Source: an uncultured delta proteobacterium
Lineage (GTDB): Bacteria > Desulfobacterota > Desulfobaccia > Desulfobaccales > 0-14-0-80-60-11
Length of the DNA: 64,000 nt
Direction of reading: 5' to 3'
Assembly: GCA_963697965.1 (NCBI GenBank)
Contig: OY969108.1
Span: 2,365,326 to 2,429,325 of the forward strand
A program made the translations under genes and the position numbers. Shown here piece after piece: positions 1-64,000 of the stretch. Numbering within the stretch: the first letter of the stretch is position 1; every line of letters starts with the position of its first letter. Under the pieces are notes generated by a model that saw only the letters and a program-made list of their open reading frames with translations, did no database searches and was not told where the DNA came from.

Positions 1-114
1 CAAGATATTAATAGTTTTCAGTCTTCGGTTTTCGGTTAATATAATGAAAAATCGAGGGTTGGCACCCCTATCCGGCCGGATGGCTCGGGGTACTTAGGCA
101 ACAGCCCGGAGATC

Positions 115-948
115 TTGATTAGAGGGGGCGGGGCAATTCCCGTGGGAAACTTCTTGCTGCTGCTGGGCGGCACCATCGCCCTGCGGCCCTACGTCTTTAT
201 CTTCATGGGAGTGTACCTGCTGCTGGCCACCTGGCAGTGGGGGGCCGGCCGGGCCGCAGCCTTCCTGATCCTGGGATATCTCATCTCCTGGGCCGCCGAG
301 CTCTGCTCCATCCATTTCGGCCTCCCCTTCGGGGAATATCTATACATCCCGGCCACCCGGGACCGGGAACTCTGGGTAGCCGGGGTCCCTCTCATGGACT
401 CCCTGTCTTACGTATCTATCGCCTATGCCAGCTACTGTCTGGCCCTGCTGGCCCTGGGCCGGGGGCGCTGGCAGGGATGGGGCTTCCACCTTGAGGATGA
501 GGCCGCCTGGCAGCTTTCCCGGCGCACCCTGATCCTGGGAGCGGCGCTCATGGTCAGCCTGGACATCGTCATCGATCCGGCGGCCCTGCGGGGCTACCGC
601 TGGTTTCTGGGCCAGATCTACGGCTACCCGGAAGGGGGGGTCTATTTTGGCGTCCCCTTGAGCAACTTTGCCGGCTGGTTCCTGGTGGCCCTGATTCTCA
701 TCCGGGCGCTGCAGTACCTGGCCCACCCGGCCCCGGTCCCGGCCCGTGTCTGGGATTGGGGACGCCGGACCTTTCCCTGCCAGGCCCTATTGGGACCCGC
801 CCTCTACTTGGGAATCCTGGGATTTAACCTGGGGGTGACCTTCCTCATCGGCGAGACCTGTCTGGGTTGGGTGGGAGTCTTTATCTACCTGCCGTTTTTA
901 ACCTGGCTGGTCCTCAAGCACCTGCCCGGCTCCGGCCAACTCGGGTAG
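115..948 (+). CDS. Polytopic membrane protein, carotenoid-biosynthesis-protein-like (DUF422/CruF-type family)
   Basis: 277-aa ORF with many hydrophobic helices. Segment SWAAELCSIHFGLPFGEYLY matches the E..G..xGxPFGxYxY signature I associate with DUF422. Family call is from memory. Confidence 0.5.
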   Translation: MIRGGGAIPVGNFLLLLGGTIALRPYVFIFMGVYLLLATWQWGAGRAAAFLILGYLISWAAELCSIHFGLPFGEYLYIPATRDRELWVAGVPLMDSLSYVSIAYASYCLALLALGRGRWQGWGFHLEDEAAWQLSRRTLILGAALMVSLDIVIDPAALRGYRWFLGQIYGYPEGGVYFGVPLSNFAGWFLVALILIRALQYLAHPAPVPARVWDWGRRTFPCQALLGPALYLGILGFNLGVTFLIGETCLGWVGVFIYLPFLTWLVLKHLPGSGQLG

Positions 949-1725
949 CAGGACCTGGAGGGCCTGGGCCAGCCGCGCCGCGGCCAGCCGGCTGCGGCGC
1001 CAGAGATGGGCCAGGTCTGCCAGGCGGCGGGGGTCCCTCGCCAGCCAGCCCAGGGCGTCCAGCCACCCGGGGGCCCCGGGGTCAGGTCGGGGCCGCGCCA
1101 GAAACTCGGGGATCTCCTCAGCCGCGCCATCGGTAATCGCCCGGAGTCCCAGGAAAGGAAGGCCCTCGGCCCGGGCCACTGCGGCCACCGCGGCGGTCTC
1201 CAGGTCCAGCACCGGCCGGCTCAGCCGGGCCATGGCTTCCCCCAGGCCGCACTTCGGGATAATCCTGGGCGTGGTGATGATACTACCGGCAAAGGATGCA
1301 GGCCCCGCCGCGGCCAGGGCCCGGAGCAACTCCGGCAGGGGCCGGGGCGGCGGCGGCGCCGCCACCGGCGAAAGCAGCCGGGTCAGCGGATCGTAGCTGG
1401 CGAAATACTCTCCCAGGACCAGGTCTCCGGGGCTCAGCTCCGGGGTGACGGCGCCGCCGAACCCCAGGGAGAACAGCAGGCGGGGCCGAAGAAGGCTAAC
1501 CAGGCGAGAGGCCGTCTGGCGGGCCGCCTCGGCGCCCAGACCCGTAAGGGCCAGCAGCCCCCACCCCGGTCCCACTGCCAATTCCCAGGCCGGGCCTGAC
1601 ACCCCGGCCCGGCGGCGCCGGCACCGGCTGCGGCGCAAAAAAGGCCGCACTTCCCAAGGAAGCGCGGCCAATAACAGCATCCGGCAAGGCCCGGCGGCGC
1701 CCAGACCCTGCGAGCCCTCCGGCAT
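898..1725 (-). CDS. Nucleoside phosphorylase superfamily protein (PNP_UDP_1; MTA/SAH-nucleosidase or HpnG-like)
   Basis: 275-aa ORF with Gly/Ala-rich phosphorylase-like blocks (LGFGGAV, LDLETAAVA, LGLRAITDGA). Its ATG overlaps the stop of the upstream gene (TGATG at 1723-1727). Confidence 0.45.
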   Translation of the reverse strand: MPEGSQGLGAAGPCRMLLLAALPWEVRPFLRRSRCRRRRAGVSGPAWELAVGPGWGLLALTGLGAEAARQTASRLVSLLRPRLLFSLGFGGAVTPELSPGDLVLGEYFASYDPLTRLLSPVAAPPPPRPLPELLRALAAAGPASFAGSIITTPRIIPKCGLGEAMARLSRPVLDLETAAVAAVARAEGLPFLGLRAITDGAAEEIPEFLARPRPDPGAPGWLDALGWLARDPRRLADLAHLWRRSRLAAARLAQALQVLLPELAGAGQVLEDQPG

Positions 1726-2450
1726 CAGGACTTGGCCAATGGCAGGTGGTCTGCCGGCGGCGTCAACTCAGGCTGGGAGGCCACGGTGGCCACCTGCTTG
1801 TGCCGCCGCCAGCGGCGCCCCTGCACCAGGAGGCTGCCGTTCTTATGCAGCACGGTGTGGTCATCCAGGATGATCAAACCGTGGCGCTCGGAAATATTGG
1901 TGTAATATTCGTACCGCAAGTGACGCTGGTTGAGGCGGTATTTGAAAAACAGGAAGAATACCATGTAGATGACCACGATGAGGCCCAGCCCCGCCAGCGT
2001 GTAACTGAGGAAGAGAAAGGTGTTATAGCCGAGGGAACTCAGCCACGCCATGATGTAGTTCATGTTGTACAGGGCCAGCACGGTCACCAGCAGCAGGAAG
2101 AGTATGGCCAGATAGGGCAGGCGCTTGAGATGGAAGATTACGGCTCCCATCTGGGAGCCGGACGCCTCGCCTTCGAGGTTCTCTCCTTCCGGCTCCCCCA
2201 AAAAGCGGTTAAAGCCGGTAACGATGACCCCCATGAGAAAGGTGACTACAATGGGGAAGGCGAAGGCCACGAAGACGTAATCCCGCCAGGGAAAAGCGGT
2301 CTGCACCCGGTGGTATTTATCATCCGAAGCCCATAGCACCACCACGATAAAAATGACGATCTCCAGGATACCGATGAGCTTAAGGTAATCGAAGAAGAGC
2401 TTTTTACGGTCTGCCTTGGTGAAATAACTGGCAATCATGGACATGCCCAC
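1725..2450 (-). CDS. Hypothetical integral membrane protein
   Basis: 241-aa ORF with about 5 hydrophobic helices. No recognisable motif. Translationally coupled to the downstream phosphorylase gene. Confidence 0.5.
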   Translation of the reverse strand: MGMSMIASYFTKADRKKLFFDYLKLIGILEIVIFIVVVLWASDDKYHRVQTAFPWRDYVFVAFAFPIVVTFLMGVIVTGFNRFLGEPEGENLEGEASGSQMGAVIFHLKRLPYLAILFLLLVTVLALYNMNYIMAWLSSLGYNTFLFLSYTLAGLGLIVVIYMVFFLFFKYRLNQRHLRYEYYTNISERHGLIILDDHTVLHKNGSLLVQGRRWRRHKQVATVASQPELTPPADHLPLAKS

Positions 2451-2748
2451 ACCCGCCTCAGGCTTTTCGAAGTACTTATTAGATAACCAATAAACCTCTC
2501 AGGGTCAATCCCTTTCCAAGATGGGCCTGGCCCGGTTCCCATTTTCAGAGGCCCGGGGCCCAGGGCGGGCCGACAGCGTCAGGGGCTTAAGAGACGATTC
2601 CCAGAGGCAGCCGCGAGCCTGGCTTCCCCCCAAAAAAAGAGGAACGGCGGGGCGCCCCGGCCGTTCCTGCTTGCTACTATATTATAACTTCCCGGCGCAC
2701 CCCGGGGCCGCCGCTTCCCTCCTGTTCTTCTCGGGGGAAGCGCCCGGC

Positions 2749-3867
2749 TCAGCCATGGGGCAAGGTCACCACGAAGTTGGAACCGTCCTGCCTCGGTTCG
2801 TAAAGAAGGTCGCCGCCGTGCCGGGAGACGATGTCCCGGCTGAGATAGAGGCCCATGCCCAGGCCCGATCTCTCGCCTGCGGCCCGCGGCATCTTTTTGG
2901 CGACATTGGAAAAGAGCATGGAACGGTACTCCTCAGGCACCGGGTTGCCGGTGTTGGAAACATTGAGGCGGCAATTAGCCCCCTGCTGTTGCAAATCGAT
3001 GGCGATGGTGCAGCCGGCGCCTCCGTGTCTGATGGCGTTATTGATCAGATTCCGGAAGACGCTCTTGAGCCACAACTTGCTGCCCTGCACCGGGATGATG
3101 GCGGCGGGAAGCCGTTCCAGACGATTGTCCAGGGTGATCCGATTGTTGCGGAGTTCCGATCCCAGCTCCTTCAGGACCGGAGCCACCACGTCATGCCGCA
3201 GGTCCAGCAGTTCCTTATCCATCTCCTGGCCGGCGGCCCAGGAGACGGCCTTGGCCATGAACTCTTCGGTGAAGCCGATCAATCTATCTATGTTATCGGA
3301 AACTTCCTGCAGCTTCTCCAGGGCGGCACCATTCACCTCCCCGAAGGCGCCCCGGAGCAGGAGCCTCATAGAAGCGGAGGTGGACACCATGGAGCCCCGC
3401 AGGTCGTGAAAGATCAGCATCAAGCGATCCAGGGTCCGCGCGTTGACTGCGGTCGCGGTTGGCGCCGCCAGGTTGGCGGCCGGAACCAGATCGACGATGT
3501 CCAGGCTTTCGCAACAGCGGCTGACTCGCCGCCACAGCTCGGTGGGGCTGACCGGCATCAGGAGATAATCATCCACCTCAATCTGATAGGCTTCCCGCGG
3601 GAAGGTCACCTCATGGTTGCTACTGACCACCATGACCTTCACATCCGGGTTCAACCTTTTGGCCCGCTTCAAGACCTCGATGCCGTCCAGCTCTCCCGTG
3701 TTAAGCTTGCCGATCACCAGGTCATAATTCTTTTTTACCAGGGCTTCCAAGGCCGTCTCGGGGCTGGCCGCCACCCTGACTTTATATCCTTTGTATTCCA
3801 GGACCCAGGCGATTGTCCGAAACAGGTGTGATCCGTCGCCCATTAACAGAATGTCGTGGCTGGCCAT
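2749..3867 (-). CDS. Hybrid sensor: N-terminal receiver (REC) domain fused to histidine kinase (HisKA + HATPase_c)
   Basis: REC-like N-terminus (ILLMGDG...DLVIGKL...VMVVSS), H-box IFHDLRGS, and N/G boxes (NLINNAIRHG, GLGMGLYLS). Start moved to ATG 3867, which is preceded by AGGAGA. The ORF track extends to 3978. Confidence 0.85.
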   Translation of the reverse strand: MASHDILLMGDGSHLFRTIAWVLEYKGYKVRVAASPETALEALVKKNYDLVIGKLNTGELDGIEVLKRAKRLNPDVKVMVVSSNHEVTFPREAYQIEVDDYLLMPVSPTELWRRVSRCCESLDIVDLVPAANLAAPTATAVNARTLDRLMLIFHDLRGSMVSTSASMRLLLRGAFGEVNGAALEKLQEVSDNIDRLIGFTEEFMAKAVSWAAGQEMDKELLDLRHDVVAPVLKELGSELRNNRITLDNRLERLPAAIIPVQGSKLWLKSVFRNLINNAIRHGGAGCTIAIDLQQQGANCRLNVSNTGNPVPEEYRSMLFSNVAKKMPRAAGERSGLGMGLYLSRDIVSRHGGDLLYEPRQDGSNFVVTLPHG

Positions 3868-4082
3868 CGTCTGATCTCCTTTGCTTCGCCGGTTCAGCTT
3901 GAGATGGTGAATAGGAATAGGACCAATGCTGGATATGCCCTTATCAAACCCGCTTTCGGAGAAACGGTCAATCGGCATATGTGCCTATTTTCATATGGGC
4001 AAAATTGCCTACATCAAGAGCGCGGGCCTAACTGTTGATTTAGAGAATACCGAGAGATTGGGACGAAATAAACTGGCAGAAA

Positions 4083-4113
4083 TACCTAAATGGGGATAGG
4101 TAAAATTACCTAA
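4083..4113. promoter_or_regulatory. Three NarL-type heptamer-like half sites (TACCTAA n6 ATAGGTA n4 TACCTAA)
   Basis: TACCTAA at 4083-4089, its inverted partner ATAGGTA (=TACCTAT) at 4096-4102, and a third TACCTAA at 4107-4113. They lie upstream of the REC-kinase gene and just downstream of a NarL/LuxR-family regulator gene. The NarL consensus heptamer is TACYYMT. Confidence 0.35.
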
Positions 4114-4263
4114 TCAAGTGCGGTGGCGACTCTTCGGGTTCGCCAGGCGCTCCCCGGCGCTTGCTGCCGGACTTATCGTTTCTTTAGTGAAAGGGAGGGT
4201 GCGGCGGGCGGCAGATAAGCGGCGCCCGGCAGGGCCTGGTCAGTGGCAGGGTCTGGTTCCGGA

Positions 4264-4932
4264 TCAGGAGGCGGTGGTGGTGTAACCTTTCTGAATGGCG
4301 TATTTCACCAGGTCGGCGGTCTTCTTGACGTTCAGCTTCCTCATGATATTGGCCCGGTGGTGTTGCACCGTGCGGCTGCTGATGAACAGCAATTCGCCCA
4401 CTTCCTTGCTCGATTTGCCTTCGGCGATGAGCTTGATGATCTCCCGCTCCCGGGTGGTGAGATGCTGGCCCGGATTGGCCGACTGCTCCCCGGCAGGCCG
4501 GGCCTTTTCCATGAACAGGTCCGCCACCTGGGGGGCCAGCAGCGGTGAGATATAGGTGCCCCCTTTCTTGAGGGTGTCGATGGCGGAGATCAGCTCACTG
4601 TCGGCATCCTCCTTGAGCAGATAGCCCTCCGCCCCGGCCGCGAAGGCGTGATACAGATATTCCCGGTCTTTGTGCATGGTCAGGATCAAGACCTTGACTT
4701 CCGGATGGATGATCTTGATCTCCCGGGTCGCCTCCAGGCCGCGCAGATTGGGCATGGAGATGTCCAGGATAACCAGGTGGGGGGAGGTCGTCTTCAGGAT
4801 CTCAATCAACTCGAAACCGTCGTTGGCTTCCCCCACCACTTCTACATCGCTGATGCTCTGTATGATTCTCCGTATTCCCCGCCGGAACATCACGTGATCA
4901 TCAGCCAGCAGTATGGTGAAAGGGGCTGCCAT
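4264..4932 (-). CDS. NarL/FixJ (LuxR-type HTH) family response regulator
   Basis: REC domain (ILLADDH...VILDISMP...LTMH) followed by a C-terminal LuxR HTH (LTTREREIIKLIAEGKSSKEVGELLFISSRTVQHHRANIMRKL). Confidence 0.9.
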   Translation of the reverse strand: MAAPFTILLADDHVMFRRGIRRIIQSISDVEVVGEANDGFELIEILKTTSPHLVILDISMPNLRGLEATREIKIIHPEVKVLILTMHKDREYLYHAFAAGAEGYLLKEDADSELISAIDTLKKGGTYISPLLAPQVADLFMEKARPAGEQSANPGQHLTTREREIIKLIAEGKSSKEVGELLFISSRTVQHHRANIMRKLNVKKTADLVKYAIQKGYTTTAS

Positions 4933-5037
4933 GACGTTTATCCCTCATCCTGCGCCGTGGAGAGACAGTTTCGATGAATGGCGATGTTTTTATACCGGAT
5001 TTTTCTCAAAACTGCCAGTGATTTCCGGCAATTTTTT

Positions 5038-5134
5038 AACCCCCCCTTTGGAAAAGGGGGACTTAACCATGCAAAATGCAGCGTTCTAGTCCTGATGTTA
5101 TGTCCAGCTAGTCCAGCTAATTATGGAACACTCC
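5038..5134. repeat. Dispersed hairpin repeat family R1, copy A
   Basis: CCCCCCCTTTGGAAAAGGGGG hairpin followed by the conserved tail TTAACCATGCAAAATGCAGCGTTCTAGTCCTGATGTTATGTCC..GCTAATTATGGAAC. Related copies lie at 27677, 33471 and 42316. Confidence 0.8.
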
Positions 5135-5192
5135 CCTAGAAATGGCCAGGCAAGGCAACCGCCTGCCCCCTGCCCCTGCCCCGAAAGGTGGG

Positions 5193-6704
5193 TTAACCGG
5201 CCCCCCCGGGGGGCGCGGTTTCTCCATCTGTTTTTGGAGGAATCGGGATACTGCAAACGATCTTGGTGCCCGCCCCCTGCCGGCTCCAGAACTGGCAACG
5301 GCCACCCAGCATCCGGCTCCGTTCATCCAGGGCCGCCAGCCCCAGGCCGCGGCGGCTGGCATCCCGTCTGGCGATCTGGGTCACATCGAATCCCACGCCG
5401 TCGTCCTCTATGCTGAAGATGAGAGCGCCGCCTTCCTGGCGCAGCGCCACCGAAACCTTGCAAGGCCCGGCGTGCTTGGTGATGTTGTGGAGGGATTCCT
5501 GAAAGATGCGGTAGAGGATGATCTGGGATTCAGGGGGGAACAGGCCGTTCAAATCCTCAACCTCAAAGGACAGCTCTACGGCGAAATATTTACTTATGCC
5601 GTCGGCCAGGTATTTCAAGGCCGCCAGCAATCCCAGGTCCTCCAGGATGGAGGGGCTCAGGTCCCTGGACAAACGCCGGACGTTGTCGATGACCTGGTCC
5701 AGGTACTCGAGCAATTCCAGACACTCCTGCTTCAGGTTCGACTGGTCGCCCGGCCGCAGCTCCTTTTCGATGGCCCGGGTGCGGAGCTTCATAACCGTCA
5801 GGCTTTGCCCCAACTCATCGTGCAGCTCCAGGGAAAGACGCTTCCGTTCATGCTCCTGGGCCCTCAGGAGCTCGGAACTCAGGTATCGCAGGCGCCGTTC
5901 CGATTCCTGCACGGCCATCTTGGACCGCTGGGCTTCCGTGGCATCGAAGAAGACGCCGCTGAAAGAATCCACCCCCCCCTCTGCATTGAAGATCATCTGG
6001 CCCCGGTCCTGGATCCAGAGGGTCCGGTCGTCCCTGGTTCGGATGCGAAATTCCCGGTAGTAAGCGCCGGTGCCCTGGCGGGCGCGCCTGATGACCTTTT
6101 TGGCCGCAGGGAGGTCTTCCCGAACTATCAGGTCCAGCCACTTGGCCCGGCGGGAATCGAACTCCTCCTTTCTATAGCCCGTCAGCGCCTCGATCTTGTG
6201 GTCGAAGAAATCGACCGACCAGTCCAGATAACCTTTGTAAACCACGGCGGGCATGTTGCTCACCAGAATCCGGTAGTCTTGTTCACTCCGCCGCAGGGCC
6301 TCCTCCGCCTGGAGGCGCTCCCGGATCTCCGCCGCCTCCCGCAGGGCTCGCTTCACCGCGGGCGCCAGGCGGAAGAGCCGATCCTTAAGAACGTAGTCCG
6401 TGGCCCCTCGTTTTAAGTTGTCGATGGCCACTTCTTCGCCAATGGCCCCGGAGACAAAGATGAAGGGCACATCGGGACATCTTTCCTGGGCCAGGGCCAG
6501 GGCCGCCGGCCCGTTGAACCGGGGAAGGTGATAGTCGGAAAGGATCAGATCGGGAAGGGATTGTTCCAGTTCTCTGACAAAATCCTGGTCATTATCGACC
6601 CGCCGGGTGGTGAAGGTCAGATTGGCCTGCCGGAGCTCAAAGGCCATCAACTCGGCGTCGCTGGCCAGATCTTCCACTATCAGAATGCGCAGGCTCGGAA
6701 CCAA
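5193..6704 (-). CDS. Hybrid sensor kinase: REC + PAS + HisKA_3/HATPase_c (NarX/DegS-type)
   Basis: N-terminal REC (ILIVEDL...LILSDYHLP), a PAS-like middle region, HisKA_3 H-box LELHDELGQSLT, and an ATPase block (GLGLAALDERSRMLGG). Confidence 0.85.
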   Translation of the reverse strand: MVPSLRILIVEDLASDAELMAFELRQANLTFTTRRVDNDQDFVRELEQSLPDLILSDYHLPRFNGPAALALAQERCPDVPFIFVSGAIGEEVAIDNLKRGATDYVLKDRLFRLAPAVKRALREAAEIRERLQAEEALRRSEQDYRILVSNMPAVVYKGYLDWSVDFFDHKIEALTGYRKEEFDSRRAKWLDLIVREDLPAAKKVIRRARQGTGAYYREFRIRTRDDRTLWIQDRGQMIFNAEGGVDSFSGVFFDATEAQRSKMAVQESERRLRYLSSELLRAQEHERKRLSLELHDELGQSLTVMKLRTRAIEKELRPGDQSNLKQECLELLEYLDQVIDNVRRLSRDLSPSILEDLGLLAALKYLADGISKYFAVELSFEVEDLNGLFPPESQIILYRIFQESLHNITKHAGPCKVSVALRQEGGALIFSIEDDGVGFDVTQIARRDASRRGLGLAALDERSRMLGGRCQFWSRQGAGTKIVCSIPIPPKTDGETAPPGGAG

Positions 6705-6757
6705 GAAGCTATCCCACTTGGGCTGGCCGGCCCTCAGCCGGGCTGGCCGGTATTAAG

Positions 6758-7192
6758 TCAAAGGGAGACTTTATTGCGCCGCAACCAGTAAAGGGCCAGG
6801 TCTTCCACCACCCGGAAATACTCGTCGCAGTCCACCGGCTTGACCAGGTAGCTGTTCGCCCCCGATCGATAGCTCTCGAGGATGTCCGACTCTTCCTGGG
6901 AGGAGGTCAACATTACCACTGGAATCAAGCGGGTGCGTTCATGCCCCTTGAGCCTTCTTAGAACTTCCAGGCCGCTCATCTTGGGGAGCTTCAGGTCCAG
7001 GAAGATCGCCTTGGGAAACTCACGGGGCGCATCCGCAGCAAACAAGAGAAAATCGAGGGCCTCCACCCCGTCGGCAAAGACCTTCACCTTGCCGGCCAGG
7101 CCCTTCCTTTTCAAGGCCCGGAGGGTCAGTTCCGCATCGCAGGGGTTGTCTTCAATGACAACGGCCTCGAAATCCTTTGCCAGGGACGCCAA
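6758..7192 (-). CDS. Single-domain CheY-like response regulator
   Basis: 144-aa REC domain (VVIEDNPCD...IFLDLKLPKMSG...VVMLTSS...YLVKP). Confidence 0.9.
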   Translation of the reverse strand: MASLAKDFEAVVIEDNPCDAELTLRALKRKGLAGKVKVFADGVEALDFLLFAADAPREFPKAIFLDLKLPKMSGLEVLRRLKGHERTRLIPVVMLTSSQEESDILESYRSGANSYLVKPVDCDEYFRVVEDLALYWLRRNKVSL

Positions 7193-7474
7193 CCAAAACT
7201 CCTTTTCCTGATGGTAGCAAGGGGCCGGGGGATCTGGCCGCGGCCGCCACCCCGACCTGCCGGCGAAATCCGTGTGAAATTTTCACCCCAGTTATGGATT
7301 ATTATAGAAGGATTGGCGGGTAAATGCACGGGAATTCACTATAACTCGTGACCGGCAGCTATTTTCTTGATAAAATTTGAAGGGTGGCCGGGGACGCAAC
7401 GAAAAATAACTTCGAGTGCCCGGCGCTGAAAATACGCTATAATTTAGGCGTCTAGAAGATAAGCAGGATATGGC

Positions 7475-9808
7475 ATGGCTGTCTCCGAAACCCGTTCCGG
7501 AAAAAAGCTGAAGGTCACCGGTGTTGTCCAAGGCGTGGGCTTCAGGCCTTTTGTCTATCGGTTGGCCAGGGCCCATCAGCTGGCGGGTTGGGTGCGCAAC
7601 ACCTCCACTTGCGTGGAAATCGAGGTGGAAGGGGCGAGCGCCTCCCTGGAACAATTTATCCGCCAGCTTGCCACCGAGGCGCCGAATCTGGCCAGGATTG
7701 AGGCGGTGGTGGCCCGGGACGCCGAACCCCGGGGGCGCTCCGGCTTTACCATCCTCGAGAGCCGGACCCAGGCGGCCACCGCGGCCCTGATTCCCGCCGA
7801 CGTCTCCACCTGCGCCTCCTGTTTTGCCGAGATCCTGGACCCGCAAAACCGCCGCTACCAGTATCCCTTTACCAATTGCACCGACTGCGGCCCCCGCTTC
7901 ACCATCATCCGGCAGGTCCCCTATGACCGCGGCCACACCACCATGTCGCTCTTTTCCATGTGCGCTGCCTGCCGGGCGGAATATAAAGACCCAGGAGACC
8001 GGCGTTTTCATGCCGAACCCACCGCCTGTCCGGTCTGCGGCCCTCATCTCTGGCTGGAGCAACCCGGCCGGAAACTCCTGACCCGGGGCGCCCTGGAGGC
8101 GGCCGCCGGCCTGCTCCAAGACGGATTGATTGTAGCGGTCAAGGGCCTGGGGGGATTTCACCTGGCCGCCGACGCCCGCCAGGACCGGGCGGTTGCGACC
8201 TTGCGCCAGCGGAAAGGCCGGGTGGCCAAACCTTTCGCGGTGATGGTCCGAGACCTGGCTGAGGCTGAAAAGCTGTGCCACCTGGGGGAAAAGGAGAAGG
8301 CCTGGCTGTTATCCCCGGAGCGGCCCGTAGTCCTGGCCAGGAAGCGCCCGGACAGCGAAGTCTCGCGGCACGTGGCCCCGGGGAATTCCTATCTGGGCCT
8401 CATGCTTCCCTATACCCCGGTGCACCTGCTGCTCCTGTCCCGGGGCCCCGAGGCCCTGATAATGACCAGCGGCAACCTCAGCGAAGAGCCCCTGGTGTTC
8501 AACAATGAGGCGGCCCGGGCCAGACTGGACGGTCTGGCGGACGCCTTCCTCATGCACAACCGGGATATAGAGGTCCCTTGCGACGACTCGGTGGTGCGCC
8601 CCCTGTCCCCCGACCGGGCCATTCCACTTCGCCGGGCCCGGGGGTTCGTGCCGGCTCCCATTTACCTGCCGCTTTCGTCTCCCCCTATCCTGGGGGTGGG
8701 GGCCGAGCAGAAGAACACCTTTTGCCTGGCCTGGGGCGGCAACGCCATCCTCAGCCAGCACTTAGGCGACCTGGACACGGTGGAGACCTACGACTACTTC
8801 AGCCAGGCTATTTCCCATTTTAAGGCCTTATGCCGCCAAGACCCGGAGATCGTGGCCCACGACCTGCATCCCCTTTACCTGAGCACCCGTTATGCCTTCG
8901 GGCTTAAAGAGGCGACCCTGGTGGGAGTCCAGCACCATCACGCCCACATCGCCGCCTGTCTGGCCGAGAACCGGCGCCGGGAAAGGTGCATCGGCATCGC
9001 CCTGGACGGCACCGGCTACGGTCCCGACGGCGCCATCTGGGGCGGGGAAATCCTGGTGGCCGACCTGGCGGGCTACAGCCGGGCCGGGCACCTGGCGCCG
9101 GTTCTGCTCCCGGGGGGAACCGCGGCGGTTGCTGACCCCCGGCGCATGGCCGCCGCTTATCTCTATCAAGTCCAGAAAGAGCGGTTCGATCACCTGGCCC
9201 AGGAGTTGGAACTGGGCTACCCGCCCCTGGAATGGCGCATTCTCTGCCGCCAGTTGACCTCGGGCATCAATTCGCCGCTCACCACCAGCGCCGGGCGCCT
9301 CTTCGACGCGGTGGCCGCCACCCTTAATATCTGCCGCTGCCGGACCTACGAAGGCCAGCCGGCCCTGGAACTGGAAATGGCCGCCGACCCCGCTGAGGAC
9401 GGCTTTTATCCGGCGTCCATCCTGTTGGAGGGGGACACCCTGGTCCTGGACACCCTGGGCATCTTCCGCCGGCTGCTAAACGAGCACTTGGGCGGCATCG
9501 ACGCCGCCAAGATCGCCGCCCGCTTTCACAACTCCCTGGTGCGCCTCTTCACCGCGGCCTGTGAATTGGTGCGGGAGCAAACCGGCCTGGAACTGGTGGC
9601 TCTCTCCGGCGGAGTCTTTCAGAATGCCCGGATGTTGGAGCATTTGAGTAATTCTTTGGAGCAGCGCGGTTTTCAGGTGCTGACCCACCGGCTGGCCCCG
9701 CCTAACGACGGCTGCATTTCCCTGGGCCAGGTGGCCGTGGCCGCGGCGCGGCTGGAGAAGGAAAACCGCGGCAAATATGCTGAGCCCAGGAAGGGGAATC
9801 TTTCTTAG
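7475..9808 (+). CDS. hypF: [NiFe]-hydrogenase maturation carbamoyltransferase HypF
   Basis: 777 aa. Acylphosphatase-like N-terminus (GVVQGVGFRPFVY), two zinc-finger pairs (CASC...CTDCGPRF; CAAC...CPVCGP), then YrdC-like and Kae1-like regions. Confidence 0.95.
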   Translation: MAVSETRSGKKLKVTGVVQGVGFRPFVYRLARAHQLAGWVRNTSTCVEIEVEGASASLEQFIRQLATEAPNLARIEAVVARDAEPRGRSGFTILESRTQAATAALIPADVSTCASCFAEILDPQNRRYQYPFTNCTDCGPRFTIIRQVPYDRGHTTMSLFSMCAACRAEYKDPGDRRFHAEPTACPVCGPHLWLEQPGRKLLTRGALEAAAGLLQDGLIVAVKGLGGFHLAADARQDRAVATLRQRKGRVAKPFAVMVRDLAEAEKLCHLGEKEKAWLLSPERPVVLARKRPDSEVSRHVAPGNSYLGLMLPYTPVHLLLLSRGPEALIMTSGNLSEEPLVFNNEAARARLDGLADAFLMHNRDIEVPCDDSVVRPLSPDRAIPLRRARGFVPAPIYLPLSSPPILGVGAEQKNTFCLAWGGNAILSQHLGDLDTVETYDYFSQAISHFKALCRQDPEIVAHDLHPLYLSTRYAFGLKEATLVGVQHHHAHIAACLAENRRRERCIGIALDGTGYGPDGAIWGGEILVADLAGYSRAGHLAPVLLPGGTAAVADPRRMAAAYLYQVQKERFDHLAQELELGYPPLEWRILCRQLTSGINSPLTTSAGRLFDAVAATLNICRCRTYEGQPALELEMAADPAEDGFYPASILLEGDTLVLDTLGIFRRLLNEHLGGIDAAKIAARFHNSLVRLFTAACELVREQTGLELVALSGGVFQNARMLEHLSNSLEQRGFQVLTHRLAPPNDGCISLGQVAVAAARLEKENRGKYAEPRKGNLS

Positions 9809-9831
9809 GCCTTCTGAGCTTTTTGGAAATG

Positions 9832-9886
9832 GTGGGCACTGCCCACCCTACATTCTTTTTTGCCAGGGTGGGCAGTGCCCGCCCCA
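9832..9886. repeat. REP-like palindromic repeats (GGTGGGCACTGCCCACCCTAC type)
   Basis: Two GC-rich hairpin units in the hypF-hypC spacer. A related unit lies at 49614-49631. Confidence 0.7.
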
Positions 9887-9913
9887 TAATCCCTCTCTTA
9901 AAGGGGTAAGCTG

Positions 9914-10135
9914 ATGTGCCTCGCCATCCCCATGCGCTTGATTGAGATCGACGGCGCCTGTGGGGTCGCCGAAGTGGACGGCGTCTCCCGGCAAGTCCGT
10001 CTGGACCTGCTCCCGGAAGTCTCCCTGGGAGACTATATCCTGATTCACGCCGGGCTGGCCATCGCCCGGGTGGACGAGGAGCAGGCCCAGGAGACCCTCT
10101 CGGTGTTGCGGAGCCTGGCCGATGAAGTTTATTGA
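9914..10135 (+). CDS. hypC: Hydrogenase assembly chaperone HypC/HupF
   Basis: 73 aa beginning MCLAIP, the canonical N-terminal Cys motif. Confidence 0.95.
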   Translation: MCLAIPMRLIEIDGACGVAEVDGVSRQVRLDLLPEVSLGDYILIHAGLAIARVDEEQAQETLSVLRSLADEVY

Positions 10136-11213
10136 TGAATTCCGCGACAAAGAACTGGTCCAGGAAATCGTCCGCCGCATCGGCCAGTTGAGCCGCGGCC
10201 CCGCAACTATCATGGAGGTCTGCGGCACCCATACCATGGCCGCGGCCCGCTTTGGCTTGAAGTCCTTGTTGCCGGAGGGGCTGCGGCTCATCTCCGGCCC
10301 CGGCTGCCCGGTGTGCGTCACCGCCCAGGATGACCTGGACGCCTTCCTGGCCCTGGGCCGCCAAGCCAATGTGGTGCTCACCTCCTTCGGCGACATGCTC
10401 CGGGTCCCAGGCAGCCGGACCTCCCTGGAACAGCTCCGGGCCCAGGGGGCCGACGTGCGGGTGGTCTATGCCCCTCTGGACGCCGTGGACCTGGCGCGGG
10501 CTGAACCCGGAAAACAGGTGGTCTTTTTCGGGGTGGGGTTCGAAACCACCATGCCCGCGGTGGCCCTGGCCATCAGAGGGGCCGCCCAGCAGCGGCTCGA
10601 GAACTTCTCAGTCCTCTGCGTCCACAAAACCATGCCCGCCGCCCTGCGGGCCCTGCTGGCCAGCGGTGAGGTGCGGGTTTCGGGCCTCCTCTGTCCCGGG
10701 CACGTCACCACCATCATCGGCGCCGACGCCTACGCCTTTATCCCCCGGGAATTCGGCATCCCTTGTGCGGTCGCCGGTTTCGAACCCCTGGACATGCTGC
10801 TCGGCATGGAGGCGATTCTGCGCCAGGTCCAGCAAGGCCGGCCCCGGGTGGACAACGCCTATGGCCGGGCGGTCCAGACCCGGCCCAACCCCCAGGCCCA
10901 GGCCCTGCTGGCCGAGGTCTTTGCCCCCGGCGATGCCAACTGGCGCGGTCTCGGAATCATTGTCGGAAGCGGCGTGCAAATTCGCCAGCCCTACGCCCGT
11001 TTTGACGCCCGCATCAGGTTTTCCGGGGTCTGGCCGCGCCTTACCCCGCCGCCAAAATCCTCGCCTTGCCGCTGCGGCGAGGTGCTGCGAGGGGCGTTGC
11101 GTCCCCAGGAATGCCCCCTGTTCCAGCAGGCCTGCACTCCCGCCCAACCGGTTGGACCCTGCATGGTCTCCAGCGAAGGGGCCTGCGCCGCGGCCTACCG
11201 GTACGATAGATAG
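10122..11213 (+). CDS. hypD: Hydrogenase maturation Fe-S protein HypD
   Basis: 363 aa. Starts MKFIDEFRD and carries the GPGCPVCV and GFETT motifs. Overlaps hypC by 14 nt. Confidence 0.95.
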   Translation: MKFIDEFRDKELVQEIVRRIGQLSRGPATIMEVCGTHTMAAARFGLKSLLPEGLRLISGPGCPVCVTAQDDLDAFLALGRQANVVLTSFGDMLRVPGSRTSLEQLRAQGADVRVVYAPLDAVDLARAEPGKQVVFFGVGFETTMPAVALAIRGAAQQRLENFSVLCVHKTMPAALRALLASGEVRVSGLLCPGHVTTIIGADAYAFIPREFGIPCAVAGFEPLDMLLGMEAILRQVQQGRPRVDNAYGRAVQTRPNPQAQALLAEVFAPGDANWRGLGIIVGSGVQIRQPYARFDARIRFSGVWPRLTPPPKSSPCRCGEVLRGALRPQECPLFQQACTPAQPVGPCMVSSEGACAAAYRYDR

Positions 11214-11296
11214 CCATCAGCTATCAGCTTTCAGCTTTCAGCCATCAGCTAAAGGCAAAAGGCAAAAGGCAAAAAACAAAGAAGGATTTCAAAAAG
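11214..11296 (+). repeat. Mosaic simple-repeat element: (ATCAGCT)n + (AAAGGC)n + GAAGGATTTCAAAAA
   Basis: Fills the hypD-hypE spacer. An inverted copy of the same composite lies at 20621-20693 inside the ABC exporter operon. Confidence 0.8.
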
Positions 11297-11417
11297 GAAC
11301 TGTTTTCCGTATTTTTGTTGCCGGTTGATCCTGAAGATTGAAGGCAAGATCAAGGCCCCGTAATCTGGACGGAAAATGGAAAACGGCAAACGGAAAACGT
11401 TCTAAAGGCTGGGAATC

Positions 11418-12452
11418 ATGTCCGCAGATGCTGGAGAGACGAACCGCAAACCGCAGCAACAGATCCTTCTCAGCCACGGCGCCGGGGGCCGGGAGATGAC
11501 CATGCTCATCGAGCAGGTCTTTCTTTCCAGCTACGGGTCCAAGAATTTTACGGGGGATGACAGCGCCACCCTGCTACTCGGTTCCCACCGCCTGGCCTTC
11601 ACCACCGATTCCTTCGTCGTGGACCCCCTGTTCTTCCCGGGAGGCGACATCGGCCGCCTGGCGGTGGCCGGCACGGTGAACGACCTGCTCACCGCCGCGG
11701 CCCGGCCCCTGGCCCTGTCCGCCTCCTTCATCCTGGAAGAGGGGCTGGAAATCGACACCCTGGCGGCCATCGCCACCTCCATGCAACGGACCGCGGATGA
11801 ATGCGGGGTCACCATTGTCACCGGCGATACCAAGGTGGTCCCCAGGGGCTCGGCGGACAAGGTCTTCATCACCACCGCCGGGGTGGGCCTGGTCCTGCGC
11901 CCCGGGGTTTCCGGCGCCGCCGCGGTCCCCGGGGACAAGATCATCCTCACCGGGTCCGTGGGCGACCACGGCACCGCGGTGATGCTGGCCCGGGAAAAGC
12001 TCCTCGACGGGGAGGCCATTGCCAGCGACGCCGCCCCCCTCACCGACCTGGTGCTGAACCTCATCGAGAGCGGCTGCGCGATCCACGCCATGCGGGATCC
12101 CACCCGGGGCGGCATTGCCGGCTCTCTAAACGAGATCGCCCGCCAATCCCAGGTGTCCATGGAGGTCGAAGAAACCCTCATCCCGGTCAAGCCGGCGGTG
12201 GCCGCGGCCTGCGAGGCCCTGGGGCTCGAGGTCTACCAGGTGGCCTGCGAAGGGAAGATGCTGGTGATAGTAGCCCCTGAGGACGCCGGGCGGGCCGTGG
12301 AGATCATTCAGGGGAGCCGCTACGGCTCCGGGGCCCGTCTCATCGGTGAGGTGAGGGCAGAGTCGCCCGGACGGGTGGCCCTCCGCACCAGCATCGGCAC
12401 CGCCCGCCTTCTGGACCCCCCTTCCGGGGACCTGCTGCCCAGAATTTGTTGA
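11418..12452 (+). CDS. hypE: Hydrogenase maturation protein HypE (carbamoyl dehydratase)
   Basis: 344 aa. AIR-synthase-like fold motifs and the terminal PRIC* motif with the conserved C-terminal Cys. Confidence 0.95.
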   Translation: MSADAGETNRKPQQQILLSHGAGGREMTMLIEQVFLSSYGSKNFTGDDSATLLLGSHRLAFTTDSFVVDPLFFPGGDIGRLAVAGTVNDLLTAAARPLALSASFILEEGLEIDTLAAIATSMQRTADECGVTIVTGDTKVVPRGSADKVFITTAGVGLVLRPGVSGAAAVPGDKIILTGSVGDHGTAVMLAREKLLDGEAIASDAAPLTDLVLNLIESGCAIHAMRDPTRGGIAGSLNEIARQSQVSMEVEETLIPVKPAVAAACEALGLEVYQVACEGKMLVIVAPEDAGRAVEIIQGSRYGSGARLIGEVRAESPGRVALRTSIGTARLLDPPSGDLLPRIC

Positions 12453-12476
12453 GGAAAAAGGACCGGGCGAAGGGCT
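12419..12476 (+). repeat. Left copy of a 58-bp direct repeat (hypE 3' end plus 24 nt)
   Basis: CCCTTCCGGGGACCTGCTGCCCAGAATTTGTTGAGGAAAAAGGACCGGGCGAAGGGCT. It matches 14911-14968 at 54 of 58 positions by hand alignment. Confidence 0.9.
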
Positions 12477-12500
12477 CATACCTCTCTGGCAATATCGCTA

Positions 12501-12878
12501 TCAGGCTGGCGGGTGGGCCTTTCTTTGAAAATTGTCAATGGCCAGCGTTAAGGCCTCGGCTCCCAGATTAGAGCAGTGCATTTTATTTGCGGGTAGGCCC
12601 CCCAGGGTTTCGGCCACCAGTTTGTTGGTAATCTTCTTGGCCTCCTCCAGTTCCTTGCCTTTAGCCATTTCGCTCACCATGCTGGAAACGGCGATTGCGG
12701 CTACACAGCCAAAGGTCTGGAACTTGACGTCCTCCAGGCGGTTGTCTTTGACTTTGATATAAAACGTCATCATATCCCCACAGACGGGATTACCGACCTC
12801 ACCAATGCCGTCAGCATCTTCGATAACCCCGGCATTACGAGGATTGTTGAAATGATCCATCACAGTTTTGCTGTACAT
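12501..12878 (-). CDS. IscU/NifU N-terminal-domain Fe-S cluster scaffold protein
   Basis: 125 aa. Has NPRNAG, GNPVCGD, FGCVAAIA and HCSNLG, i.e. the three conserved Cys plus Asp. Confidence 0.9.
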   Translation of the reverse strand: MYSKTVMDHFNNPRNAGVIEDADGIGEVGNPVCGDMMTFYIKVKDNRLEDVKFQTFGCVAAIAVSSMVSEMAKGKELEEAKKITNKLVAETLGGLPANKMHCSNLGAEALTLAIDNFQRKAHPPA

Positions 12879-12888
12879 GCCAGACTCC

Positions 12889-13311
12889 TTATTTCGCAGG
12901 GCAGGATTCTGCCCCGTTCATCACATCGGCCAGGGTGATGGAATACAACTTGTCGAACAACGCCCGGCCTGCTTCCTTCCAAAGCCAACGTGTCAGGCAA
13001 GTTTGGGAGCGCTCACAAACTTTATCATTATGTGCACACTCCGCTAAACTCGTGCCTTTTTCCAATAAGGCCACGATCTCTCCCACTGTAATCTCTTCCG
13101 GGGCCAGGGCCAGGGCATGGCCACCTTTGGGGCCGCGCACACTCCGGATATAATCGGCCTTCTTCAAGGGAATGATGATCTGCTCCAGATATTTCACCGA
13201 GATTCCCTGCCGCCTGGCGACCTGAGCCAGGTGAATGGGCCCCTGTTCATAATGTTGCGCCATATCCAGCATCAGGCGGGTGCCATAGCGGCTTTTGGCG
13301 GAGAGCTTCAT
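12889..13311 (-). CDS. Rrf2-family transcriptional regulator (IscR/NsrR-like)
   Basis: 140 aa. Starts MKLSAKSRYGTR, has a winged HTH, and carries a C-terminal Cys cluster (C..C.....C) compatible with Fe-S binding. Confidence 0.85.
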   Translation of the reverse strand: MKLSAKSRYGTRLMLDMAQHYEQGPIHLAQVARRQGISVKYLEQIIIPLKKADYIRSVRGPKGGHALALAPEEITVGEIVALLEKGTSLAECAHNDKVCERSQTCLTRWLWKEAGRALFDKLYSITLADVMNGAESCPAK

Positions 13312-13313
13312 GT

Positions 13314-14504
13314 TTAGGCTCCTGCTTCTGCGGCCATTTTCTTCCGCCAGACCGGAGAGAAAGCCCGGAGGTTTTCTACCGCCTGGGGCAGGTGCTTCAG
13401 AACATGGTGCACTTCTGCTTCCTGGTTATCGCGATTCAGGGTAAAAACCAGGGAGCCCTGGGCCACTTCCGGATTGATGCCGATGGCGCCCAAAACCGGC
13501 GAGGTCTTGAGCGCCTTGGAGGCGCAAGCCGAACCCGTGTTGGCATAGATTCCCTGGCTGCTCAACTTGAAAACCAGGGCCTCGCCTTCTATACCTTCAA
13601 AGCAAAAACTGGCATGTCCCGGCAATCTCATTGCCGGATGCCCGGTATAAAAGACGTGGGGGACCTTCTCCTGGACTCCGGCGACCAAAAGATCCCTCAG
13701 CTTTGCCAGGTAGACGGCTTTCTCAGCCAACTCCGGCAAAGCTAGCTCCGCCGCTTTTCCCAGGCCCACAATGCCGGGGATATTCTCGGTACCACCCCGC
13801 CTGCCGTTTTCTTGAATGCCACCGTTGAGCTGGGGCACCAGCCGCAGTTTATTGCGAAAATACAAAGCTCCGATGCCTTTGGGCGCTCCCAGCGCCGGGC
13901 CTGAAATGGTTAACAGATCCACGCCCATCTCTTTGACATCCACCGGCATCTGGCCCACGCTAGCCACGGCATCAGTGTGAAAAGGCACTCCTGCCGCCTG
14001 GCAGACAGCCACCAACTCGGAGATATCCTGGAGGGTGCCGATCTCATTACTGCCGTGACCGATAGAGACCATTACCGTGGCTGCGGTGAGGGCCTTTTTG
14101 AGACGTTCAGGATCAACCCGGCCATATCGGTCTACGGGCAGGAAGGTTACTTCAAAATCGAAAAACTTCTCCAGGAATCTCGCCGAATTAAGCACCGAGT
14201 GGTGTTCGATGGCCGAAACGATCAGGTGTTTGCCTCGCTTCAGAAAATTGGCCAGGGACATACCTTTGATGGCCAGGTTGTTGGCTTCCGCACCCGAGGA
14301 GGTGAAGATAATCTCATCGCTTCGGGCCCCGATTAGCCGGGCCACCTTTTCACGCTGCTCTTCCATGACCTCTTTGATTTCAGATCCGAGGTCATACACG
14401 GCAGAGGGATTGCCAAAACGTTCGACAAAGAAAGGCATCATGGCTGCCAAAACTTCGGGGCGAACCGGGGTGGCCGCCGCGTGATCCATATAGGCTAGTT
14501 TCAT
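13314..14504 (-). CDS. NifS/IscS-like class V aminotransferase-fold protein with substituted PLP-lysine motif
   Basis: 396 aa. Cys-loop TGSACAS is conserved. The canonical SGHK(I/L)xGPKGIGALY reads SGPALGAPKGIGALY, so His-Lys has become Pro-Ala. DA(T/V)Q reads DAVA. Confidence 0.85.
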   Translation of the reverse strand: MKLAYMDHAAATPVRPEVLAAMMPFFVERFGNPSAVYDLGSEIKEVMEEQREKVARLIGARSDEIIFTSSGAEANNLAIKGMSLANFLKRGKHLIVSAIEHHSVLNSARFLEKFFDFEVTFLPVDRYGRVDPERLKKALTAATVMVSIGHGSNEIGTLQDISELVAVCQAAGVPFHTDAVASVGQMPVDVKEMGVDLLTISGPALGAPKGIGALYFRNKLRLVPQLNGGIQENGRRGGTENIPGIVGLGKAAELALPELAEKAVYLAKLRDLLVAGVQEKVPHVFYTGHPAMRLPGHASFCFEGIEGEALVFKLSSQGIYANTGSACASKALKTSPVLGAIGINPEVAQGSLVFTLNRDNQEAEVHHVLKHLPQAVENLRAFSPVWRKKMAAEAGA

Positions 14505-14514
14505 GGCCCTGTCC

Positions 14515-14769
14515 TCAGGATAGCTTCTTTATGTAAAGTTTATAGCAATCATCGCAGGCATCTTCACAGATACCCATGAATTCTTGCCCGTGTTTGGCAC
14601 ACCAGGCTGGGATGTCTTCCAAGGCGCCGTCATAATCGGTCAATATTTCCAGCACCTGGCCCTTCTTCAGGTCTTTCATTAATTCCATCGGCTCCAAGAG
14701 GTGCATCGGGCAAGCACGATAGACCAAATCAGCCGTGGCGTCAGCTGGGCATTGATCCAGGAATTTCAT
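14515..14769 (-). CDS. TusA/SirA-like sulfur-carrier domain protein
   Basis: 84 aa from ATG 14769 (the ORF track extends to 14859). Has a Cys-Pro motif (YRACPMH) followed by KKGQVLEILTD, which is a TusA-like layout. The C-terminus is Cys-rich. Confidence 0.6.
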   Translation of the reverse strand: MKFLDQCPADATADLVYRACPMHLLEPMELMKDLKKGQVLEILTDYDGALEDIPAWCAKHGQEFMGICEDACDDCYKLYIKKLS

Positions 14770-14802
14770 AGCCTCTCTCCAGTGTTGTATTTTTATGTCT
14801 AC

Positions 14803-14822
14803 TAAAATAGTATAGACTATTT
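14803..14822. promoter_or_regulatory. Perfect 20-bp palindrome AAAATAGT-ATAG-ACTATTTT; candidate Rrf2 operator
   Basis: Located immediately downstream of the -10 of the Fe-S module promoter. The module encodes an Rrf2 regulator. Confidence 0.5.
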
Positions 14823-14829
14823 TTATAGA

Positions 14830-14858
14830 GATTATATGCGCCAATTTAGACAAAGTCA
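14830..14858 (-). promoter_or_regulatory. Near-consensus sigma-70-type promoter TTGACT-N17-TATAAT for the Fe-S module
   Basis: On the minus strand, -35 TTGACT is at 14858-14853, the spacer is 17 nt, and -10 TATAAT is at 14835-14830. This is about 60 nt upstream of ATG 14769. Confidence 0.6.
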
Positions 14859-14910
14859 AGAGGAACGATAAAAAATTTAACAGGCGACCCGCAAGTGGCT
14901 CTTAGCCTTG

Positions 14911-14968
14911 CCCTTCCGGGGGCCTGCTGCCCAGAATTTGTTGAGGAAAGAGGACCGGGGGCAGGGCT
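14911..14968 (+). repeat. Right copy of the 58-bp direct repeat (relic hypE terminus)
   Basis: Still reads PSGGLLPRIC-stop in the corresponding frame, against PSGDLLPRIC-stop in hypE. Confidence 0.9.
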
Positions 14969-15212
14969 AAAGTCTTTCGCCTGGTGGCGACTCTCTCACC
15001 TCCTGCATTTTTCTTGGAATTTTTCTTGCAAAACTAAAATACCGCCACTATATATTGTGCAGGTTAACGGGGGGCAACGGCCAGCCGTCTTCCGGCAGGA
15101 AAGTGGCCTGTTCGCCATCTGAGGATTAGGGGATAAAGTCAGGGATATTTTTGGGGTTCGGGGGAAATCCGGTGCCCGGAATCAGTTTTTTTTTCTTTTT
15201 TTTTCCAAACTA

Positions 15213-15241
15213 TTGAAAAACCCTAGTACCCACCATATTTA
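15213..15241 (+). promoter_or_regulatory. Candidate sigma-70-type promoter TTGAAA-N17-TATTTA upstream of the cytochrome operon
   Basis: Hexamers and spacing read by eye. Preceded by a T-rich tract at 15183-15207. Confidence 0.3.
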
Positions 15242-15329
15242 TATTGAAGATGTGTAAGCCGGGTCCAAGCGGACCAGGGCTTAGTTGAAGGCATCCGACA
15301 AAACCTGAATGGTCAAGAAGGAGGAGGCT

Positions 15330-15671
15330 ATGCGAAAACCGGTTCTCTGGGCAATGGCGGGAGTGTTCCTGGGAGCAGCGGTATTGGGGGCCCCCCATGG
15401 CGCCTGGGCTCAAGACGGCAAACAGATTTATGGAGCGAAGTGCGTGGCCTGCCATGGTGAGAATGGGGACGGCAAGGGCGCCCTGTGCAAAAACTTCAAC
15501 CCGCCTCCCAGCAGTTTCACCGACCCCGCGTTCTGGCAGGGAGACGTCAATAAAAAGATTGCCGACGCCATTACTCAGGGTAAGAAACCGATGATGCCGA
15601 TTAAACCGCCCCTGACTCCCGATGAGATCAAGGCGGTTACTGATTATATGACTAAATCTTTCAAAAAATAG
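15330..15671 (+). CDS. Monohaem class I c-type cytochrome, secreted
   Basis: Signal peptide, a single CVACH haem motif and a distal Met region (PMMPI). Start set at ATG 15330, which follows AAGGAGGAGG. Confidence 0.85.
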   Translation: MRKPVLWAMAGVFLGAAVLGAPHGAWAQDGKQIYGAKCVACHGENGDGKGALCKNFNPPPSSFTDPAFWQGDVNKKIADAITQGKKPMMPIKPPLTPDEIKAVTDYMTKSFKK

Positions 15672-15693
15672 AATTGCCCATCGCTGGTTTGTT

Positions 15694-16104
15694 ATGGAGA
15701 GACGCGGATTTTTAAGGCTGTTGGCCTCCATCCTGGGATTAAGCGCCGTCGGCGCTTTTGTCTATCCCTTGTTCCGCTATCTGCTGCCCGTTGAGGCAGC
15801 GCTGGGTCCAAAAAACCTCAGCATCCCCAAGGCCGAGGTCCCGGTAAATGCCACTAAAGATCTGCTGTTAGGCGCTACCCCGATAATCGTCCTCGACATT
15901 CCTGACAAGGGCTACCTGGCCTTTTCCAGGGTCTGCACCCACCTGGGCTGCCTGGTGAAATTTGATAAAGAACGGCAGGAGTTCATCTGCCCCTGCCATG
16001 CGGGCATCTACGACCTGGACGGGAACGTGGTGTCCGGTCCCCCGCCCAAGCCTTTGCGGAAGTTTGCCGTGAAGGTGGAAGGCGATAACCTGGTAATCGG
16101 GTGA
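15694..16104 (+). CDS. Rieske [2Fe-2S] subunit of a cytochrome bc/b6f-type complex
   Basis: Tat-like N-terminus MERRGFLRL, then CTHLGC and CPCHAG boxes. Confidence 0.9.
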   Translation: MERRGFLRLLASILGLSAVGAFVYPLFRYLLPVEAALGPKNLSIPKAEVPVNATKDLLLGATPIIVLDIPDKGYLAFSRVCTHLGCLVKFDKERQEFICPCHAGIYDLDGNVVSGPPPKPLRKFAVKVEGDNLVIG

Positions 16105-16108
16105 CAAG

Positions 16109-17194
16109 ATGATGTCAAGGCTGAGTGAATGGCTGGAGATCAGGTTAGGCTTCGACGAACTGGTCCGCTCGCAGCTCACCGATTACCGGGTTCCCAAGAA
16201 TGTCAATATCTTTTACACCTTGGGCATGGTCGCCCTGGCGGGCTTTGTTTTTCAGGCCTTAACCGGCATTTTGCTGATGTTCTACTACATTCCTGATAGC
16301 AAGGACGCCTTTCAAAGCATTGAGTTTACCATGAACACCGTGCCTTACGGCTGGCTCTTTCGCCTGATGCACGTGATGGGCGCCAACCTCATGGTGGCGG
16401 TAGTCCTCCTCCATATGGGCTCCGTCTTTTTCCTGGGCTCCTATAAGAAACCCAGGGAACTCACCTGGGTGGTGGGGGCCTTGTTGTTGCTCACCGTCCT
16501 GGGCTTTACCTTGAGCGGCTATCTCCTGCCCTGGAGCCAGTTGAGTTTCTGGGCCACCACGGTGGTGACCGATATCCCCTCCGCCTTTCCGCTGGTGGGA
16601 GGGTTGATTAGCAAAATTCTCAGAGGAAGTGAAAACGTTTCGGGGGTGACCCTTAACCGCTTCTTTGCCCTGCACGTCGCCTTTTTCCCCTTCCTGTTCT
16701 CGACCCTCTTCGCCCTGCACGTCTTCCTGGTGAGGAGAATCGGCATCTCCGCGCCTCCCTCTGCCTCCCTGGCGCCGGAGGAGTGGAAGGAATTCCACCA
16801 TGAAAGCCATCCCGACGGGCCTCCCTTTTACCCCGACTATGTTTCCAAAGAAGCCTTCATGGTGATAATTTATCTGATTGTGATGTTTGCCCTAATTTCC
16901 TTGATACCGGCCTTATTCATTCCCCACGACGCCCGCATTCCCGCCGATCCCATGAATACCCCGGAACATATCAGGCCGGAATGGTATTTCCTGGCTCCCT
17001 ATGAAATGCTCAAACTCATCCCCAATAGATTTCTGGGGATCGCCTTGCAGGTGGTTCTGGTGGTGGTTTTTATCTTCTGGCCTTTCATGGATAAATCACA
17101 AAAGGCCACCATCCTCAAGAGGCCGGTTTTGCTGGCCATCTTCCTGGTAACTATCGTGGTCTGGGTAGTACTCACCATCTGGGGGTCTCGCTGA
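16109..17194 (+). CDS. Cytochrome b (fused b6-like N-terminal part plus subunit IV-like part)
   Basis: 361 aa. His pairs in helix B (MHVMG...LLHMG) and helix D (ALHVAF...ALHVFL, 14 residues between them), plus the PEWYFL motif. No Cys at the position of the b6 haem-ci ligand (FYTLG). Confidence 0.9.
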   Translation: MMSRLSEWLEIRLGFDELVRSQLTDYRVPKNVNIFYTLGMVALAGFVFQALTGILLMFYYIPDSKDAFQSIEFTMNTVPYGWLFRLMHVMGANLMVAVVLLHMGSVFFLGSYKKPRELTWVVGALLLLTVLGFTLSGYLLPWSQLSFWATTVVTDIPSAFPLVGGLISKILRGSENVSGVTLNRFFALHVAFFPFLFSTLFALHVFLVRRIGISAPPSASLAPEEWKEFHHESHPDGPPFYPDYVSKEAFMVIIYLIVMFALISLIPALFIPHDARIPADPMNTPEHIRPEWYFLAPYEMLKLIPNRFLGIALQVVLVVVFIFWPFMDKSQKATILKRPVLLAIFLVTIVVWVVLTIWGSR

Positions 17195-18054
17195 TGCGCT
17201 CGCTGATGCGCTCCCTGCTCACCGTGATCTGCCTCCTTTGCCTGGCTTCGGTCTCCGAAGCGGCCTGGACCGAGTTGTTGCAGAAAGAGTTCCCCAAGAC
17301 TCCGTGGGACCAGAGACCCGCGGTTGAGCGGACCGTTTGTATCGACTGCCACGACTCCGACTTGATGAGGCCCGAATATAAGGCAATTCCGGCGGAGTGG
17401 CGCAAAAGCGTGCATTACCAGAACGGGGTTTCCTGCCAGGACTGCCACGGCGGCGACCCCAAGGACGCCGCCAGGTCCATGACGCCGCAGAGCGGGTTCG
17501 TGGGGGCGCCGAAACCCAAAGAGGTTCCGGGATTCTGCGGGAAATGCCATTTGGGCATCAAGGAAAACTACCTGGAAGGTGGCCATGGCAAGGCCCTGAT
17601 GACTACCGGCACGGGGCCCAATTGTGTCCTCTGCCACCATTCCCATGATATCCAGAAGGCCAGCATAGGGATTATCAACCCCAATTTATGTGGAATCTGC
17701 CACAGTTATGACCGCGCCCGGGAGATGAAGGAGGCCCTGCTGCTGACCGAGGTGAAGATCAATGAGATCAATAGCAATCTACAGACCTTGAAGGCCGGAT
17801 TGATAGACACCCGAGATGAGGATGAGACCCTTTTCCGGACCCAGGCGGAATATAGGACCTTGTTTCATAGTGTGGATGTGAATCTGGTGAAGGCCAAAAC
17901 CGCGGAGTTCGCCAAGAAGCTGGCCGCTCTTAATCAACAGGTTAATAAAGGTTTCAAGGAGTTGAAATTCCGCCAGAACTTCGCCACCCTGATCTTGCTG
18001 ATTTTTGTCGGCCTGGGGATCACGATCTTCTTGTTGGGACGGCGAAAGGAATAA
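17194..18054 (+). CDS. Membrane-anchored pentahaem c-type cytochrome
   Basis: Five CxxCH motifs (CIDCH, CQDCH, CGKCH, CVLCH, CGICH), an N-terminal signal and a C-terminal TM helix. The start overlaps the cytochrome b stop (TGATG). Confidence 0.85.
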   Translation: MRSLMRSLLTVICLLCLASVSEAAWTELLQKEFPKTPWDQRPAVERTVCIDCHDSDLMRPEYKAIPAEWRKSVHYQNGVSCQDCHGGDPKDAARSMTPQSGFVGAPKPKEVPGFCGKCHLGIKENYLEGGHGKALMTTGTGPNCVLCHHSHDIQKASIGIINPNLCGICHSYDRAREMKEALLLTEVKINEINSNLQTLKAGLIDTRDEDETLFRTQAEYRTLFHSVDVNLVKAKTAEFAKKLAALNQQVNKGFKELKFRQNFATLILLIFVGLGITIFLLGRRKE

Positions 18055-18180
18055 CCTGATCTTAGTTGGCCGGCGTCATCCCCGTTTGCCTTGGGCGCCT
18101 TGGGCTTCCGGGGCGAAATCGATCTTCATGATGGCATTCTTCTTGACGATACCCCACCAGCATAATCACCCCTGCCGGTC

Positions 18181-19317
18181 CTAACCCAGGTGCTTGTGGA
18201 AGCGCAGCACCGCCAGGGTCAGCATGATCAGGCCCAGGACTGTCATGGCGGCCATCTGCTGCCACAAGAGATCGATGCCGGCGCCCTGGAGAAAGACGCC
18301 CCGCACCACAATGATGAAGTATCTCAATGGGTTCAGGAGGGTTAGGTACTGAAAGACTGGCGGCATGTTGGCAATGGGAAAGATGAGGCCCGAGAGCATG
18401 ATGGCCGGGGTCAGGACGAGGTTGCCCGCCATCATCGCCTGCTGCTGGGTGGAGGCAATGGTGGAGATCAACAGCCCCAATCCCACGGAATTGAAGAGAA
18501 AGGCGACGGTCCCCAGCAACAGCACCAATATCTGGCCTCGAAAAGGGACCTCGAACCACAGGACAGCCACCAGGGTCACCAGGACGATATCCCCCAGGGA
18601 GATGAGGACAAAGGGGATGGTCTTTCCCAACATCAATTCGACACTCCGGATGGGGGTCACCAGGATCTGCTCCAGGGTGCCGATCTCTTTTTCCCGCACC
18701 ACCGACAGGGCCGTGAGCATTAGGGAGATGAGCAGCACCACCATGGCGACGACCCCGGGCACCATGGAGTAGCGGGAAATCAGGTTGGGGTTGAACCAGG
18801 CCCGGGCCTCCAGGCTCAAAGGAAGGCCCGGTTTCCCGGCCCGCCCCGCCCCCTGCCGTTCAAGGCGCGATACCAACTGCTCCTGGGAATAATCCCCGAT
18901 GGCCGTACTGGCGTAGCGGCTGACGATGAGGGCGGCGTTGGAGTCGGTGGCGTCCACGATCACCTGGACCTGGCCGCTTTTCCCCTGGCGCAGTTGCCTG
19001 GCGAAATCCCACTGGATCCACAGGGCCATGGTGATCTCACCCCGGTCGATCAGGTCCAGGAGTTCCTTTCGGCTGTTGAGATAATATTTCACCTGGAACC
19101 AGTCGTTGGAGGTGAACCGCTGGATGAGCTCCCGGCTCTCCTTGGTGCGGCTTTCGTCGAAAATGGCGGTGGCCACGTGCTTGATGTCGAAATTGACCAC
19201 GTAGCCATAGGCCAGGAGCTGGATCAGGGGCGGCCCGATGAGAAAAAAGCGGAGCTTCTTATCCCGCCAAACCTGGATGAATTCCTTGATGATGATGTGC
19301 CGGATGCGTCGGAACAT
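18181..19317 (-). CDS. ABC-2 type transporter permease (YbhR/YbhS-like)
   Basis: 378 aa. Large periplasmic loop after TM1 followed by a 5-TM ABC-2 core. Confidence 0.85.
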   Translation of the reverse strand: MFRRIRHIIIKEFIQVWRDKKLRFFLIGPPLIQLLAYGYVVNFDIKHVATAIFDESRTKESRELIQRFTSNDWFQVKYYLNSRKELLDLIDRGEITMALWIQWDFARQLRQGKSGQVQVIVDATDSNAALIVSRYASTAIGDYSQEQLVSRLERQGAGRAGKPGLPLSLEARAWFNPNLISRYSMVPGVVAMVVLLISLMLTALSVVREKEIGTLEQILVTPIRSVELMLGKTIPFVLISLGDIVLVTLVAVLWFEVPFRGQILVLLLGTVAFLFNSVGLGLLISTIASTQQQAMMAGNLVLTPAIMLSGLIFPIANMPPVFQYLTLLNPLRYFIIVVRGVFLQGAGIDLLWQQMAAMTVLGLIMLTLAVLRFHKHLG

Positions 19318-19322
19318 AGCTA

Positions 19323-20456
19323 TTAACGAACCTTCTTCTCAAATTTGCGGATGGCCAGGAACACAAACAGGATGGCGGAGCCGGCCAGCATCAGGGCGCT
19401 GGGCCATAGCACCCCCAGGCCGAGACCCTTGAGATATATACCTTTGGAGATGGTCACCACATAGCGGGCCGGCACGATGAGGGAAATGATCCGCAATGGC
19501 AGAGGCATCAGGTAGATGGCGAAGACGAACCCTGAGAGCAGAAAGGACGGCAGGAAGGTGGTGAGCATGGCCATCTGGAAGGCCTGCAACTGGTTATCGG
19601 AGCTCACCGAGATGAGCAGCCCCTGCCCCAGGGTGGCGATGAGAAACAGGGCCGAGAGGCCGATGAGCAGCAAAAGGCTGCCCCTTAATGGCACCTGGAA
19701 GAGATATTTCCCCATGCCCATGACAATGCCCATGTCCAGCATGCCGATGAAGAAATAGGGCCCCAGTTTGCCCAGGAGCAGCTCCGTCTTCTTCAGGGGG
19801 GTGGCCAGCAGGCCCTCCATGCTGCCCCGCTCCACCTCCCGCACCACGGTCAGGGAGGTGAGGAGCGCCCCCACCACGGTCATGATCACCGCGATGAGGC
19901 CAGGGACGATGTAATTGCGGGATTCCAGGTCTTCGTTGAACCAGAAGCGCACCTTGGCGTCCACCGGGTCTTCCTGTCTGGCCGGCCCCCGGCTCTGGAG
20001 GCGCTGCACCAGGAGTTCTTGGGCGTAAGGGGCCGTCACCCCCTGGATGTAGCCCAGGATGATGTTGGCGGTATTGGAATCGGTGCCGTCCACCAGGGCC
20101 TGGAGTTTGGCGGTCTTCCCGGTCTTATACGACCAGGAGAAGTCGTAAGGGATACTCAAGCCCACCTGCACCTCGTGCCTGGCGACCAGATCCTGTAATT
20201 CCGCATAACTCTGGGCGAAGCGCGTCAGGTCAAAATAGTCGGCGCTCTTAAAGCGGCTGACCAGCTCCTCGCTCAACTGGCTGCCTTCCTGGTCATAGAC
20301 CGCCAGGGAGACTTTTTTGATGTCGAAGGTGAGGGCGTAGCCATAGAGGAGCATGAGGATCAGGGGCAGCAGAATGATTTCCAGGAGGCTGATGGGGTCC
20401 CGGCGGACGTGGATCACCTCTTTGCGGAAGATGGCCCAGGTGCGGTGCAGGTTCAT
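19323..20456 (-). CDS. ABC-2 type transporter permease (YbhS/YbhR-like)
   Basis: 377 aa, a paralogue of the adjacent permease. Confidence 0.85.
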   Translation of the reverse strand: MNLHRTWAIFRKEVIHVRRDPISLLEIILLPLILMLLYGYALTFDIKKVSLAVYDQEGSQLSEELVSRFKSADYFDLTRFAQSYAELQDLVARHEVQVGLSIPYDFSWSYKTGKTAKLQALVDGTDSNTANIILGYIQGVTAPYAQELLVQRLQSRGPARQEDPVDAKVRFWFNEDLESRNYIVPGLIAVIMTVVGALLTSLTVVREVERGSMEGLLATPLKKTELLLGKLGPYFFIGMLDMGIVMGMGKYLFQVPLRGSLLLLIGLSALFLIATLGQGLLISVSSDNQLQAFQMAMLTTFLPSFLLSGFVFAIYLMPLPLRIISLIVPARYVVTISKGIYLKGLGLGVLWPSALMLAGSAILFVFLAIRKFEKKVR

Positions 20457-20488
20457 GGGTTATAGCTCTCAGCTTGCAGCGGTCAGCC

Positions 20489-20538
20489 GTAAGGGCGAGC
20501 CGTTGGGTCGCCCGGGCGATCCAGCGGCTCGCCCCTAC
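20489..20538. repeat. REP-like palindromes (GTAAGGGCGAGCC..GGGTCGCCC / GGGCGATCC..GCTCGCCCCTAC)
   Basis: GC-rich hairpins inside the ATPase-permease spacer. Confidence 0.7.
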
Positions 20539-20620
20539 GCGGTCAGCGTTCAGCTTTTTGATAAACGAGGTTAGTAATTGAGATATCTCAAGCCAATTGC
20601 TGGCTCTTTTGCCAAACTTT

Positions 20621-20693
20621 TTGTTTTTTGAAATCCTTCATTAGCCTTATGCTTTTGGTCTTTTGCTCTTAGCTGATAGCTGACAGCTAACAG
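20621..20693 (-). repeat. Inverted copy of the mosaic simple-repeat element seen at 11214-11296
   Basis: The reverse complement reads ..TTAGCTGTCAGCTATCAGCTAAGAGCAAAAGACCAAAAGC..GAAGGATTTCAAAAAAC. Confidence 0.75.
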
Positions 20694-20698
20694 TTTCT

Positions 20699-21636
20699 TT
20701 ACGTCTCTCCGGCCCGCTGGACCACGGCGATGAAGGCGTCCTCCAGGCTGGGCCGCACCCGTTCAATGCGGCGCCGCAGGGCGATATTATGGGCCGCCAG
20801 GACCTCATTGATGCGCCGCTCCCCCTCCGTGGGCTCAGCCACCGCCACGTGCAGGCCGTCCCCAAAGACCGCGGCCTCGGCCACCCCGGGCAATTGCTTG
20901 ATGAGGCTCAGCGCCGCGTCCAGATTCTCGGGATTTACCATTAGGATGGTCTCCTGCACTTCCTGCTTCAACTCCCGGGGAGTGCCCTGAGCCACGATCC
21001 GGCCCTGGTAGATGAGCACCAACCGGTCGCAAAACTCGGCCTCCTCCATGTAGTGGGTGGTCACCAGGATGGTCACTCCCCCCGCGCCATGTCATAGATC
21101 AGGTCCCAGAAATTGCGCCGGGAGATGGGGTCGACCCCGCTGGTGGCTTCGTCCAGAAAGAGAATGGCGGGCTCGTGGATGATGGCCGAGGCCAGGGCCA
21201 GCCGCTGCTTCAGGCCCAGGGCCAGGGTGCGGGTCAGTTGCCGGCGGCGGTCCGAAAGGCCCACCAGGCGCAGGACCTCGGTGAGTCGCTCCCGGAGGCG
21301 GGCGGCCGGCAGACCATAAACTCCCCCGAAGAAGTTCAGGTTTTCCTCGGCGGTCAGGTCTTCATAAAGGGAAAAGCGCTGGGACATGTAACCGATGGTT
21401 TGTTTGATCCGGTCGTTTTCCCGGATGATATCGAAGCCGCCCACCCGGCCTTCGCCGCTGGTGGGCAGCAGCAGACCGGTGAGCATGCGGATGGTGGTCG
21501 ATTTGCCGGCGCCGTTGGGCCCCAGGAAACCGAAAATCTCCCCCCGGTTCACCTCGAAGCTGACCCGATCCACCGCCTTGAAGTCCCCAAATTGGCGGGA
21601 GAGATTGTTAACGCTGATGGCCGGCTCAATTGTCAT
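20699..21636 (-). pseudogene. ABC transporter ATP-binding protein interrupted by a -1 frameshift in a G6 run (either an assembly indel or real)
   Basis: The N-terminal ORF (21073-21636) has Walker A GPNGAGKST, the signature and Walker B ILFLDEATSGVD. The C-terminal ORF (20699-21076) starts TILVTTHYMEEA. Adding one G to the run at 21078-21083 restores ..DMARGGVTILVTTHY... Confidence 0.85.
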
Positions 21637-21748
21637 CTCTTAAGACCATCCCTAAATCCCGGGTTCGCCGGGCCTGGGCTTTTCAACCCCTGCGGGCCGG
21701 GGCGGCAGGGGCCTCGGCCTCGAGCCTGGGAATCGGCTCGCCCTCTGC

Positions 21749-22738
21749 TTAAGACCCGGCGGGCCGCTCCTGTTTCTCCTGCCGCTCTACGATTTGGACG
21801 AAAAGATCTTCCAGATTGGGTGCCGCCGGGGAAATGCTCACCTCGCTGAGCCCGGCTTGCTTTAGGGCCGCGGTCAAGGGCCCGGAGGCCTCTCCCGCGG
21901 AGGCCACCGTGAGCATCAGCCGCTCCCCCATCACCAGGGACTGGAGCACCAGGGGGTGGCCGCTCAAAATCTTCCGGGCCGCCCGCAGATCCGAGGCCCT
22001 GGCCTCCAGCAACTCGCCCTGGAAGGAGCCCTTGAGGGTCTTGGGGGTATCCACCACCAGGAGCCGGCCCTGGTGAATCAAACCCACCCGGTGAGCCCGC
22101 TCGGCCTCATCCATGTAAGCAGTGGATAGAAAGATGGTGAGGCCGGCCCCTATCAGGCGGTAGAGAATCTCCCAGAATTCGCGGCGTGAGACCGGGTCCA
22201 CCCCGAAGGTGGGTTCATCCAGGAACAGGAGGCGGGGCGTATGGATCAAGGCGCAGACCAGCCCCAGTTTCTGGCGCATGCCCCCGGAGAGGTTACGGGC
22301 CAATCGGCCGGTAAAGGGGGTGAGGTTGGAAAAGCCCAGCAGCTCCGGAAGGCGGCGGTCCCGCTCGCGGTGCGCCACCTGGTAGATGTCGGCGTAGAAG
22401 GCGATATTTTCGGCCACGGTCAGATCGTCATAGAGGCCGAAGCGCTGGGGCATGTAGCCGATCTGCTCCTTGAGGCGCTCCGCTTCCTGGACCGTGTCGA
22501 ACCCCAGGACCTCGGCCCGGCCCTGGTCCGGGTCCATGATGCCCACCAGCATCCGCAGGGTGGTGGTCTTGCCGGCGGCGTCCGGCCCCACCAGGGCAAA
22601 GACCTCCCCGTAGGCCACCTCCAGTTCCAGGTGGTCCACCGCCGTCAGGCCGCCGAACCCCTTGCTCAGGCCTCGGGCCCGGATGGCCGGCTCGCCGGGC
22701 TTAGGGCTGCTTTGGAGGCTGGCTGTCTTGTTGGCCAA
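21749..22738 (-). CDS. ABC transporter ATP-binding protein (second ATPase of the exporter)
   Basis: Walker A GPDAAGKTT, signature LSGGMRQKL and Walker B LLFLDEPTFGVD. Confidence 0.9.
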   Translation of the reverse strand: MANKTASLQSSPKPGEPAIRARGLSKGFGGLTAVDHLELEVAYGEVFALVGPDAAGKTTTLRMLVGIMDPDQGRAEVLGFDTVQEAERLKEQIGYMPQRFGLYDDLTVAENIAFYADIYQVAHRERDRRLPELLGFSNLTPFTGRLARNLSGGMRQKLGLVCALIHTPRLLFLDEPTFGVDPVSRREFWEILYRLIGAGLTIFLSTAYMDEAERAHRVGLIHQGRLLVVDTPKTLKGSFQGELLEARASDLRAARKILSGHPLVLQSLVMGERLMLTVASAGEASGPLTAALKQAGLSEVSISPAAPNLEDLFVQIVERQEKQERPAGS

Positions 22739-23726
22739 GGAGGATTACCGCTTCCGCCGGCATGCCCGGCTTCAGGTCGTAATTGAGGTTTTGGGCCCGG
22801 ATCTTGGTGCGGTACACCAGGGTTACCCGTTCCTTGTAGGTCTCCACCGTCTTGGGGGTGAACTCGGCCTTGGAGTTGATGAAGGAAACCCAGGCGGGAT
22901 ACTGCTTGCCGGGGTAGGCGTCGGTGATGATGTAGGCCTTCATGCCGAACTTGACTTTCGCCAGATCGGACTCGGGGATATATCCTTCGAAATAGATGTT
23001 GTCCAGGTCTCCCAGGGTAAGCACCGGGGCCCCCACCGCCGCGGTCATCCCCGGCTCCATGGGCCGCACCAAAACCACCGCGTTCACCGGGGATGAGATG
23101 GTGGCGTATCCCAACTGGGTGAGGGCCAGATCCAGGGCCGCCTGGGCGGACTTCGCCTGACCCCGGGCCTGGTCGATGTCCTGAACCCGGTAGCCTTCCT
23201 GGCGCAGGTTGAGTTCCGCCAGGGCGTTCTGATGGTCCCCTTTGGCCATCAGGTAATCGGATTCGGCCTTATCCCGGGTTTGGGCCGCCACTACCTGGCG
23301 CCGATAGAGGTTCTCGTAGCGCTCATAATCGAGCTGCTTATTGACCAGATCAGCCTCGGTCTTGCCCACCTGGGCCCGGGCCTCTTCGACCTCCTGGGGC
23401 CGGTAGCCGGCTTCCATCTTGGCGAGATTGGCCCTGGCCGCGGCCAGGTCAGCCCGGGCCTTGGCGACTCCGTCCTGCAGGTCCTTGGCCTCCAGAACAG
23501 CCGCCTTTTGACCGCTGCTGACCCAGTCCCCTTCCTGGAAATAGATCTCTGCGATGAGGCCGGGCACCTTGAAGGAGAGATCAGTTTCGGTGGCCTCCAT
23601 GTGCCCTTGCAGGCGCAGGACGTCGCTGGGCAGCGGGGTCCCCCACCAGCGCAGTGAATAGACCAGGGCGCCGGCCACCACCAGCATGGCCAGGATCCCC
23701 AGGAGCAGCCTACGTCTTCCTTGCAT
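22701..23726 (-). CDS. HlyD-family membrane fusion protein (YbhG-like)
   Basis: 341 aa. N-terminal TM helix, long coiled-coil repeats and beta-barrel/lipoyl-like ends. Overlaps the ATPase gene by 38 nt. Confidence 0.85.
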   Translation of the reverse strand: MQGRRRLLLGILAMLVVAGALVYSLRWWGTPLPSDVLRLQGHMEATETDLSFKVPGLIAEIYFQEGDWVSSGQKAAVLEAKDLQDGVAKARADLAAARANLAKMEAGYRPQEVEEARAQVGKTEADLVNKQLDYERYENLYRRQVVAAQTRDKAESDYLMAKGDHQNALAELNLRQEGYRVQDIDQARGQAKSAQAALDLALTQLGYATISSPVNAVVLVRPMEPGMTAAVGAPVLTLGDLDNIYFEGYIPESDLAKVKFGMKAYIITDAYPGKQYPAWVSFINSKAEFTPKTVETYKERVTLVYRTKIRAQNLNYDLKPGMPAEAVILLGQQDSQPPKQP

Positions 23727-24003
23727 AGGTCCCTCACCCGAGCCGCGGGCGAGAGCCCAAGCCCTGCCCGGGTCGGCTCATTTTACCCGCAAAGGAGTGC
23801 AAAAAGCAAAGGATACCTGCGGGCGCCAGCTCCCGGCTTTAACCGGTCAGCTTTCAGCTTTTTGGATAAGCTGGCTTCGTCTACCCGCCAATCTCCAGTA
23901 TCTCCTAAAACCGCAACGGTACAGGGCCACTACTCATTTTTGGCCCTTGATCGGAGCTTATTAATGATTAAATTTTACTGATATTTGAAATTAAGAGGAC
24001 GTT

Positions 24004-26397
24004 ATGAAACCCCAAAAGGTAAAATTTCCTTTCAAGACCAGACTGAGCCTGAAGCCGCTGCTCGATTTCTGGGAAGGCTTATTGGCCGCAGGCAAAGGCG
24101 GGATGAATTGCCTGGGGCCGGTTATCCACCAGAAGTTGGAGAACACCCCGGAGTTGCGGGAACCCATCGAGGACCTCACCATCCTGGAAAAGCACCGGGA
24201 ATTCCTTGATCTGTTGATGAGCGCGGTTTTCCCACCGGCGTCCTGGGAGAGTGATTGCGCCGCGGCCTTCGTGCCTTTCCAGTTTATTGCCTTCTACGCC
24301 ACCCCGCTATTCAAGACCCTGTTCAGGATGGAAAAACAAAGTTTTGTGCCGCAATCGAATGTCGACCCCGAACGTTGGCAGTGGGGGCAAGTCCTCAAAG
24401 CGTATACCTTTATCCTGAGAAAATTTTACGGCATCGACCTCGCCTGGAGTTATCCCCTGATTGCCAAGGCCAGCTGCCCTAAAACCGGACTGGATCGGTT
24501 TTTTAATATCACCCTGGACCCCAAATTCCTGGAAATTAAGGCGGTTAAGGACCCCAGGACTTTGACTGAAGCAGACCGGAATCGGCTCCTGGCTAACGTT
24601 ACCGACCTGAAACTGTGGATGGAACTGATACCCCCGGAGAACTTTGAATTGCAGGGTTTTGGCGTTTTCCGGGCTACGGATGTGACGGCTCAGGAGATGC
24701 TATCGTCTCTGCAGGCAGACTTGTTCGAGAAGGAATCGATTTTTCAGCGGGATGGTTTTGCCGGCCTGCAGGAAAAATTGCAAATCTACTTGGGAGAGAG
24801 GGACATCTCTCTTGGCCTGGCCGCCATCCGGGGTGAACAGATTCTCCTCCTACCCCATGCCCACAGACAGCCGGAAACGAGCTGCATTCTTGAGAATGCC
24901 ACGCATTACCAAAGGAGCGAATTCAAGGGATCGATTTTTTCCCGGGTGCTGGATCTGGGCGAACCGCTGGTTGTGGAAGATCTGCAAGATTATCCCAAGG
25001 GCACGATTTTGGAAGGGCGCATGCTGGAGCACGGCTACCGGAGCGTTTATGTCGCTCCCCTCTTTTACCAGGATCGCCTCCTGGGAACCTTGATGCTCAA
25101 GTCCACCCGCCCGGGGGCGCTGAACGCCCTGAACACGGCCACCCTGCAGCCAGTTCTGCTGCTATTCGCGGTGGCCCTGAATCGCAGCCTGGAGCAACTG
25201 GACCAAAAAATTCAAACCGTCATCAAAGAGGAGTTCACCGCCATCCACCCCTCGGTGGAATGGCGCTTTCAGCAGTCAGCCCTGCACTATATCCAGCATA
25301 AGGGCGAAGGAGTTGCAGCTCTGGAACCCATTGTCTTCCATCAGGTTTATCCCCTGTTCGGCGTTTCTGACATCAGGATGTCCAGCGAGCATCGCAACGC
25401 TGCCATCCAGGCCGATCTCCTCGAACATTTCCGCCTTGCCCGGGAAGTCCTGCAGCTTGCCTATCAACACCGGCCCTTGCCGATCCTGGCGGCCTTCAGC
25501 CATCGCCTCGACAGGCATATCCAAGAGCTGAAAGTTGGTCTGAATGCAGGGGACGAGGCTACCAGACCGCTTTTCATCCAGCGGGTGATCGAGCCATTTT
25601 TTGACCAATTGGCAAACTTCGGCGCCCCGGTGGCCGAGAAGATAGCATCTTACCGGGCCGCCCTGGATCCTCAGATGAAGACTATTTACCGGAGCCGGCG
25701 AAACTTTGAAGAAAGTCTCAATCTCATCAATGAAACTATTGCAACGTATCTAGAACAGGAGGAAGCCAAGGCCCAGGAATATTTCCCCCACTATTTTGAA
25801 AAACTGAAGACCGATGGGGTGGAACACACCATTTATATCGGTGCCAGCATGGTGGAGAACGGAAATTTCAGTCCCATGTATTTGAAAAACCTGCGGCTGT
25901 GGCAGCTTATGGTTACCTGTGAAGTGGTGCGCCGCACTATGGAAATCAAAGACCGTCTGCCAGTGCCGCTCGAAACCACCCACCTGATTCTGGCTCAGGA
26001 TTCACCGCTCTCCATCTTCTTCAGCCCGGATGAGCGGCACTTCGAAGTGGAGGGCGCCTACGATATCCGCCATGAGATCATTAAAAAACGGATTGACAAG
26101 GCCTTGATCAAAGGGTCTTCCGAGCGCCTGACGCAACCGGGCAAAATTGCCATCGTCTACTCCCAAAGGCAGGAAGGCGCGGAATATTTGGAGTATATCG
26201 ATTACCTCCAGGCCGCCGGATACCTGCAGGCCGAGACGGAGGAGGTGGAGCTGGAGGATTTACAGGGGGCCCAGGGATTGATGGCCCTCAGGGTCCCGGT
26301 GGACTTGCGTGCCTCCCGGGCGCAGGATCAGACTCTTCCGGAAATCGTCGCGAGCGCAGTGAAGGCGCTGCCCAAGGAAGCCAACGCACCCTCCTGA
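24004..26397 (+). CDS. Large (797 aa) cytoplasmic protein with a central GAF-like domain; function unknown
   Basis: The region around residues 300-400 (SIFSRVLDLGEPLVVEDL...YRSVYVAPLFYQDRLLGTLML) looks GAF-like. The N- and C-terminal approximately 300-aa regions carry no motif I recognise. Confidence 0.55.
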   Translation: MKPQKVKFPFKTRLSLKPLLDFWEGLLAAGKGGMNCLGPVIHQKLENTPELREPIEDLTILEKHREFLDLLMSAVFPPASWESDCAAAFVPFQFIAFYATPLFKTLFRMEKQSFVPQSNVDPERWQWGQVLKAYTFILRKFYGIDLAWSYPLIAKASCPKTGLDRFFNITLDPKFLEIKAVKDPRTLTEADRNRLLANVTDLKLWMELIPPENFELQGFGVFRATDVTAQEMLSSLQADLFEKESIFQRDGFAGLQEKLQIYLGERDISLGLAAIRGEQILLLPHAHRQPETSCILENATHYQRSEFKGSIFSRVLDLGEPLVVEDLQDYPKGTILEGRMLEHGYRSVYVAPLFYQDRLLGTLMLKSTRPGALNALNTATLQPVLLLFAVALNRSLEQLDQKIQTVIKEEFTAIHPSVEWRFQQSALHYIQHKGEGVAALEPIVFHQVYPLFGVSDIRMSSEHRNAAIQADLLEHFRLAREVLQLAYQHRPLPILAAFSHRLDRHIQELKVGLNAGDEATRPLFIQRVIEPFFDQLANFGAPVAEKIASYRAALDPQMKTIYRSRRNFEESLNLINETIATYLEQEEAKAQEYFPHYFEKLKTDGVEHTIYIGASMVENGNFSPMYLKNLRLWQLMVTCEVVRRTMEIKDRLPVPLETTHLILAQDSPLSIFFSPDERHFEVEGAYDIRHEIIKKRIDKALIKGSSERLTQPGKIAIVYSQRQEGAEYLEYIDYLQAAGYLQAETEEVELEDLQGAQGLMALRVPVDLRASRAQDQTLPEIVASAVKALPKEANAPS

Positions 26398-26495
26398 AAG
26401 CTGCCGCGGCGCCGCGGCCCTGACCCCATTTCCGGTTCGTTTCCACTCTGAGGCCGAAAACCGCCCTTGCCATTAGGCGCCCGGCGCCTGGCCCC

Positions 26496-27050
26496 TTATC
26501 TGCCGTAATAGCCGGTGAGGGTGGCGGTGGCCAGGATCTTGCCCTCCAGGGCCTGCTTGAATTCCCCCAGGCTGGCGGCAGTCTTCACCTCCAGCTTCGG
26601 CACGCTCGTGGCGTAGAGGGTGATCACGTAAGGGTGGTCGCCGGTGCCTGGAGGGGGTTGGGGGCCGCCATAGCCTGGCTCGCCCCAGGAGTTCTGCAAC
26701 TCCACCGCCCCGGTCGGCATCTTCCGGCCCGAAGCGCCCTCCTCCAGGGAAACCGCTGACCCCGGAATGTCCTTCACCAGCCAGTGCACCCAGTTATGGG
26801 CCACCGGATGGGGATCGACGATGGACAGGGCGAAGGACCTGGTGCCTGCCGGGGTCCCGGACCAGGAGAGGGGCAATGATAAATTCCTGCCGCCGGCCGC
26901 CACCATGACATAGGGCAGGGGAATCTTGCCGCCGTCTGCAAAAGCGCTGGATGTGAGCTGCATGACCTGACCTCCTGAGCTGGAAGGGAGATTGACGGCC
27001 AAAAGCAGGGCCGCTAGAAGACCTGAGAAATACCATTTTTTCATAAGCAC
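26496..27050 (-). CDS. YbhB/YbcL-family PEBP (Raf-kinase-inhibitor-like) protein, secreted
   Basis: Signal peptide, then DPHPVAHNWVHW and GYGGPQPPPGTGDHPYVITLYA motifs. Confidence 0.85.
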   Translation of the reverse strand: MLMKKWYFSGLLAALLLAVNLPSSSGGQVMQLTSSAFADGGKIPLPYVMVAAGGRNLSLPLSWSGTPAGTRSFALSIVDPHPVAHNWVHWLVKDIPGSAVSLEEGASGRKMPTGAVELQNSWGEPGYGGPQPPPGTGDHPYVITLYATSVPKLEVKTAASLGEFKQALEGKILATATLTGYYGR

Positions 27051-27111
27051 CTCGCCTTGGCCAATGGCAATTTCCCCATATTTGCCTTCTTGCCTTTTAC
27101 TTTCTCCTCAG

Positions 27112-27265
27112 CCTTGAACTTGAGACCTAGGCGAAAGTCCCCATTTCTGTCATTCTGAGGGAGCGAAGCGACCGAAGAATCTCATAATTACTAAATAAGA
27201 TACGCGATCCTTCGCTTCGCTCAGGATGACAAAGTTGGTTTTCGCATAGGTCTTAACCTTGAACT
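27112..27265. mobile_element. Composite palindromic (MITE-like) element flanked by direct CCTTGAACTT
   Basis: Outer arms are GAGACCTAGGCGAAA (27122-27136) and TTTCGCATAGGTCTT (27240-27254). Inner arms are GTCATTCTGAGGGAGCGAAGCGACCGAAGAATC and GATCCTTCGCTTCGCTCAGGATGAC. CCTTGAACTT is present on both flanks (27112-27121 and 27256-27265). Confidence 0.55.
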
Positions 27266-27293
27266 TTGAACTTTGAACTTTGAACTTTGAACT
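27261..27293 (+). repeat. Tandem heptamer array (GAACTTT)x4.7
   Basis: Read directly. An inverted array (AGTTCAA)n lies at 39894-39928. Confidence 0.95.
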
Positions 27294-27645
27294 AACCTCC
27301 GGTCTTTCCTTCCAGATAGAGTTTCAGGGCTGCCGCGGCGTTGTGGGCCTCATCCCGGGAGCTATACACCAGGGTGAGGTTGCCTTCCCCGCCCTTTTCC
27401 CGGAGCAGTCCGATTTCCCGGCTTTTGTCAGCCAATTCGGCCCAATAACGCTGGCAAAACCTCTCCCATTTCCTGGGATCATGCCCGAACCATTTGCGCA
27501 GCTCCGGGCTGGGCGCCACCTCCTTGAGCCAGAGGTCCAAGGCCACCTCCGGCTTGCTCAGACCACGGGGCCAGAGACGCTCCACCAGGACCCGGAAGCC
27601 GTCATCCGCCGTGGCGGGCTGATAGGCCCTTTTCGACTTGATCAT
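27292..27645 (-). CDS. DUF488 (YeaO-like) family protein
   Basis: 117 aa. DDGFRVLVERLWPRGLSK...LWLKEVAPSPELRKWF resembles E. coli YeaO as I recall it. Confidence 0.8.
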   Translation of the reverse strand: MIKSKRAYQPATADDGFRVLVERLWPRGLSKPEVALDLWLKEVAPSPELRKWFGHDPRKWERFCQRYWAELADKSREIGLLREKGGEGNLTLVYSSRDEAHNAAAALKLYLEGKTGG

Positions 27646-27676
27646 GATTCACCTCGCCGGCCCCCTGGAGAGTGCT

Positions 27677-27766
27677 AAAATCCCCCTTTTTCAAAGGGGG
27701 ACCTATCCATGTCCAATCCCGCGTTCCAATCCTGATTTTGTGTCCGGTTAATTATGAAAAACTCCA
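27677..27766. repeat. Dispersed hairpin repeat family R1, copy B
   Basis: TCCCCCTTTTTCAAAGGGGGAC hairpin plus a conserved tail ending ..GTCCGGTTAATTATGAAAAACTCC. Confidence 0.8.
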
Positions 27767-27961
27767 CCAGATGAACCATCCAACCGCCCCATCTTTACAG
27801 TGAAAGATAGGCACGGTCCTCACCTGAGGCAAGGGGACAGGGAAGATGCGAATGCCAAGGGCTGGAAGATTATTCCTGGCAGGCCGGCAGATTGGGTGCG
27901 GCAGCGAGGGTGAGGGCCGTGGCCCCCGCCCCTCCCCGCCGCCGGAAGCGCAAGTTAAAAA

Positions 27962-28073
27962 GGGGAATTATATATTTGAATCCCTCGATTATCTTTTGTA
28001 GGGGCGGGTTTAAAACCAGCCCCTACACTGCCCACACTTTCGTAGGGGGCGCACACATGGGTGCGCCCCCTAC
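27962..28073. repeat. Partial copy of the 59148 MITE-like element followed by two GTAGGGGC..GCCCCTAC hairpins
   Basis: GGGGAATTATATATTTGAATCCCTCGATTATCTTTTGTAGGGGCGGG is about 90% identical to 59148-59194. No right terminal repeat was found. Confidence 0.7.
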
Positions 28074-28470
28074 AAGACCGTTCATATCCCCCTCACCCTT
28101 CCCTCTCCCCCATTGGGGGATAGGTAAAAAAGCAAGAAAACTCCATAAGTTAACCAAAGCAGATTTAGCAGCCTATATTACCAGCGCATATTAGCAAAAA
28201 CCTTCCCAGACACTACTGGGGCCAGCAATGTCTTGGTATCTTCGTTGCGGCCGCCGCCTCGAAGGGGCTCTCCGCCAAAGATTTATCCGGGGTGCCAGAG
28301 CAAGAAAACCCCTCCAGCCGTGCCGGAAGGGTTTTGTTGGGTGAGGGCTCTCCATCCGGAGAGGGCCTGGTAAGGATTCTTCCCATTCCCTTATGGGAGT
28401 GCCCCCTCAGATTATTCTAAAGAGCGCTCCCTCGGGAAGGACCTTACCAGATTCTCAAGCGGTCGCGGGC

Positions 28471-28911
28471 TTAGGGATGAATGGTGAGCACCGGACAGGG
28501 GGCGGCGGTTACCACCTCGTCGGCCACGCTGCCGAAGAAGACCCGCTCCAGGCCCTTGCGTCCGTGGGCGCCCATGACAATCAGATCAATTTTCTCTTTT
28601 TTAGCCAGCTCCATGATCTTGGCGGCCGGATCACCCGTCAGAACCAGGGACTCCAGTTTGGGGAATCTCCGGAAATGTTCCTTGACCACGTGCGCCATCT
28701 TCTTGTTGGCGGCCGCCACCGCCTGCTCCTGGAAACTCTCGATGTTGCCATGGGGCACATAAAAGCTGGAAAAGCTCGACAGGTCGTGGGCGACGAACAG
28801 GACATAGAGGGTGGCGTCGAACTTGTCCACAAAGGTGGAGACCCAGGGCAACAGGGTATCGTAACTCTCGGCAAAGTCGATGGGGAAAAGGATTTTTCCA
28901 ATTGTCTTCAT
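28471..28911 (-). CDS. Universal stress protein (UspA family)
   Basis: 146 aa. Starts KILFPIDFAE and has the C-terminal ATP-binding-type motif MGAHGRKGLERVFFGSVADEVV. Confidence 0.9.
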   Translation of the reverse strand: MKTIGKILFPIDFAESYDTLLPWVSTFVDKFDATLYVLFVAHDLSSFSSFYVPHGNIESFQEQAVAAANKKMAHVVKEHFRRFPKLESLVLTGDPAAKIMELAKKEKIDLIVMGAHGRKGLERVFFGSVADEVVTAAPCPVLTIHP

Positions 28912-29106
28912 CAGTTATGCTCCCTTCGGTTGTCTTGCCTTGTAATTGTGAAATATAGTGTAAACTAAATGTTAACCTTGATGTTGTCAAGCTAAAAACC
29001 GGCCGCGCCAGATAATGCCCGGAAGGTCAAGCGCTGGCAACCGGGGCTATCCGGGAGGGGGGAAAATCCCGGCCTTTGCCAAAGTGACCCACCGGACAAA
29101 AAATCC

Positions 29107-29135
29107 TTGCCAAATGGATTTTAGGTTATTATATT
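29107..29135 (+). promoter_or_regulatory. Candidate sigma-70-type promoter TTGCCA-N17-TATATT
   Basis: Hexamers at 29107-29112 and 29130-29135, about 55 nt upstream of the GcvH-like start. Confidence 0.45.
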
Positions 29136-29189
29136 TCCCAGCGTCTCCCTAGCAAAAAAGCGGCGAGGCTGAAATCATCAGGGATTGAG

Positions 29190-29603
29190 GTGAGCGCCAT
29201 CGGCGAACTGCGCTTCGGCCGGGACCATGTCTGGGTACGCATGGATGATGAGACCCAGGCCACCATCGGCCTGACGGATTATCTCCAGGAGAAGTTGGGG
29301 GAGATTCACAGCATCCGGCTCCCCGAGGAAGGTGAGGAGTTCCTCAAAGATGAGTCCCTTACCAAGATAGAGGCCAAAAACGGCCGCCGTGACGTAAAGG
29401 CGCCGGTCTCCGGTGAGGTCCTCGAAGTCAATGACGAAGTCGTGGAAGAACCGGAGATCATCAATGAGGACCCCTTGTCGGAAGGCTGGCTGGTCAAGGT
29501 GGAGTTGACTTCCAGCCAGGAGTTTGACGAACTCCTGACCGAAGAGGAATACAAAGACTACTTGAGCGAGGAAGAAGAAATGGAGGATCTGGAAGAAGAT
29601 TGA
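29190..29603 (+). CDS. Glycine-cleavage H-protein-like (lipoyl-domain fold) protein with acidic tail
   Basis: GTG start. GLTDYLQEKLGEI...KAPVSGEVLEVNDEV...EGWLVKVEL aligns with GcvH. The Lys position appears shifted (EAKN against ESVK). The C-terminal tail is EEEYKDYLSEEEEMEDLEED. Confidence 0.7.
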   Translation: MSAIGELRFGRDHVWVRMDDETQATIGLTDYLQEKLGEIHSIRLPEEGEEFLKDESLTKIEAKNGRRDVKAPVSGEVLEVNDEVVEEPEIINEDPLSEGWLVKVELTSSQEFDELLTEEEYKDYLSEEEEMEDLEED

Positions 29604-29710
29604 AGTAATAACCGCTTCTCCGGTTTCTTCCTCCATTCCCCTGGTTCTTCCCTGAAGCTCCGATCCTTAAGCCGCCTTGGCCGGAAAGCTCGAGGTCTCA
29701 ACCTAAAACC

Positions 29711-31051
29711 ATGTCCACTACCAAAAGGCAAGCCCAGCCGAAATCCCGGCTCTGGGACTGGCTAACCTCCATTCGCCTCACCGTTTACCTGCTGCTGATC
29801 CTGGCGGCCGTGGCCATCTTCGGCGCCGTGCTGCCCCAGGGGCAGCCAGCGGAATTTTATATAGACCGCTTCGGGGAGACCTGGGGCGCGCTTGTCTGGC
29901 GCGGCGGCCTGGCCAACATCTATTTCAGCATCTGGTTCCTGGCCCCCATTCACCTCCTGGCCCTGAATATTCTGTCCTGCCTGATCCGCGGCCTGCCCCG
30001 GGCCTGGCGGCGGTCATTCACACCTCTCAGCGCCGAAGCAGCCCTCAACCTGCCGCCGCGGGCCGGGCTCAAATGGCCTGGGACAACGGACCCGCGGGAG
30101 GCGGTGGCCGGTATTTGGCGCCGGGAATTGGGCCGCCCCCGGCGCCAGAGCTTGCCGGGAAAAGAGGTCTTCTATTATGAATCCGGACGTTTCCGGCCCC
30201 TGGGGCCATACCTGGTGCACGCTGCCCTGCTGTTTATCCTGGCCGGGGGCCTGATCGGCAAATTCTGGGGGATCGATGGCAGCCTGCCCCTGATGCCGGG
30301 GGAAACGGCCCAGAGCTTCCAGGTGGGGGAAACCGAGAAGCCTTTAGGTTTTCAGGTGCGCCTGGACCGCTTTCAGGTCCAGTTCTATGAGGAAGGCGGC
30401 ATACCCAAGGAATTTCGCTCCGACCTCACTTTTACCCAGGGCAGCCAGGAGCTGCGGGCCACCTGCCGGGTGAACGAACCCGTGAGCTTCGGTGGTTATA
30501 CCTTTTACCAGGCCTCCTACGGCACCCAACCTGAGGGCCAGGTGGGCTTGCAGGTGATCCAGGGGCCGCGGCGGGAAAGCCTCCAGGCCCCACTGCACCA
30601 GTGGCTGACCCTGCCCGGCAGCCAGGCGCAAATCATGGTCATCGAGGGAGAAGCCAACCTCGAGGGTTTTGGTCCGGCGGTGCAGCTCGCCTATAAAAAC
30701 GGGTCGGAGCATCCCTTAATCTTTTGGGTCCTGAAAGATCATCCGGAGATGGCGGAGCCAATCGGGCCTTACCGGTTTGCCCTGGAATCGGCAAATTTCA
30801 AATCATACTCGGTTTTCGACGTGAATCGGGACCCAGGGGTCCCCTGGGTGTATCTGGGCTTTCTCCTGTTCTTGCCGGGATTTTACCTGGCCTTCTTCCG
30901 GCCCCACCAGTGTTGGGCGCTGGTCCTGGAAAAATCTCCCAAGGGGGACTGGCAGGGCCGCCTCCTGGGGTCGAGCCCCCGGGCCCGGGAGAACTTTGAC
31001 CTCCGCCAGACCCACCTCCTGGAGGCACTCAAGAAGGGAACGGCATTATGA
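29711..31051 (+). CDS. ccsB: Cytochrome c biogenesis system II protein CcsB/ResB
   Basis: 446 aa. N-terminal TM helices (LTSIRLTVYLLLILA), a large periplasmic domain and a C-terminal TM helix. Followed by ccsA with a 4-nt overlap. Confidence 0.85.
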   Translation: MSTTKRQAQPKSRLWDWLTSIRLTVYLLLILAAVAIFGAVLPQGQPAEFYIDRFGETWGALVWRGGLANIYFSIWFLAPIHLLALNILSCLIRGLPRAWRRSFTPLSAEAALNLPPRAGLKWPGTTDPREAVAGIWRRELGRPRRQSLPGKEVFYYESGRFRPLGPYLVHAALLFILAGGLIGKFWGIDGSLPLMPGETAQSFQVGETEKPLGFQVRLDRFQVQFYEEGGIPKEFRSDLTFTQGSQELRATCRVNEPVSFGGYTFYQASYGTQPEGQVGLQVIQGPRRESLQAPLHQWLTLPGSQAQIMVIEGEANLEGFGPAVQLAYKNGSEHPLIFWVLKDHPEMAEPIGPYRFALESANFKSYSVFDVNRDPGVPWVYLGFLLFLPGFYLAFFRPHQCWALVLEKSPKGDWQGRLLGSSPRARENFDLRQTHLLEALKKGTAL

Positions 31052-31914
31052 GTCAGTTACTGGGCGTGGCAATGTTGATCTATCTGGGGGTGGCCATCAT
31101 CCTGATCATAGCCGAACTGTGGTCCTCCCCCTTGATGCAGCGGGCGGGGCGCGGGTTGCTGTGGGTCGGGCTGGCGCTCCAGAGCGGGGCCCTCATCGGC
31201 CGCTGGTACGTCTCTTACCAGATGGCCGCCAGGGGCACCCCGCCGCCGTTCTTCCTGGATAAGCTCCGCCTGATTATCTTCCAGGCGCCGTTGTCAAATT
31301 ATTACGATTCCCTGGTATTTTTCTCCTGGTGCTTGCCGGCCATGGGGCTGCTGGCATTCCGCCGTTATTTACGGGGCTGGCTGGGCGCCATCGTGGCGAT
31401 GCTAGCCTGTCTGCTCCTGGCCAAGGCCTCTTTCGGCGGGGTGAATGCCAACATTCAGCCCCTGATGCCGGCCCTGAAGAGCAACTGGCTCCTCATCCAC
31501 GTGGTCGTTTGCTTTTTCGGCTATGCCGCCTTGACGGTGGCCTTCGGCGCCGCCCTTCTTTACCTGATCCAGGATTATAGTCCCAAAGGACCCCTCCGGG
31601 CCTTGCCGGCCCTGCCCTTGTTGGACCGGCTAATTTACCGGGCTGCGATCCTGGGATTTTTCCTGCTCACCTTCGGCATCCTGACGGGGGCGGTGTGGGC
31701 CGAAACTGCCTGGGGCAAATACTGGAGTTGGGACCCCAAGGAGGTCGCCTCTTTGGTCACCTGGCTCATTTACGCAGCGCTGCTGCACGCCCGCCTGCTG
31801 AAGGGCTGGCAGGGGCGCCGCATCGCCTGGTTGGCGGTCCTGGGCTTCCTGGCAATTATCTTCACCTACTTCGGCGTCAACTATCTGCAAAGCATGCACG
31901 CCTACATGACCTAA
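31048..31914 (+). CDS. ccsA: Cytochrome c biogenesis system II haem-handling protein CcsA/ResC
   Basis: 288 aa polytopic protein with the WWD-type motif WGKYWSWDPKE and conserved His residues. Confidence 0.9.
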   Translation: MSQLLGVAMLIYLGVAIILIIAELWSSPLMQRAGRGLLWVGLALQSGALIGRWYVSYQMAARGTPPPFFLDKLRLIIFQAPLSNYYDSLVFFSWCLPAMGLLAFRRYLRGWLGAIVAMLACLLLAKASFGGVNANIQPLMPALKSNWLLIHVVVCFFGYAALTVAFGAALLYLIQDYSPKGPLRALPALPLLDRLIYRAAILGFFLLTFGILTGAVWAETAWGKYWSWDPKEVASLVTWLIYAALLHARLLKGWQGRRIAWLAVLGFLAIIFTYFGVNYLQSMHAYMT

Positions 31915-31938
31915 CCTCGATATTCCTCAACTTGGGAC

Positions 31939-31967
31939 AAAAAAAGGGGCACGGCCAACCGCGCCCC
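31939..31967 (-). terminator. Intrinsic terminator-like hairpin (GGGGCGCGGTTGGCCGTGCCCC + T7 on the minus strand); may act bidirectionally
   Basis: A GC stem at 31946-31967 with an A7 run at 31939-31945 on the + strand, i.e. a U-tail for the minus-strand Cys-rich gene. Also lies 30 nt after the ccsA stop. Confidence 0.55.
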
Positions 31968-32084
31968 TTATTCGTCCAGAGTCAAACTCACCCGGCGACA
32001 GGGAGTCCAAATACTTCGCCAATCCTACATCGATACCGCATGCTTCCGCCCCTCAGAGCGGCTGCTTACCGGTGAAAAGCTGGT

Positions 32085-32321
32085 TCACTTGGGCGGCACA
32101 CTGGTGGGTTCGCAGAGTAAATCCTCGGAAGTAGCCAGCCGGCCGCATTTGTTGCAGACATACTTGATGTCTGCCAGTTTGCCCTTGCAATAATGCTTGG
32201 TATGAGGGGCCTTTTCCCCGCAAAAGGCGCAGGTCATGGGGTCCATGTTGGGGTTGCACAGGTGCCCCGGCTCCTCGGCCAAGGCGCCGCAGCTCTGACA
32301 GGTATAAACTTTCTTTGCCAT
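32085..32321 (-). CDS. Small Cys-rich (zinc-ribbon-like) protein, internally duplicated
   Basis: 78 aa from ATG 32321 (RBS GGGAGG). YTCQSCG..LCNP, TCAFCG..HYC and YVCNKCG..LCEP give 10 Cys in repeated CxxCG...LCxP units. Confidence 0.6.
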   Translation of the reverse strand: MAKKVYTCQSCGALAEEPGHLCNPNMDPMTCAFCGEKAPHTKHYCKGKLADIKYVCNKCGRLATSEDLLCEPTSVPPK

Positions 32322-32464
32322 GTTTTCCTCCCGAAACAATCTATTCTTTAGTGAAGAGAGTAAGGTTCAATAAGGCGATGTCAATGCGCCGGGTCCAAAA
32401 AAATTCCCCCTGAGGCGTGAGTGGCAGGCTTACCGGAATGGCCGGGATTTAGGGGCGGCGGCGC

Positions 32465-33409
32465 TCAGCCAGCAAGTGAGAGGCTGGCCGCACCGGAATC
32501 GAGGCGGGCCCGGGCTCCCAGGGGCAGGGTATAGTTGTCCGGCTGGTGGCCAACGGGAAGGCCAGCCAATACCGGCACCTGCAGGTGCTCCAGGGCTGCC
32601 GCTGAGACCTCCAGCAGGCCCTCCAAGCTGCCACAGCCGCTGAAGGCCCCCAGGACCACGCCTTTGACCCCGTCCAGGGCCCCGGCTAACAGCAGGTGGT
32701 GGAGCATACGGTCCAGGCGGTAGCGAGGCTCGTTGTGATCTTCCAGGAAGAGGAGATAGCCCCGCAATTGCGGGGCAAACGGGGTTCCCAGCAGATGACA
32801 GAGGGTGGTGAGATTGCCGCCCGCCAGCGGCCCTTCGGCCACTCCGGGGCAAATGACGGTCAGATCCGCAAAGGTGGCCGCCCGGGGCCCCGGGGCCGTC
32901 AGCCAGTCGAACAGGCTTTGCCGGGCGCCCTCGGTCATCTCCGGCAGTTGGGCCACGGTGGGGCCATGGAAGGTCACCAGACCCAGGCGGCGGTGCAGGT
33001 GCCAGAGGAGATTGGTAAGGTCGCTAAAGCCCACCAGACGCTTGGGGACCGCTCCCAGGGAAACCGGGTCCAGGTGGGGCAGGAGCTTCAGGGAGCCGTA
33101 GCCGCCCCGTACCCCCATGACCGCCTTGACTTCCGGATCACACCAAAGCTCCTGAAAGCGCCGGGCCAACTGCCGGTCGGTCTCCCTTCCCGGGGCCCGG
33201 CTGGAGAAAACCTCCGGGCCGCACTTCACCCGAAAGCCCCAATCCCTCAGCACCTGCACCCCGGCCTCCCAGGGCTCCCGGGCCACGCAACTGGCCGGGG
33301 CCGCCAGGGCGATGGTCTCCCCGGGCGAGAGCGGCGGCGCCCAGGTAAAGCTGGCCGGGGGCCGGACGCCTCCCCCCTCCCCTCTCCTATCGTGGAAATC
33401 GGGACCCAT
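32465..33409 (-). CDS. ldcA: LD-carboxypeptidase (peptidase S66, muramoyltetrapeptide carboxypeptidase-like)
   Basis: VMGVRGGYGS and the nucleophile motif VGFSDLT, with C-terminal His/Glu region (LPVGHQPDN). Confidence 0.75.
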   Translation of the reverse strand: MGPDFHDRRGEGGGVRPPASFTWAPPLSPGETIALAAPASCVAREPWEAGVQVLRDWGFRVKCGPEVFSSRAPGRETDRQLARRFQELWCDPEVKAVMGVRGGYGSLKLLPHLDPVSLGAVPKRLVGFSDLTNLLWHLHRRLGLVTFHGPTVAQLPEMTEGARQSLFDWLTAPGPRAATFADLTVICPGVAEGPLAGGNLTTLCHLLGTPFAPQLRGYLLFLEDHNEPRYRLDRMLHHLLLAGALDGVKGVVLGAFSGCGSLEGLLEVSAAALEHLQVPVLAGLPVGHQPDNYTLPLGARARLDSGAASLSLAG

Positions 33410-33470
33410 TCGCTTTCCTGGCTAGTGGTCTGTTACACAATTGATTATCCATTGAAAATGACTGATTTTT

Positions 33471-33615
33471 AACCCCCCCTTGGAAAAGGGGGGTAGGGGG
33501 TATTTAATATAACATCTTGAAATACCCCTAAATCTCCCTTTTTCAAAGGGGGATTTAACCAGGCAAAATCCAGCGTCCTAGTCCTAATATTATGTCCGGC
33601 TAATTATGGAACCCT
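33471..33615. repeat. Dispersed hairpin repeat family R1, copy C (double-hairpin version)
   Basis: CCCCCCCTTGGAAAAGGGGGG, then a spacer, then CTCCCTTTTTCAAAGGGGGA, then the tail ..GCAAAATCCAGCGTCCTAGTCCTAATATTATGTCCGGCTAATTATGGAAC. Confidence 0.8.
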
Positions 33616-33794
33616 CCATCACATATTCCCAACAGCCGCTCATGAGCCTGCGGCTCACCCGAAAATTATGAAAAGAACGGTGAGGCGGGTGTCTTCCCCA
33701 CCACCCAGTCCACACAGGCGAGACGCCGGCACCCTCAATTTTTCCAAACTATCTTTAGTCTATTTACCAAATATACTATAATAACTGGAATAAT

Positions 33795-35351
33795 ATGAGT
33801 GTCGCCAATTTTTTAACCAACCTGGGGCGGCGCCTCCGGTCTCCGGCTGTGGCGGCGTCTTTGGTCCTGGCCCTGATTTGGGTCCTGGCGTTGGCCTTTC
33901 GGCTCAGCGACCTGGCGGCCCGGGATCTGTGGACCGACGAGGCCTGGGTTGCCCTGGCGGCCTTGAAATCCTCCGCCGCCGCGGCTCTGGCCGCGGGCCA
34001 TTCCACCCCGCCCTGGTACCTCCTGGGCGTCTGGGCTACGGCCAGGCTCCTGGGAAGCCAGGAATGGGGCCTGCGGTTTCTGTCCTTCGCCTTCGGGGTA
34101 GGCACCCTCCTGGCCATCTGGCTGTTGGCCCGCAGGCTTACCTCCCGGCCCGCCTCCTTGCTGGCCCTGGCCATGGTGGCCGTCTCCCCCGTGATGGTTT
34201 ACTACTCCAAGGAGTTGAAACAGTACAGCGGCGACGCCTTCTTTGCGGTGCTGGTGTTTTATCTGGCGGAACGTCTCTGCGCCAGCCAGGGCCGCCGCGG
34301 CTGGGCCGCCCTGGCCCTGACCGGGGTGCTGGGGATGGGCTTTTCCCATCCTTTGGTCTTCTGCCTGCCGGCTGCGGGACTAATCCTCTGGCGCCGGCTG
34401 CCCGCGGCCCGCACCCGCCTGGCCCTCCTGGGCGGCCTTTGGCTCCTGGCCATCGGGGTCTATTACTTTCTGTTTTTTCGCCACGGCGTGGACCCGGAGT
34501 TGGTTGCCTATTGGGTCAAGGACTATCCCGATCTCTCCGGAGGGGGCCGGTTTTTCCTCTGGCTGGGGGCCGCCCTGTACCGCTACTTCTACTATTTTCT
34601 GGGAAAGTGGGGAGTGTTCTGGGGGCCGCCCTTGCTGGCGGCCGGGGCCTACGCCCTGTGGCGACGCGGCGGCGGCCGGGCGCTGGTCTACTGGGGCCTT
34701 CCCATCCTGTTGGCCCTGGGGGCCGCGGCGCTGCATCGCTACCCCTTTATGGCTGACTACGGCGGCAACCGGCTGATGCTGTTCACCGCACCCTTGCTCT
34801 ACCTGGTGCTGGCCGCCGGGGCTTGCCTGGCGCTCTCCTACCTGTGGCACGGCTGGCGCCGCGGGCTGGCCGCGGGGCTGACCGCGGCCCTGATCTTCTC
34901 GCTTAATCCCTGGAAAAACTTCCAGGAAAACCTCCACCCGACGATGAACAGGGAGGAGATCAGTCCCCTGGTAGCCCGCCTGCAGCAGGAACTGCAGCCC
35001 CGGGATGAGGTTTACGTCTATTACTTTGCCCAATGGCCGTTTGCCTATTATTACCGCGGGCACGCGGCGCGCCTCTGCATCGGCAAGGCCTGCGACGAGA
35101 CCGGGCTGAAACCGGATTCCCGGGAGCGACCGCCGAAGCGGCTCTGGCTCATCGCCTCCCACATTATCAACGTCCAGGACATGCGGGAATTCGCCGCCAA
35201 ACTGCTGGGGCCGGCCTGGCGGGAAAGCACCTGCGACCAGGCGCCGGGAGCGGTGCTCCTGTGCTTCCAGAGCGCCAATGAAACCAGGGTGGCGGCTAAT
35301 CGCCGGCAGGCGGCGCCAGTATCTCCTGAATCTGCTGCTGCAACTCCCTAA
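33795..35351 (+). CDS. GT39/ArnT-like (PMT_2) membrane glycosyltransferase
   Basis: 518 aa with about 10 TM helices. The first loop is DLWTDEAW and there is a soluble C-terminal domain. Confidence 0.6.
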   Translation: MSVANFLTNLGRRLRSPAVAASLVLALIWVLALAFRLSDLAARDLWTDEAWVALAALKSSAAAALAAGHSTPPWYLLGVWATARLLGSQEWGLRFLSFAFGVGTLLAIWLLARRLTSRPASLLALAMVAVSPVMVYYSKELKQYSGDAFFAVLVFYLAERLCASQGRRGWAALALTGVLGMGFSHPLVFCLPAAGLILWRRLPAARTRLALLGGLWLLAIGVYYFLFFRHGVDPELVAYWVKDYPDLSGGGRFFLWLGAALYRYFYYFLGKWGVFWGPPLLAAGAYALWRRGGGRALVYWGLPILLALGAAALHRYPFMADYGGNRLMLFTAPLLYLVLAAGACLALSYLWHGWRRGLAAGLTAALIFSLNPWKNFQENLHPTMNREEISPLVARLQQELQPRDEVYVYYFAQWPFAYYYRGHAARLCIGKACDETGLKPDSRERPPKRLWLIASHIINVQDMREFAAKLLGPAWRESTCDQAPGAVLLCFQSANETRVAANRRQAAPVSPESAAATP

Positions 35352-35355
35352 AGCG

Positions 35356-35380
35356 AAAGGGCTTATAAATAAGCCCTTTT
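35356..35380. terminator. Perfect hairpin AAAGGGCTTA-TAAA-TAAGCCCTTT between convergent genes
   Basis: 10-bp stem read directly. Short A/T tails on both sides. Confidence 0.4.
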
Positions 35381-35441
35381 ATCCCGGACCCGGCGCCTGG
35401 CCGCCATGCCGGCCAGGGCCCCTGATGGCCAACCCCCGTCT

Positions 35442-35756
35442 TTAAAAGTCTCCCACCCGGATGCGCAGGTCCCGGACCAGGTCTGGCCCCAGGACCCTGC
35501 CCAGTTCCTCCAGGATCTTCGGTTTCAGGAATTGCAGTTCCTGGCCCCAGGCTCCGTCCGTCACTTCCACCCAGAGCTCCCGCCGCTGGAGGTCCACCAG
35601 GCGGGCGTGTTCCCTAATGGGTGCGGGCGCCGTCCTCTCCCAGACCTGGCGGATGCGCTGGCGCAACTCCAGGCCTTCCCGGTCGCCAGGCGAGAGCAAG
35701 TGCTGGAGCACGTCCTTGACGGCCAGCGGCCGTGACGATGGAGTCCGTTTTGCCAT
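35442..35756 (-). CDS. DUF721 (DciA-like) domain protein
   Basis: 104 aa. L..W..(v)g..ia.ht.p..l..g.L.V.v.s..w..EL-type pattern (ELWVEVTDGAWGQELQFLKPKILEEL). Confidence 0.6.
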   Translation of the reverse strand: MAKRTPSSRPLAVKDVLQHLLSPGDREGLELRQRIRQVWERTAPAPIREHARLVDLQRRELWVEVTDGAWGQELQFLKPKILEELGRVLGPDLVRDLRIRVGDF

Positions 35757-35782
35757 ATGCCACCTATCAATTCAAGTAAAAG

Positions 35783-35811
35783 ATTTCTTTTCTAATCCCT
35801 AATCCCTAACC
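35783..35811 (+). repeat. Tandem heptamer array (CCCTAAY)x4
   Basis: CTAATCCCTAATCCCTAACCCCTAATCCC read directly. It overlaps the 3' end of the aminotransferase gene. Confidence 0.9.
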
Positions 35812-37008
35812 CCTAATCCCTTGCTTGTCTCCCGCCCGCTCCCGAGCCCGGGCGAAGCCGGGGGCGGCTTTTTCGATCACCGCTTCCGGCGCGCAAAAGG
35901 CCAGGCGGAAATGGCCCGGCCGCCCGAAGCCCCGGCCCGGCACCGCCAGGATGTTCTCCTCCCTGAGGAGGGCCACGAAGGCCAGATCGTCGCCCCCCGG
36001 GGCCTTGGGGAAGAGATAGAAGGCCCCTTTGGGTTTGAAAAATTCATAACCGGCCTGCTCCAGCACCTGGCAAAAGATCTCCCGGCGCCGGGCATAAGGC
36101 GCCATATCTACCTGGACTTCCGTCAGGGGGGCCACCACTCGCTGCATAAAAGCCGGGGCGTTCACGAACCCCAGGATACGGTTGGCCAGCGCCAGGCCAC
36201 CCGCCAGTTCCAGGCGCCCCGGGGTCCGGGGGCTTACCGCCGCATAGCCCAGACGCTCCCCGGCGATGGAAAGATCCTTGGAAAAAGAATTCGCCAGCAA
36301 GGTGTCGGGGTAGGCCGCGAAGACGCTGGGGACCTCCAGTCCATCATAGACGATGCGGCGGTAAGGCTCATCCGCCACCAGATAGACCGGCCGGCCGTGG
36401 GCTGCGGCGTGCCGCCCCAGCAGTTGGCCCAGTTCCAGCAGGGTCGCGGCCTCATAGACCTGGCCGGTGGGATTGTTGGGGGAATTGATCAGCACGGCCC
36501 GGGTTTTGGGGCTCAAGACCGCGGCCAGGCGCTTCAGGTCCAGTTGGAAGTTGGCGTCGGTTTCCGCCACCCGCACCACGCCGCCGTGGTTGTCGGCGTA
36601 AGCCAGATATTCCACGAAATAGGGGGCAAAAACGATCACCTCATCGCCGGGGTCCAGGATGGTCTTGAGGATGACGTTGAGGGCTCCGGCGGCGCCGCAG
36701 GTGAGGATCAGGTCGTCGGCCCGGAAGTCGAGGCGATGGACCCTGCCCAGGTGGGCGGCCAGGGCCTGGCGGGTCTCCGGCAACCCGGCGTTGGGCATAT
36801 AGCCGTGGAGACCGGGGCGGGGGTCTTGCGCCGCGGCCGCCAGTTCCTCTTTGAACCGGCGGGGCGGCTCCAGGTCGGGATTGCCCAGGGTGAAATCGAA
36901 GACCTGATCCGCCCCCAGCCGCGCCTTAAGCTCACGGCCCTCTTCGAACATCCTCCGGATCCAGGAGGAGCTCTCCATCGCCGACTTGATGCGAAAGGCA
37001 ATGCTCAT
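35806..37008 (-). CDS. PLP-dependent class I/II aminotransferase (aspartate/alanine aminotransferase-like)
   Basis: 400 aa from ATG 37008. NSPNNPTG and SFSKDLSIAGERLGY (PLP Lys) motifs. The 27-codon upstream extension in the ORF track is encoded by a (GTTTTCT)n repeat and is unlikely to be real. Confidence 0.85.
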   Translation of the reverse strand: MSIAFRIKSAMESSSWIRRMFEEGRELKARLGADQVFDFTLGNPDLEPPRRFKEELAAAAQDPRPGLHGYMPNAGLPETRQALAAHLGRVHRLDFRADDLILTCGAAGALNVILKTILDPGDEVIVFAPYFVEYLAYADNHGGVVRVAETDANFQLDLKRLAAVLSPKTRAVLINSPNNPTGQVYEAATLLELGQLLGRHAAAHGRPVYLVADEPYRRIVYDGLEVPSVFAAYPDTLLANSFSKDLSIAGERLGYAAVSPRTPGRLELAGGLALANRILGFVNAPAFMQRVVAPLTEVQVDMAPYARRREIFCQVLEQAGYEFFKPKGAFYLFPKAPGGDDLAFVALLREENILAVPGRGFGRPGHFRLAFCAPEAVIEKAAPGFARARERAGDKQGIRG

Positions 37009-37017
37009 AAAAGACCC

Positions 37018-37049
37018 GTTTTCTGTTTTCTGTTTTCTGTTTTCTGTTC
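37018..37049 (+). repeat. Tandem heptamer array (GTTTTCT)x4.5
   Basis: Read directly. Followed by CTCTGCGCTCTCTGCGCTTCTGCGG. Confidence 0.95.
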
Positions 37050-37121
37050 TTCTCTGCGCTCTCTGCGCTTCTGCGGTGCATTGTGCCACCGCCGAGACGC
37101 AGAGGCAGCAGAGAAACTCTC

Positions 37122-38333
37122 TTAAACCTGTTCTTCCACCTGGTAGCCCGCTTCCTTCAGGGCCTTAAGCACCGCCTGGCCATGTTCCAGGTTCCGGGTC
37201 TCCAAATTGAGCCGCACCCGGGTATAGTCCAGGGGCAATTCCCGGGCCAGGCGGTCATGGGACAGGTGAAGGATATTGGCCTTGGTCTCCCCCAGGAGGG
37301 TGGTGAGACGCCCCAGGGACCCGGGATAATCTTCCAAGGCCACCCGCAAGGTCAGGAGGCGGCGTTTCTCCAGAAGGGCCCGGGACAGCACCCGCTCCAG
37401 CAAGGGAATGTCGATATTGCCGCCGCTCACCAGCAGGACCACCCGCCGGCCCAGGGAGCGGGAGGCCAGTTGCCCCAGGAAGGCCGCAGTGGCCACGGCC
37501 CCGGCCCCTTCGGCCAGCACCTTTTTGCTTTCGAGTAGCAGCAGCAAGGCCTGGGCAATTTCCTGCTCCTCTACCAATACCAGATCTTTCAGGTACTTGT
37601 GGAGCAGGGGATAAGGGCGGCTGCCGGTGAGGGGCACCCGGATGCCATCGGCCAGGGTGGGCAGGGCCGGCACCGCCGTCGGGGCCCCGTGCTGGAAGGC
37701 CACCGCCAGGGAAGGCACCTGCGCGGTCTGGGCCCCGATGACCAGGACCCCGGGCCGGGATTCGCTCAATGCCAGGGCGGCGCCGGCCGCCAGCCCGCCG
37801 CCCCCCACCGGCAGCACCACGGTGTCCACCTCCGGCAGGTCCTCCAGGATCTCCAGCCCCACCGTCCCCTGGCCGGCCATCACCTCCAGGTCGTCATAGG
37901 GATGGATGAAACTATAACCCTCGGCCTCCATGGCCCTGGCCTTCTCCAGGGACTCGGAGACGTCCTGGCCGGACAGGATGACCTGGGCCCCGTATTCCTG
38001 GGTGGCCATCTGTTTGGAAATGGAAGCCCCCTGGGGCATGACGATGGTGGCCGGGATTCCGAGGGAGGCGGCCGCGAAGGCCACCCCCTGGCCATGGTTG
38101 CCCGCGGAGGCGGCCACCACCTTCCCGGCTCCTTCGCCCCGCTCCTTCAGGAGGGAGAGGCGGTTCATTGCCCCCCGCAGCTTGAAGGAGCCGGTGGTCT
38201 GGAGATTCTCCAGTTTGAGATAGACCTCCCGGCCGCTTTCCTGGCTCAAAATATTGGAATAGATCAGCGGGGTGTGTAGCACCACCCTTTTAATCCGTTC
38301 TCTGGCTTCTTTGATGTCTTGGAGGGTAATCAT
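37122..38333 (-). CDS. ilvA: Threonine ammonia-lyase (threonine dehydratase) with C-terminal ACT-like domain
   Basis: 403 aa from ATG 38333. PLP-Lys motif TGSFKLRGA and the glycine loop GGGGL. Confidence 0.85.
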   Translation of the reverse strand: MITLQDIKEARERIKRVVLHTPLIYSNILSQESGREVYLKLENLQTTGSFKLRGAMNRLSLLKERGEGAGKVVAASAGNHGQGVAFAAASLGIPATIVMPQGASISKQMATQEYGAQVILSGQDVSESLEKARAMEAEGYSFIHPYDDLEVMAGQGTVGLEILEDLPEVDTVVLPVGGGGLAAGAALALSESRPGVLVIGAQTAQVPSLAVAFQHGAPTAVPALPTLADGIRVPLTGSRPYPLLHKYLKDLVLVEEQEIAQALLLLLESKKVLAEGAGAVATAAFLGQLASRSLGRRVVLLVSGGNIDIPLLERVLSRALLEKRRLLTLRVALEDYPGSLGRLTTLLGETKANILHLSHDRLARELPLDYTRVRLNLETRNLEHGQAVLKALKEAGYQVEEQV

Positions 38334-38509
38334 CACCTGCTCGGGTTTAGGAGAACACCTGCACGCTTCAGGCGGCCCGGGTCTCGGGCCCGGCAAAGGG
38401 TTGAGAACGGCCTGATCTCCCAGGGGCCGTCCCAGCCATTGCCAGCGTCGGTTCTAGTTACTATTTTTCAGCTATGATGACAATACCTTAAAGCGCGGGG
38501 GAGCGGGTC

Positions 38510-39184
38510 ATGGAGGTGATGGCGGCTTTACTGACCAGGTTCCAGGGCCGCTTCGCCGCGGCATTGGGCCTTAAGGTTTCCTCCGGCCCCGAGGCGCGGC
38601 AGCAGTGGTTTCTGGCGGCCATCTTCTACGGAGCCCGCATCTCCGGAGGGCTTGCCGCCCGCACCTTCCGGGTCTTCGCGGCCAATGGGGTCACCTCACC
38701 CGAAGCCATTCTGGCCCGGGGCTGGGAGGGACTGGTGGCCCTCCTGGACCAGGGCGGCTATGCCCGTTATGACTACAAGACGGCCACCAAGCTGCTCCAG
38801 GTGATGGCGTCTTTGCAGGAGCGCTATCAAGGCTCCCTGGAGTGCCTACACGAGGCGGCGGCCGACCCTGCGGATCTCGAGCGGCGAATCATGGAACTGG
38901 CCCCGGGGATCGGCCCCGCCACGGTCAACATCTTTTTACGGGAATTACGGGGGATCTGGGTCAAGGCCGCGCCGCCGCTCAGCCCTTTGGCCCAGGCCGG
39001 CGCCGTCGAAGCGGGGTTGGCCTCCCCGGGGCTTAGCCCCCGGGAGGCCCTGGAGGAGATTTTCCGCCACTGGCAGGCCCAGCCGCTGCCCGGCCATGAC
39101 TTCGCCGACCTGGAAGCCGCCCTGGTGCGCCTGGGCCTGGAACTGCGCCGGGGAAGCCGAAAGAAAAGTGGAACCGAGGGGTAA
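38510..39184 (+). CDS. Helix-hairpin-helix (endonuclease III/HhH-GPD-like) domain protein
   Basis: 224 aa. LAPGIGPATVNIFLRELRGIW is HhH-like. No Fe-S Cys cluster is seen. Confidence 0.45.
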   Translation: MEVMAALLTRFQGRFAAALGLKVSSGPEARQQWFLAAIFYGARISGGLAARTFRVFAANGVTSPEAILARGWEGLVALLDQGGYARYDYKTATKLLQVMASLQERYQGSLECLHEAAADPADLERRIMELAPGIGPATVNIFLRELRGIWVKAAPPLSPLAQAGAVEAGLASPGLSPREALEEIFRHWQAQPLPGHDFADLEAALVRLGLELRRGSRKKSGTEG

Positions 39185-39200
39185 GCTCAGGGTGAAACTT

Positions 39201-39300
39201 GTAGGGGCGCACCCAGGCGTGCGCCCCTTAGGAAATGGCGGACTGTAGGGGCGGGTTTTAAACCCCCCACTGGAGGGCGGATATCTGGGTCCGCCCCTAC
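39201..39300. repeat. Cluster of three GTAGGGGCG...CGCCCCTAC REP-like hairpins
   Basis: GTAGGGGCGCACCCAGGCGTGCGCCCCT, GTAGGGGCGGGTTTTAAACCCC, and ..GGGCGGATATCTGGGTCCGCCCCTAC. Confidence 0.8.
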
Positions 39301-39472
39301 GCGAAACCAGGGAAAGCCATTCCTGGGAGATAGTTTAAGCTTCTTCAGGAAATTTAGTTGCGGACCCTATTGAACTTAATTCCCAAAAGCGGTAATTAAT
39401 CCCGGAAAGTCGAAACTCGAAACTGGGCGACCCAGCGGGTCGCCCCTACATCTCAAAACTCAGAGGAACCCC

Positions 39473-39889
39473 ATGCCCAACTGCATCTTCTGCCGGATCG
39501 CCTCCGGCCAGGCCCCGGCGGCGCGGGTCCTGGAGACCCCCCGGGTCCTGGCCTTTCTGGATATCGCCCCGGTAAACTATGGCCATACCCTGATCATTTC
39601 CAAGGAACATTATCCTACCATGCTGGAGCTGCCTGACGATCTTTGGATGGAGATGGGGTCGGTGGGCCGCCAAGTGGCCCGGGCACTAAGGACCGCCCTG
39701 GGTGCCCAGGGCTTCAACATCGCCATGAATAATTTCGAGGCCGCCGGCCAGGCGGTCCCCCACGCCCACCTGCACGTCGTCCCCCGCTATTTTGAGGACG
39801 GCCTGCTCCTCTTTCCCCACCAGGAATACCGTCCCGGGGATCAGGAAAAGACCGCGGCCCAGTTGCGCCAGGCCCTGGCGGGAGGGTGA
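39473..39889 (+). CDS. HIT-family (histidine triad) nucleotide hydrolase/transferase
   Basis: 138 aa. Starts CIFCRI and has the HAHLHVVPR histidine triad. Confidence 0.9.
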   Translation: MPNCIFCRIASGQAPAARVLETPRVLAFLDIAPVNYGHTLIISKEHYPTMLELPDDLWMEMGSVGRQVARALRTALGAQGFNIAMNNFEAAGQAVPHAHLHVVPRYFEDGLLLFPHQEYRPGDQEKTAAQLRQALAGG

Positions 39890-39893
39890 CGGG

Positions 39894-39928
39894 AGTTCAA
39901 AGTTCAAAGTTCAAAGTTCAAAGTTCAG
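39894..39928 (+). repeat. Tandem heptamer array (AGTTCAA)x5
   Basis: Read directly. It is the reverse complement of the unit at 27261-27293. Confidence 0.95.
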
Positions 39929-39957
39929 ACTTCTGAAAAAATTTAGTGTAAGATGCA

Positions 39958-41180
39958 ATAAGGAAAAAAAGAAAAAAAAAAAAAAAAAGAAAAAAAAAGA
40001 AAGAAAGGTAAAAAAGAAAAAGCAGAAGAAAGGAGAATAAAAAAGAATATGAGAAGGATAAAAACTGAGAAAACATATAGAAAAGGAAAAAAAAAAGTAA
40101 TAAAAAAAATAAAAAAAAAAAATAAAAAATAAAAAGAAAGGAGAAAAGGAAAAGAAGAAGAAAGAAAAAGAAAAAGAGGATTCAAGGAATTCAAGGTTAG
40201 ACCACAGGTGCGCCAGTCATTGCAGGGAGGAAAGTGACGACATGGAAAAGAGTCAAGGCAGAGATCTCTGCGAAAATCCCAATTTGGAAAGCTTGTCATT
40301 CTGAAGGGGAGCGAAGCGACCGAACAGAAGCTCTTATAAAGGCCAGATACATGACGGAAAAGTTGGCGAGGGGTGGGTGTTCTATGGAAAAATTTTCTTC
40401 TCTATCTGAGGCGGCGAAGACAATAACTGAAAATTAGATAAAGGGCGGGAAAAAAGCGAAAGCGCATAGCCCGAAAATCATAAAAGGAAGATCATAATAT
40501 CTCTCAGAAAAGATAAAAAGGAAAGAAATAAGGCAAGGAAATTGACTGCTGAGGAATAAGCAGAAAAAAAAAGAGAAGCGAAAGAGCAAGGTTCAAGGTT
40601 CAAGAATGAATTAGACAGGTGACGCCGTAAGCATTGCGGGAAAGGGTGACGGAGTCAAGGCAGAGATCGATCTGCCGAAAATCCCCATTTTTGTCATTAC
40701 TGAGGAACATAGCTTCAATATGACAAGTTGGCGATGGGGTGGGTGTAGGGCGGGAAAGCGAAGCGCAAAGATAAAAGAAAAAGGAAAGAAAAAGGATAAA
40801 TGTGAGTTAGAGAGGAGAAAGCTATACGCTGAAGAGAAAAAGGTAAGCAATACTGGGACAAAGTGATAACTGACCACGCAAAAATAACAAGGAAAAAAAA
40901 AAGAAAAGGGGAAAAAGAAAGAAGACTAAGCATTATATAAAGAAGAAAAGAGCTCATACCGAGAAAAAGAAGAAGCAAAAATAGAAAAAAACGAGAGGAT
41001 GAATAAAAAGAAGAAGATAAAAGAGAAAAAAAGAGATAAGAAAATAAAAGAAAAAATGAGAAGATAAGAAGAAGAAGAGGGAAAAAAAAGCGAAGCGAAA
41101 GAAACCGCAGAATCTTATAAAAACTGCAAAGTTGAGCGAGGGGAAGGTGGTGTAGGGCGAGGAAAGAAAAATTAATACGC
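39958..41180 (+). repeat. About 1.2-kb strand-asymmetric polypurine (A-rich) non-coding tract with three embedded repeat modules
   Basis: I count 16 pyrimidines in 39961-40180 and 27 in 40881-41100 (220 nt each). It contains an A17 run at 39972-39988. Embedded related modules lie at about 40181-40385, 40587-40765 and 41090-41165. ORFs here translate to poly-K or poly-F/L/S. Confidence 0.9.
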
Positions 41181-41220
41181 TAACTAAGAAGCGCATCCCG
41201 CGGATTTCCCCTCCGCTCCT

Positions 41221-42063
41221 TTACAGCCCGGCTTCGGCCCGGAGGATTTCCCTCAGGAAATCGGATTCTGCGGAGACGGGAATCTCTTGACCGTCGATGG
41301 AGGCCACCGGCATCAGCCCCAGGAGGGCGTTGGCCAGCCAGACGCCCTCGGCCTGGCGCAACCGTGCAGGCTCGGTGGGGACCACTTCCAGTAACAGACC
41401 CAGACGGGCCAGGGCCAGGGTTAAAACAGCCAGGGTGACCCCCGGCAGGGCGCTGGCCGCGGCCGGGGTGCAATAGACCCCGCGGCTGAGATAGAGCAGG
41501 CTGGTGGCGGCGCCTTCGGACAGCATACCGTCGGACTCCAGGATGACGGCCTCCCTGGCCCCCTGCTCCAGGGCGTACTGCCGGGCCGCCAGGTAAAACA
41601 GGTAATTGAGGCTCTTGTGGCGGCCCAGGAAGGTGGTGCGCCGCTCCGGAAAGGTGGCTACCGGCCAGCCGGCGGCGTACTCGGCCGGCGGCGGCGGTTC
41701 ATAGGGCTGGGCCCAGATCACCAAGGTGGGGCGAATCCCTGCGGGCAAACCCAGCCCGGCGGCCGCGCCCCGGCTAAGCAAGATCTTCACCCGGGCCACG
41801 CCCCGCTCCAGGCCGTTCACCGACAGCAGCTTATTAAGGCGCTCCTCCCAGGGCAGGTCCCCGGGAAGGGGCAGGTGAAAGGCCTTGGCCGAAGCCAGCA
41901 GGCGGGTCAAATGTTCCCTGAGAAAAAATAAGCGGCCGGCCTCGGCCCGGATGGTCTCGAAAAGGCCGTCCCCGTATTGAAAGCCCCGGTCATTCACCGA
42001 CACCCGGGCCTGGTCCGCGGGAACCAGGTCATCATCGAGCCAGACAAATTCAGGTTTTTCCAT
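41221..42063 (-). CDS. pabC: Class IV aminotransferase-fold protein, probable aminodeoxychorismate lyase
   Basis: 280 aa. FQYGDGLFETIRA and HKSLNYL (catalytic Lys). Lies in a row with pabA and pabB, separated from pabB by a 400-bp repeat-filled spacer. Confidence 0.7.
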   Translation of the reverse strand: MEKPEFVWLDDDLVPADQARVSVNDRGFQYGDGLFETIRAEAGRLFFLREHLTRLLASAKAFHLPLPGDLPWEERLNKLLSVNGLERGVARVKILLSRGAAAGLGLPAGIRPTLVIWAQPYEPPPPAEYAAGWPVATFPERRTTFLGRHKSLNYLFYLAARQYALEQGAREAVILESDGMLSEGAATSLLYLSRGVYCTPAAASALPGVTLAVLTLALARLGLLLEVVPTEPARLRQAEGVWLANALLGLMPVASIDGQEIPVSAESDFLREILRAEAGL

Positions 42064-42315
42064 CCTTCCCTCTAGTACTGTGTCCCATGGAAACGTTGCA
42101 TAAATGCTTTGCCATTTCCCCTCCCCCTTGGGAGGGCGACACCGGGTGGGGGGGGTAATTTATCTTTCATTTACCATATGTTGCCACCCTCCCCCCAGCC
42201 CCCTCCCCTCAAGGGAGGGGGGGGTTATCTCGAATCTTTTATTTAAGATAATCGTGGGACATCACACCAGGGTGATGATTCATAATTGCTATGGTATTTA
42301 AAACCCATGGTTTTC

Positions 42316-42400
42316 TCCCCCCTTTGTAAAAGGGGGGCAGGAGGGATTTAAATTAACCTCCTGAAATCCCCCTAAATCCCCCTTTTTCAAAGGGGGACTT
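42316..42400. repeat. Dispersed hairpin repeat family R1, copy D (double hairpin, tail truncated)
   Basis: CCCCCCTTTGTAAAAGGGGGG, then a spacer, then CCCCCTTTTTCAAAGGGGGAC. The spacer is similar to copy C. Confidence 0.75.
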
Positions 42401-42464
42401 TTTATGCCCTGTTTCCTTAGTTTTTTGCTCTTGATTTAATGTAGTCTATTAACGAAGCGCCACA

Positions 42465-43888
<1,424 letters not shown>

Positions 43889-43892
<4 letters not shown>

Positions 43893-44599
43893 TCCCCCCG
43901 CCCTCTCCTCAAGCTTTCCTGTCCACCCCGCAGATGGGGTTGGGGGAGGGGATTGGCAGCAGGTTTGGGTATTTTTCGCAAGGGCAGGGAACGCTGGGGG
44001 CCGTCGCTTTCCCAAGACTCCCCCAAACGGCTATCCTGCCCTTCCCGCAAAAAATTCGCCGCCAGTTGCCGGCCGTAAGCGGTGAGGAAGGACTCCGGGT
44101 GGAACTGGACCCCGTGCAGGGGATAGCGCCGGTGGCTCAGGCCCATGATCACTCCATCTTCACTCTTGGCCGTGACCTCCAGGTCCGGGGCGACGGAATC
44201 CGCCATCAGAGAATGATAGCGGGCTGCGGCAAAGGGCGACGGCAGGCCCTCAAACAGGCCCCGCCCCTGGTGGAAGACCCGGGAGGTCTTGCCGTGCACC
44301 GGCTCCGGGGCCCTGACCGTGGCGCCGCCGAAGACCTCGTTGATGGCCTGGTGGCCCAGGCAGACCCCCAGGATGGGCAGGCGCTGATGGAAATGGGCGA
44401 TCGCCGCCTTGCTGATCCCGGCCTGGGCCGGGGCCTTGGGGCCCGGGGAGATGCAGAGCCAGGCAGGCTTAAGGGCCTCGATCTCCGCCAGGGTCACCGC
44501 GTCATGGCGGAAGACCAGGACCTCCAGGTTAAACTCAGAGAAGAGCTGCACCAGGTTGTAGGTGAAGGAATCGTAATTATCGATCATTACCAGACGCAT
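43889..44599 (-). CDS. pabA: Glutamine amidotransferase component II (PabA/TrpG-type) with a C-terminal extension of about 55 aa
   Basis: From ATG 44599: MRLVMIDNYDSFTYNL, GVCLGHQ (nucleophile Cys) and GVQFHPES. The tail after ..AANFL has no motif. Confidence 0.85.
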
Positions 44600-44613
44600 C
44601 TTCCCTCCCCCAT

Positions 44614-44645
44614 AAAAAAAAAGCCGCCCCAGGAGTCTGGGTGGC
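44614..44645 (-). terminator. Intrinsic terminator-like hairpin plus U9 on the minus strand
   Basis: The minus strand reads GCCACCCAGACUCCUGGGGCGGC followed by nine U (A-run 44614-44622 on the + strand). It lies downstream of the 117-aa gene and about 15 nt upstream of the pabA ATG. Confidence 0.5.
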
Positions 44646-44672
44646 TTTGGCCTGAACATAACTCTCAACTTT

Positions 44673-44701
44673 TATATATGGAGATTAAACGGTGGTGTCA
44701 A
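44673..44701 (-). promoter_or_regulatory. Candidate sigma-70-type promoter TTGACA-N17-TATATA
   Basis: On the minus strand, -35 is at 44701-44696 and -10 at 44678-44673. It lies upstream of the hairpin-U9 and of pabA. Confidence 0.5.
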
Positions 44702-44718
44702 TGGTTTTTTCGGCCTTC

Positions 44719-45072
44719 TCAGGCCTCCCGGTTGACCCGCAGGCGGATGAAATAGAGGGTGCCAAAGGCGCTGGCATTCAGGCTGTGCTGCTGGAAGTCG
44801 TAATGCGGAACATAGCCGGCGTCGTAGTCATCGCCTTCCGCCAGACCCATGGCCCGGTCCATATCGCCGTCAGTGGCCATGACCAGGGCCTGGAGGAAAA
44901 CGGCGCCGCCGTTGCGGGCCGTGGGATCATGGGCGAACACCGCCCCGCAGTTGCAGAATCCTCCGGCAAAATCGTACCACTGACCCTCCTGCAACTGCAC
45001 CGGGCGCAGCACCTCCGAGCCGCAAAAGGGGCAGCGCACCTTGCGGGCGCGATCTGAAAACAGCTTCGGCAT
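44719..45072 (-). CDS. Hypothetical protein with N-terminal zinc-ribbon-like CPFCG...CNCG
   Basis: 117-aa ORF. Four Cys are arranged CxxC-n25-CxC. No family recognised. Confidence 0.5.
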   Translation of the reverse strand: MPKLFSDRARKVRCPFCGSEVLRPVQLQEGQWYDFAGGFCNCGAVFAHDPTARNGGAVFLQALVMATDGDMDRAMGLAEGDDYDAGYVPHYDFQQHSLNASAFGTLYFIRLRVNREA

Positions 45073-45301
45073 GAAAAAAACCTCGCAATGCTTGCCGGGT
45101 CTGGCTCACCTGGGAGCGCCGCTCCCGGCTGAGAAAATAGCCGCCGCCAACCGTGCCGCAGGGTGGCCTCCGCAATCCCGGTTCAGTCCATTATCCACAA
45201 TTTTTCCGTTTTCGGCAATTATCTTAACCTCTATTGATATTGACAGCGCGGCTTCTCAGCCTTAAATTATGCTTCACTTCGCAGTCAAAGGAGAGGCAGC
45301 C

Positions 45302-45481
45302 ATGGCTGACAAGACCATATGTTTTTCGGCCCAGGAGCAGATGAAGATCGAGGCCATCGTCATCGACAAAGATGGGGAAGGGGCCTTGCTTTACCTGGCG
45401 CAACTGGATGACCGCTTAAATCCGCATTTCGGCCACGCCTGCGGGCCGAAGGCGGCGGAAGGCCCCCCGGGGCGCGGCTGA
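45302..45481 (+). CDS. Small hypothetical protein (59 aa), paralogue 1
   Basis: RBS AAGGAGAGG. MADKTICFSAQEQMKIEAIVIDKDGEGALLYLAQLDDRL..GHACGPK shares its pattern with the next ORF. Confidence 0.55.
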   Translation: MADKTICFSAQEQMKIEAIVIDKDGEGALLYLAQLDDRLNPHFGHACGPKAAEGPPGRG

Positions 45482-45607
45482 TAACCATTTTTTTTGGCGA
45501 TCGAATCGACAGCTTAAGGATCCGGACCGGCCCTGTGGGGCCGCCGGGGCGCCGGCCTGCCTCAAAACCGCCATCCGGAGAGGGCTCAGCCGGCAAATGA
45601 GGAGATT

Positions 45608-45772
45608 ATGGCAGACAAAGAGCTTGTTTTTTCGGATCAGGAGCAGCAGAAGTTACAGGCCATAGTCATTGACAAGGACAAAGACGAGGCCATCCGTTAT
45701 TTAGCCAGCCTGGTTGACCGCATTAAAGGTCATGCCGGCCGTGCCTGCGGCTTCAAGCCGGCCAGGGGGTAA
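45608..45772 (+). CDS. Small hypothetical protein (54 aa), paralogue 2 (not in the ORF track)
   Basis: Translated by hand: MADKELVFSDQEQQKLQAIVIDKDKDEAIRYLASLVDRIKGHAGRACGFKPARG. RBS GAGGAG lies 5 nt upstream. Confidence 0.55.
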   Translation: MADKELVFSDQEQQKLQAIVIDKDKDEAIRYLASLVDRIKGHAGRACGFKPARG

Positions 45773-45801
45773 AAAAGGCGATAATCGCTCCTGACGGCGG
45801 G

Positions 45802-46437
45802 ATGGACCGGCTGGCTCTGGTATCCGACACCCACGCCTACCGGGCCGGTCTGCCCCCGTTATTCGCCTTTCTGCGCCTCCAGGGCCTGCGTCACCTGGCC
45901 TGCCTGGGGGACTGCCAGCCGGAGCCTTTCCGGGACTGGCTGTCCCTGGACCCCGGACACCGCCTTTATTGGGTCTATGACGTCTTTGGCCCCCAATTGC
46001 CGGAAGCCACCGCTTGCGGGGTGGTCCTGGAATTGGAGGCCAGGGTCTTTCTGGCCCATACCCGGGCTCTGATCTGGACCCATTACGATGAGCGCATCCG
46101 GGCTTACCGCCGCGGTGCCCCCGCCTGCCGCCCGCCCCTGCTGGCAGCCCATGGGCATACCCACGTGCCCAGCGTCACCCGCTTTGCTCCACCCTTAAGC
46201 CGCCTGCTTTACATCAATGACCCCATCCGGCCCGCGGAGTTTAAGCCGCGCCAGGCCTGCCTGAGTATGGAGCCGGACACCGTTTACCTCATAGTTCCCG
46301 GGGCCTTCACCCTGGAGGAGGGGCGTCATCCCAACTTCAGTTTCGCGGTGCTGGACCTTCTGGCCTCACGGCTGGCCATGGTTTCCCTGCGGGACCTGGC
46401 CGCCCTCGATTCCTTGCAGCTGTTCCCCCCGGAGTAA
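45802..46437 (+). CDS. Calcineurin-like metallophosphoesterase (YfcE/MJ0936-like)
   Basis: LALVSDTHAY, CLGDC and AAHGHTHVP motifs. Confidence 0.7.
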   Translation: MDRLALVSDTHAYRAGLPPLFAFLRLQGLRHLACLGDCQPEPFRDWLSLDPGHRLYWVYDVFGPQLPEATACGVVLELEARVFLAHTRALIWTHYDERIRAYRRGAPACRPPLLAAHGHTHVPSVTRFAPPLSRLLYINDPIRPAEFKPRQACLSMEPDTVYLIVPGAFTLEEGRHPNFSFAVLDLLASRLAMVSLRDLAALDSLQLFPPE

Positions 46438-46667
46438 GTAACCACGCGGCCTAATTCCATAATTTTCTAATTATCGTAACGTTTTCACCCCCCCTCACCC
46501 CAGACCTCTCCCCTCGCTGGGGCGAGAGAATGCAGGGCGGGAAAGCGGAGCGCACTCCACCTCGGCTCCCGGTGCAGGCGGGGGGAGAGGGGACAAAAAG
46601 CCAGTTTCCCCAGGTTTACTGCTAGCGTCAATGGCATTGTATCTTTATCCCCTCTCCCCTCGCCGTA

Positions 46668-46738
46668 GGGGCGGGGTTTCCCCGCCCGGGCAAACCCACA
46701 GGCCAGAGGCCTGTGCCACTGGACACCGCCCCTACCAA
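46668..46738. repeat. REP-like composite hairpins (GTAGGGGCGGGGTTTCCCCGCCC ... CACAGGCCAGAGGCCTGTG ... GCCCCTAC)
   Basis: Read directly. Flanked by inverted CCCCTCACCC/GGGTGAGGGG-type arms (46490-46530 and 46740-46775). Confidence 0.75.
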
Positions 46739-46810
46739 CGGGTGAGAGGGTCAGGGTGAGGGGGGAATAAACGTGTCTCTCTCTTTATCGGACGCCGGGG
46801 ATAACCGGCA

Positions 46811-47356
46811 TTAGCGGATCGCATCCAGCATATCCGGAATCTGATACATCTTTCCGGCCAGCAGTTCCCCGGCTACCAGTGCGTCGGTGGGAAAGGCCAG
46901 GGGCTGGGGCGGCTGGGCCACTGGAAAGAAGGCCACTTCAGTGAGATCGTCTCCGGCCCGCAGGTCCCCTCCCAGCACGCGGCCGGCAAACCAGAGGCCC
47001 ACGGTGAGCCGCTCCGGGTCGTGGAAATTGGAGTGGGCCGCCAGCAACTCCCCCACTGCCACCGTGAGGCCCGTCTCCTCCTGAAACTCCCGGGCCGCGG
47101 CCTCCCTGACCTCTTCCCCCCACTCCAGGTAACCGCAGGGAAGACACCAGGCCCCCGGTGCCGGCCCGCCGGCCCGGCGCCCCCATAAGATCTGCTCCCC
47201 CCGGCGTACCACCACCGCCACCCCCACCGCGGGGTTGACGTACAAAACCCGGCCGCACCCCCGGCAGGTCAGGCGGTCCCGGCCCCCCCGGGGACGCGTC
47301 TCCAATGGCCCTCCGCAGCAAGGGCAGAAGCGGAATGAGGGTGGATTGCAGGACAT
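46811..47356 (-). CDS. NUDIX hydrolase with N-terminal zinc ribbon
   Basis: CPCCG...CRGCG ribbon and Nudix box GYLEWGEEVREAAAREFQEETGL. Confidence 0.85.
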   Translation of the reverse strand: MSCNPPSFRFCPCCGGPLETRPRGGRDRLTCRGCGRVLYVNPAVGVAVVVRRGEQILWGRRAGGPAPGAWCLPCGYLEWGEEVREAAAREFQEETGLTVAVGELLAAHSNFHDPERLTVGLWFAGRVLGGDLRAGDDLTEVAFFPVAQPPQPLAFPTDALVAGELLAGKMYQIPDMLDAIR

Positions 47357-47429
47357 GTTAGTTTGAGTTTCGAGTTTTGGTGGTTAATTGATTAGTGGGC
47401 CATCGAAGGCTTCTTCTATTTTCTTTTAA

Positions 47430-47460
47430 CCTGAAAACCGGAAACTGAAAACCGAAAACT
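47430..47460 (+). repeat. Degenerate octamer array (GAAAACYG-type)
   Basis: CTGAAAACCGGAAACTGAAAACCGAAAACTC read directly. Confidence 0.85.
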
Positions 47461-47532
47461 CTCTTTTAAGGTTGAAAGTGCAAGGAAATTCAATTAAAAA
47501 AAGCGAGGTTCCAATTTTTTGGGAGAAACCTC

Positions 47533-49581
<2,049 letters not shown>

Positions 49582-49743
49582 GTGTAGGGGCGACCCGCTG
49601 GGGCGCCTGTGTCGGGTGGGCACTGCCCGCCATATCTTCAGGGGCGACAGTGGCCGGAGCCTTGATGCCTGTAAATCGGGTCGCCTTCCCTAAAAATATT
49701 TTTATAAAGCGGGCGCCCTGGCGCCTGTTTGAGGAGACCAAAA

Positions 49744-50163
49744 ATGAGCACAGAGAAGACCTTATCCCTGATCAAACCGGACGGCGTGGCCCGGGGATTG
49801 GTCGGCGAAGTCATCGGCCGCCTGGAAAAACGCGGCCTCAAGATCAAGGCATTGAAGCTGGTGCAGCTCAGCAAGACCCAGGCCCTCGATTTCTACCAGG
49901 TCCACCAGGAGCGGCCCTTTTACCAGAGCCTCACCACCTTCATGAGTTCCGGCCCCATTGTAGCCATGATCATGGAGGGGGACCAGGCCGTCCAGGTGTA
50001 CCGGGACCTGATGGGCGCCACCGACTATCGCCAGGCCGCTCCCGGCACCATCCGGGCCGACTTTGCCCGGGAGATCGAAGCCAACATCGTCCACGGCTCC
50101 GACAGCCCGGAAAGCGCAGCCGCCGAAATCGCCTTCTTCTTCAACGCCCTGGAGCTGGTTTAG
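49744..50163 (+). CDS. ndk: Nucleoside diphosphate kinase
   Basis: TLSLIKPDGV and NIVHGSDS (active-site His). Start at ATG 49744, which follows GAGGAG. Confidence 0.95.
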   Translation: MSTEKTLSLIKPDGVARGLVGEVIGRLEKRGLKIKALKLVQLSKTQALDFYQVHQERPFYQSLTTFMSSGPIVAMIMEGDQAVQVYRDLMGATDYRQAAPGTIRADFAREIEANIVHGSDSPESAAAEIAFFFNALELV

Positions 50164-50380
50164 AGAGTGGTTCAGGAATATTTTTAATCCCGGATTATGC
50201 CGCAAGAATTGACGGAGATCTGTAATAGGGTCGGCCCATTATCCATCCTCTCCTTGACAAACAAGAAAAACGAATAATTCTATAAGACAAGGCATAATTC
50301 CTTCGCGCTCTCTTGTTGGTTTTTAATATTCCTCATGCTCCCTGCTACTGCCGTAAATCCCCTTCGGAAAGGACGGAGAA

Positions 50381-51389
50381 ATGGACCGGCGGCAGTTTAT
50401 CAATAGATTGGCGACCCTGGGCGCGGCCATAACGGTGACCCGGTTTCCCGGGCTGGTGACCCAGGCCTGGGCAGCCGAGGGAAAAGGCCAGATCCCGTAC
50501 CGCCCATTGGGCAGCATGGTTGAGAAGGTCTTCATTGTTGGTCTGGGCGGTTTTCACCTCGGCCGGCCCGATGTGCCAGAGCGAGAGCATCCGCATCGTT
50601 CGCACGGCCATCGACAACGGCATCAACTTCATGGACAATTCCTGGGATTATAACGGCGGCGAAAGCGAAATCCGCATGGGCAAGGCCCTGAGAGACGGTT
50701 ACCGCCAAAAAGTTTTCCTCATGACCAAAATCGATGGGCGCACCGGGGAGGCCGCCGCCAAACAGCTTGATGAATCCCTCAGGCGCCTGCAAACCGATGC
50801 CATCGATCTGCTCCAATTCCATGAATTGATTCGCATGTCCGACCCGGAGCGCATCTTTGCCCCCCAGGGCGCCTACGAGGCCATGCTCGCCGCGAAAAAA
50901 GCCGGAAAAATCCGCTATATCGGCTTCACCGGGCATAAGAGCACCGCAATCCACCTGAAGATGCTGGAACTCTGCTTCGCCAACAACTTCACCCCTGCCA
51001 CCGTGCAAATGCCGTTGAATCTCATGGACGCGCACTATGACAGCTTCCAAAAGCAGGTTCTGCCTGTGCTCCTGCAGCACGGCATCGGGCCCCTGGCGAT
51101 GAAATCCATGGGTGACCACTTCCTTCTCGAGAGCAACACCGTAACCCCCATGGAATGCCTGCACTATGACATGAATCTGCCGGTTTCCGTGGTGATTACC
51201 GGCTGCGACTCCATGCGAATCTTGGAGCAGGCCCTGACTGCCGCCCGCACCTTCCGGCCCTTAAGCGCCCAGGAGGTAGCGGCCCTGTTGGCCAAGACCG
51301 CCAAGGCCGCGGCGCTGGGCAAGTTTGAACTTTATAAGACCTCGGACCATTTCGACAGTACGGCTCACAACCCCCAATGGCTGGGTTAG
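50381..51389 (+). pseudogene. Tat-signal aldo/keto reductase split by a frameshift near 50576
   Basis: Frame A reads MDRRQFINRL...VGLGGFHLGRPDV. Frame B continues SESIRIVRTAIDNGINFMDNSWDYNGGESEIRMGKAL... One contiguous AKR is restored by removing 1 nt at GTGCCAG. Confidence 0.8.
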
Positions 51390-51434
51390 CCGCATCCGGC
51401 CGGGGATTCGCTCACCCCCAAGGAGGGAACAACC

Positions 51435-51941
51435 ATGAGTAAAGTGGCGGTTGTAATCACCGACATGTTCGAAGATTCGGAATATTCCCAGCCAGCCGCA
51501 GCCTTTAAGAAAGCCGGCCACGAACTGATTCATGTGGGTTTAAAAAGCGGCGTTACCGTGAAGGGCGAGAGGCAAGGCACGCCGGTTAAGGTCGACAAAA
51601 CCGCCCAGGAGGTCAGGGTAGGCGACTTCGACGCCCTCTTAATTCCAGGCGGTTATTCGCCGGATCAATTGAGGGTCGATGAGCACGTGGTGCGGTTTGT
51701 CAAAGAGTTCGTAGAAAGCGGCAAACCGGTTTGCCTGATCTGCCACGCCCCGCAACTTCTCATCACCGCCCAGGTGCTCAAAGGGCGCAAGATTACAGGT
51801 TGGAAATCCTTGATCCAGGATATCAAAAATGCGGGGGCCGAATTTATTGATCAGGAGGTCGTTGAGGACGGCAACCTGATTTGCAGCCGTAGCCCCGCTG
51901 ATCTCCCGGCTTTCATACGGGCCTGCTCGAAGAAATTATAA
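51435..51941 (+). CDS. DJ-1/PfpI family protein (class I glutamine-amidotransferase-like)
   Basis: 168 aa. LLIPGG and the nucleophile elbow ICHAPQLL. Confidence 0.9.
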   Translation: MSKVAVVITDMFEDSEYSQPAAAFKKAGHELIHVGLKSGVTVKGERQGTPVKVDKTAQEVRVGDFDALLIPGGYSPDQLRVDEHVVRFVKEFVESGKPVCLICHAPQLLITAQVLKGRKITGWKSLIQDIKNAGAEFIDQEVVEDGNLICSRSPADLPAFIRACSKKL

Positions 51942-52036
51942 GATTTCCTCGGAGACTGAAATCCCGAATAGGCGCCCGGTGGGTATTCCTGCCTCCAGGT
52001 CAAGGCTGAGCCGGAGCAGCACAGGAGGAAAAGTTA

Positions 52037-52463
52037 ATGAGAATCTGGGCCGCTCTTAATGATTACAAACGGCTTTTCTTCTCTCTAATTCTGATTCCAT
52101 CGCTGCCGTTCTTTTCATAGGCAGCGCCTGTGCACAGCAGGAAGGGCCTCCTAAAAGAGCCGCCATCTTGCTGACGATCTTCCTCAAGCACGATCAATCG
52201 AAGACTCTCGACGAGATTGAAGCTCAATTGAGGAAAACTGGCTTCTACAAGAACTTCCGCCGAAAGGAGTAGAGGTGGTCTCATGGTACGTAATGATGGG
52301 TATAGGGCAGGTGGTCACCTTGCGGGTGCCTGCGGAGAAACTGCGTGAAGTGAACCTAACAATTGAGCATGGCGCCTGGGGAGCCTTCCATACCGAGTTC
52401 TATGCAACTTACGACTACAAACCGGTTTGGGAAGATGAGCGCCAAAAAGCGCAGGGTAAATAG
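52037..52463 (+). pseudogene. Small secreted hypothetical protein gene disrupted by two frameshifts
   Basis: RBS AGGAGG plus ATG 52037 gives a signal-peptide-like start. The reading frame continues in another frame as ..LFIGSACAQQEGPPK..KTGFYKNF, then in a third frame as PPKGVEVVSWYVMMGIGQVV... The shifts sit at the T-run TTCTTTTC (about 52110) and at TTCCGCC (about 52257). Confidence 0.55.
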
Positions 52464-52598
52464 AGGAGGATCGGATAGGGAATACCTTTGGTGATAGGCC
52501 CCATGGCAGGAGGGTGGTCGATTTAGCCGATAGACTGTGCGCACCAAGTCGGCGAAAAGGCAGGCCCCAGATCTTACCCCACGTTTTTGCCTTTTGAC

Positions 52599-53264
52599 TT
52601 ACCCCGCCTCTGGATTCAGCAGGCGCTGCAGTTCTTCCGTCTCATAGACAACTTCTTTGCCGGCCAGCCGCACGCACCCGTGCACTACGTAGTTGAGAAC
52701 CCGGGGCTGCCAAACGTGTTCAGCCCGATTCACCTTGGCAGCCAGGGTCTCCGGCGTATCGCCCGGCTCAATGGGAACTGGCAGCGCCGAAATTATCGGG
52801 CCGCGGTCATAAACCGCATCCACAAAATGCATGGTGACCGCGCTGTGGGTAATCTCCCCGCGGTGATAAGCCGCCATAACCGCTTCGTGAACATGGTGTC
52901 CGAAAAGTTTCGGCCCGCCAAATCGCGGTAAAGGACCGGGATGGATATTAATCGTACGCGCCGGGTCCAGACCTGCCACCAGTTTCAGCCAGCCGGAGAG
53001 CATGACATAATCAGCGTGGAAATACTTGACAAAGTTTTGGTAGCCGCTCGCCTGATAGGGACCGGTCCAGTATTCGCAAGGTATCCCGAGCGCCTTGGCC
53101 GCACGCCAGACGCCGCCTTCAAAATGATTAGTGATAACCGCAGCAATCGAGGCGTCCAAAATTGGCGGGCTACTCCGGGCAGCCCTCACCATGTTCTCAA
53201 ATCCTGAGCCGCCGCCGGTTTTGGTTCCGGAAGCAAAAACCAGGATATTGGGATTATTTTTCAT
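52599..53264 (-). CDS. Formyltransferase, PurN (GAR transformylase)-like
   Basis: From ATG 53264: ILVFASG, INIHPGPLP, and HFVDAVYDRGPII (His/Asp catalytic pattern). Confidence 0.7.
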   Translation of the reverse strand: MKNNPNILVFASGTKTGGGSGFENMVRAARSSPPILDASIAAVITNHFEGGVWRAAKALGIPCEYWTGPYQASGYQNFVKYFHADYVMLSGWLKLVAGLDPARTINIHPGPLPRFGGPKLFGHHVHEAVMAAYHRGEITHSAVTMHFVDAVYDRGPIISALPVPIEPGDTPETLAAKVNRAEHVWQPRVLNYVVHGCVRLAGKEVVYETEELQRLLNPEAG

Positions 53265-53487
53265 GAGGCCATCCCCATTTTGTCTGCAAGGCATTCAGCA
53301 TCATCGGCTTTCGTTTTTCATACCATATTCTCGCAGTGGTTGCCTACCTGCCCCGCAAACCCAGCCTTCGCCAGCAAAATTGGCGGGCCGCGCCGGTTTT
53401 TCGGGGCGCCGGGGTTAACTAAAAAAAGGGGTGGGGATAAGGAGGTCTAAAAAGATTTTTGGCTTCCGAACATTTTTCCAAGGATAG

Positions 53488-53952
53488 GTGAACATGCAAG
53501 GCAAATTCAGTCTCGGGTTCGTGGCGCTCTCGATAATTGGGGGAGCGTTGTCCTTATTCTTACTAACCTCTCTTAATCCGTCCCAAGCCAAAGAAGGCGG
53601 CTGGGAGGGCCTGAAGACCAAAATAAAAATAACCAAGGAATTACATGACTTAAAACTGGCGCCGGCTAAAGAAGCGGCAGTGCTGGCCTTGGAGCAAAAA
53701 TATGCCAAAGAACGCCAAGACCTCATGTCCGCTTTGAGGAAATATCGTGAAGAATTAGAGGGCGCCTTGGCTGCGGCTCCCCCGGATGAGGCGAAGATTC
53801 AAGACCTGGTGCAGGCTGCCAACGCCACTCAGGATAAACTCTTAACCTCTTTGAAAATGGAACGGGACGAGGCTATGGCCCTGATGACTCCGTTTCAGCA
53901 AGGGCAGTTCCTCCTGGTACTGGGTAATTGGTTAGGGAAGGTACAGCTATAA
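53488..53952 (+). CDS. Periplasmic helical protein, Spy/CpxP-like (tentative)
   Basis: Signal/TM segment followed by helical repeats with LxxxQ-type motifs (MTPFQQGQF). Confidence 0.4.
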   Translation: MNMQGKFSLGFVALSIIGGALSLFLLTSLNPSQAKEGGWEGLKTKIKITKELHDLKLAPAKEAAVLALEQKYAKERQDLMSALRKYREELEGALAAAPPDEAKIQDLVQAANATQDKLLTSLKMERDEAMALMTPFQQGQFLLVLGNWLGKVQL

Positions 53953-53983
53953 GGGATCACCACGCTCCGCGCAAGGGTTCGGC

Positions 53984-54934
53984 ATGTGGAGACGCAATGG
54001 CCTGATAATTGCTGGCTTTTTGGGCCTGCTGCTGGCGGCGGCCGCCACTCTGGCCCTTTGGGGGTACGTACGCGATCCGCTCCGGTCGCTGCCCCCGCCG
54101 GAATCTAGGTTGCAGGCAGAGCGGACGACTCTTTCCGCGCCGGATCACCGTCTTGTTGAGCACATCACCCTCCCCGGGAAACTCCTTGGCAAGATCGCCT
54201 TCAACCTCAGCCTGCCCGATCCGCTTCCCCCTAAAAAACTGCCGGTCGTCCTGGTTCTGGGCGGCCTGGTCACGGGCGCAGACAGCATCCGCTACATAAA
54301 GGACGCCGGAGACAACGCCATCGCCAGCTACGCCTGGCCGGTACCGATGCGCCTGCACGGCGTCGGCGCCTTTATGCTGCAAGCGCCCGGCCTCTACCAT
54401 AACGTCATGACGATCCCGGGACAGGGGGCCTCAGTCCTTAATTGGCTGATCAGCCAGCCTTGGGCCGATGCGGAGCGCATCAGCCTGCTCGGCTTTTCCC
54501 AGGGAGCCTTGGCCGCGCCCGCAGTGCAGGACCTCGCCGCTCATTATGGCACCCGGGTCGGCTGGACGATCATCGCTTATGGCGGTGCGCCTCTGGGCGC
54601 CCTCCTGGCCGACAACCCGCATATGCGGCCGGCCTGGCTGGGCAAAGCCCTGGCGCCCTGGGTGGACCTGATATTCCATTCCCTGGAACCGACCGTCCAT
54701 CTGCCGCGCCTATCCGGCAAATTTCTGGTCCTGGAAGGGCGGGACGACAGCCTGATCCCGGAAGCGGCTCGTAATCTCATGCGGGACGCGGTGCCGGAGC
54801 CGAAAACCGTCATCACCTTTGAGGGCAATCACATGGGGGTCGGGCCTGACAAGATGGCTCTGCTCCAGGATATTATTGCCACCAGCAAAGAGTGGCTGAT
54901 CGAAAACGGCGCCATCAACCCGGGTTCCGATTGA
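53984..54934 (+). CDS. Alpha/beta-fold hydrolase (dienelactone-hydrolase-like), membrane anchored
   Basis: N-terminal TM helix, nucleophile elbow GFSQG, and a C-terminal D...H (EGRDD...GNHM). Confidence 0.7.
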   Translation: MWRRNGLIIAGFLGLLLAAAATLALWGYVRDPLRSLPPPESRLQAERTTLSAPDHRLVEHITLPGKLLGKIAFNLSLPDPLPPKKLPVVLVLGGLVTGADSIRYIKDAGDNAIASYAWPVPMRLHGVGAFMLQAPGLYHNVMTIPGQGASVLNWLISQPWADAERISLLGFSQGALAAPAVQDLAAHYGTRVGWTIIAYGGAPLGALLADNPHMRPAWLGKALAPWVDLIFHSLEPTVHLPRLSGKFLVLEGRDDSLIPEAARNLMRDAVPEPKTVITFEGNHMGVGPDKMALLQDIIATSKEWLIENGAINPGSD

Positions 54935-54979
54935 GCCCAGGCCCAACCTGCTCCTAAATCCGGATAAATTCCCTAAAAG

Positions 54980-55001
54980 GCCGTTGAAAACGGCTTTTTT
55001 T
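54980..55001 (+). terminator. Rho-independent terminator GCCGTT-GAA-AACGGC + T7
   Basis: Perfect 6-bp stem at 54980-54994 followed by seven T (54995-55001), 45 nt after the hydrolase stop. Confidence 0.7.
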
Positions 55002-55324
55002 GCGGGGCGGCGAGATCGCTCCGGGTTATTCGACTCGACAAAAGAGTTCTAGTTATTCAAGTACCTCGGATCATTTTTAATTTAGGCATTAGGAAAAATT
55101 AGGTGAGCCAGGCATCAGGTAATTCTAACCGTCTAATAGGGGAAACCCTACCACAGAAGCAGCCAAATAAAAGCCGGATTGTCAATCTACATTGAACCGC
55201 AGTCCTGGAGCATTCAATCAAAGCTCATGGTAAGAGGACTGCGTGATGTGCTCAACGGGAAGATTTTCCTAACTGTAAAACTTGGTACAAATACTGGGCA
55301 GTCCATTGGTTGACCGAATGGTAG

Positions 55325-55514
55325 GTGGAGAATCAACGCTTATCAAATAGTCTCCATTATATGATTATAAATTTTGCCGGATTCACAAAACCTCAGGGTC
55401 ATCCCGATGGCGGCAGGAGTCACAGGTCGCCTTTGGTCAATCTCTGAGATTATGCGAGAGGAAATTAGGACACGTACCGTCAAGGGGAAAATTGACTTAA
55501 TTTTTGTATTTTAG
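55325..55514 (+). pseudogene. Degenerate C-terminal relic of a DDE transposase (multiple frame breaks)
   Basis: Three frames together read VENQRLSNSLHYMIINF / CRIHKT / LRVIPMAAGVTGRLWSISEIM. This resembles the ..ENH..A.ALH.MYYNF.RIHKTLRVTPAMAAGVT..LW.. C-terminus I recall from IS transposases. It sits in a non-coding stretch of about 40% G+C (55010-55640). Confidence 0.4.
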
Positions 55515-55691
55515 TCAGCCGCTCCTGCGCCGCAGTGAGGCAATCTCAGGCCCGCCTGCTCCTGCTGCCATTCTCCTGAATTACCTTGACAAGCCTCCGT
55601 TGCGGCCCCATTTTAAGGTGAGCCGCCGTCGCGGCAATGGCTAGAATTGCGCCATCTGAGGACTTTTCCCTAAAGAGGAGAATCAATTCCT

Positions 55692-56492
55692 TTGAAAATC
55701 ATGGACAAGGGGGAAGGCGGGCCGGACGGGGTGATCCTGGAAGAGGCCCAGGAGGCCAGCGGAACCCCGGCTGCGGAAACCGGGATTCTGGTTCGGGTCC
55801 GGGCCGCCCTAAAGGCCGCCCCGGAGCACCGGCGCCGCACCGGCCGTCCTCTGGTAACCCTGAGCTATGCCCAAAGCCTGGACGGCAGCATTGCCGCCCG
55901 CCCCGGCCACCCTTTGACCCTGAGCGGCCCTCAGTCCCTGGTTTTGACCCACAGCCTGCGGTCTTGCCACGATGCCATCCTGGTTGGCATCGGCACAGTG
56001 CTGGCCGACAACCCCCACCTCAACGTCCGCCTAGTGCGGGGCCGCAATCCCCAACCGGTGATCGTGGACAGCCGCCTGCGCTTCCCGCCTTACGCCGACC
56101 TGCTGGGAAACGGCCGCGCCCCCTGGATCGTGGCCAAGGAAGGGGCCGATCCCGCCCGCCGGCAAACCCTGGAAGCCGCCGGGGCCCGGATCTTTTGCCT
56201 CCCCTCCAGCAATGGCTGGGTGGACCTGGAAGCGCTTCTAATTAGGCTGGGGGAATTGGAGGTCAACAGCCTGATGGTGGAGGGCGGCGCCCAGGTTATC
56301 ACCAGTTTTTTGGCCGCCCGCCTGGTGGACCAGGTCATCGTCACCATCGCCCCCTTGCTGGTGGGGGGCCTGCGGGTGGGGGACGGCATGGGGCCCGCCA
56401 ATCTCCGCTGGTTCCCCCGTCTCAGCAACCTCACCTATCAGCGTCTGGGGGAAGACCTGGTCCTCATGGGCGAACCCGTTTGGATGGCGTAA
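55692..56492 (+). CDS. RibD C-terminal-domain reductase (diaminohydroxyphosphoribosylaminopyrimidine reductase-like)
   Basis: RPLVTLSYAQSLDGSIA, AILVGIGTVLADNPHLNVR and MVEGGAQV motifs. The start is uncertain: TTG 55692 or ATG 55701. Confidence 0.75.
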   Translation: MKIMDKGEGGPDGVILEEAQEASGTPAAETGILVRVRAALKAAPEHRRRTGRPLVTLSYAQSLDGSIAARPGHPLTLSGPQSLVLTHSLRSCHDAILVGIGTVLADNPHLNVRLVRGRNPQPVIVDSRLRFPPYADLLGNGRAPWIVAKEGADPARRQTLEAAGARIFCLPSSNGWVDLEALLIRLGELEVNSLMVEGGAQVITSFLAARLVDQVIVTIAPLLVGGLRVGDGMGPANLRWFPRLSNLTYQRLGEDLVLMGEPVWMA

Positions 56493-57518
56493 ATGCAGCG
56501 GCGAACCCTTTATTTCACCGCACCGGGGCAAGTGGCTCTGCGGCGGCAGGCCGTCGCCGCCCCCTCCTGCGGCCAGGTGTTGGTGCAATCCATCGTCTCG
56601 GCCATCAGTCCCGGGACCGAAGGGCTCATCTACCATGGCCAGGCCCCCCAGGAACTGGCCCGGGATGAGAGCATCCCCGCCCTGTCCGGCGACTTTTCCT
56701 TCCCCCTGAAATATGGTTATGCGGTGGTGGGCCGGGTGGTCTCCCTGGGGCCCGGGGTCTCTCCGGATTGGGCAGGCCAACAGGTCTTCGTCTTCCATCC
56801 TCACGAGAGCCACTTCCTGGCAACCATTGATGAACTGCAGAGGCTGCCTGGACACCTCACCCCGGAAGACGCGGTCTTTTTCCCCAACATAGAGACCGCG
56901 GTCACCCTGCTGCTGGACGGCCAGCCCCTGATTGGAGAGCAGGTGGCCATTTTCGGCCAGGGGATCGTGGGACTGCTCCTCACCGCGCTGTTGGCCCGCT
57001 GGCCCTTAAGCTCCCTGGTGACCCTGGACCTCTACCCCAAACGGCGCCTGCTCTCCGAAAACCTGGGGGCCCACCTCAGCCTCGACCCCGCCGCGGGGGA
57101 CCTGGAGGAACATCTGCTGGGGCGCCTTCAGGGAGCGGGACCCTACCCCGGCGCCGACCTGACCTACGAGGTCTCCGGCAATCCCGAGGCCCTGAACCAG
57201 GCCATCGCCATCACCGGCTTTAACGGCCGGGTGGTCATCGGCTCCTGGTATGGCCGGAAGCGGAGCGACTTGAACCTGGGGGGCCGCTTTCACCGCAGCC
57301 GGATGCGTTTGATCAGCAGCCAGGTGAGCAGCCTTCCTCCCGAACTCAGCGGCCGCTGGAACAAATCCCGGCGCTATGGAGTCACCTGGCAGCTGCTGGA
57401 TGAGATCAAGCCGGCCCGCTTCATCAGCCATCGCTTTCCCTTCACCCAGGCCGCCCGGGCCTATGAGTTGCTCGACCGCACCCCCGGGGAGGCCATTCAG
57501 GTGATTTTCGATTATTGA
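56493..57518 (+). CDS. MDR-superfamily dehydrogenase, BchC-like (no catalytic-zinc Cys/His pattern)
   Basis: 341 aa. AISPGTEGLIY in place of GICGSDxH. Rossmann motif IFGQGIVGLL. The start abuts the previous stop (TAAATG). Confidence 0.7.
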   Translation: MQRRTLYFTAPGQVALRRQAVAAPSCGQVLVQSIVSAISPGTEGLIYHGQAPQELARDESIPALSGDFSFPLKYGYAVVGRVVSLGPGVSPDWAGQQVFVFHPHESHFLATIDELQRLPGHLTPEDAVFFPNIETAVTLLLDGQPLIGEQVAIFGQGIVGLLLTALLARWPLSSLVTLDLYPKRRLLSENLGAHLSLDPAAGDLEEHLLGRLQGAGPYPGADLTYEVSGNPEALNQAIAITGFNGRVVIGSWYGRKRSDLNLGGRFHRSRMRLISSQVSSLPPELSGRWNKSRRYGVTWQLLDEIKPARFISHRFPFTQAARAYELLDRTPGEAIQVIFDY

Positions 57519-57671
57519 GTTCTCAGTTTGGGGTTTTCACTCCGTACCAGCTCGAAACTCAGGGCGGACACATGGGTCCGCCGCTACTACTTAAAAATCT
57601 AAATCGGAACTGGGCGACCCAATCACAGGCTGGAAGCCTGTGCCACTGTCGCCCCTACAGAGGAGCCGACC

Positions 57672-58055
57672 ATGCACAAGTCATACACTCTGGCGGTAAA
57701 GCGATCCTTCGTGGCCCGGCATTTCTTGGAAGGCGGTGATTGGGGCCGGGAAAACCAGACCCACTCCCATCATTACCAGGTCGAGGCGCTGCTGGAGGGT
57801 CAGGTTCTCGATACTCACGGCTTTCTGGTGGATATTGTGGACCTAAATGGACACCTGGACGAACTGGTCGCCTATTATCAGGATCAAACCCTGAACCAAC
57901 TGCCGGAATTCGCGGGGCTCAATCCCAGCATCGAGCATTTTGCCCGCATCCTCTGCCAGGAGCTCTTGAGCCGCCTCAAGGAGCCGCTCCACGCCCTCAC
58001 TATCAAGGTTTGGGAGGATGACATCGCCTGGGCCGCCTACCGGGAGGAGCGCTAG
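57672..58055 (+). CDS. 6-pyruvoyl-tetrahydropterin synthase/QueD-fold (T-fold) protein, divergent
   Basis: 127 aa. FVARHFL and THSHHY match the zinc-His pattern. The Cys and the DHH His of the QueD/PTPS catalytic sets are not present (ENQTHSH; YQDQTLN). Confidence 0.7.
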   Translation: MHKSYTLAVKRSFVARHFLEGGDWGRENQTHSHHYQVEALLEGQVLDTHGFLVDIVDLNGHLDELVAYYQDQTLNQLPEFAGLNPSIEHFARILCQELLSRLKEPLHALTIKVWEDDIAWAAYREER

Positions 58056-59144
58056 TTGCATCTGGGCCTGGTGCTTTATGGCGGACTTGACCTGGTCTCC
58101 GGAGGTTTCCTCTATGACCGGCAACTGGTCCGGCATTTCGAGAGCCGGGGGGACGAAGTCGAAGTCATCTCCATTCCCTGGCGCGCCTACGGCTGCGGTC
58201 TCGTGGACAACCTCTCGCCGAACCTCGGTGAACGCCTGCGCCGGGCTCACTTTGAGCTGCTGCTCGAAGATGAGCTGGCCCATCCCTCGCTGTTTCTTCT
58301 CAATCGTTGGCTGCGCCGCCGGGTTTCCTATCCCCTGGTAGCCATCGTCCACCATCTTAGGTGCAGCGAAGCCCGGGCCGCCTGGAAAAACCGGCTCTAT
58401 CGGTGGGTGGAAGGCTCTTACCTGGGTTCGGTGGACGGCTTCATTTGCAACAGCCAGACCACCCGGGCTGAGGTGCAGTCCCTGGTGGGGGCGGGCCGGC
58501 CGGTGGTGGTGGCCCCGCCCGGGGGCGATCATCTGCCCGGCAAATTTGCCGCGGCGCAAATTGCCGCCAGGGCCTTAGCCCCGGGACCCTTGAAAATCAT
58601 CGCGGTGGCCAACCTGATCCCTCGGAAAGGTATCCATACCTTGATAAGCGCCCTGGCCAGCCTGCCTCACCACCAATGGCAACTCACGGTGGCAGGCAGT
58701 CTCGATCTGGACAGCCGCTACGCCGCCAGCCTGCGCCGGCAGGCCGATCAGGAGAATATAAGTCCCAGGATAAGCTGGCTGGGTTCGGTGTCCGACCAGG
58801 ATTTGGCCGTGCTGCTTCCCCAGCATCACTTGCTGGCCGTGCCCTCCTTTTACGAAGGTTTCGGCATCGTCTATCTGGAGGCCATGCGCTTCGGCCTGCC
58901 CGTCATTGCCGGAGACGCGGGCGGAGTTCGGGAAATCGTCCGCCACGGGGTGGACGGCTTCCTGACGCCCCCGGGTGACCCCGTGGTCCTGGCCCGGCAC
59001 CTCGCCTCACTGATGCAAGACCGGGAGCTGCTGAGGCGCCTGAGCCTGGCGGCCCTGGCCGGGGCCGCCTCCCATCCCACCTGGGAGGCCAGCGCCGCCC
59101 GGGTGCGGGAATTTCTAGGCGGGTTCAATCGAGCCCATCTTTAA
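58056..59144 (+). CDS. GT4-family (GT-B) glycosyltransferase
   Basis: TTG start directly after the previous stop. C-terminal EGFGIVYLEAMRFGLPVIA motif. Confidence 0.85.
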   Translation: MHLGLVLYGGLDLVSGGFLYDRQLVRHFESRGDEVEVISIPWRAYGCGLVDNLSPNLGERLRRAHFELLLEDELAHPSLFLLNRWLRRRVSYPLVAIVHHLRCSEARAAWKNRLYRWVEGSYLGSVDGFICNSQTTRAEVQSLVGAGRPVVVAPPGGDHLPGKFAAAQIAARALAPGPLKIIAVANLIPRKGIHTLISALASLPHHQWQLTVAGSLDLDSRYAASLRRQADQENISPRISWLGSVSDQDLAVLLPQHHLLAVPSFYEGFGIVYLEAMRFGLPVIAGDAGGVREIVRHGVDGFLTPPGDPVVLARHLASLMQDRELLRRLSLAALAGAASHPTWEASAARVREFLGGFNRAHL

Positions 59145-59147
59145 CCA

Positions 59148-59266
59148 GGGAATTATATATTTGAATCCCCCAATTTTCTTTTGTAGGGGCGGGGTTTCCC
59201 CGCCCAGGGCGGCGAGACGCCGCCCCTACGGCCGTGATGGAATCGGGAGTCGAGTATATAATTCCC
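59148..59266. mobile_element. MITE-like 119-bp element with perfect 12-bp terminal inverted repeats GGGAATTATATA / TATATAATTCCC
   Basis: TIRs lie at 59148-59159 and 59255-59266. The interior carries GTAGGGGCGGGGTTTCCCCGCCC..GCCGCCCCTAC hairpins. The left half is repeated at 27962-28008. Confidence 0.65.
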
Positions 59267-59411
59267 TCTAACCTCGATTATTCGGCGAAAAATGGGACGA
59301 ACGTTTTAGGATTTCTGCAAGATGATAATTAACAGATACAGGGGGCCATTGACTCTAACTCAGCAGGGACGACACGGGCTATTTTGCAAAAACCTGGGGG
59401 GGGGGAATAAG

Positions 59412-61004
59412 ATGCCCAATCCACCTTGCCGCCTGAGTGGGAGATCGCTTGGGAATACCCGCTTTCGCCAATACCTCGCCCTCCTGGTCGCTTGCATTTA
59501 CTGTTTGGCTGCCGGGGCCCTCCCCGTTGGCGCTCAGAAAAGCACTGCGAATCCCCGGCCGCTGCTCCTTTCGCCTACAGGCCCGCCGAGACCATTGCCG
59601 GCCCACCTGATGGGCGCTTCGGTGGCGCCCTTCTACGAACCTTTGCTGAATAATTCCGGGAAGATTGACCTTCTCAGGCAGATGCATCTGGCGTTTGTCA
59701 GGTTTCCCGGCGGTTCCGACGCCAATTACTACCACTGGCGGACCGGGCTGTTCTCCATCGAGGTTTTTCCCAATAGCTCCACTTACACCCGCTTTTGGGC
59801 AAAGGTCATGCCCAACATCCGGCGCCGTTTCCCGGACGGAATTTCTCTGGAACAATTTCGCCAATGCGCGGATGCCATCGGCGCCCAGGTGGTGTTGGTG
59901 CCGAATCTGGAGACCTCCAGTATCGCCAGTCAGAGGGCCTGGTTCGAGCACATGCGCCAGGATGGAAGCCTGCCAACCCACATCGAGATGGGCAATGAAT
60001 TCTGGGTAGCCATGGGCAACGATCCCAACGTGATTAATAAATGGCCGGATGAACCTCAGACCATGCGCACCACCTGGGAATATCTAAAAGCATTGCGGCC
60101 ATCTTTCTTGCCGGGGACCAAAGTCGCCATTCAATCTGCGGCCAGCGCCTTCAGGATTGCGGGATACCCAAGAATGCCGTTGGGGCGGCGGTTACAATAC
60201 TGGGATGAGAACCTCAAGCCGGAGCCGTGGTTCGATGCGGTGACCCTGCATCTCTATCCGCGCCTGAAACAGGTTCTGGGGCGGGCCGCGGAGAGCGCGC
60301 CGGCAGAATTGAAATTTCGGGCGATGATGGCCCGGGTGGACTCTGGGGTGGAAAGAGTGCTGCAGGACACCGAACGGCGGCTGCCAGGCAAGGAAATCTG
60401 GATTACCGAGTGGAACCCGCGGGGGGTGGACCACACCCAGCCTGATCCGTTTAGCGCCGCCGAAAACATGCATCTGGTAACGAAAATGACGTTGGCTTAT
60501 CTCCGTCATCCTGCGGTGACCATGTCGCTCTTCTTTATGTTGAGTTTCGACGGCAGCCGCTACAACAAGCTCTTCCTGCGTGGAAACGATGGCGCCTATG
60601 TGCCGACCCCTGCCGCCGTGGTTCTCCGCTGGTTTGATGAGGCAGCCAATGGCGGCAGCTCCTATCAGGGTTATCTCGAACCAGGTGGCAGTCGGATCAG
60701 CGGCGGCGGACTTTGGCCAGAGGACTTCCTCCCCCTTGAGGGGGCGCGGTTCCGCGCCAGGGACCACACCACCTTCATCATCCAAAATGCCACTTCCGAG
60801 TCCCGGACGTTCGATTTGACGCAAATCGCTGGAAACGCCCCTCTTATCAGCAGCTACAGGCTGGCTACCCCGGAATTGTACGACCGGTCCCAGGCGGCGG
60901 CCGTCCCGCAACGGATCGGCCCATCCTCCGGACCCTTATTAATTCCGGCGTACTCCATCTGCCGCTTGATCTTTGCGGCCGCGCCTCAAGGGCAAACGAG
61001 ATAA
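59412..61004 (+). CDS. Secreted clan GH-A-like (TIM-barrel) glycoside hydrolase (GH79/GH51-like, tentative)
   Basis: Signal peptide from ATG 59412. RFPGGSDANYYHW, acid/base-like EMGNEFW and nucleophile-like IWITEWN. Confidence 0.5.
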   Translation: MPNPPCRLSGRSLGNTRFRQYLALLVACIYCLAAGALPVGAQKSTANPRPLLLSPTGPPRPLPAHLMGASVAPFYEPLLNNSGKIDLLRQMHLAFVRFPGGSDANYYHWRTGLFSIEVFPNSSTYTRFWAKVMPNIRRRFPDGISLEQFRQCADAIGAQVVLVPNLETSSIASQRAWFEHMRQDGSLPTHIEMGNEFWVAMGNDPNVINKWPDEPQTMRTTWEYLKALRPSFLPGTKVAIQSAASAFRIAGYPRMPLGRRLQYWDENLKPEPWFDAVTLHLYPRLKQVLGRAAESAPAELKFRAMMARVDSGVERVLQDTERRLPGKEIWITEWNPRGVDHTQPDPFSAAENMHLVTKMTLAYLRHPAVTMSLFFMLSFDGSRYNKLFLRGNDGAYVPTPAAVVLRWFDEAANGGSSYQGYLEPGGSRISGGGLWPEDFLPLEGARFRARDHTTFIIQNATSESRTFDLTQIAGNAPLISSYRLATPELYDRSQAAAVPQRIGPSSGPLLIPAYSICRLIFAAAPQGQTR

Positions 61005-61043
61005 ATAAACCACCCATCAATGAAATAAAAAGGAGGTAGAGAG

Positions 61044-61451
61044 ATGTTGGGAAAAAAGATTCTGGCGTGTATCTTCGCCTTGATTATTCTTTTGAAACTG
61101 GTGTTCGTGGTTGCCAGCCCACAGCAATGGATGGGCTTTGCCTCGGGGTTCCTGGAGCACCAGGTGCTGGCCATGGCAATCTTTCTAATTTTTATAGCAA
61201 TAACCGGCTACTATATCTTTTCGAGCCTGGATCTGATTGATATAGCTCTGGTTTTGTTTTTTAGCTCAATGCTGTTCGGTCTTGCTTTTATCCCTTATTC
61301 AGCCATGTTTATCTCGTTAAACCAGCAAATAATGGCCAGCGGCATGGGCAAGGCCTGGCTGGCGATAGTAATTTGGGCAGCCCTGGCTGTAGCCATACTC
61401 TTCAGGGTGTTCTCCAAGGAGCGGGGGACGGCCGATGGACCGCGAGCCTGA
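61044..61451 (+). CDS. Hypothetical 4-TM membrane protein
   Basis: 135-aa hydrophobic ORF with RBS AAAGGAGG. Lower G+C than its neighbours. Confidence 0.5.
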   Translation: MLGKKILACIFALIILLKLVFVVASPQQWMGFASGFLEHQVLAMAIFLIFIAITGYYIFSSLDLIDIALVLFFSSMLFGLAFIPYSAMFISLNQQIMASGMGKAWLAIVIWAALAVAILFRVFSKERGTADGPRA

Positions 61452-62382
61452 GGAATACAGCTTCAGTCGCTATCTGGCCGCCAAAGCCGGGCTGGACGAC
61501 CGCTCCCTGAACCGGCAGGTCCGGGAGGCCCTGGCCGGCCGTTTCCGGGAGCGAGGGAAACCGTCTCCCTTCCGGGTGCTGGAGGTGGGCTGCGGCATCG
61601 GTACCATGCTGGAGCGCCTCCTGGACTGGCGGCTGCTCGATCTTTCTTCAGGGGACTTTGCTTACACCGGCATCGACCTTGAAGCCGGGCTCCTCGACGC
61701 AGCCCGGGCCCGTTACCAAAACTATGTTGCGGCCCGGGGAGCCGCCCCGGACCGCGAGAGCGGCTGTCTCCCGGATTGCCAGGGGCCGCGGCCGCTTGCC
61801 AAAATTGCCGTCACCTTCGAAGCACTCGACCTGTTCCGATTCCTGGCCCGGGAGCAGGACCGCCGCCGCTGGGACCTCATCGTCGCCCATGCCTTTTTGG
61901 ACCTGGTGGACCTTGAGACCACGCTGCCCGGCCTGCTAAGTTTGCTGGCCCCCGGGGGCTGTTTCTATTTCACCCTCAACTTCGATGGGACCACCCTCTT
62001 TGAGCCGGTTATCGACCCGGAACTGGACCGGCTCATCGAAGCCCGCTACCACCATTCCATGGACCAGCGCCGGGTCCGGGGCCGGCCCTCGGGCAGCAGC
62101 CAAACCGGCCGCCGGCTCTTTGCCCAGCTCGCAGCCGCCGGGGGCACGGTGCTGGCCGCCGGCGCCTCCGATTGGCTGGTCTTTCCCGGTCCGGACGGCT
62201 ATCCCGGGGACGAGGCCTACTTTCTTAGCTTTATCCTGTACACCGTGGAGCAGGCCCTGGAAGGCGACCCCTTGCTGCCGGCCGCAGATTTCCAGGATTG
62301 GCTGGCGCACCGCCGGCAGCAGGTAGAGCGGCGGCAACTCGTTTATCGGGCCAGCCAGCTCGATTTCTTTGGTCAAGTCTAG
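61435..62382 (+). CDS. Class I SAM-dependent methyltransferase
   Basis: Motif I VLEVGCGIGTMLERL. Post-I and motif II-like regions (YTGIDL, DLIVAHAFLD). Confidence 0.8.
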   Translation: MDREPEEYSFSRYLAAKAGLDDRSLNRQVREALAGRFRERGKPSPFRVLEVGCGIGTMLERLLDWRLLDLSSGDFAYTGIDLEAGLLDAARARYQNYVAARGAAPDRESGCLPDCQGPRPLAKIAVTFEALDLFRFLAREQDRRRWDLIVAHAFLDLVDLETTLPGLLSLLAPGGCFYFTLNFDGTTLFEPVIDPELDRLIEARYHHSMDQRRVRGRPSGSSQTGRRLFAQLAAAGGTVLAAGASDWLVFPGPDGYPGDEAYFLSFILYTVEQALEGDPLLPAADFQDWLAHRRQQVERRQLVYRASQLDFFGQV

Positions 62383-62412
62383 ATTCAGTAGGAGCGACCC
62401 GCTGGGTCGCCC

Positions 62413-62487
62413 GGTTTCGAGTTTTAGGTTTTAGGTTTTTGTTTTTTGTTTTGCCTTTTTACTTTTTACTTTTTACTTTTTACTTTC
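62413..62487 (+). repeat. Compound tandem-repeat block (GTTTTAG)2 (GTTTTTT)2 (ACTTTTT)4
   Basis: Read directly. Preceded by REP hairpin GTAGGAGCGACCCGCTGGGTCGCCC (62388-62412). Followed by a GAAAACYG-type array at 62531-62562. Confidence 0.9.
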
Positions 62488-62506
62488 TATTATCCCGGAC
62501 CCAAAA

Positions 62507-63166
62507 ATGGAATCGGTCTCCATACGAAAAATCCGAAAACCGAAAGGCGAAAACTGGAAACCGTCCCTCATCATTTATGACTGCGACGGGGTCCTCATCG
62601 ATTCCCGCCGGGCCAACCATGCCTTTTTCAACCACATCCTGGCCCATTTCGGCCGGCCGCCCCTGACCCCGGAGCAGATGGACCTGGTCCACGCCGCCAC
62701 CGCCCAGGAAACCATCAGCTATCTCTTCCGGGGCGCCGCCACTCTCGCCCAGGCCCAGGATTACCAGCGCCGCCTGGATAACGGCCCCTTCCTGTCCTTG
62801 ATCGATATGGAGCCCCACATCCGTGAGGTCCTGGCGCAGTTGCATCCATCGGTCCACCTGGCGGTCGCCAGCAACCGGGGCAAGAGCCTGGTCCCGGTGC
62901 TCCAGGCCCTGGGCCTGGACGGTTTTTTCGAGCTGATGGTGGGATCATCAATGGTCAGCCGGCCCAAGCCGCACCCCGAATGCCTCCGGAAAATCCTGGA
63001 CTATTTCCGGGTGGCGCCGGAGGAGGCCCTGTACATCGGGGACTCCGAGGTGGACCGGCTGTTAGCCGAGGCGGCCGGGGTGCCTCTGGCAGCCTACAAG
63101 AACCCCGGCCTCCATGCCCGTTATCATCTCCGGGATCATAGGGAACTGCTCCCGTTGCTGGCCTGA
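62507..63166 (+). CDS. HAD-superfamily hydrolase (phosphoglycolate phosphatase-like, subfamily IA)
   Basis: Motif I IIYDCDGVLIDS, motif II ASNR and motif IV YIGDSEVD. The first approximately 16 codons are encoded by simple repeats, so the N-terminus is uncertain. Confidence 0.8.
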   Translation: MESVSIRKIRKPKGENWKPSLIIYDCDGVLIDSRRANHAFFNHILAHFGRPPLTPEQMDLVHAATAQETISYLFRGAATLAQAQDYQRRLDNGPFLSLIDMEPHIREVLAQLHPSVHLAVASNRGKSLVPVLQALGLDGFFELMVGSSMVSRPKPHPECLRKILDYFRVAPEEALYIGDSEVDRLLAEAAGVPLAAYKNPGLHARYHLRDHRELLPLLA

Positions 63167-63390
63167 CCACCGTTCAAAGATGAGCCTGCCAGCGGGCCTC
63201 TGCGGTTGCTGCCTCCCCAGGCGGGAGCCCGGGAGCGAAACTGACCCTGCTCAAAATGCCGAATTGTTTACCGAAGATAAACCACTCCGCCGCTTCGCGG
63301 GCGCATTGACTTTGAAGAATTCATTTTTATCTTTTTATTTAGAAGGTTATTTAAAACGGCCCTTGGGGCCATGGAAGGAGGAGAGCGACC

Positions 63391-63684
63391 ATGAAAGCGG
63401 GCATCATTTTCACCGGTTCCGGTCCCATTCTGGTATTGACCTCCTATGCCTCCTTTACCGGGGCAAAATTTGCGGAAAAGATGAAGGCCAAGGGAATTCA
63501 GAAGTACATGGGATATGAGGTGCCCCTGGAACTATGCCAGAAGCGCTACGGCGAGCATTATCCGGTGGTCCTGGGTGACCTGCGCCAAACCGACGACCTG
63601 CGGGTGCTCGATTACGACGGCCACCACATTTTCCTCACCTTCTCTTTTAAGGAATTGGGGAAGCAATTTATCCACGAGCCCTAA
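63391..63684 (+). CDS. Small conserved-looking hypothetical protein (97 aa)
   Basis: Strong RBS GGAAGGAGGAG and coding-like composition. No motif recognised. Confidence 0.5.
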   Translation: MKAGIIFTGSGPILVLTSYASFTGAKFAEKMKAKGIQKYMGYEVPLELCQKRYGEHYPVVLGDLRQTDDLRVLDYDGHHIFLTFSFKELGKQFIHEP

Positions 63685-63764
63685 ACCGCCTGGCCAGCCG
63701 GCGGCCGGCATCTCCGGGAGCCTCGAGCGGGCGTTTGGCCTCACCCCGGAAAAGCAGCTGCCGG

Positions 63765-64000
63765 CTATTCGATATTATAGCGCTTCAACTTCTCCCGCAG
63801 GGTCTTACGGTCGATCCCCAGGGCCCGAGCGGTTTCGCTCTTATGCCCTTCACAACGCTGCAAGGTGTAGAGGATGTGGTCCCGCTCCAGGTCCTTCAGG
63901 GATCCCGCCCCGGATTCCATCCCCGGCGACAGGATGGTTCCGGCAAAGGAGAGATCGGCGGGCTCCAGGTAAGGCCCGGTGCTCAATACCACCAGCCGCT
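63765..64000 (-). CDS. Sigma-54-dependent (NtrC/Fis-type) transcriptional activator, C-terminal fragment; the gene continues past the window end
   Basis: Fis-type HTH_8 terminus LERDHILYTLQRCEGHKSETARALGIDRKTLREKLKRYNIE. The reading frame is open to position 64000. Confidence 0.8.
   Translation of the reverse strand, partial: RLVVLSTGPYLEPADLSFAGTILSPGMESGAGSLKDLERDHILYTLQRCEGHKSETARALGIDRKTLREKLKRYNIE

Follow-up and report, generated by a model that had tools for sequence, protein, structure and literature searches.

By definition, CIMEs are integrative elements that retain attL and attR but have no integration or transfer genes (ICEberg 2.0, PMC6323972). The locus described here resembles ICEs, IMEs, and CIMEs in that its direct repeats hold the 3′ end of a target gene that stays intact, empty sites exist in relatives, and an integration gene is absent inside. 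It also resembles dispersed duplications of the MMBIR/FoSTeS type (PMC2621351; in E. coli, PMC3161906), in which a resident segment is copied to a non-homologous site; the junction is non-recurrent and bears filler nucleotides, and a short piece of the target is duplicated. As in such events, recombinase genes are not involved here, and the duplications differ in length (58 and ~175 bp). In gene content, it is like the Archaeoglobus fulgidus IscS–IscU complex (PDB 4eb5, 4r5f), in which an IscS-like protein without the catalytic PLP lysine is partnered by an IscU scaffold. In A. fulgidus IscS, an aspartate replaces this lysine, and the protein is without desulfurase activity (PMC7585200).

The window analyzed, a 64,000-nt stretch of DNA from an uncultured member of the Desulfobaccales, carries a ~2.43-kb cassette at the 3′ end of hypE, and the features of the region are as follows.

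11418–12452, plus strand: hypE (NCBIfam hypE equivalog, 401 bits against a cutoff of 252; Pfam AIRS and AIRS_C)
12419–12476, plus strand: left 58-bp copy, the hypE 3′ end and 24 nt beyond; target duplication
12477–14895, minus strand: donor-derived segment, a complete tusA-nifS-rrf2-iscU operon, by homology to native-locus copies
12501–12878, minus strand: iscU, IscU/NifU-type Fe-S scaffold (Pfam NifU_N, 8.7e-48; NCBIfam NifU_clost, 190.9 bits against a cutoff of 187.9)
12889–13311, minus strand: rrf2, Rrf2-family regulator, IscR-like (Pfam and NCBIfam; below the IscR cutoff)
13314–14504, minus strand: NifS/IscS-like class-V aminotransferase (Pfam; NCBIfam score under the FeS_nifS cutoff)
14515–14769, minus strand: TusA-like sulfur carrier (Pfam TusA, 8.8e-15)
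14795–14859, minus strand: operon promoter and palindromic operator (sequence motifs)
14896–14910, plus strand: 15-nt junction filler, TGGCTCTTAGCCTTG (alignment of occupied, native, and empty loci)
14911–14968, plus strand: right 58-bp copy, a non-coding relic of the hypE end; target duplication
14969–18097, plus strand: original downstream neighbour of hypE, an intergenic stretch followed by cytochrome c, Rieske, cytochrome b, and multihaem cytochrome genes (Pfam)

Self-comparison of the window recovered the gapless 58-nt direct repeat of the initial annotation at identical coordinates (12419–12476 and 14911–14968, 54/58 identical), and the pair is unique in the window: the first 39 nt of the repeat, with up to three mismatches, occur only at these two sites in the 64 kb, and no such match is expected in shuffled sequence (100 shuffles). 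The first 34 nt of the left copy are the last 10 hypE codons plus the stop. Translation gave the same reading as before, PSGDLLPRIC-stop at the hypE C-terminus and PSGGLLPRIC-stop in the right copy, where an in-frame stop lies three codons upstream. The right copy is not the remnant of a tandem hypE duplication, a possibility that the initial annotation had itself raised, as the DNA upstream of 14911 matches hypE no better than shuffles (local alignment score equal to the shuffle mean). No inverted repeat linking the two insert ends was found in the self-comparison.

Exactly one opposite-strand module lies between the repeats, and Pfam and NCBIfam agree with its earlier assignment as TusA-like, NifS-like, Rrf2, and IscU-like genes. 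The four genes fill the insert, which by Pfam contains neither transposase nor integrase, as had been proposed; in the 10 kb to its left and to its right, the called genes include no integrase or transposase Pfam family, and tRNA and Rfam scans of the window gave no matches. The near-consensus promoter and palindromic operator noted initially were recovered as TTGACT-17-TATAAT on the minus strand (11/12 matches; −35 at 14859–14854, −10 at 14836–14831) and a palindrome with 17-nt arms (14795–14811/14816–14832; operator 14795–14832). Both are kept at the operon's other, native locus, and the −35 box is invariant across 10 contexts. The donor-derived segment starts ~36 nt ahead of the −35 box and ends 24 nt after the iscU stop, so that it spans neatly from promoter to stop. 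The terminal inverted repeats, transposase, and fixed short target duplication of transposons and IS elements are not found here, and, with four genes under their own 11/12 promoter and no integrase nearby, the cassette does not fit the pattern of an integron gene cassette, a promoterless single ORF with an attC site next to an integron integrase. Its predicted products are those of an ordinary minimal Fe-S assembly operon of the ISC/MIS type that regulates itself, and it now lies beside hydrogenase maturation genes.

The Cys/Asp/His-Cys ligand motifs expected of an IscU/NifU scaffold are visible in the IscU translation. The NifS-like protein lacks the Schiff-base lysine of PLP-dependent desulfurases. 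It has SGPALGAPKG in place of the PLP-binding lysine motif and keeps the Cys loop SACAS. SGPALGAPKG aligns to (S/T)AHKMYGPKG of solved homologues, which places a Lys-to-Ala change at the lysine position. Among the best 120 homologues, the change occurs in all 31 that could be scored by motif search, and the Cys loop is retained in 120/120. A. fulgidus IscS ranks among the top matches of known structure (E = 6e-106). Unlike the aspartate of A. fulgidus IscS, the residue here is an alanine, and unlike the archaeal pair, the present operon is bacterial and includes an added TusA-like carrier and Rrf2 regulator.

The search for empty sites in relatives suggested by the initial annotation was productive. 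In six Desulfobaccales MAG loci (L004, L006, L007, L008, L014, and L037), there is one 58-mer at the end of hypE, and the sequence found after 14968 adjoins it directly; in the more distant L009 and L010, hypE is followed by cytochrome c with the cassette absent. The occupied site is limited to one clade, consisting of the window, L001, L002, and near-identical contigs from independent assemblies. The hypE, hypD, and cytB trees all place the window, L001, and L002 in one clade; these three are the only occupied loci, and their junctions are all identical. The empty sites and this clade restriction indicate that the insertion took place once, long ago, and duplicated 58 bp of target; phylogenetic comparison shows a single event, placed in the common ancestor of the clade.

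The operon also has a native locus, downstream of a GltD-like oxidoreductase gene in L122, L123, and L132–L137. These native operons share 94.7–95% DNA identity with the window's copy (over 2419 nt in L122 and L132–L137), and homology with the native copies begins exactly at 12477 and stops at 14895. The more distant L119 (84% identical) has the same oxidoreductase–operon order, which makes the oxidoreductase locus the ancestral one. A bootstrapped NJ tree recovers the hypE-site copies as a single group (82%), with the native copies as its sister (88%). The groups differ from each other by 4.4–5.4%, as much as the hypE-site copies differ among themselves, so a donor copy exists elsewhere in the lineage at similar divergence, as in a dispersed segmental duplication. 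The native-locus copies have no flanking repeats and no 58-mer-like sequence, and around the operon in eight other contexts repeats occur at chance level only. The expectation that the module might be found elsewhere flanked by repeats was therefore not borne out, and a mobile cassette that is repeat-flanked elsewhere was rejected. In L130, where the oxidoreductase has 95% protein identity, the operon is reduced to a promoter remnant. L140 and L131, from the oxidoreductase homologue search, were too distant to guide the placement of the occupied clade's native locus. L138 is the only contig joining both operon copies, but it switches abruptly inside cytb from 100% window-like to 100% L132-like; this mosaic is a probable chimera or recent recombinant and was rejected as proof of both copies in one genome.

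The low G+C content of the cassette does not mark foreign origin. The insert has 53.2% G+C, against 64–68% in the hyp genes, but the operon at its native locus has 53.0%, and the cytochrome genes to the right of the insert have 54–57%, so G+C does not change abruptly at the right repeat. The initial observation that the insert is lower in G+C than the hyp genes holds, as does its count of 26/60 in 12721–12780, while the 46/60 given for 12001–12060 is 43/60 on recounting. Low G+C is intrinsic to the operon. Neither a foreign cassette nor the undescribed element class suggested initially is supported by these results, as the operon is resident in the lineage, with native copies 95–96% identical, and was inserted once. 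Taken as a whole explanation, the cassette is probably a copy of the lineage's own operon from the oxidoreductase locus, derived from the same genome or a near-identical relative.

Comparison of the duplicated ends points to their later history. The left copy equals the single 58-mer of the empty sites save for a synonymous AGG-to-AGA change, and the right copy has the same change. In L001, the two 58-mers are identical to each other (58/58), yet they have at least six common differences from all other genomes. These comparisons show sequence exchange between the two copies since the insertion, by gene conversion.

When the occupied, native, and empty loci are aligned, the left junction has no microhomology, while the right junction holds the 15-nt filler, which is absent from both donor locus and target and is seen only in hypE-site copies. 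In L001, a second, one-gene insertion of ~945 nt lies about 80 nt past the right 58-mer and is flanked by a ~175-nt duplication; with 58 and ~175 bp at the two insertions, the duplication length varies, where a site-specific system would give a constant one. Long flanking duplications are not the rule for indels in this region, being absent at the L134 cytochrome cluster and at the extra genes of L006, L009, and L037. The empty site can fold into a hairpin with the insertion point in its loop (dG −9.5 to −14 kcal/mol, z −0.5 to −2.6); as the fold does only marginally better than shuffled sequence and is conserved at some of the empty sites only, it was downgraded from a demonstrated fragile site.

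In the ancestor of the window/L001/L002 clade, a 2.4-kb copy of the operon was inserted just downstream of hypE. The event duplicated 58 bp of target, by which hypE kept its essential C-terminus and the right copy became a relic, and it left 15 nt of filler at one junction. Replication template switching (MMBIR/FoSTeS-like) may have re-entered the original template 58 nt behind the exit point, or a staggered double-strand break may have taken up a fragment, after which its overhangs were filled in. The variable duplication length and the filler favor break repair or template switching over a site-specific recombinase, and we consider relocation of a native operon copy by a recombinase-independent mechanism of this kind rather likely. 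The event is ordinary in kind and well documented, without a new kind of mobile element. Unlike typical MMBIR/FoSTeS products, the left junction is without microhomology, exactly one functional operon was copied, and one segment end coincides with breakpoints in other contexts. At the iscU-distal end, 12477, the neighbouring DNA also changes in L132-type loci, L122, and L119, and a boundary shared with three other contexts would not be predicted by a random-break model. Nor would random breaks be expected to yield a neat promoter-to-stop segment, unless the outcomes were later trimmed by selection.

The recurrent boundary at 12477 also suits the reading of the repeats as an attL/attR pair, in which a recombinase-less, CIME-like element would have used a tyrosine or serine integrase encoded elsewhere and an attB overlapping the hypE 3′ end. 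Integrative elements typically have direct repeats that are taken from the 3′ end of a gene and restore it, and attB-like empty sites are present in six relatives. However, the donor copy has no att-like repeat or 58-mer-like sequence, where the element's own core would be expected. Only one insertion event is seen in the phylogeny, with filler at one junction, and the neighbouring L001 insertion has a duplication of another length. No integrase lies within 10 kb on either side, and the insert end motifs have no further occurrence in the sequences searched. Unlike an ICE, IME, or CIME, the locus has no cognate ICE or IME, its repeat is merely local target sequence, and its cargo appears to be the host's own housekeeping operon. 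Of the initial proposal, the insertion at the hypE 3′ end with a long target duplication stands, while the attL/attR pair is unlikely given the repeat-free native copies. Equally improbable is a Campbell-type event, in which a circle carrying the operon and a 58-bp hypE-end segment recombined homologously with hypE. A single crossover of such a circle would yield exactly this topology, and the gene conversion in L001 shows that the two 58-mers do recombine, but no source with the operon beside a hypE end is known, the native loci are without the 58-mer, 58 bp is short for a RecA-dependent crossover, and the filler would be unexplained.

A little more doubtful still is that the operon is a discrete recombinase-less unit, ending at 12477 in four contexts and moved by a trans-acting enzyme of this clade that makes long, variable staggered cuts. 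If true, an enzyme shifting promoter-to-stop units and leaving duplications of 58 and ~175 bp would represent a new mode of operon shuffling. It is very improbable that the occupied state is ancestral and that the cassette was then lost repeatedly, by deletion between the 58-bp repeats, to give the empty sites. Precise deletion can indeed occur between direct repeats, and these repeats interact, but the empty sites all lie outside the occupied clade, including in successive outgroups (L003–L008, L014, and L009/L010), and with the oxidoreductase locus as the operon's ancestral home, parsimony would require many independent losses. An assembly artefact or strain chimera, conceivable for metagenome assemblies in which the related contig L138 is an evident mosaic, is extremely unlikely, since L001 and L002 have the same structure with independently diverged repeats, and of nine contigs with an identical NifS protein, the six shown, one of them 471 kb long, share the gene order and come from six different samples/assemblies.

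Relocation of the native operon, as favored here, would provide a clean natural example of how an uncultured anaerobe comes by a copy of a whole self-regulated operon at a new place in its chromosome with no mobile-element machinery, for which the donor locus, the empty and occupied target, the junction filler, and the later gene conversion of the duplicated ends have all been recovered. A repeat-flanked, low-G+C cassette at a gene end can mimic an integrative island and yet be native DNA, which calls for caution in island-prediction methods. For the host, the placement of an Fe-S assembly operon beside hypFCDE may have a physiological bearing on hydrogenase maturation.

The two copies of the repeat flanking the Fe-S cassette (12419–12476 and 14911–14968) align without gaps at 54 of 58 positions, in agreement with the initial annotation. 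With up to three mismatches allowed, the first 39 nt of this 58-mer occur only at these two sites in the window, with 0 occurrences expected from shuffles. The left copy comprises the final ten hypE codons, the stop codon and 24 nt, and the relic PSGGLLPRIC-stop described earlier is still readable in the right copy, with an in-frame stop three codons upstream. Between the copies lie four minus-strand genes, the single opposite-strand module noted previously, predicted to form a minimal ISC/MIS-type Fe-S operon; its near-consensus promoter and palindromic operator were both located.

Features of the hypE site (window coordinates)
11418–12452, hypE (NCBIfam hypE equivalog)
12501–12878, minus strand, iscU/NifU-type scaffold
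12889–13311, minus strand, rrf2
13314–14504, minus strand, NifS/IscS-like protein
14515–14769, minus strand, TusA-like protein
14795–14832, palindrome with 17-nt arms
14859–14831, minus strand, promoter TTGACT-17-TATAAT (11/12 matches)

A HypE scan with one genome per species yielded 14 close loci from Desulfobaccales MAGs. At six loci (L004, L006, L007, L008, L014, and L037), hypE and a single 58-mer are followed directly by the sequence found beyond 14968 in the window, namely intergenic DNA and genes for cytochrome c, a Rieske protein, cytochrome b, and a multihaem cytochrome; cytochrome c likewise comes after hypE, with no cassette between them, in L009 and L010, which are more distant. 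These empty sites in relatives bear out the earlier reading of an insertion at the hypE 3′ end. Among the scanned loci, the occupied structure is common only to the window, L001, and L002, with identical junctions. In neighbor-joining trees of hypE, hypD, and cytb DNA, these three form one clade with every empty site outside it, so a single insertion in their common ancestor is the parsimonious reading, and repeated deletion producing the empty sites is not. The two alternative explanations raised initially, an assembly artefact and the remnant of a tandem hypE duplication, are both ruled out: the exact NifS protein of the window occurs in nine contigs, of which the six displayed (one of 471 kb) come from six different samples or assemblies and share the gene order, and no further hypE-like sequence was found upstream of 14911.

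Across Desulfobaccales, the four-gene module occurs widely (72–90% protein identity) and in several contexts, and the search for long flanking repeats around it in these contexts, suggested at the outset, found none. Two NifS proteins, P0002 and P0003, are 96% identical to that of the window and are located at another locus, where a GltD-like Fer4_20/Pyr_redox_2 oxidoreductase gene is followed by tusA-nifS-rrf2-iscU. Copies of the widespread version of this native locus, retrieved via the oxidoreductase (L132–L137 and L139), share 94.7–95.0% identity with window 14895–12477 over 2419 nt. Since the order is the same in L119, whose module is just 84% identical, the oxidoreductase locus is the ancestral home of the operon. 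The donor homology starts exactly at the base after the left 58-mer and stops 15 nt short of the right one; these 15 nt, TGGCTCTTAGCCTTG, which both donor and target lack, most plausibly represent junction filler. Bootstrapping over 2033 gap-free columns gave a tree in which the hypE-site copies are monophyletic (82%), with the native copies of L122 and L123 as their sister (88%) and L119 outside. Divergence between hypE-site and native copies (4.4–5.4%) is the same as among hypE-site copies (4.1–5.4%). The source of the cassette was therefore the operon of the lineage itself or that of a near-identical relative, copied around the time when the clade started to diversify.

The G+C contrast emphasized in the initial annotation (the count of 26/60 in 12721–12780 stands, while that of 46/60 in 12001–12060 is 43/60 on recounting) is no marker of the cassette: the hyp genes are unusually G+C-rich (64–68%, GC3 80–86%) and the cytochrome genes to its right are equally low (54–57%). 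G+C ranges from 51 to 70% across the window, and that of the operon is 53.2% at the hypE site and 53.0% at the home locus.

L001 alone has a further insertion of ~945 nt, an independent event located ~80 nt right of the right 58-mer. It carries one gene, for a 246-aa membrane c-type cytochrome with no other copy in the loci examined, and on either side lies one copy of a direct target duplication of ~175 nt (L001 13617–13790 and 14737–14907, 81–92% identical, corresponding to window ~15045–15225). Duplications of 58 and ~175 nt in two events argue against a fixed-cut enzyme. Target duplications of these lengths could arise by a replication template switch with out-of-register re-entry (MMBIR/FoSTeS; PMC2621351, PMC3161906); a long staggered break that captures a fragment, followed by fill-in, would have the same outcome. 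The insertion point lies in the loop of a small hairpin seen at several empty sites (CCGGGCGAAAG...CTTTCGCCTGG), and in L003 and L005 a deletion of the whole cytochrome cluster begins within a few nucleotides of it. Because the hairpin folds just marginally better than shuffles, a fragile site here is a lead only. The 58-mers of L001 are identical (58/58) and jointly differ from every other genome at at least six positions, and the window has AGA in both copies where empty sites have AGG; the two repeats continued to interact after the insertion.

In the window (12477), L132-type genomes (L132 8403), L122 (5275), and L119 (~4684), the DNA beyond the iscU-distal end of the unit (…GAGAGGTATG) is unrelated from one to the next, and this end looks like a recurrent breakpoint; in L122 the DNA joined here, at a junction with 3 nt of microhomology, comes from upstream of the oxidoreductase and is inverted. 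Such a shared end is not predicted by random breakage, and it is mainly this end, across four contexts, that leaves some probability for an element-like or site-preferring mechanism. The attL/attR interpretation first advanced is not supported: the donor copy has neither a flanking repeat nor a 58-mer, and no integrase or transposase family was found in the insert, as already noted, or among the genes called in the 10 kb to its left and right. The two insert ends are not inverted repeats of each other, and the end motifs do not occur elsewhere in the sequence examined. Nothing at the locus resembles an att system. The structure is similar in topology to an integrative island at a gene 3′ end and, like a CIME, which retains attL and attR after loss of integration and transfer genes (PMC6323972), has no recombinase; however, the defining att core carried by the element itself is missing. 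An undescribed element class, as had been proposed, is likewise not supported; the cassette is a well-documented case of a kind of event already known and fits better among dispersed segmental duplications that duplicate their target.

The contig L138 (ENA ERZ27250117 k141_543650) links the end of the hypE-site cassette and its 58-mer to the cytochrome cluster, followed by the oxidoreductase and another copy of the operon on the plus strand. As far as mid-cytb it matches the window at 100%, then switches abruptly to a 100% match with L132; it is probably a chimeric assembly or a very recent recombinant. In L130, whose oxidoreductase protein shares 95% identity with that of the native locus, the operon is gone from the native locus (4306–4496), whose upstream region is kept to the −10 box and then gives way to unrelated DNA, a pattern indicating that the native copy can be lost via imprecise deletion. 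The 47–55 nt after this −10 box match L134 3163–3217, non-coding DNA ~580 nt upstream of cytochrome c. The entire cytochrome c–Rieske–cytb–multihaem cluster (window 14963–18160) is absent after hypE in L003 and L005 (~11050–11075), where the 58-mer runs to GGGCGAA and then directly into window 18161 onwards (ABC-2 permease). A cluster sharing 94–96% identity with the empty-site versions instead adjoins the oxidoreductase and Fe-S operon in L132-type genomes, which raises the possibility that the cluster, too, has changed position.

Several kinds of repeats were also observed. A dispersed palindromic MITE/REP-like repeat (…GTCATTCTGAGGGAGCGAAGCGACCGAAGAATC…) is present between genes at several places in the window, and also in related loci. 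Copies are embedded in a ~1.2-kb non-coding, low-complexity, extremely purine-rich stretch (39960–41150; G+C 37.5%, AT skew +0.53, GC skew +0.39) with degenerate A/G-rich tandem repeats. Short tandem arrays of differing heptanucleotides (AGCTATC, AACTTTG, CTAATCC, GTTTTCT, AGTTCAA, CTTTTTA) have 4–6 copies each; the array between hypD and hypE is the sole one of the six with its intergenic position confirmed.

Positions of the repeats
Window 27119–27253, 40290–40330, 59176–59229, MITE/REP-like palindromic repeat
L122 6787–6920, 7215–7264, 12033–12166, MITE/REP-like palindromic repeat
Window 11212–11251 (between hypD and hypE), 27255–27293, 35792–35821, 37018–37053, 39894–39927, 62455–62486, heptanucleotide arrays

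In the NifS/IscS-like protein, the PLP Schiff-base lysine is replaced by alanine (SGPALGAPKG at residues ~201–210, against (S/T)AHKMYGPKG in solved homologues). Among the 120 best database matches, the substitution is present in 31/31 motif-scorable homologues, and 120/120 retain SACAS, the persulfide Cys loop. The IscS of A. fulgidus, one of the best PDB matches, has Asp at this lysine and no desulfurase activity (PMC7585200), a parallel to the change seen here. In the more distant L046 (1316–4897; NifS 64% identical), a hypD homologue lies ~660 nt upstream of a tusA-nifS-iscU module without rrf2 on the same strand. This further case of hyp genes beside the Fe-S module, independent of the first, hints that the two are functionally linked.
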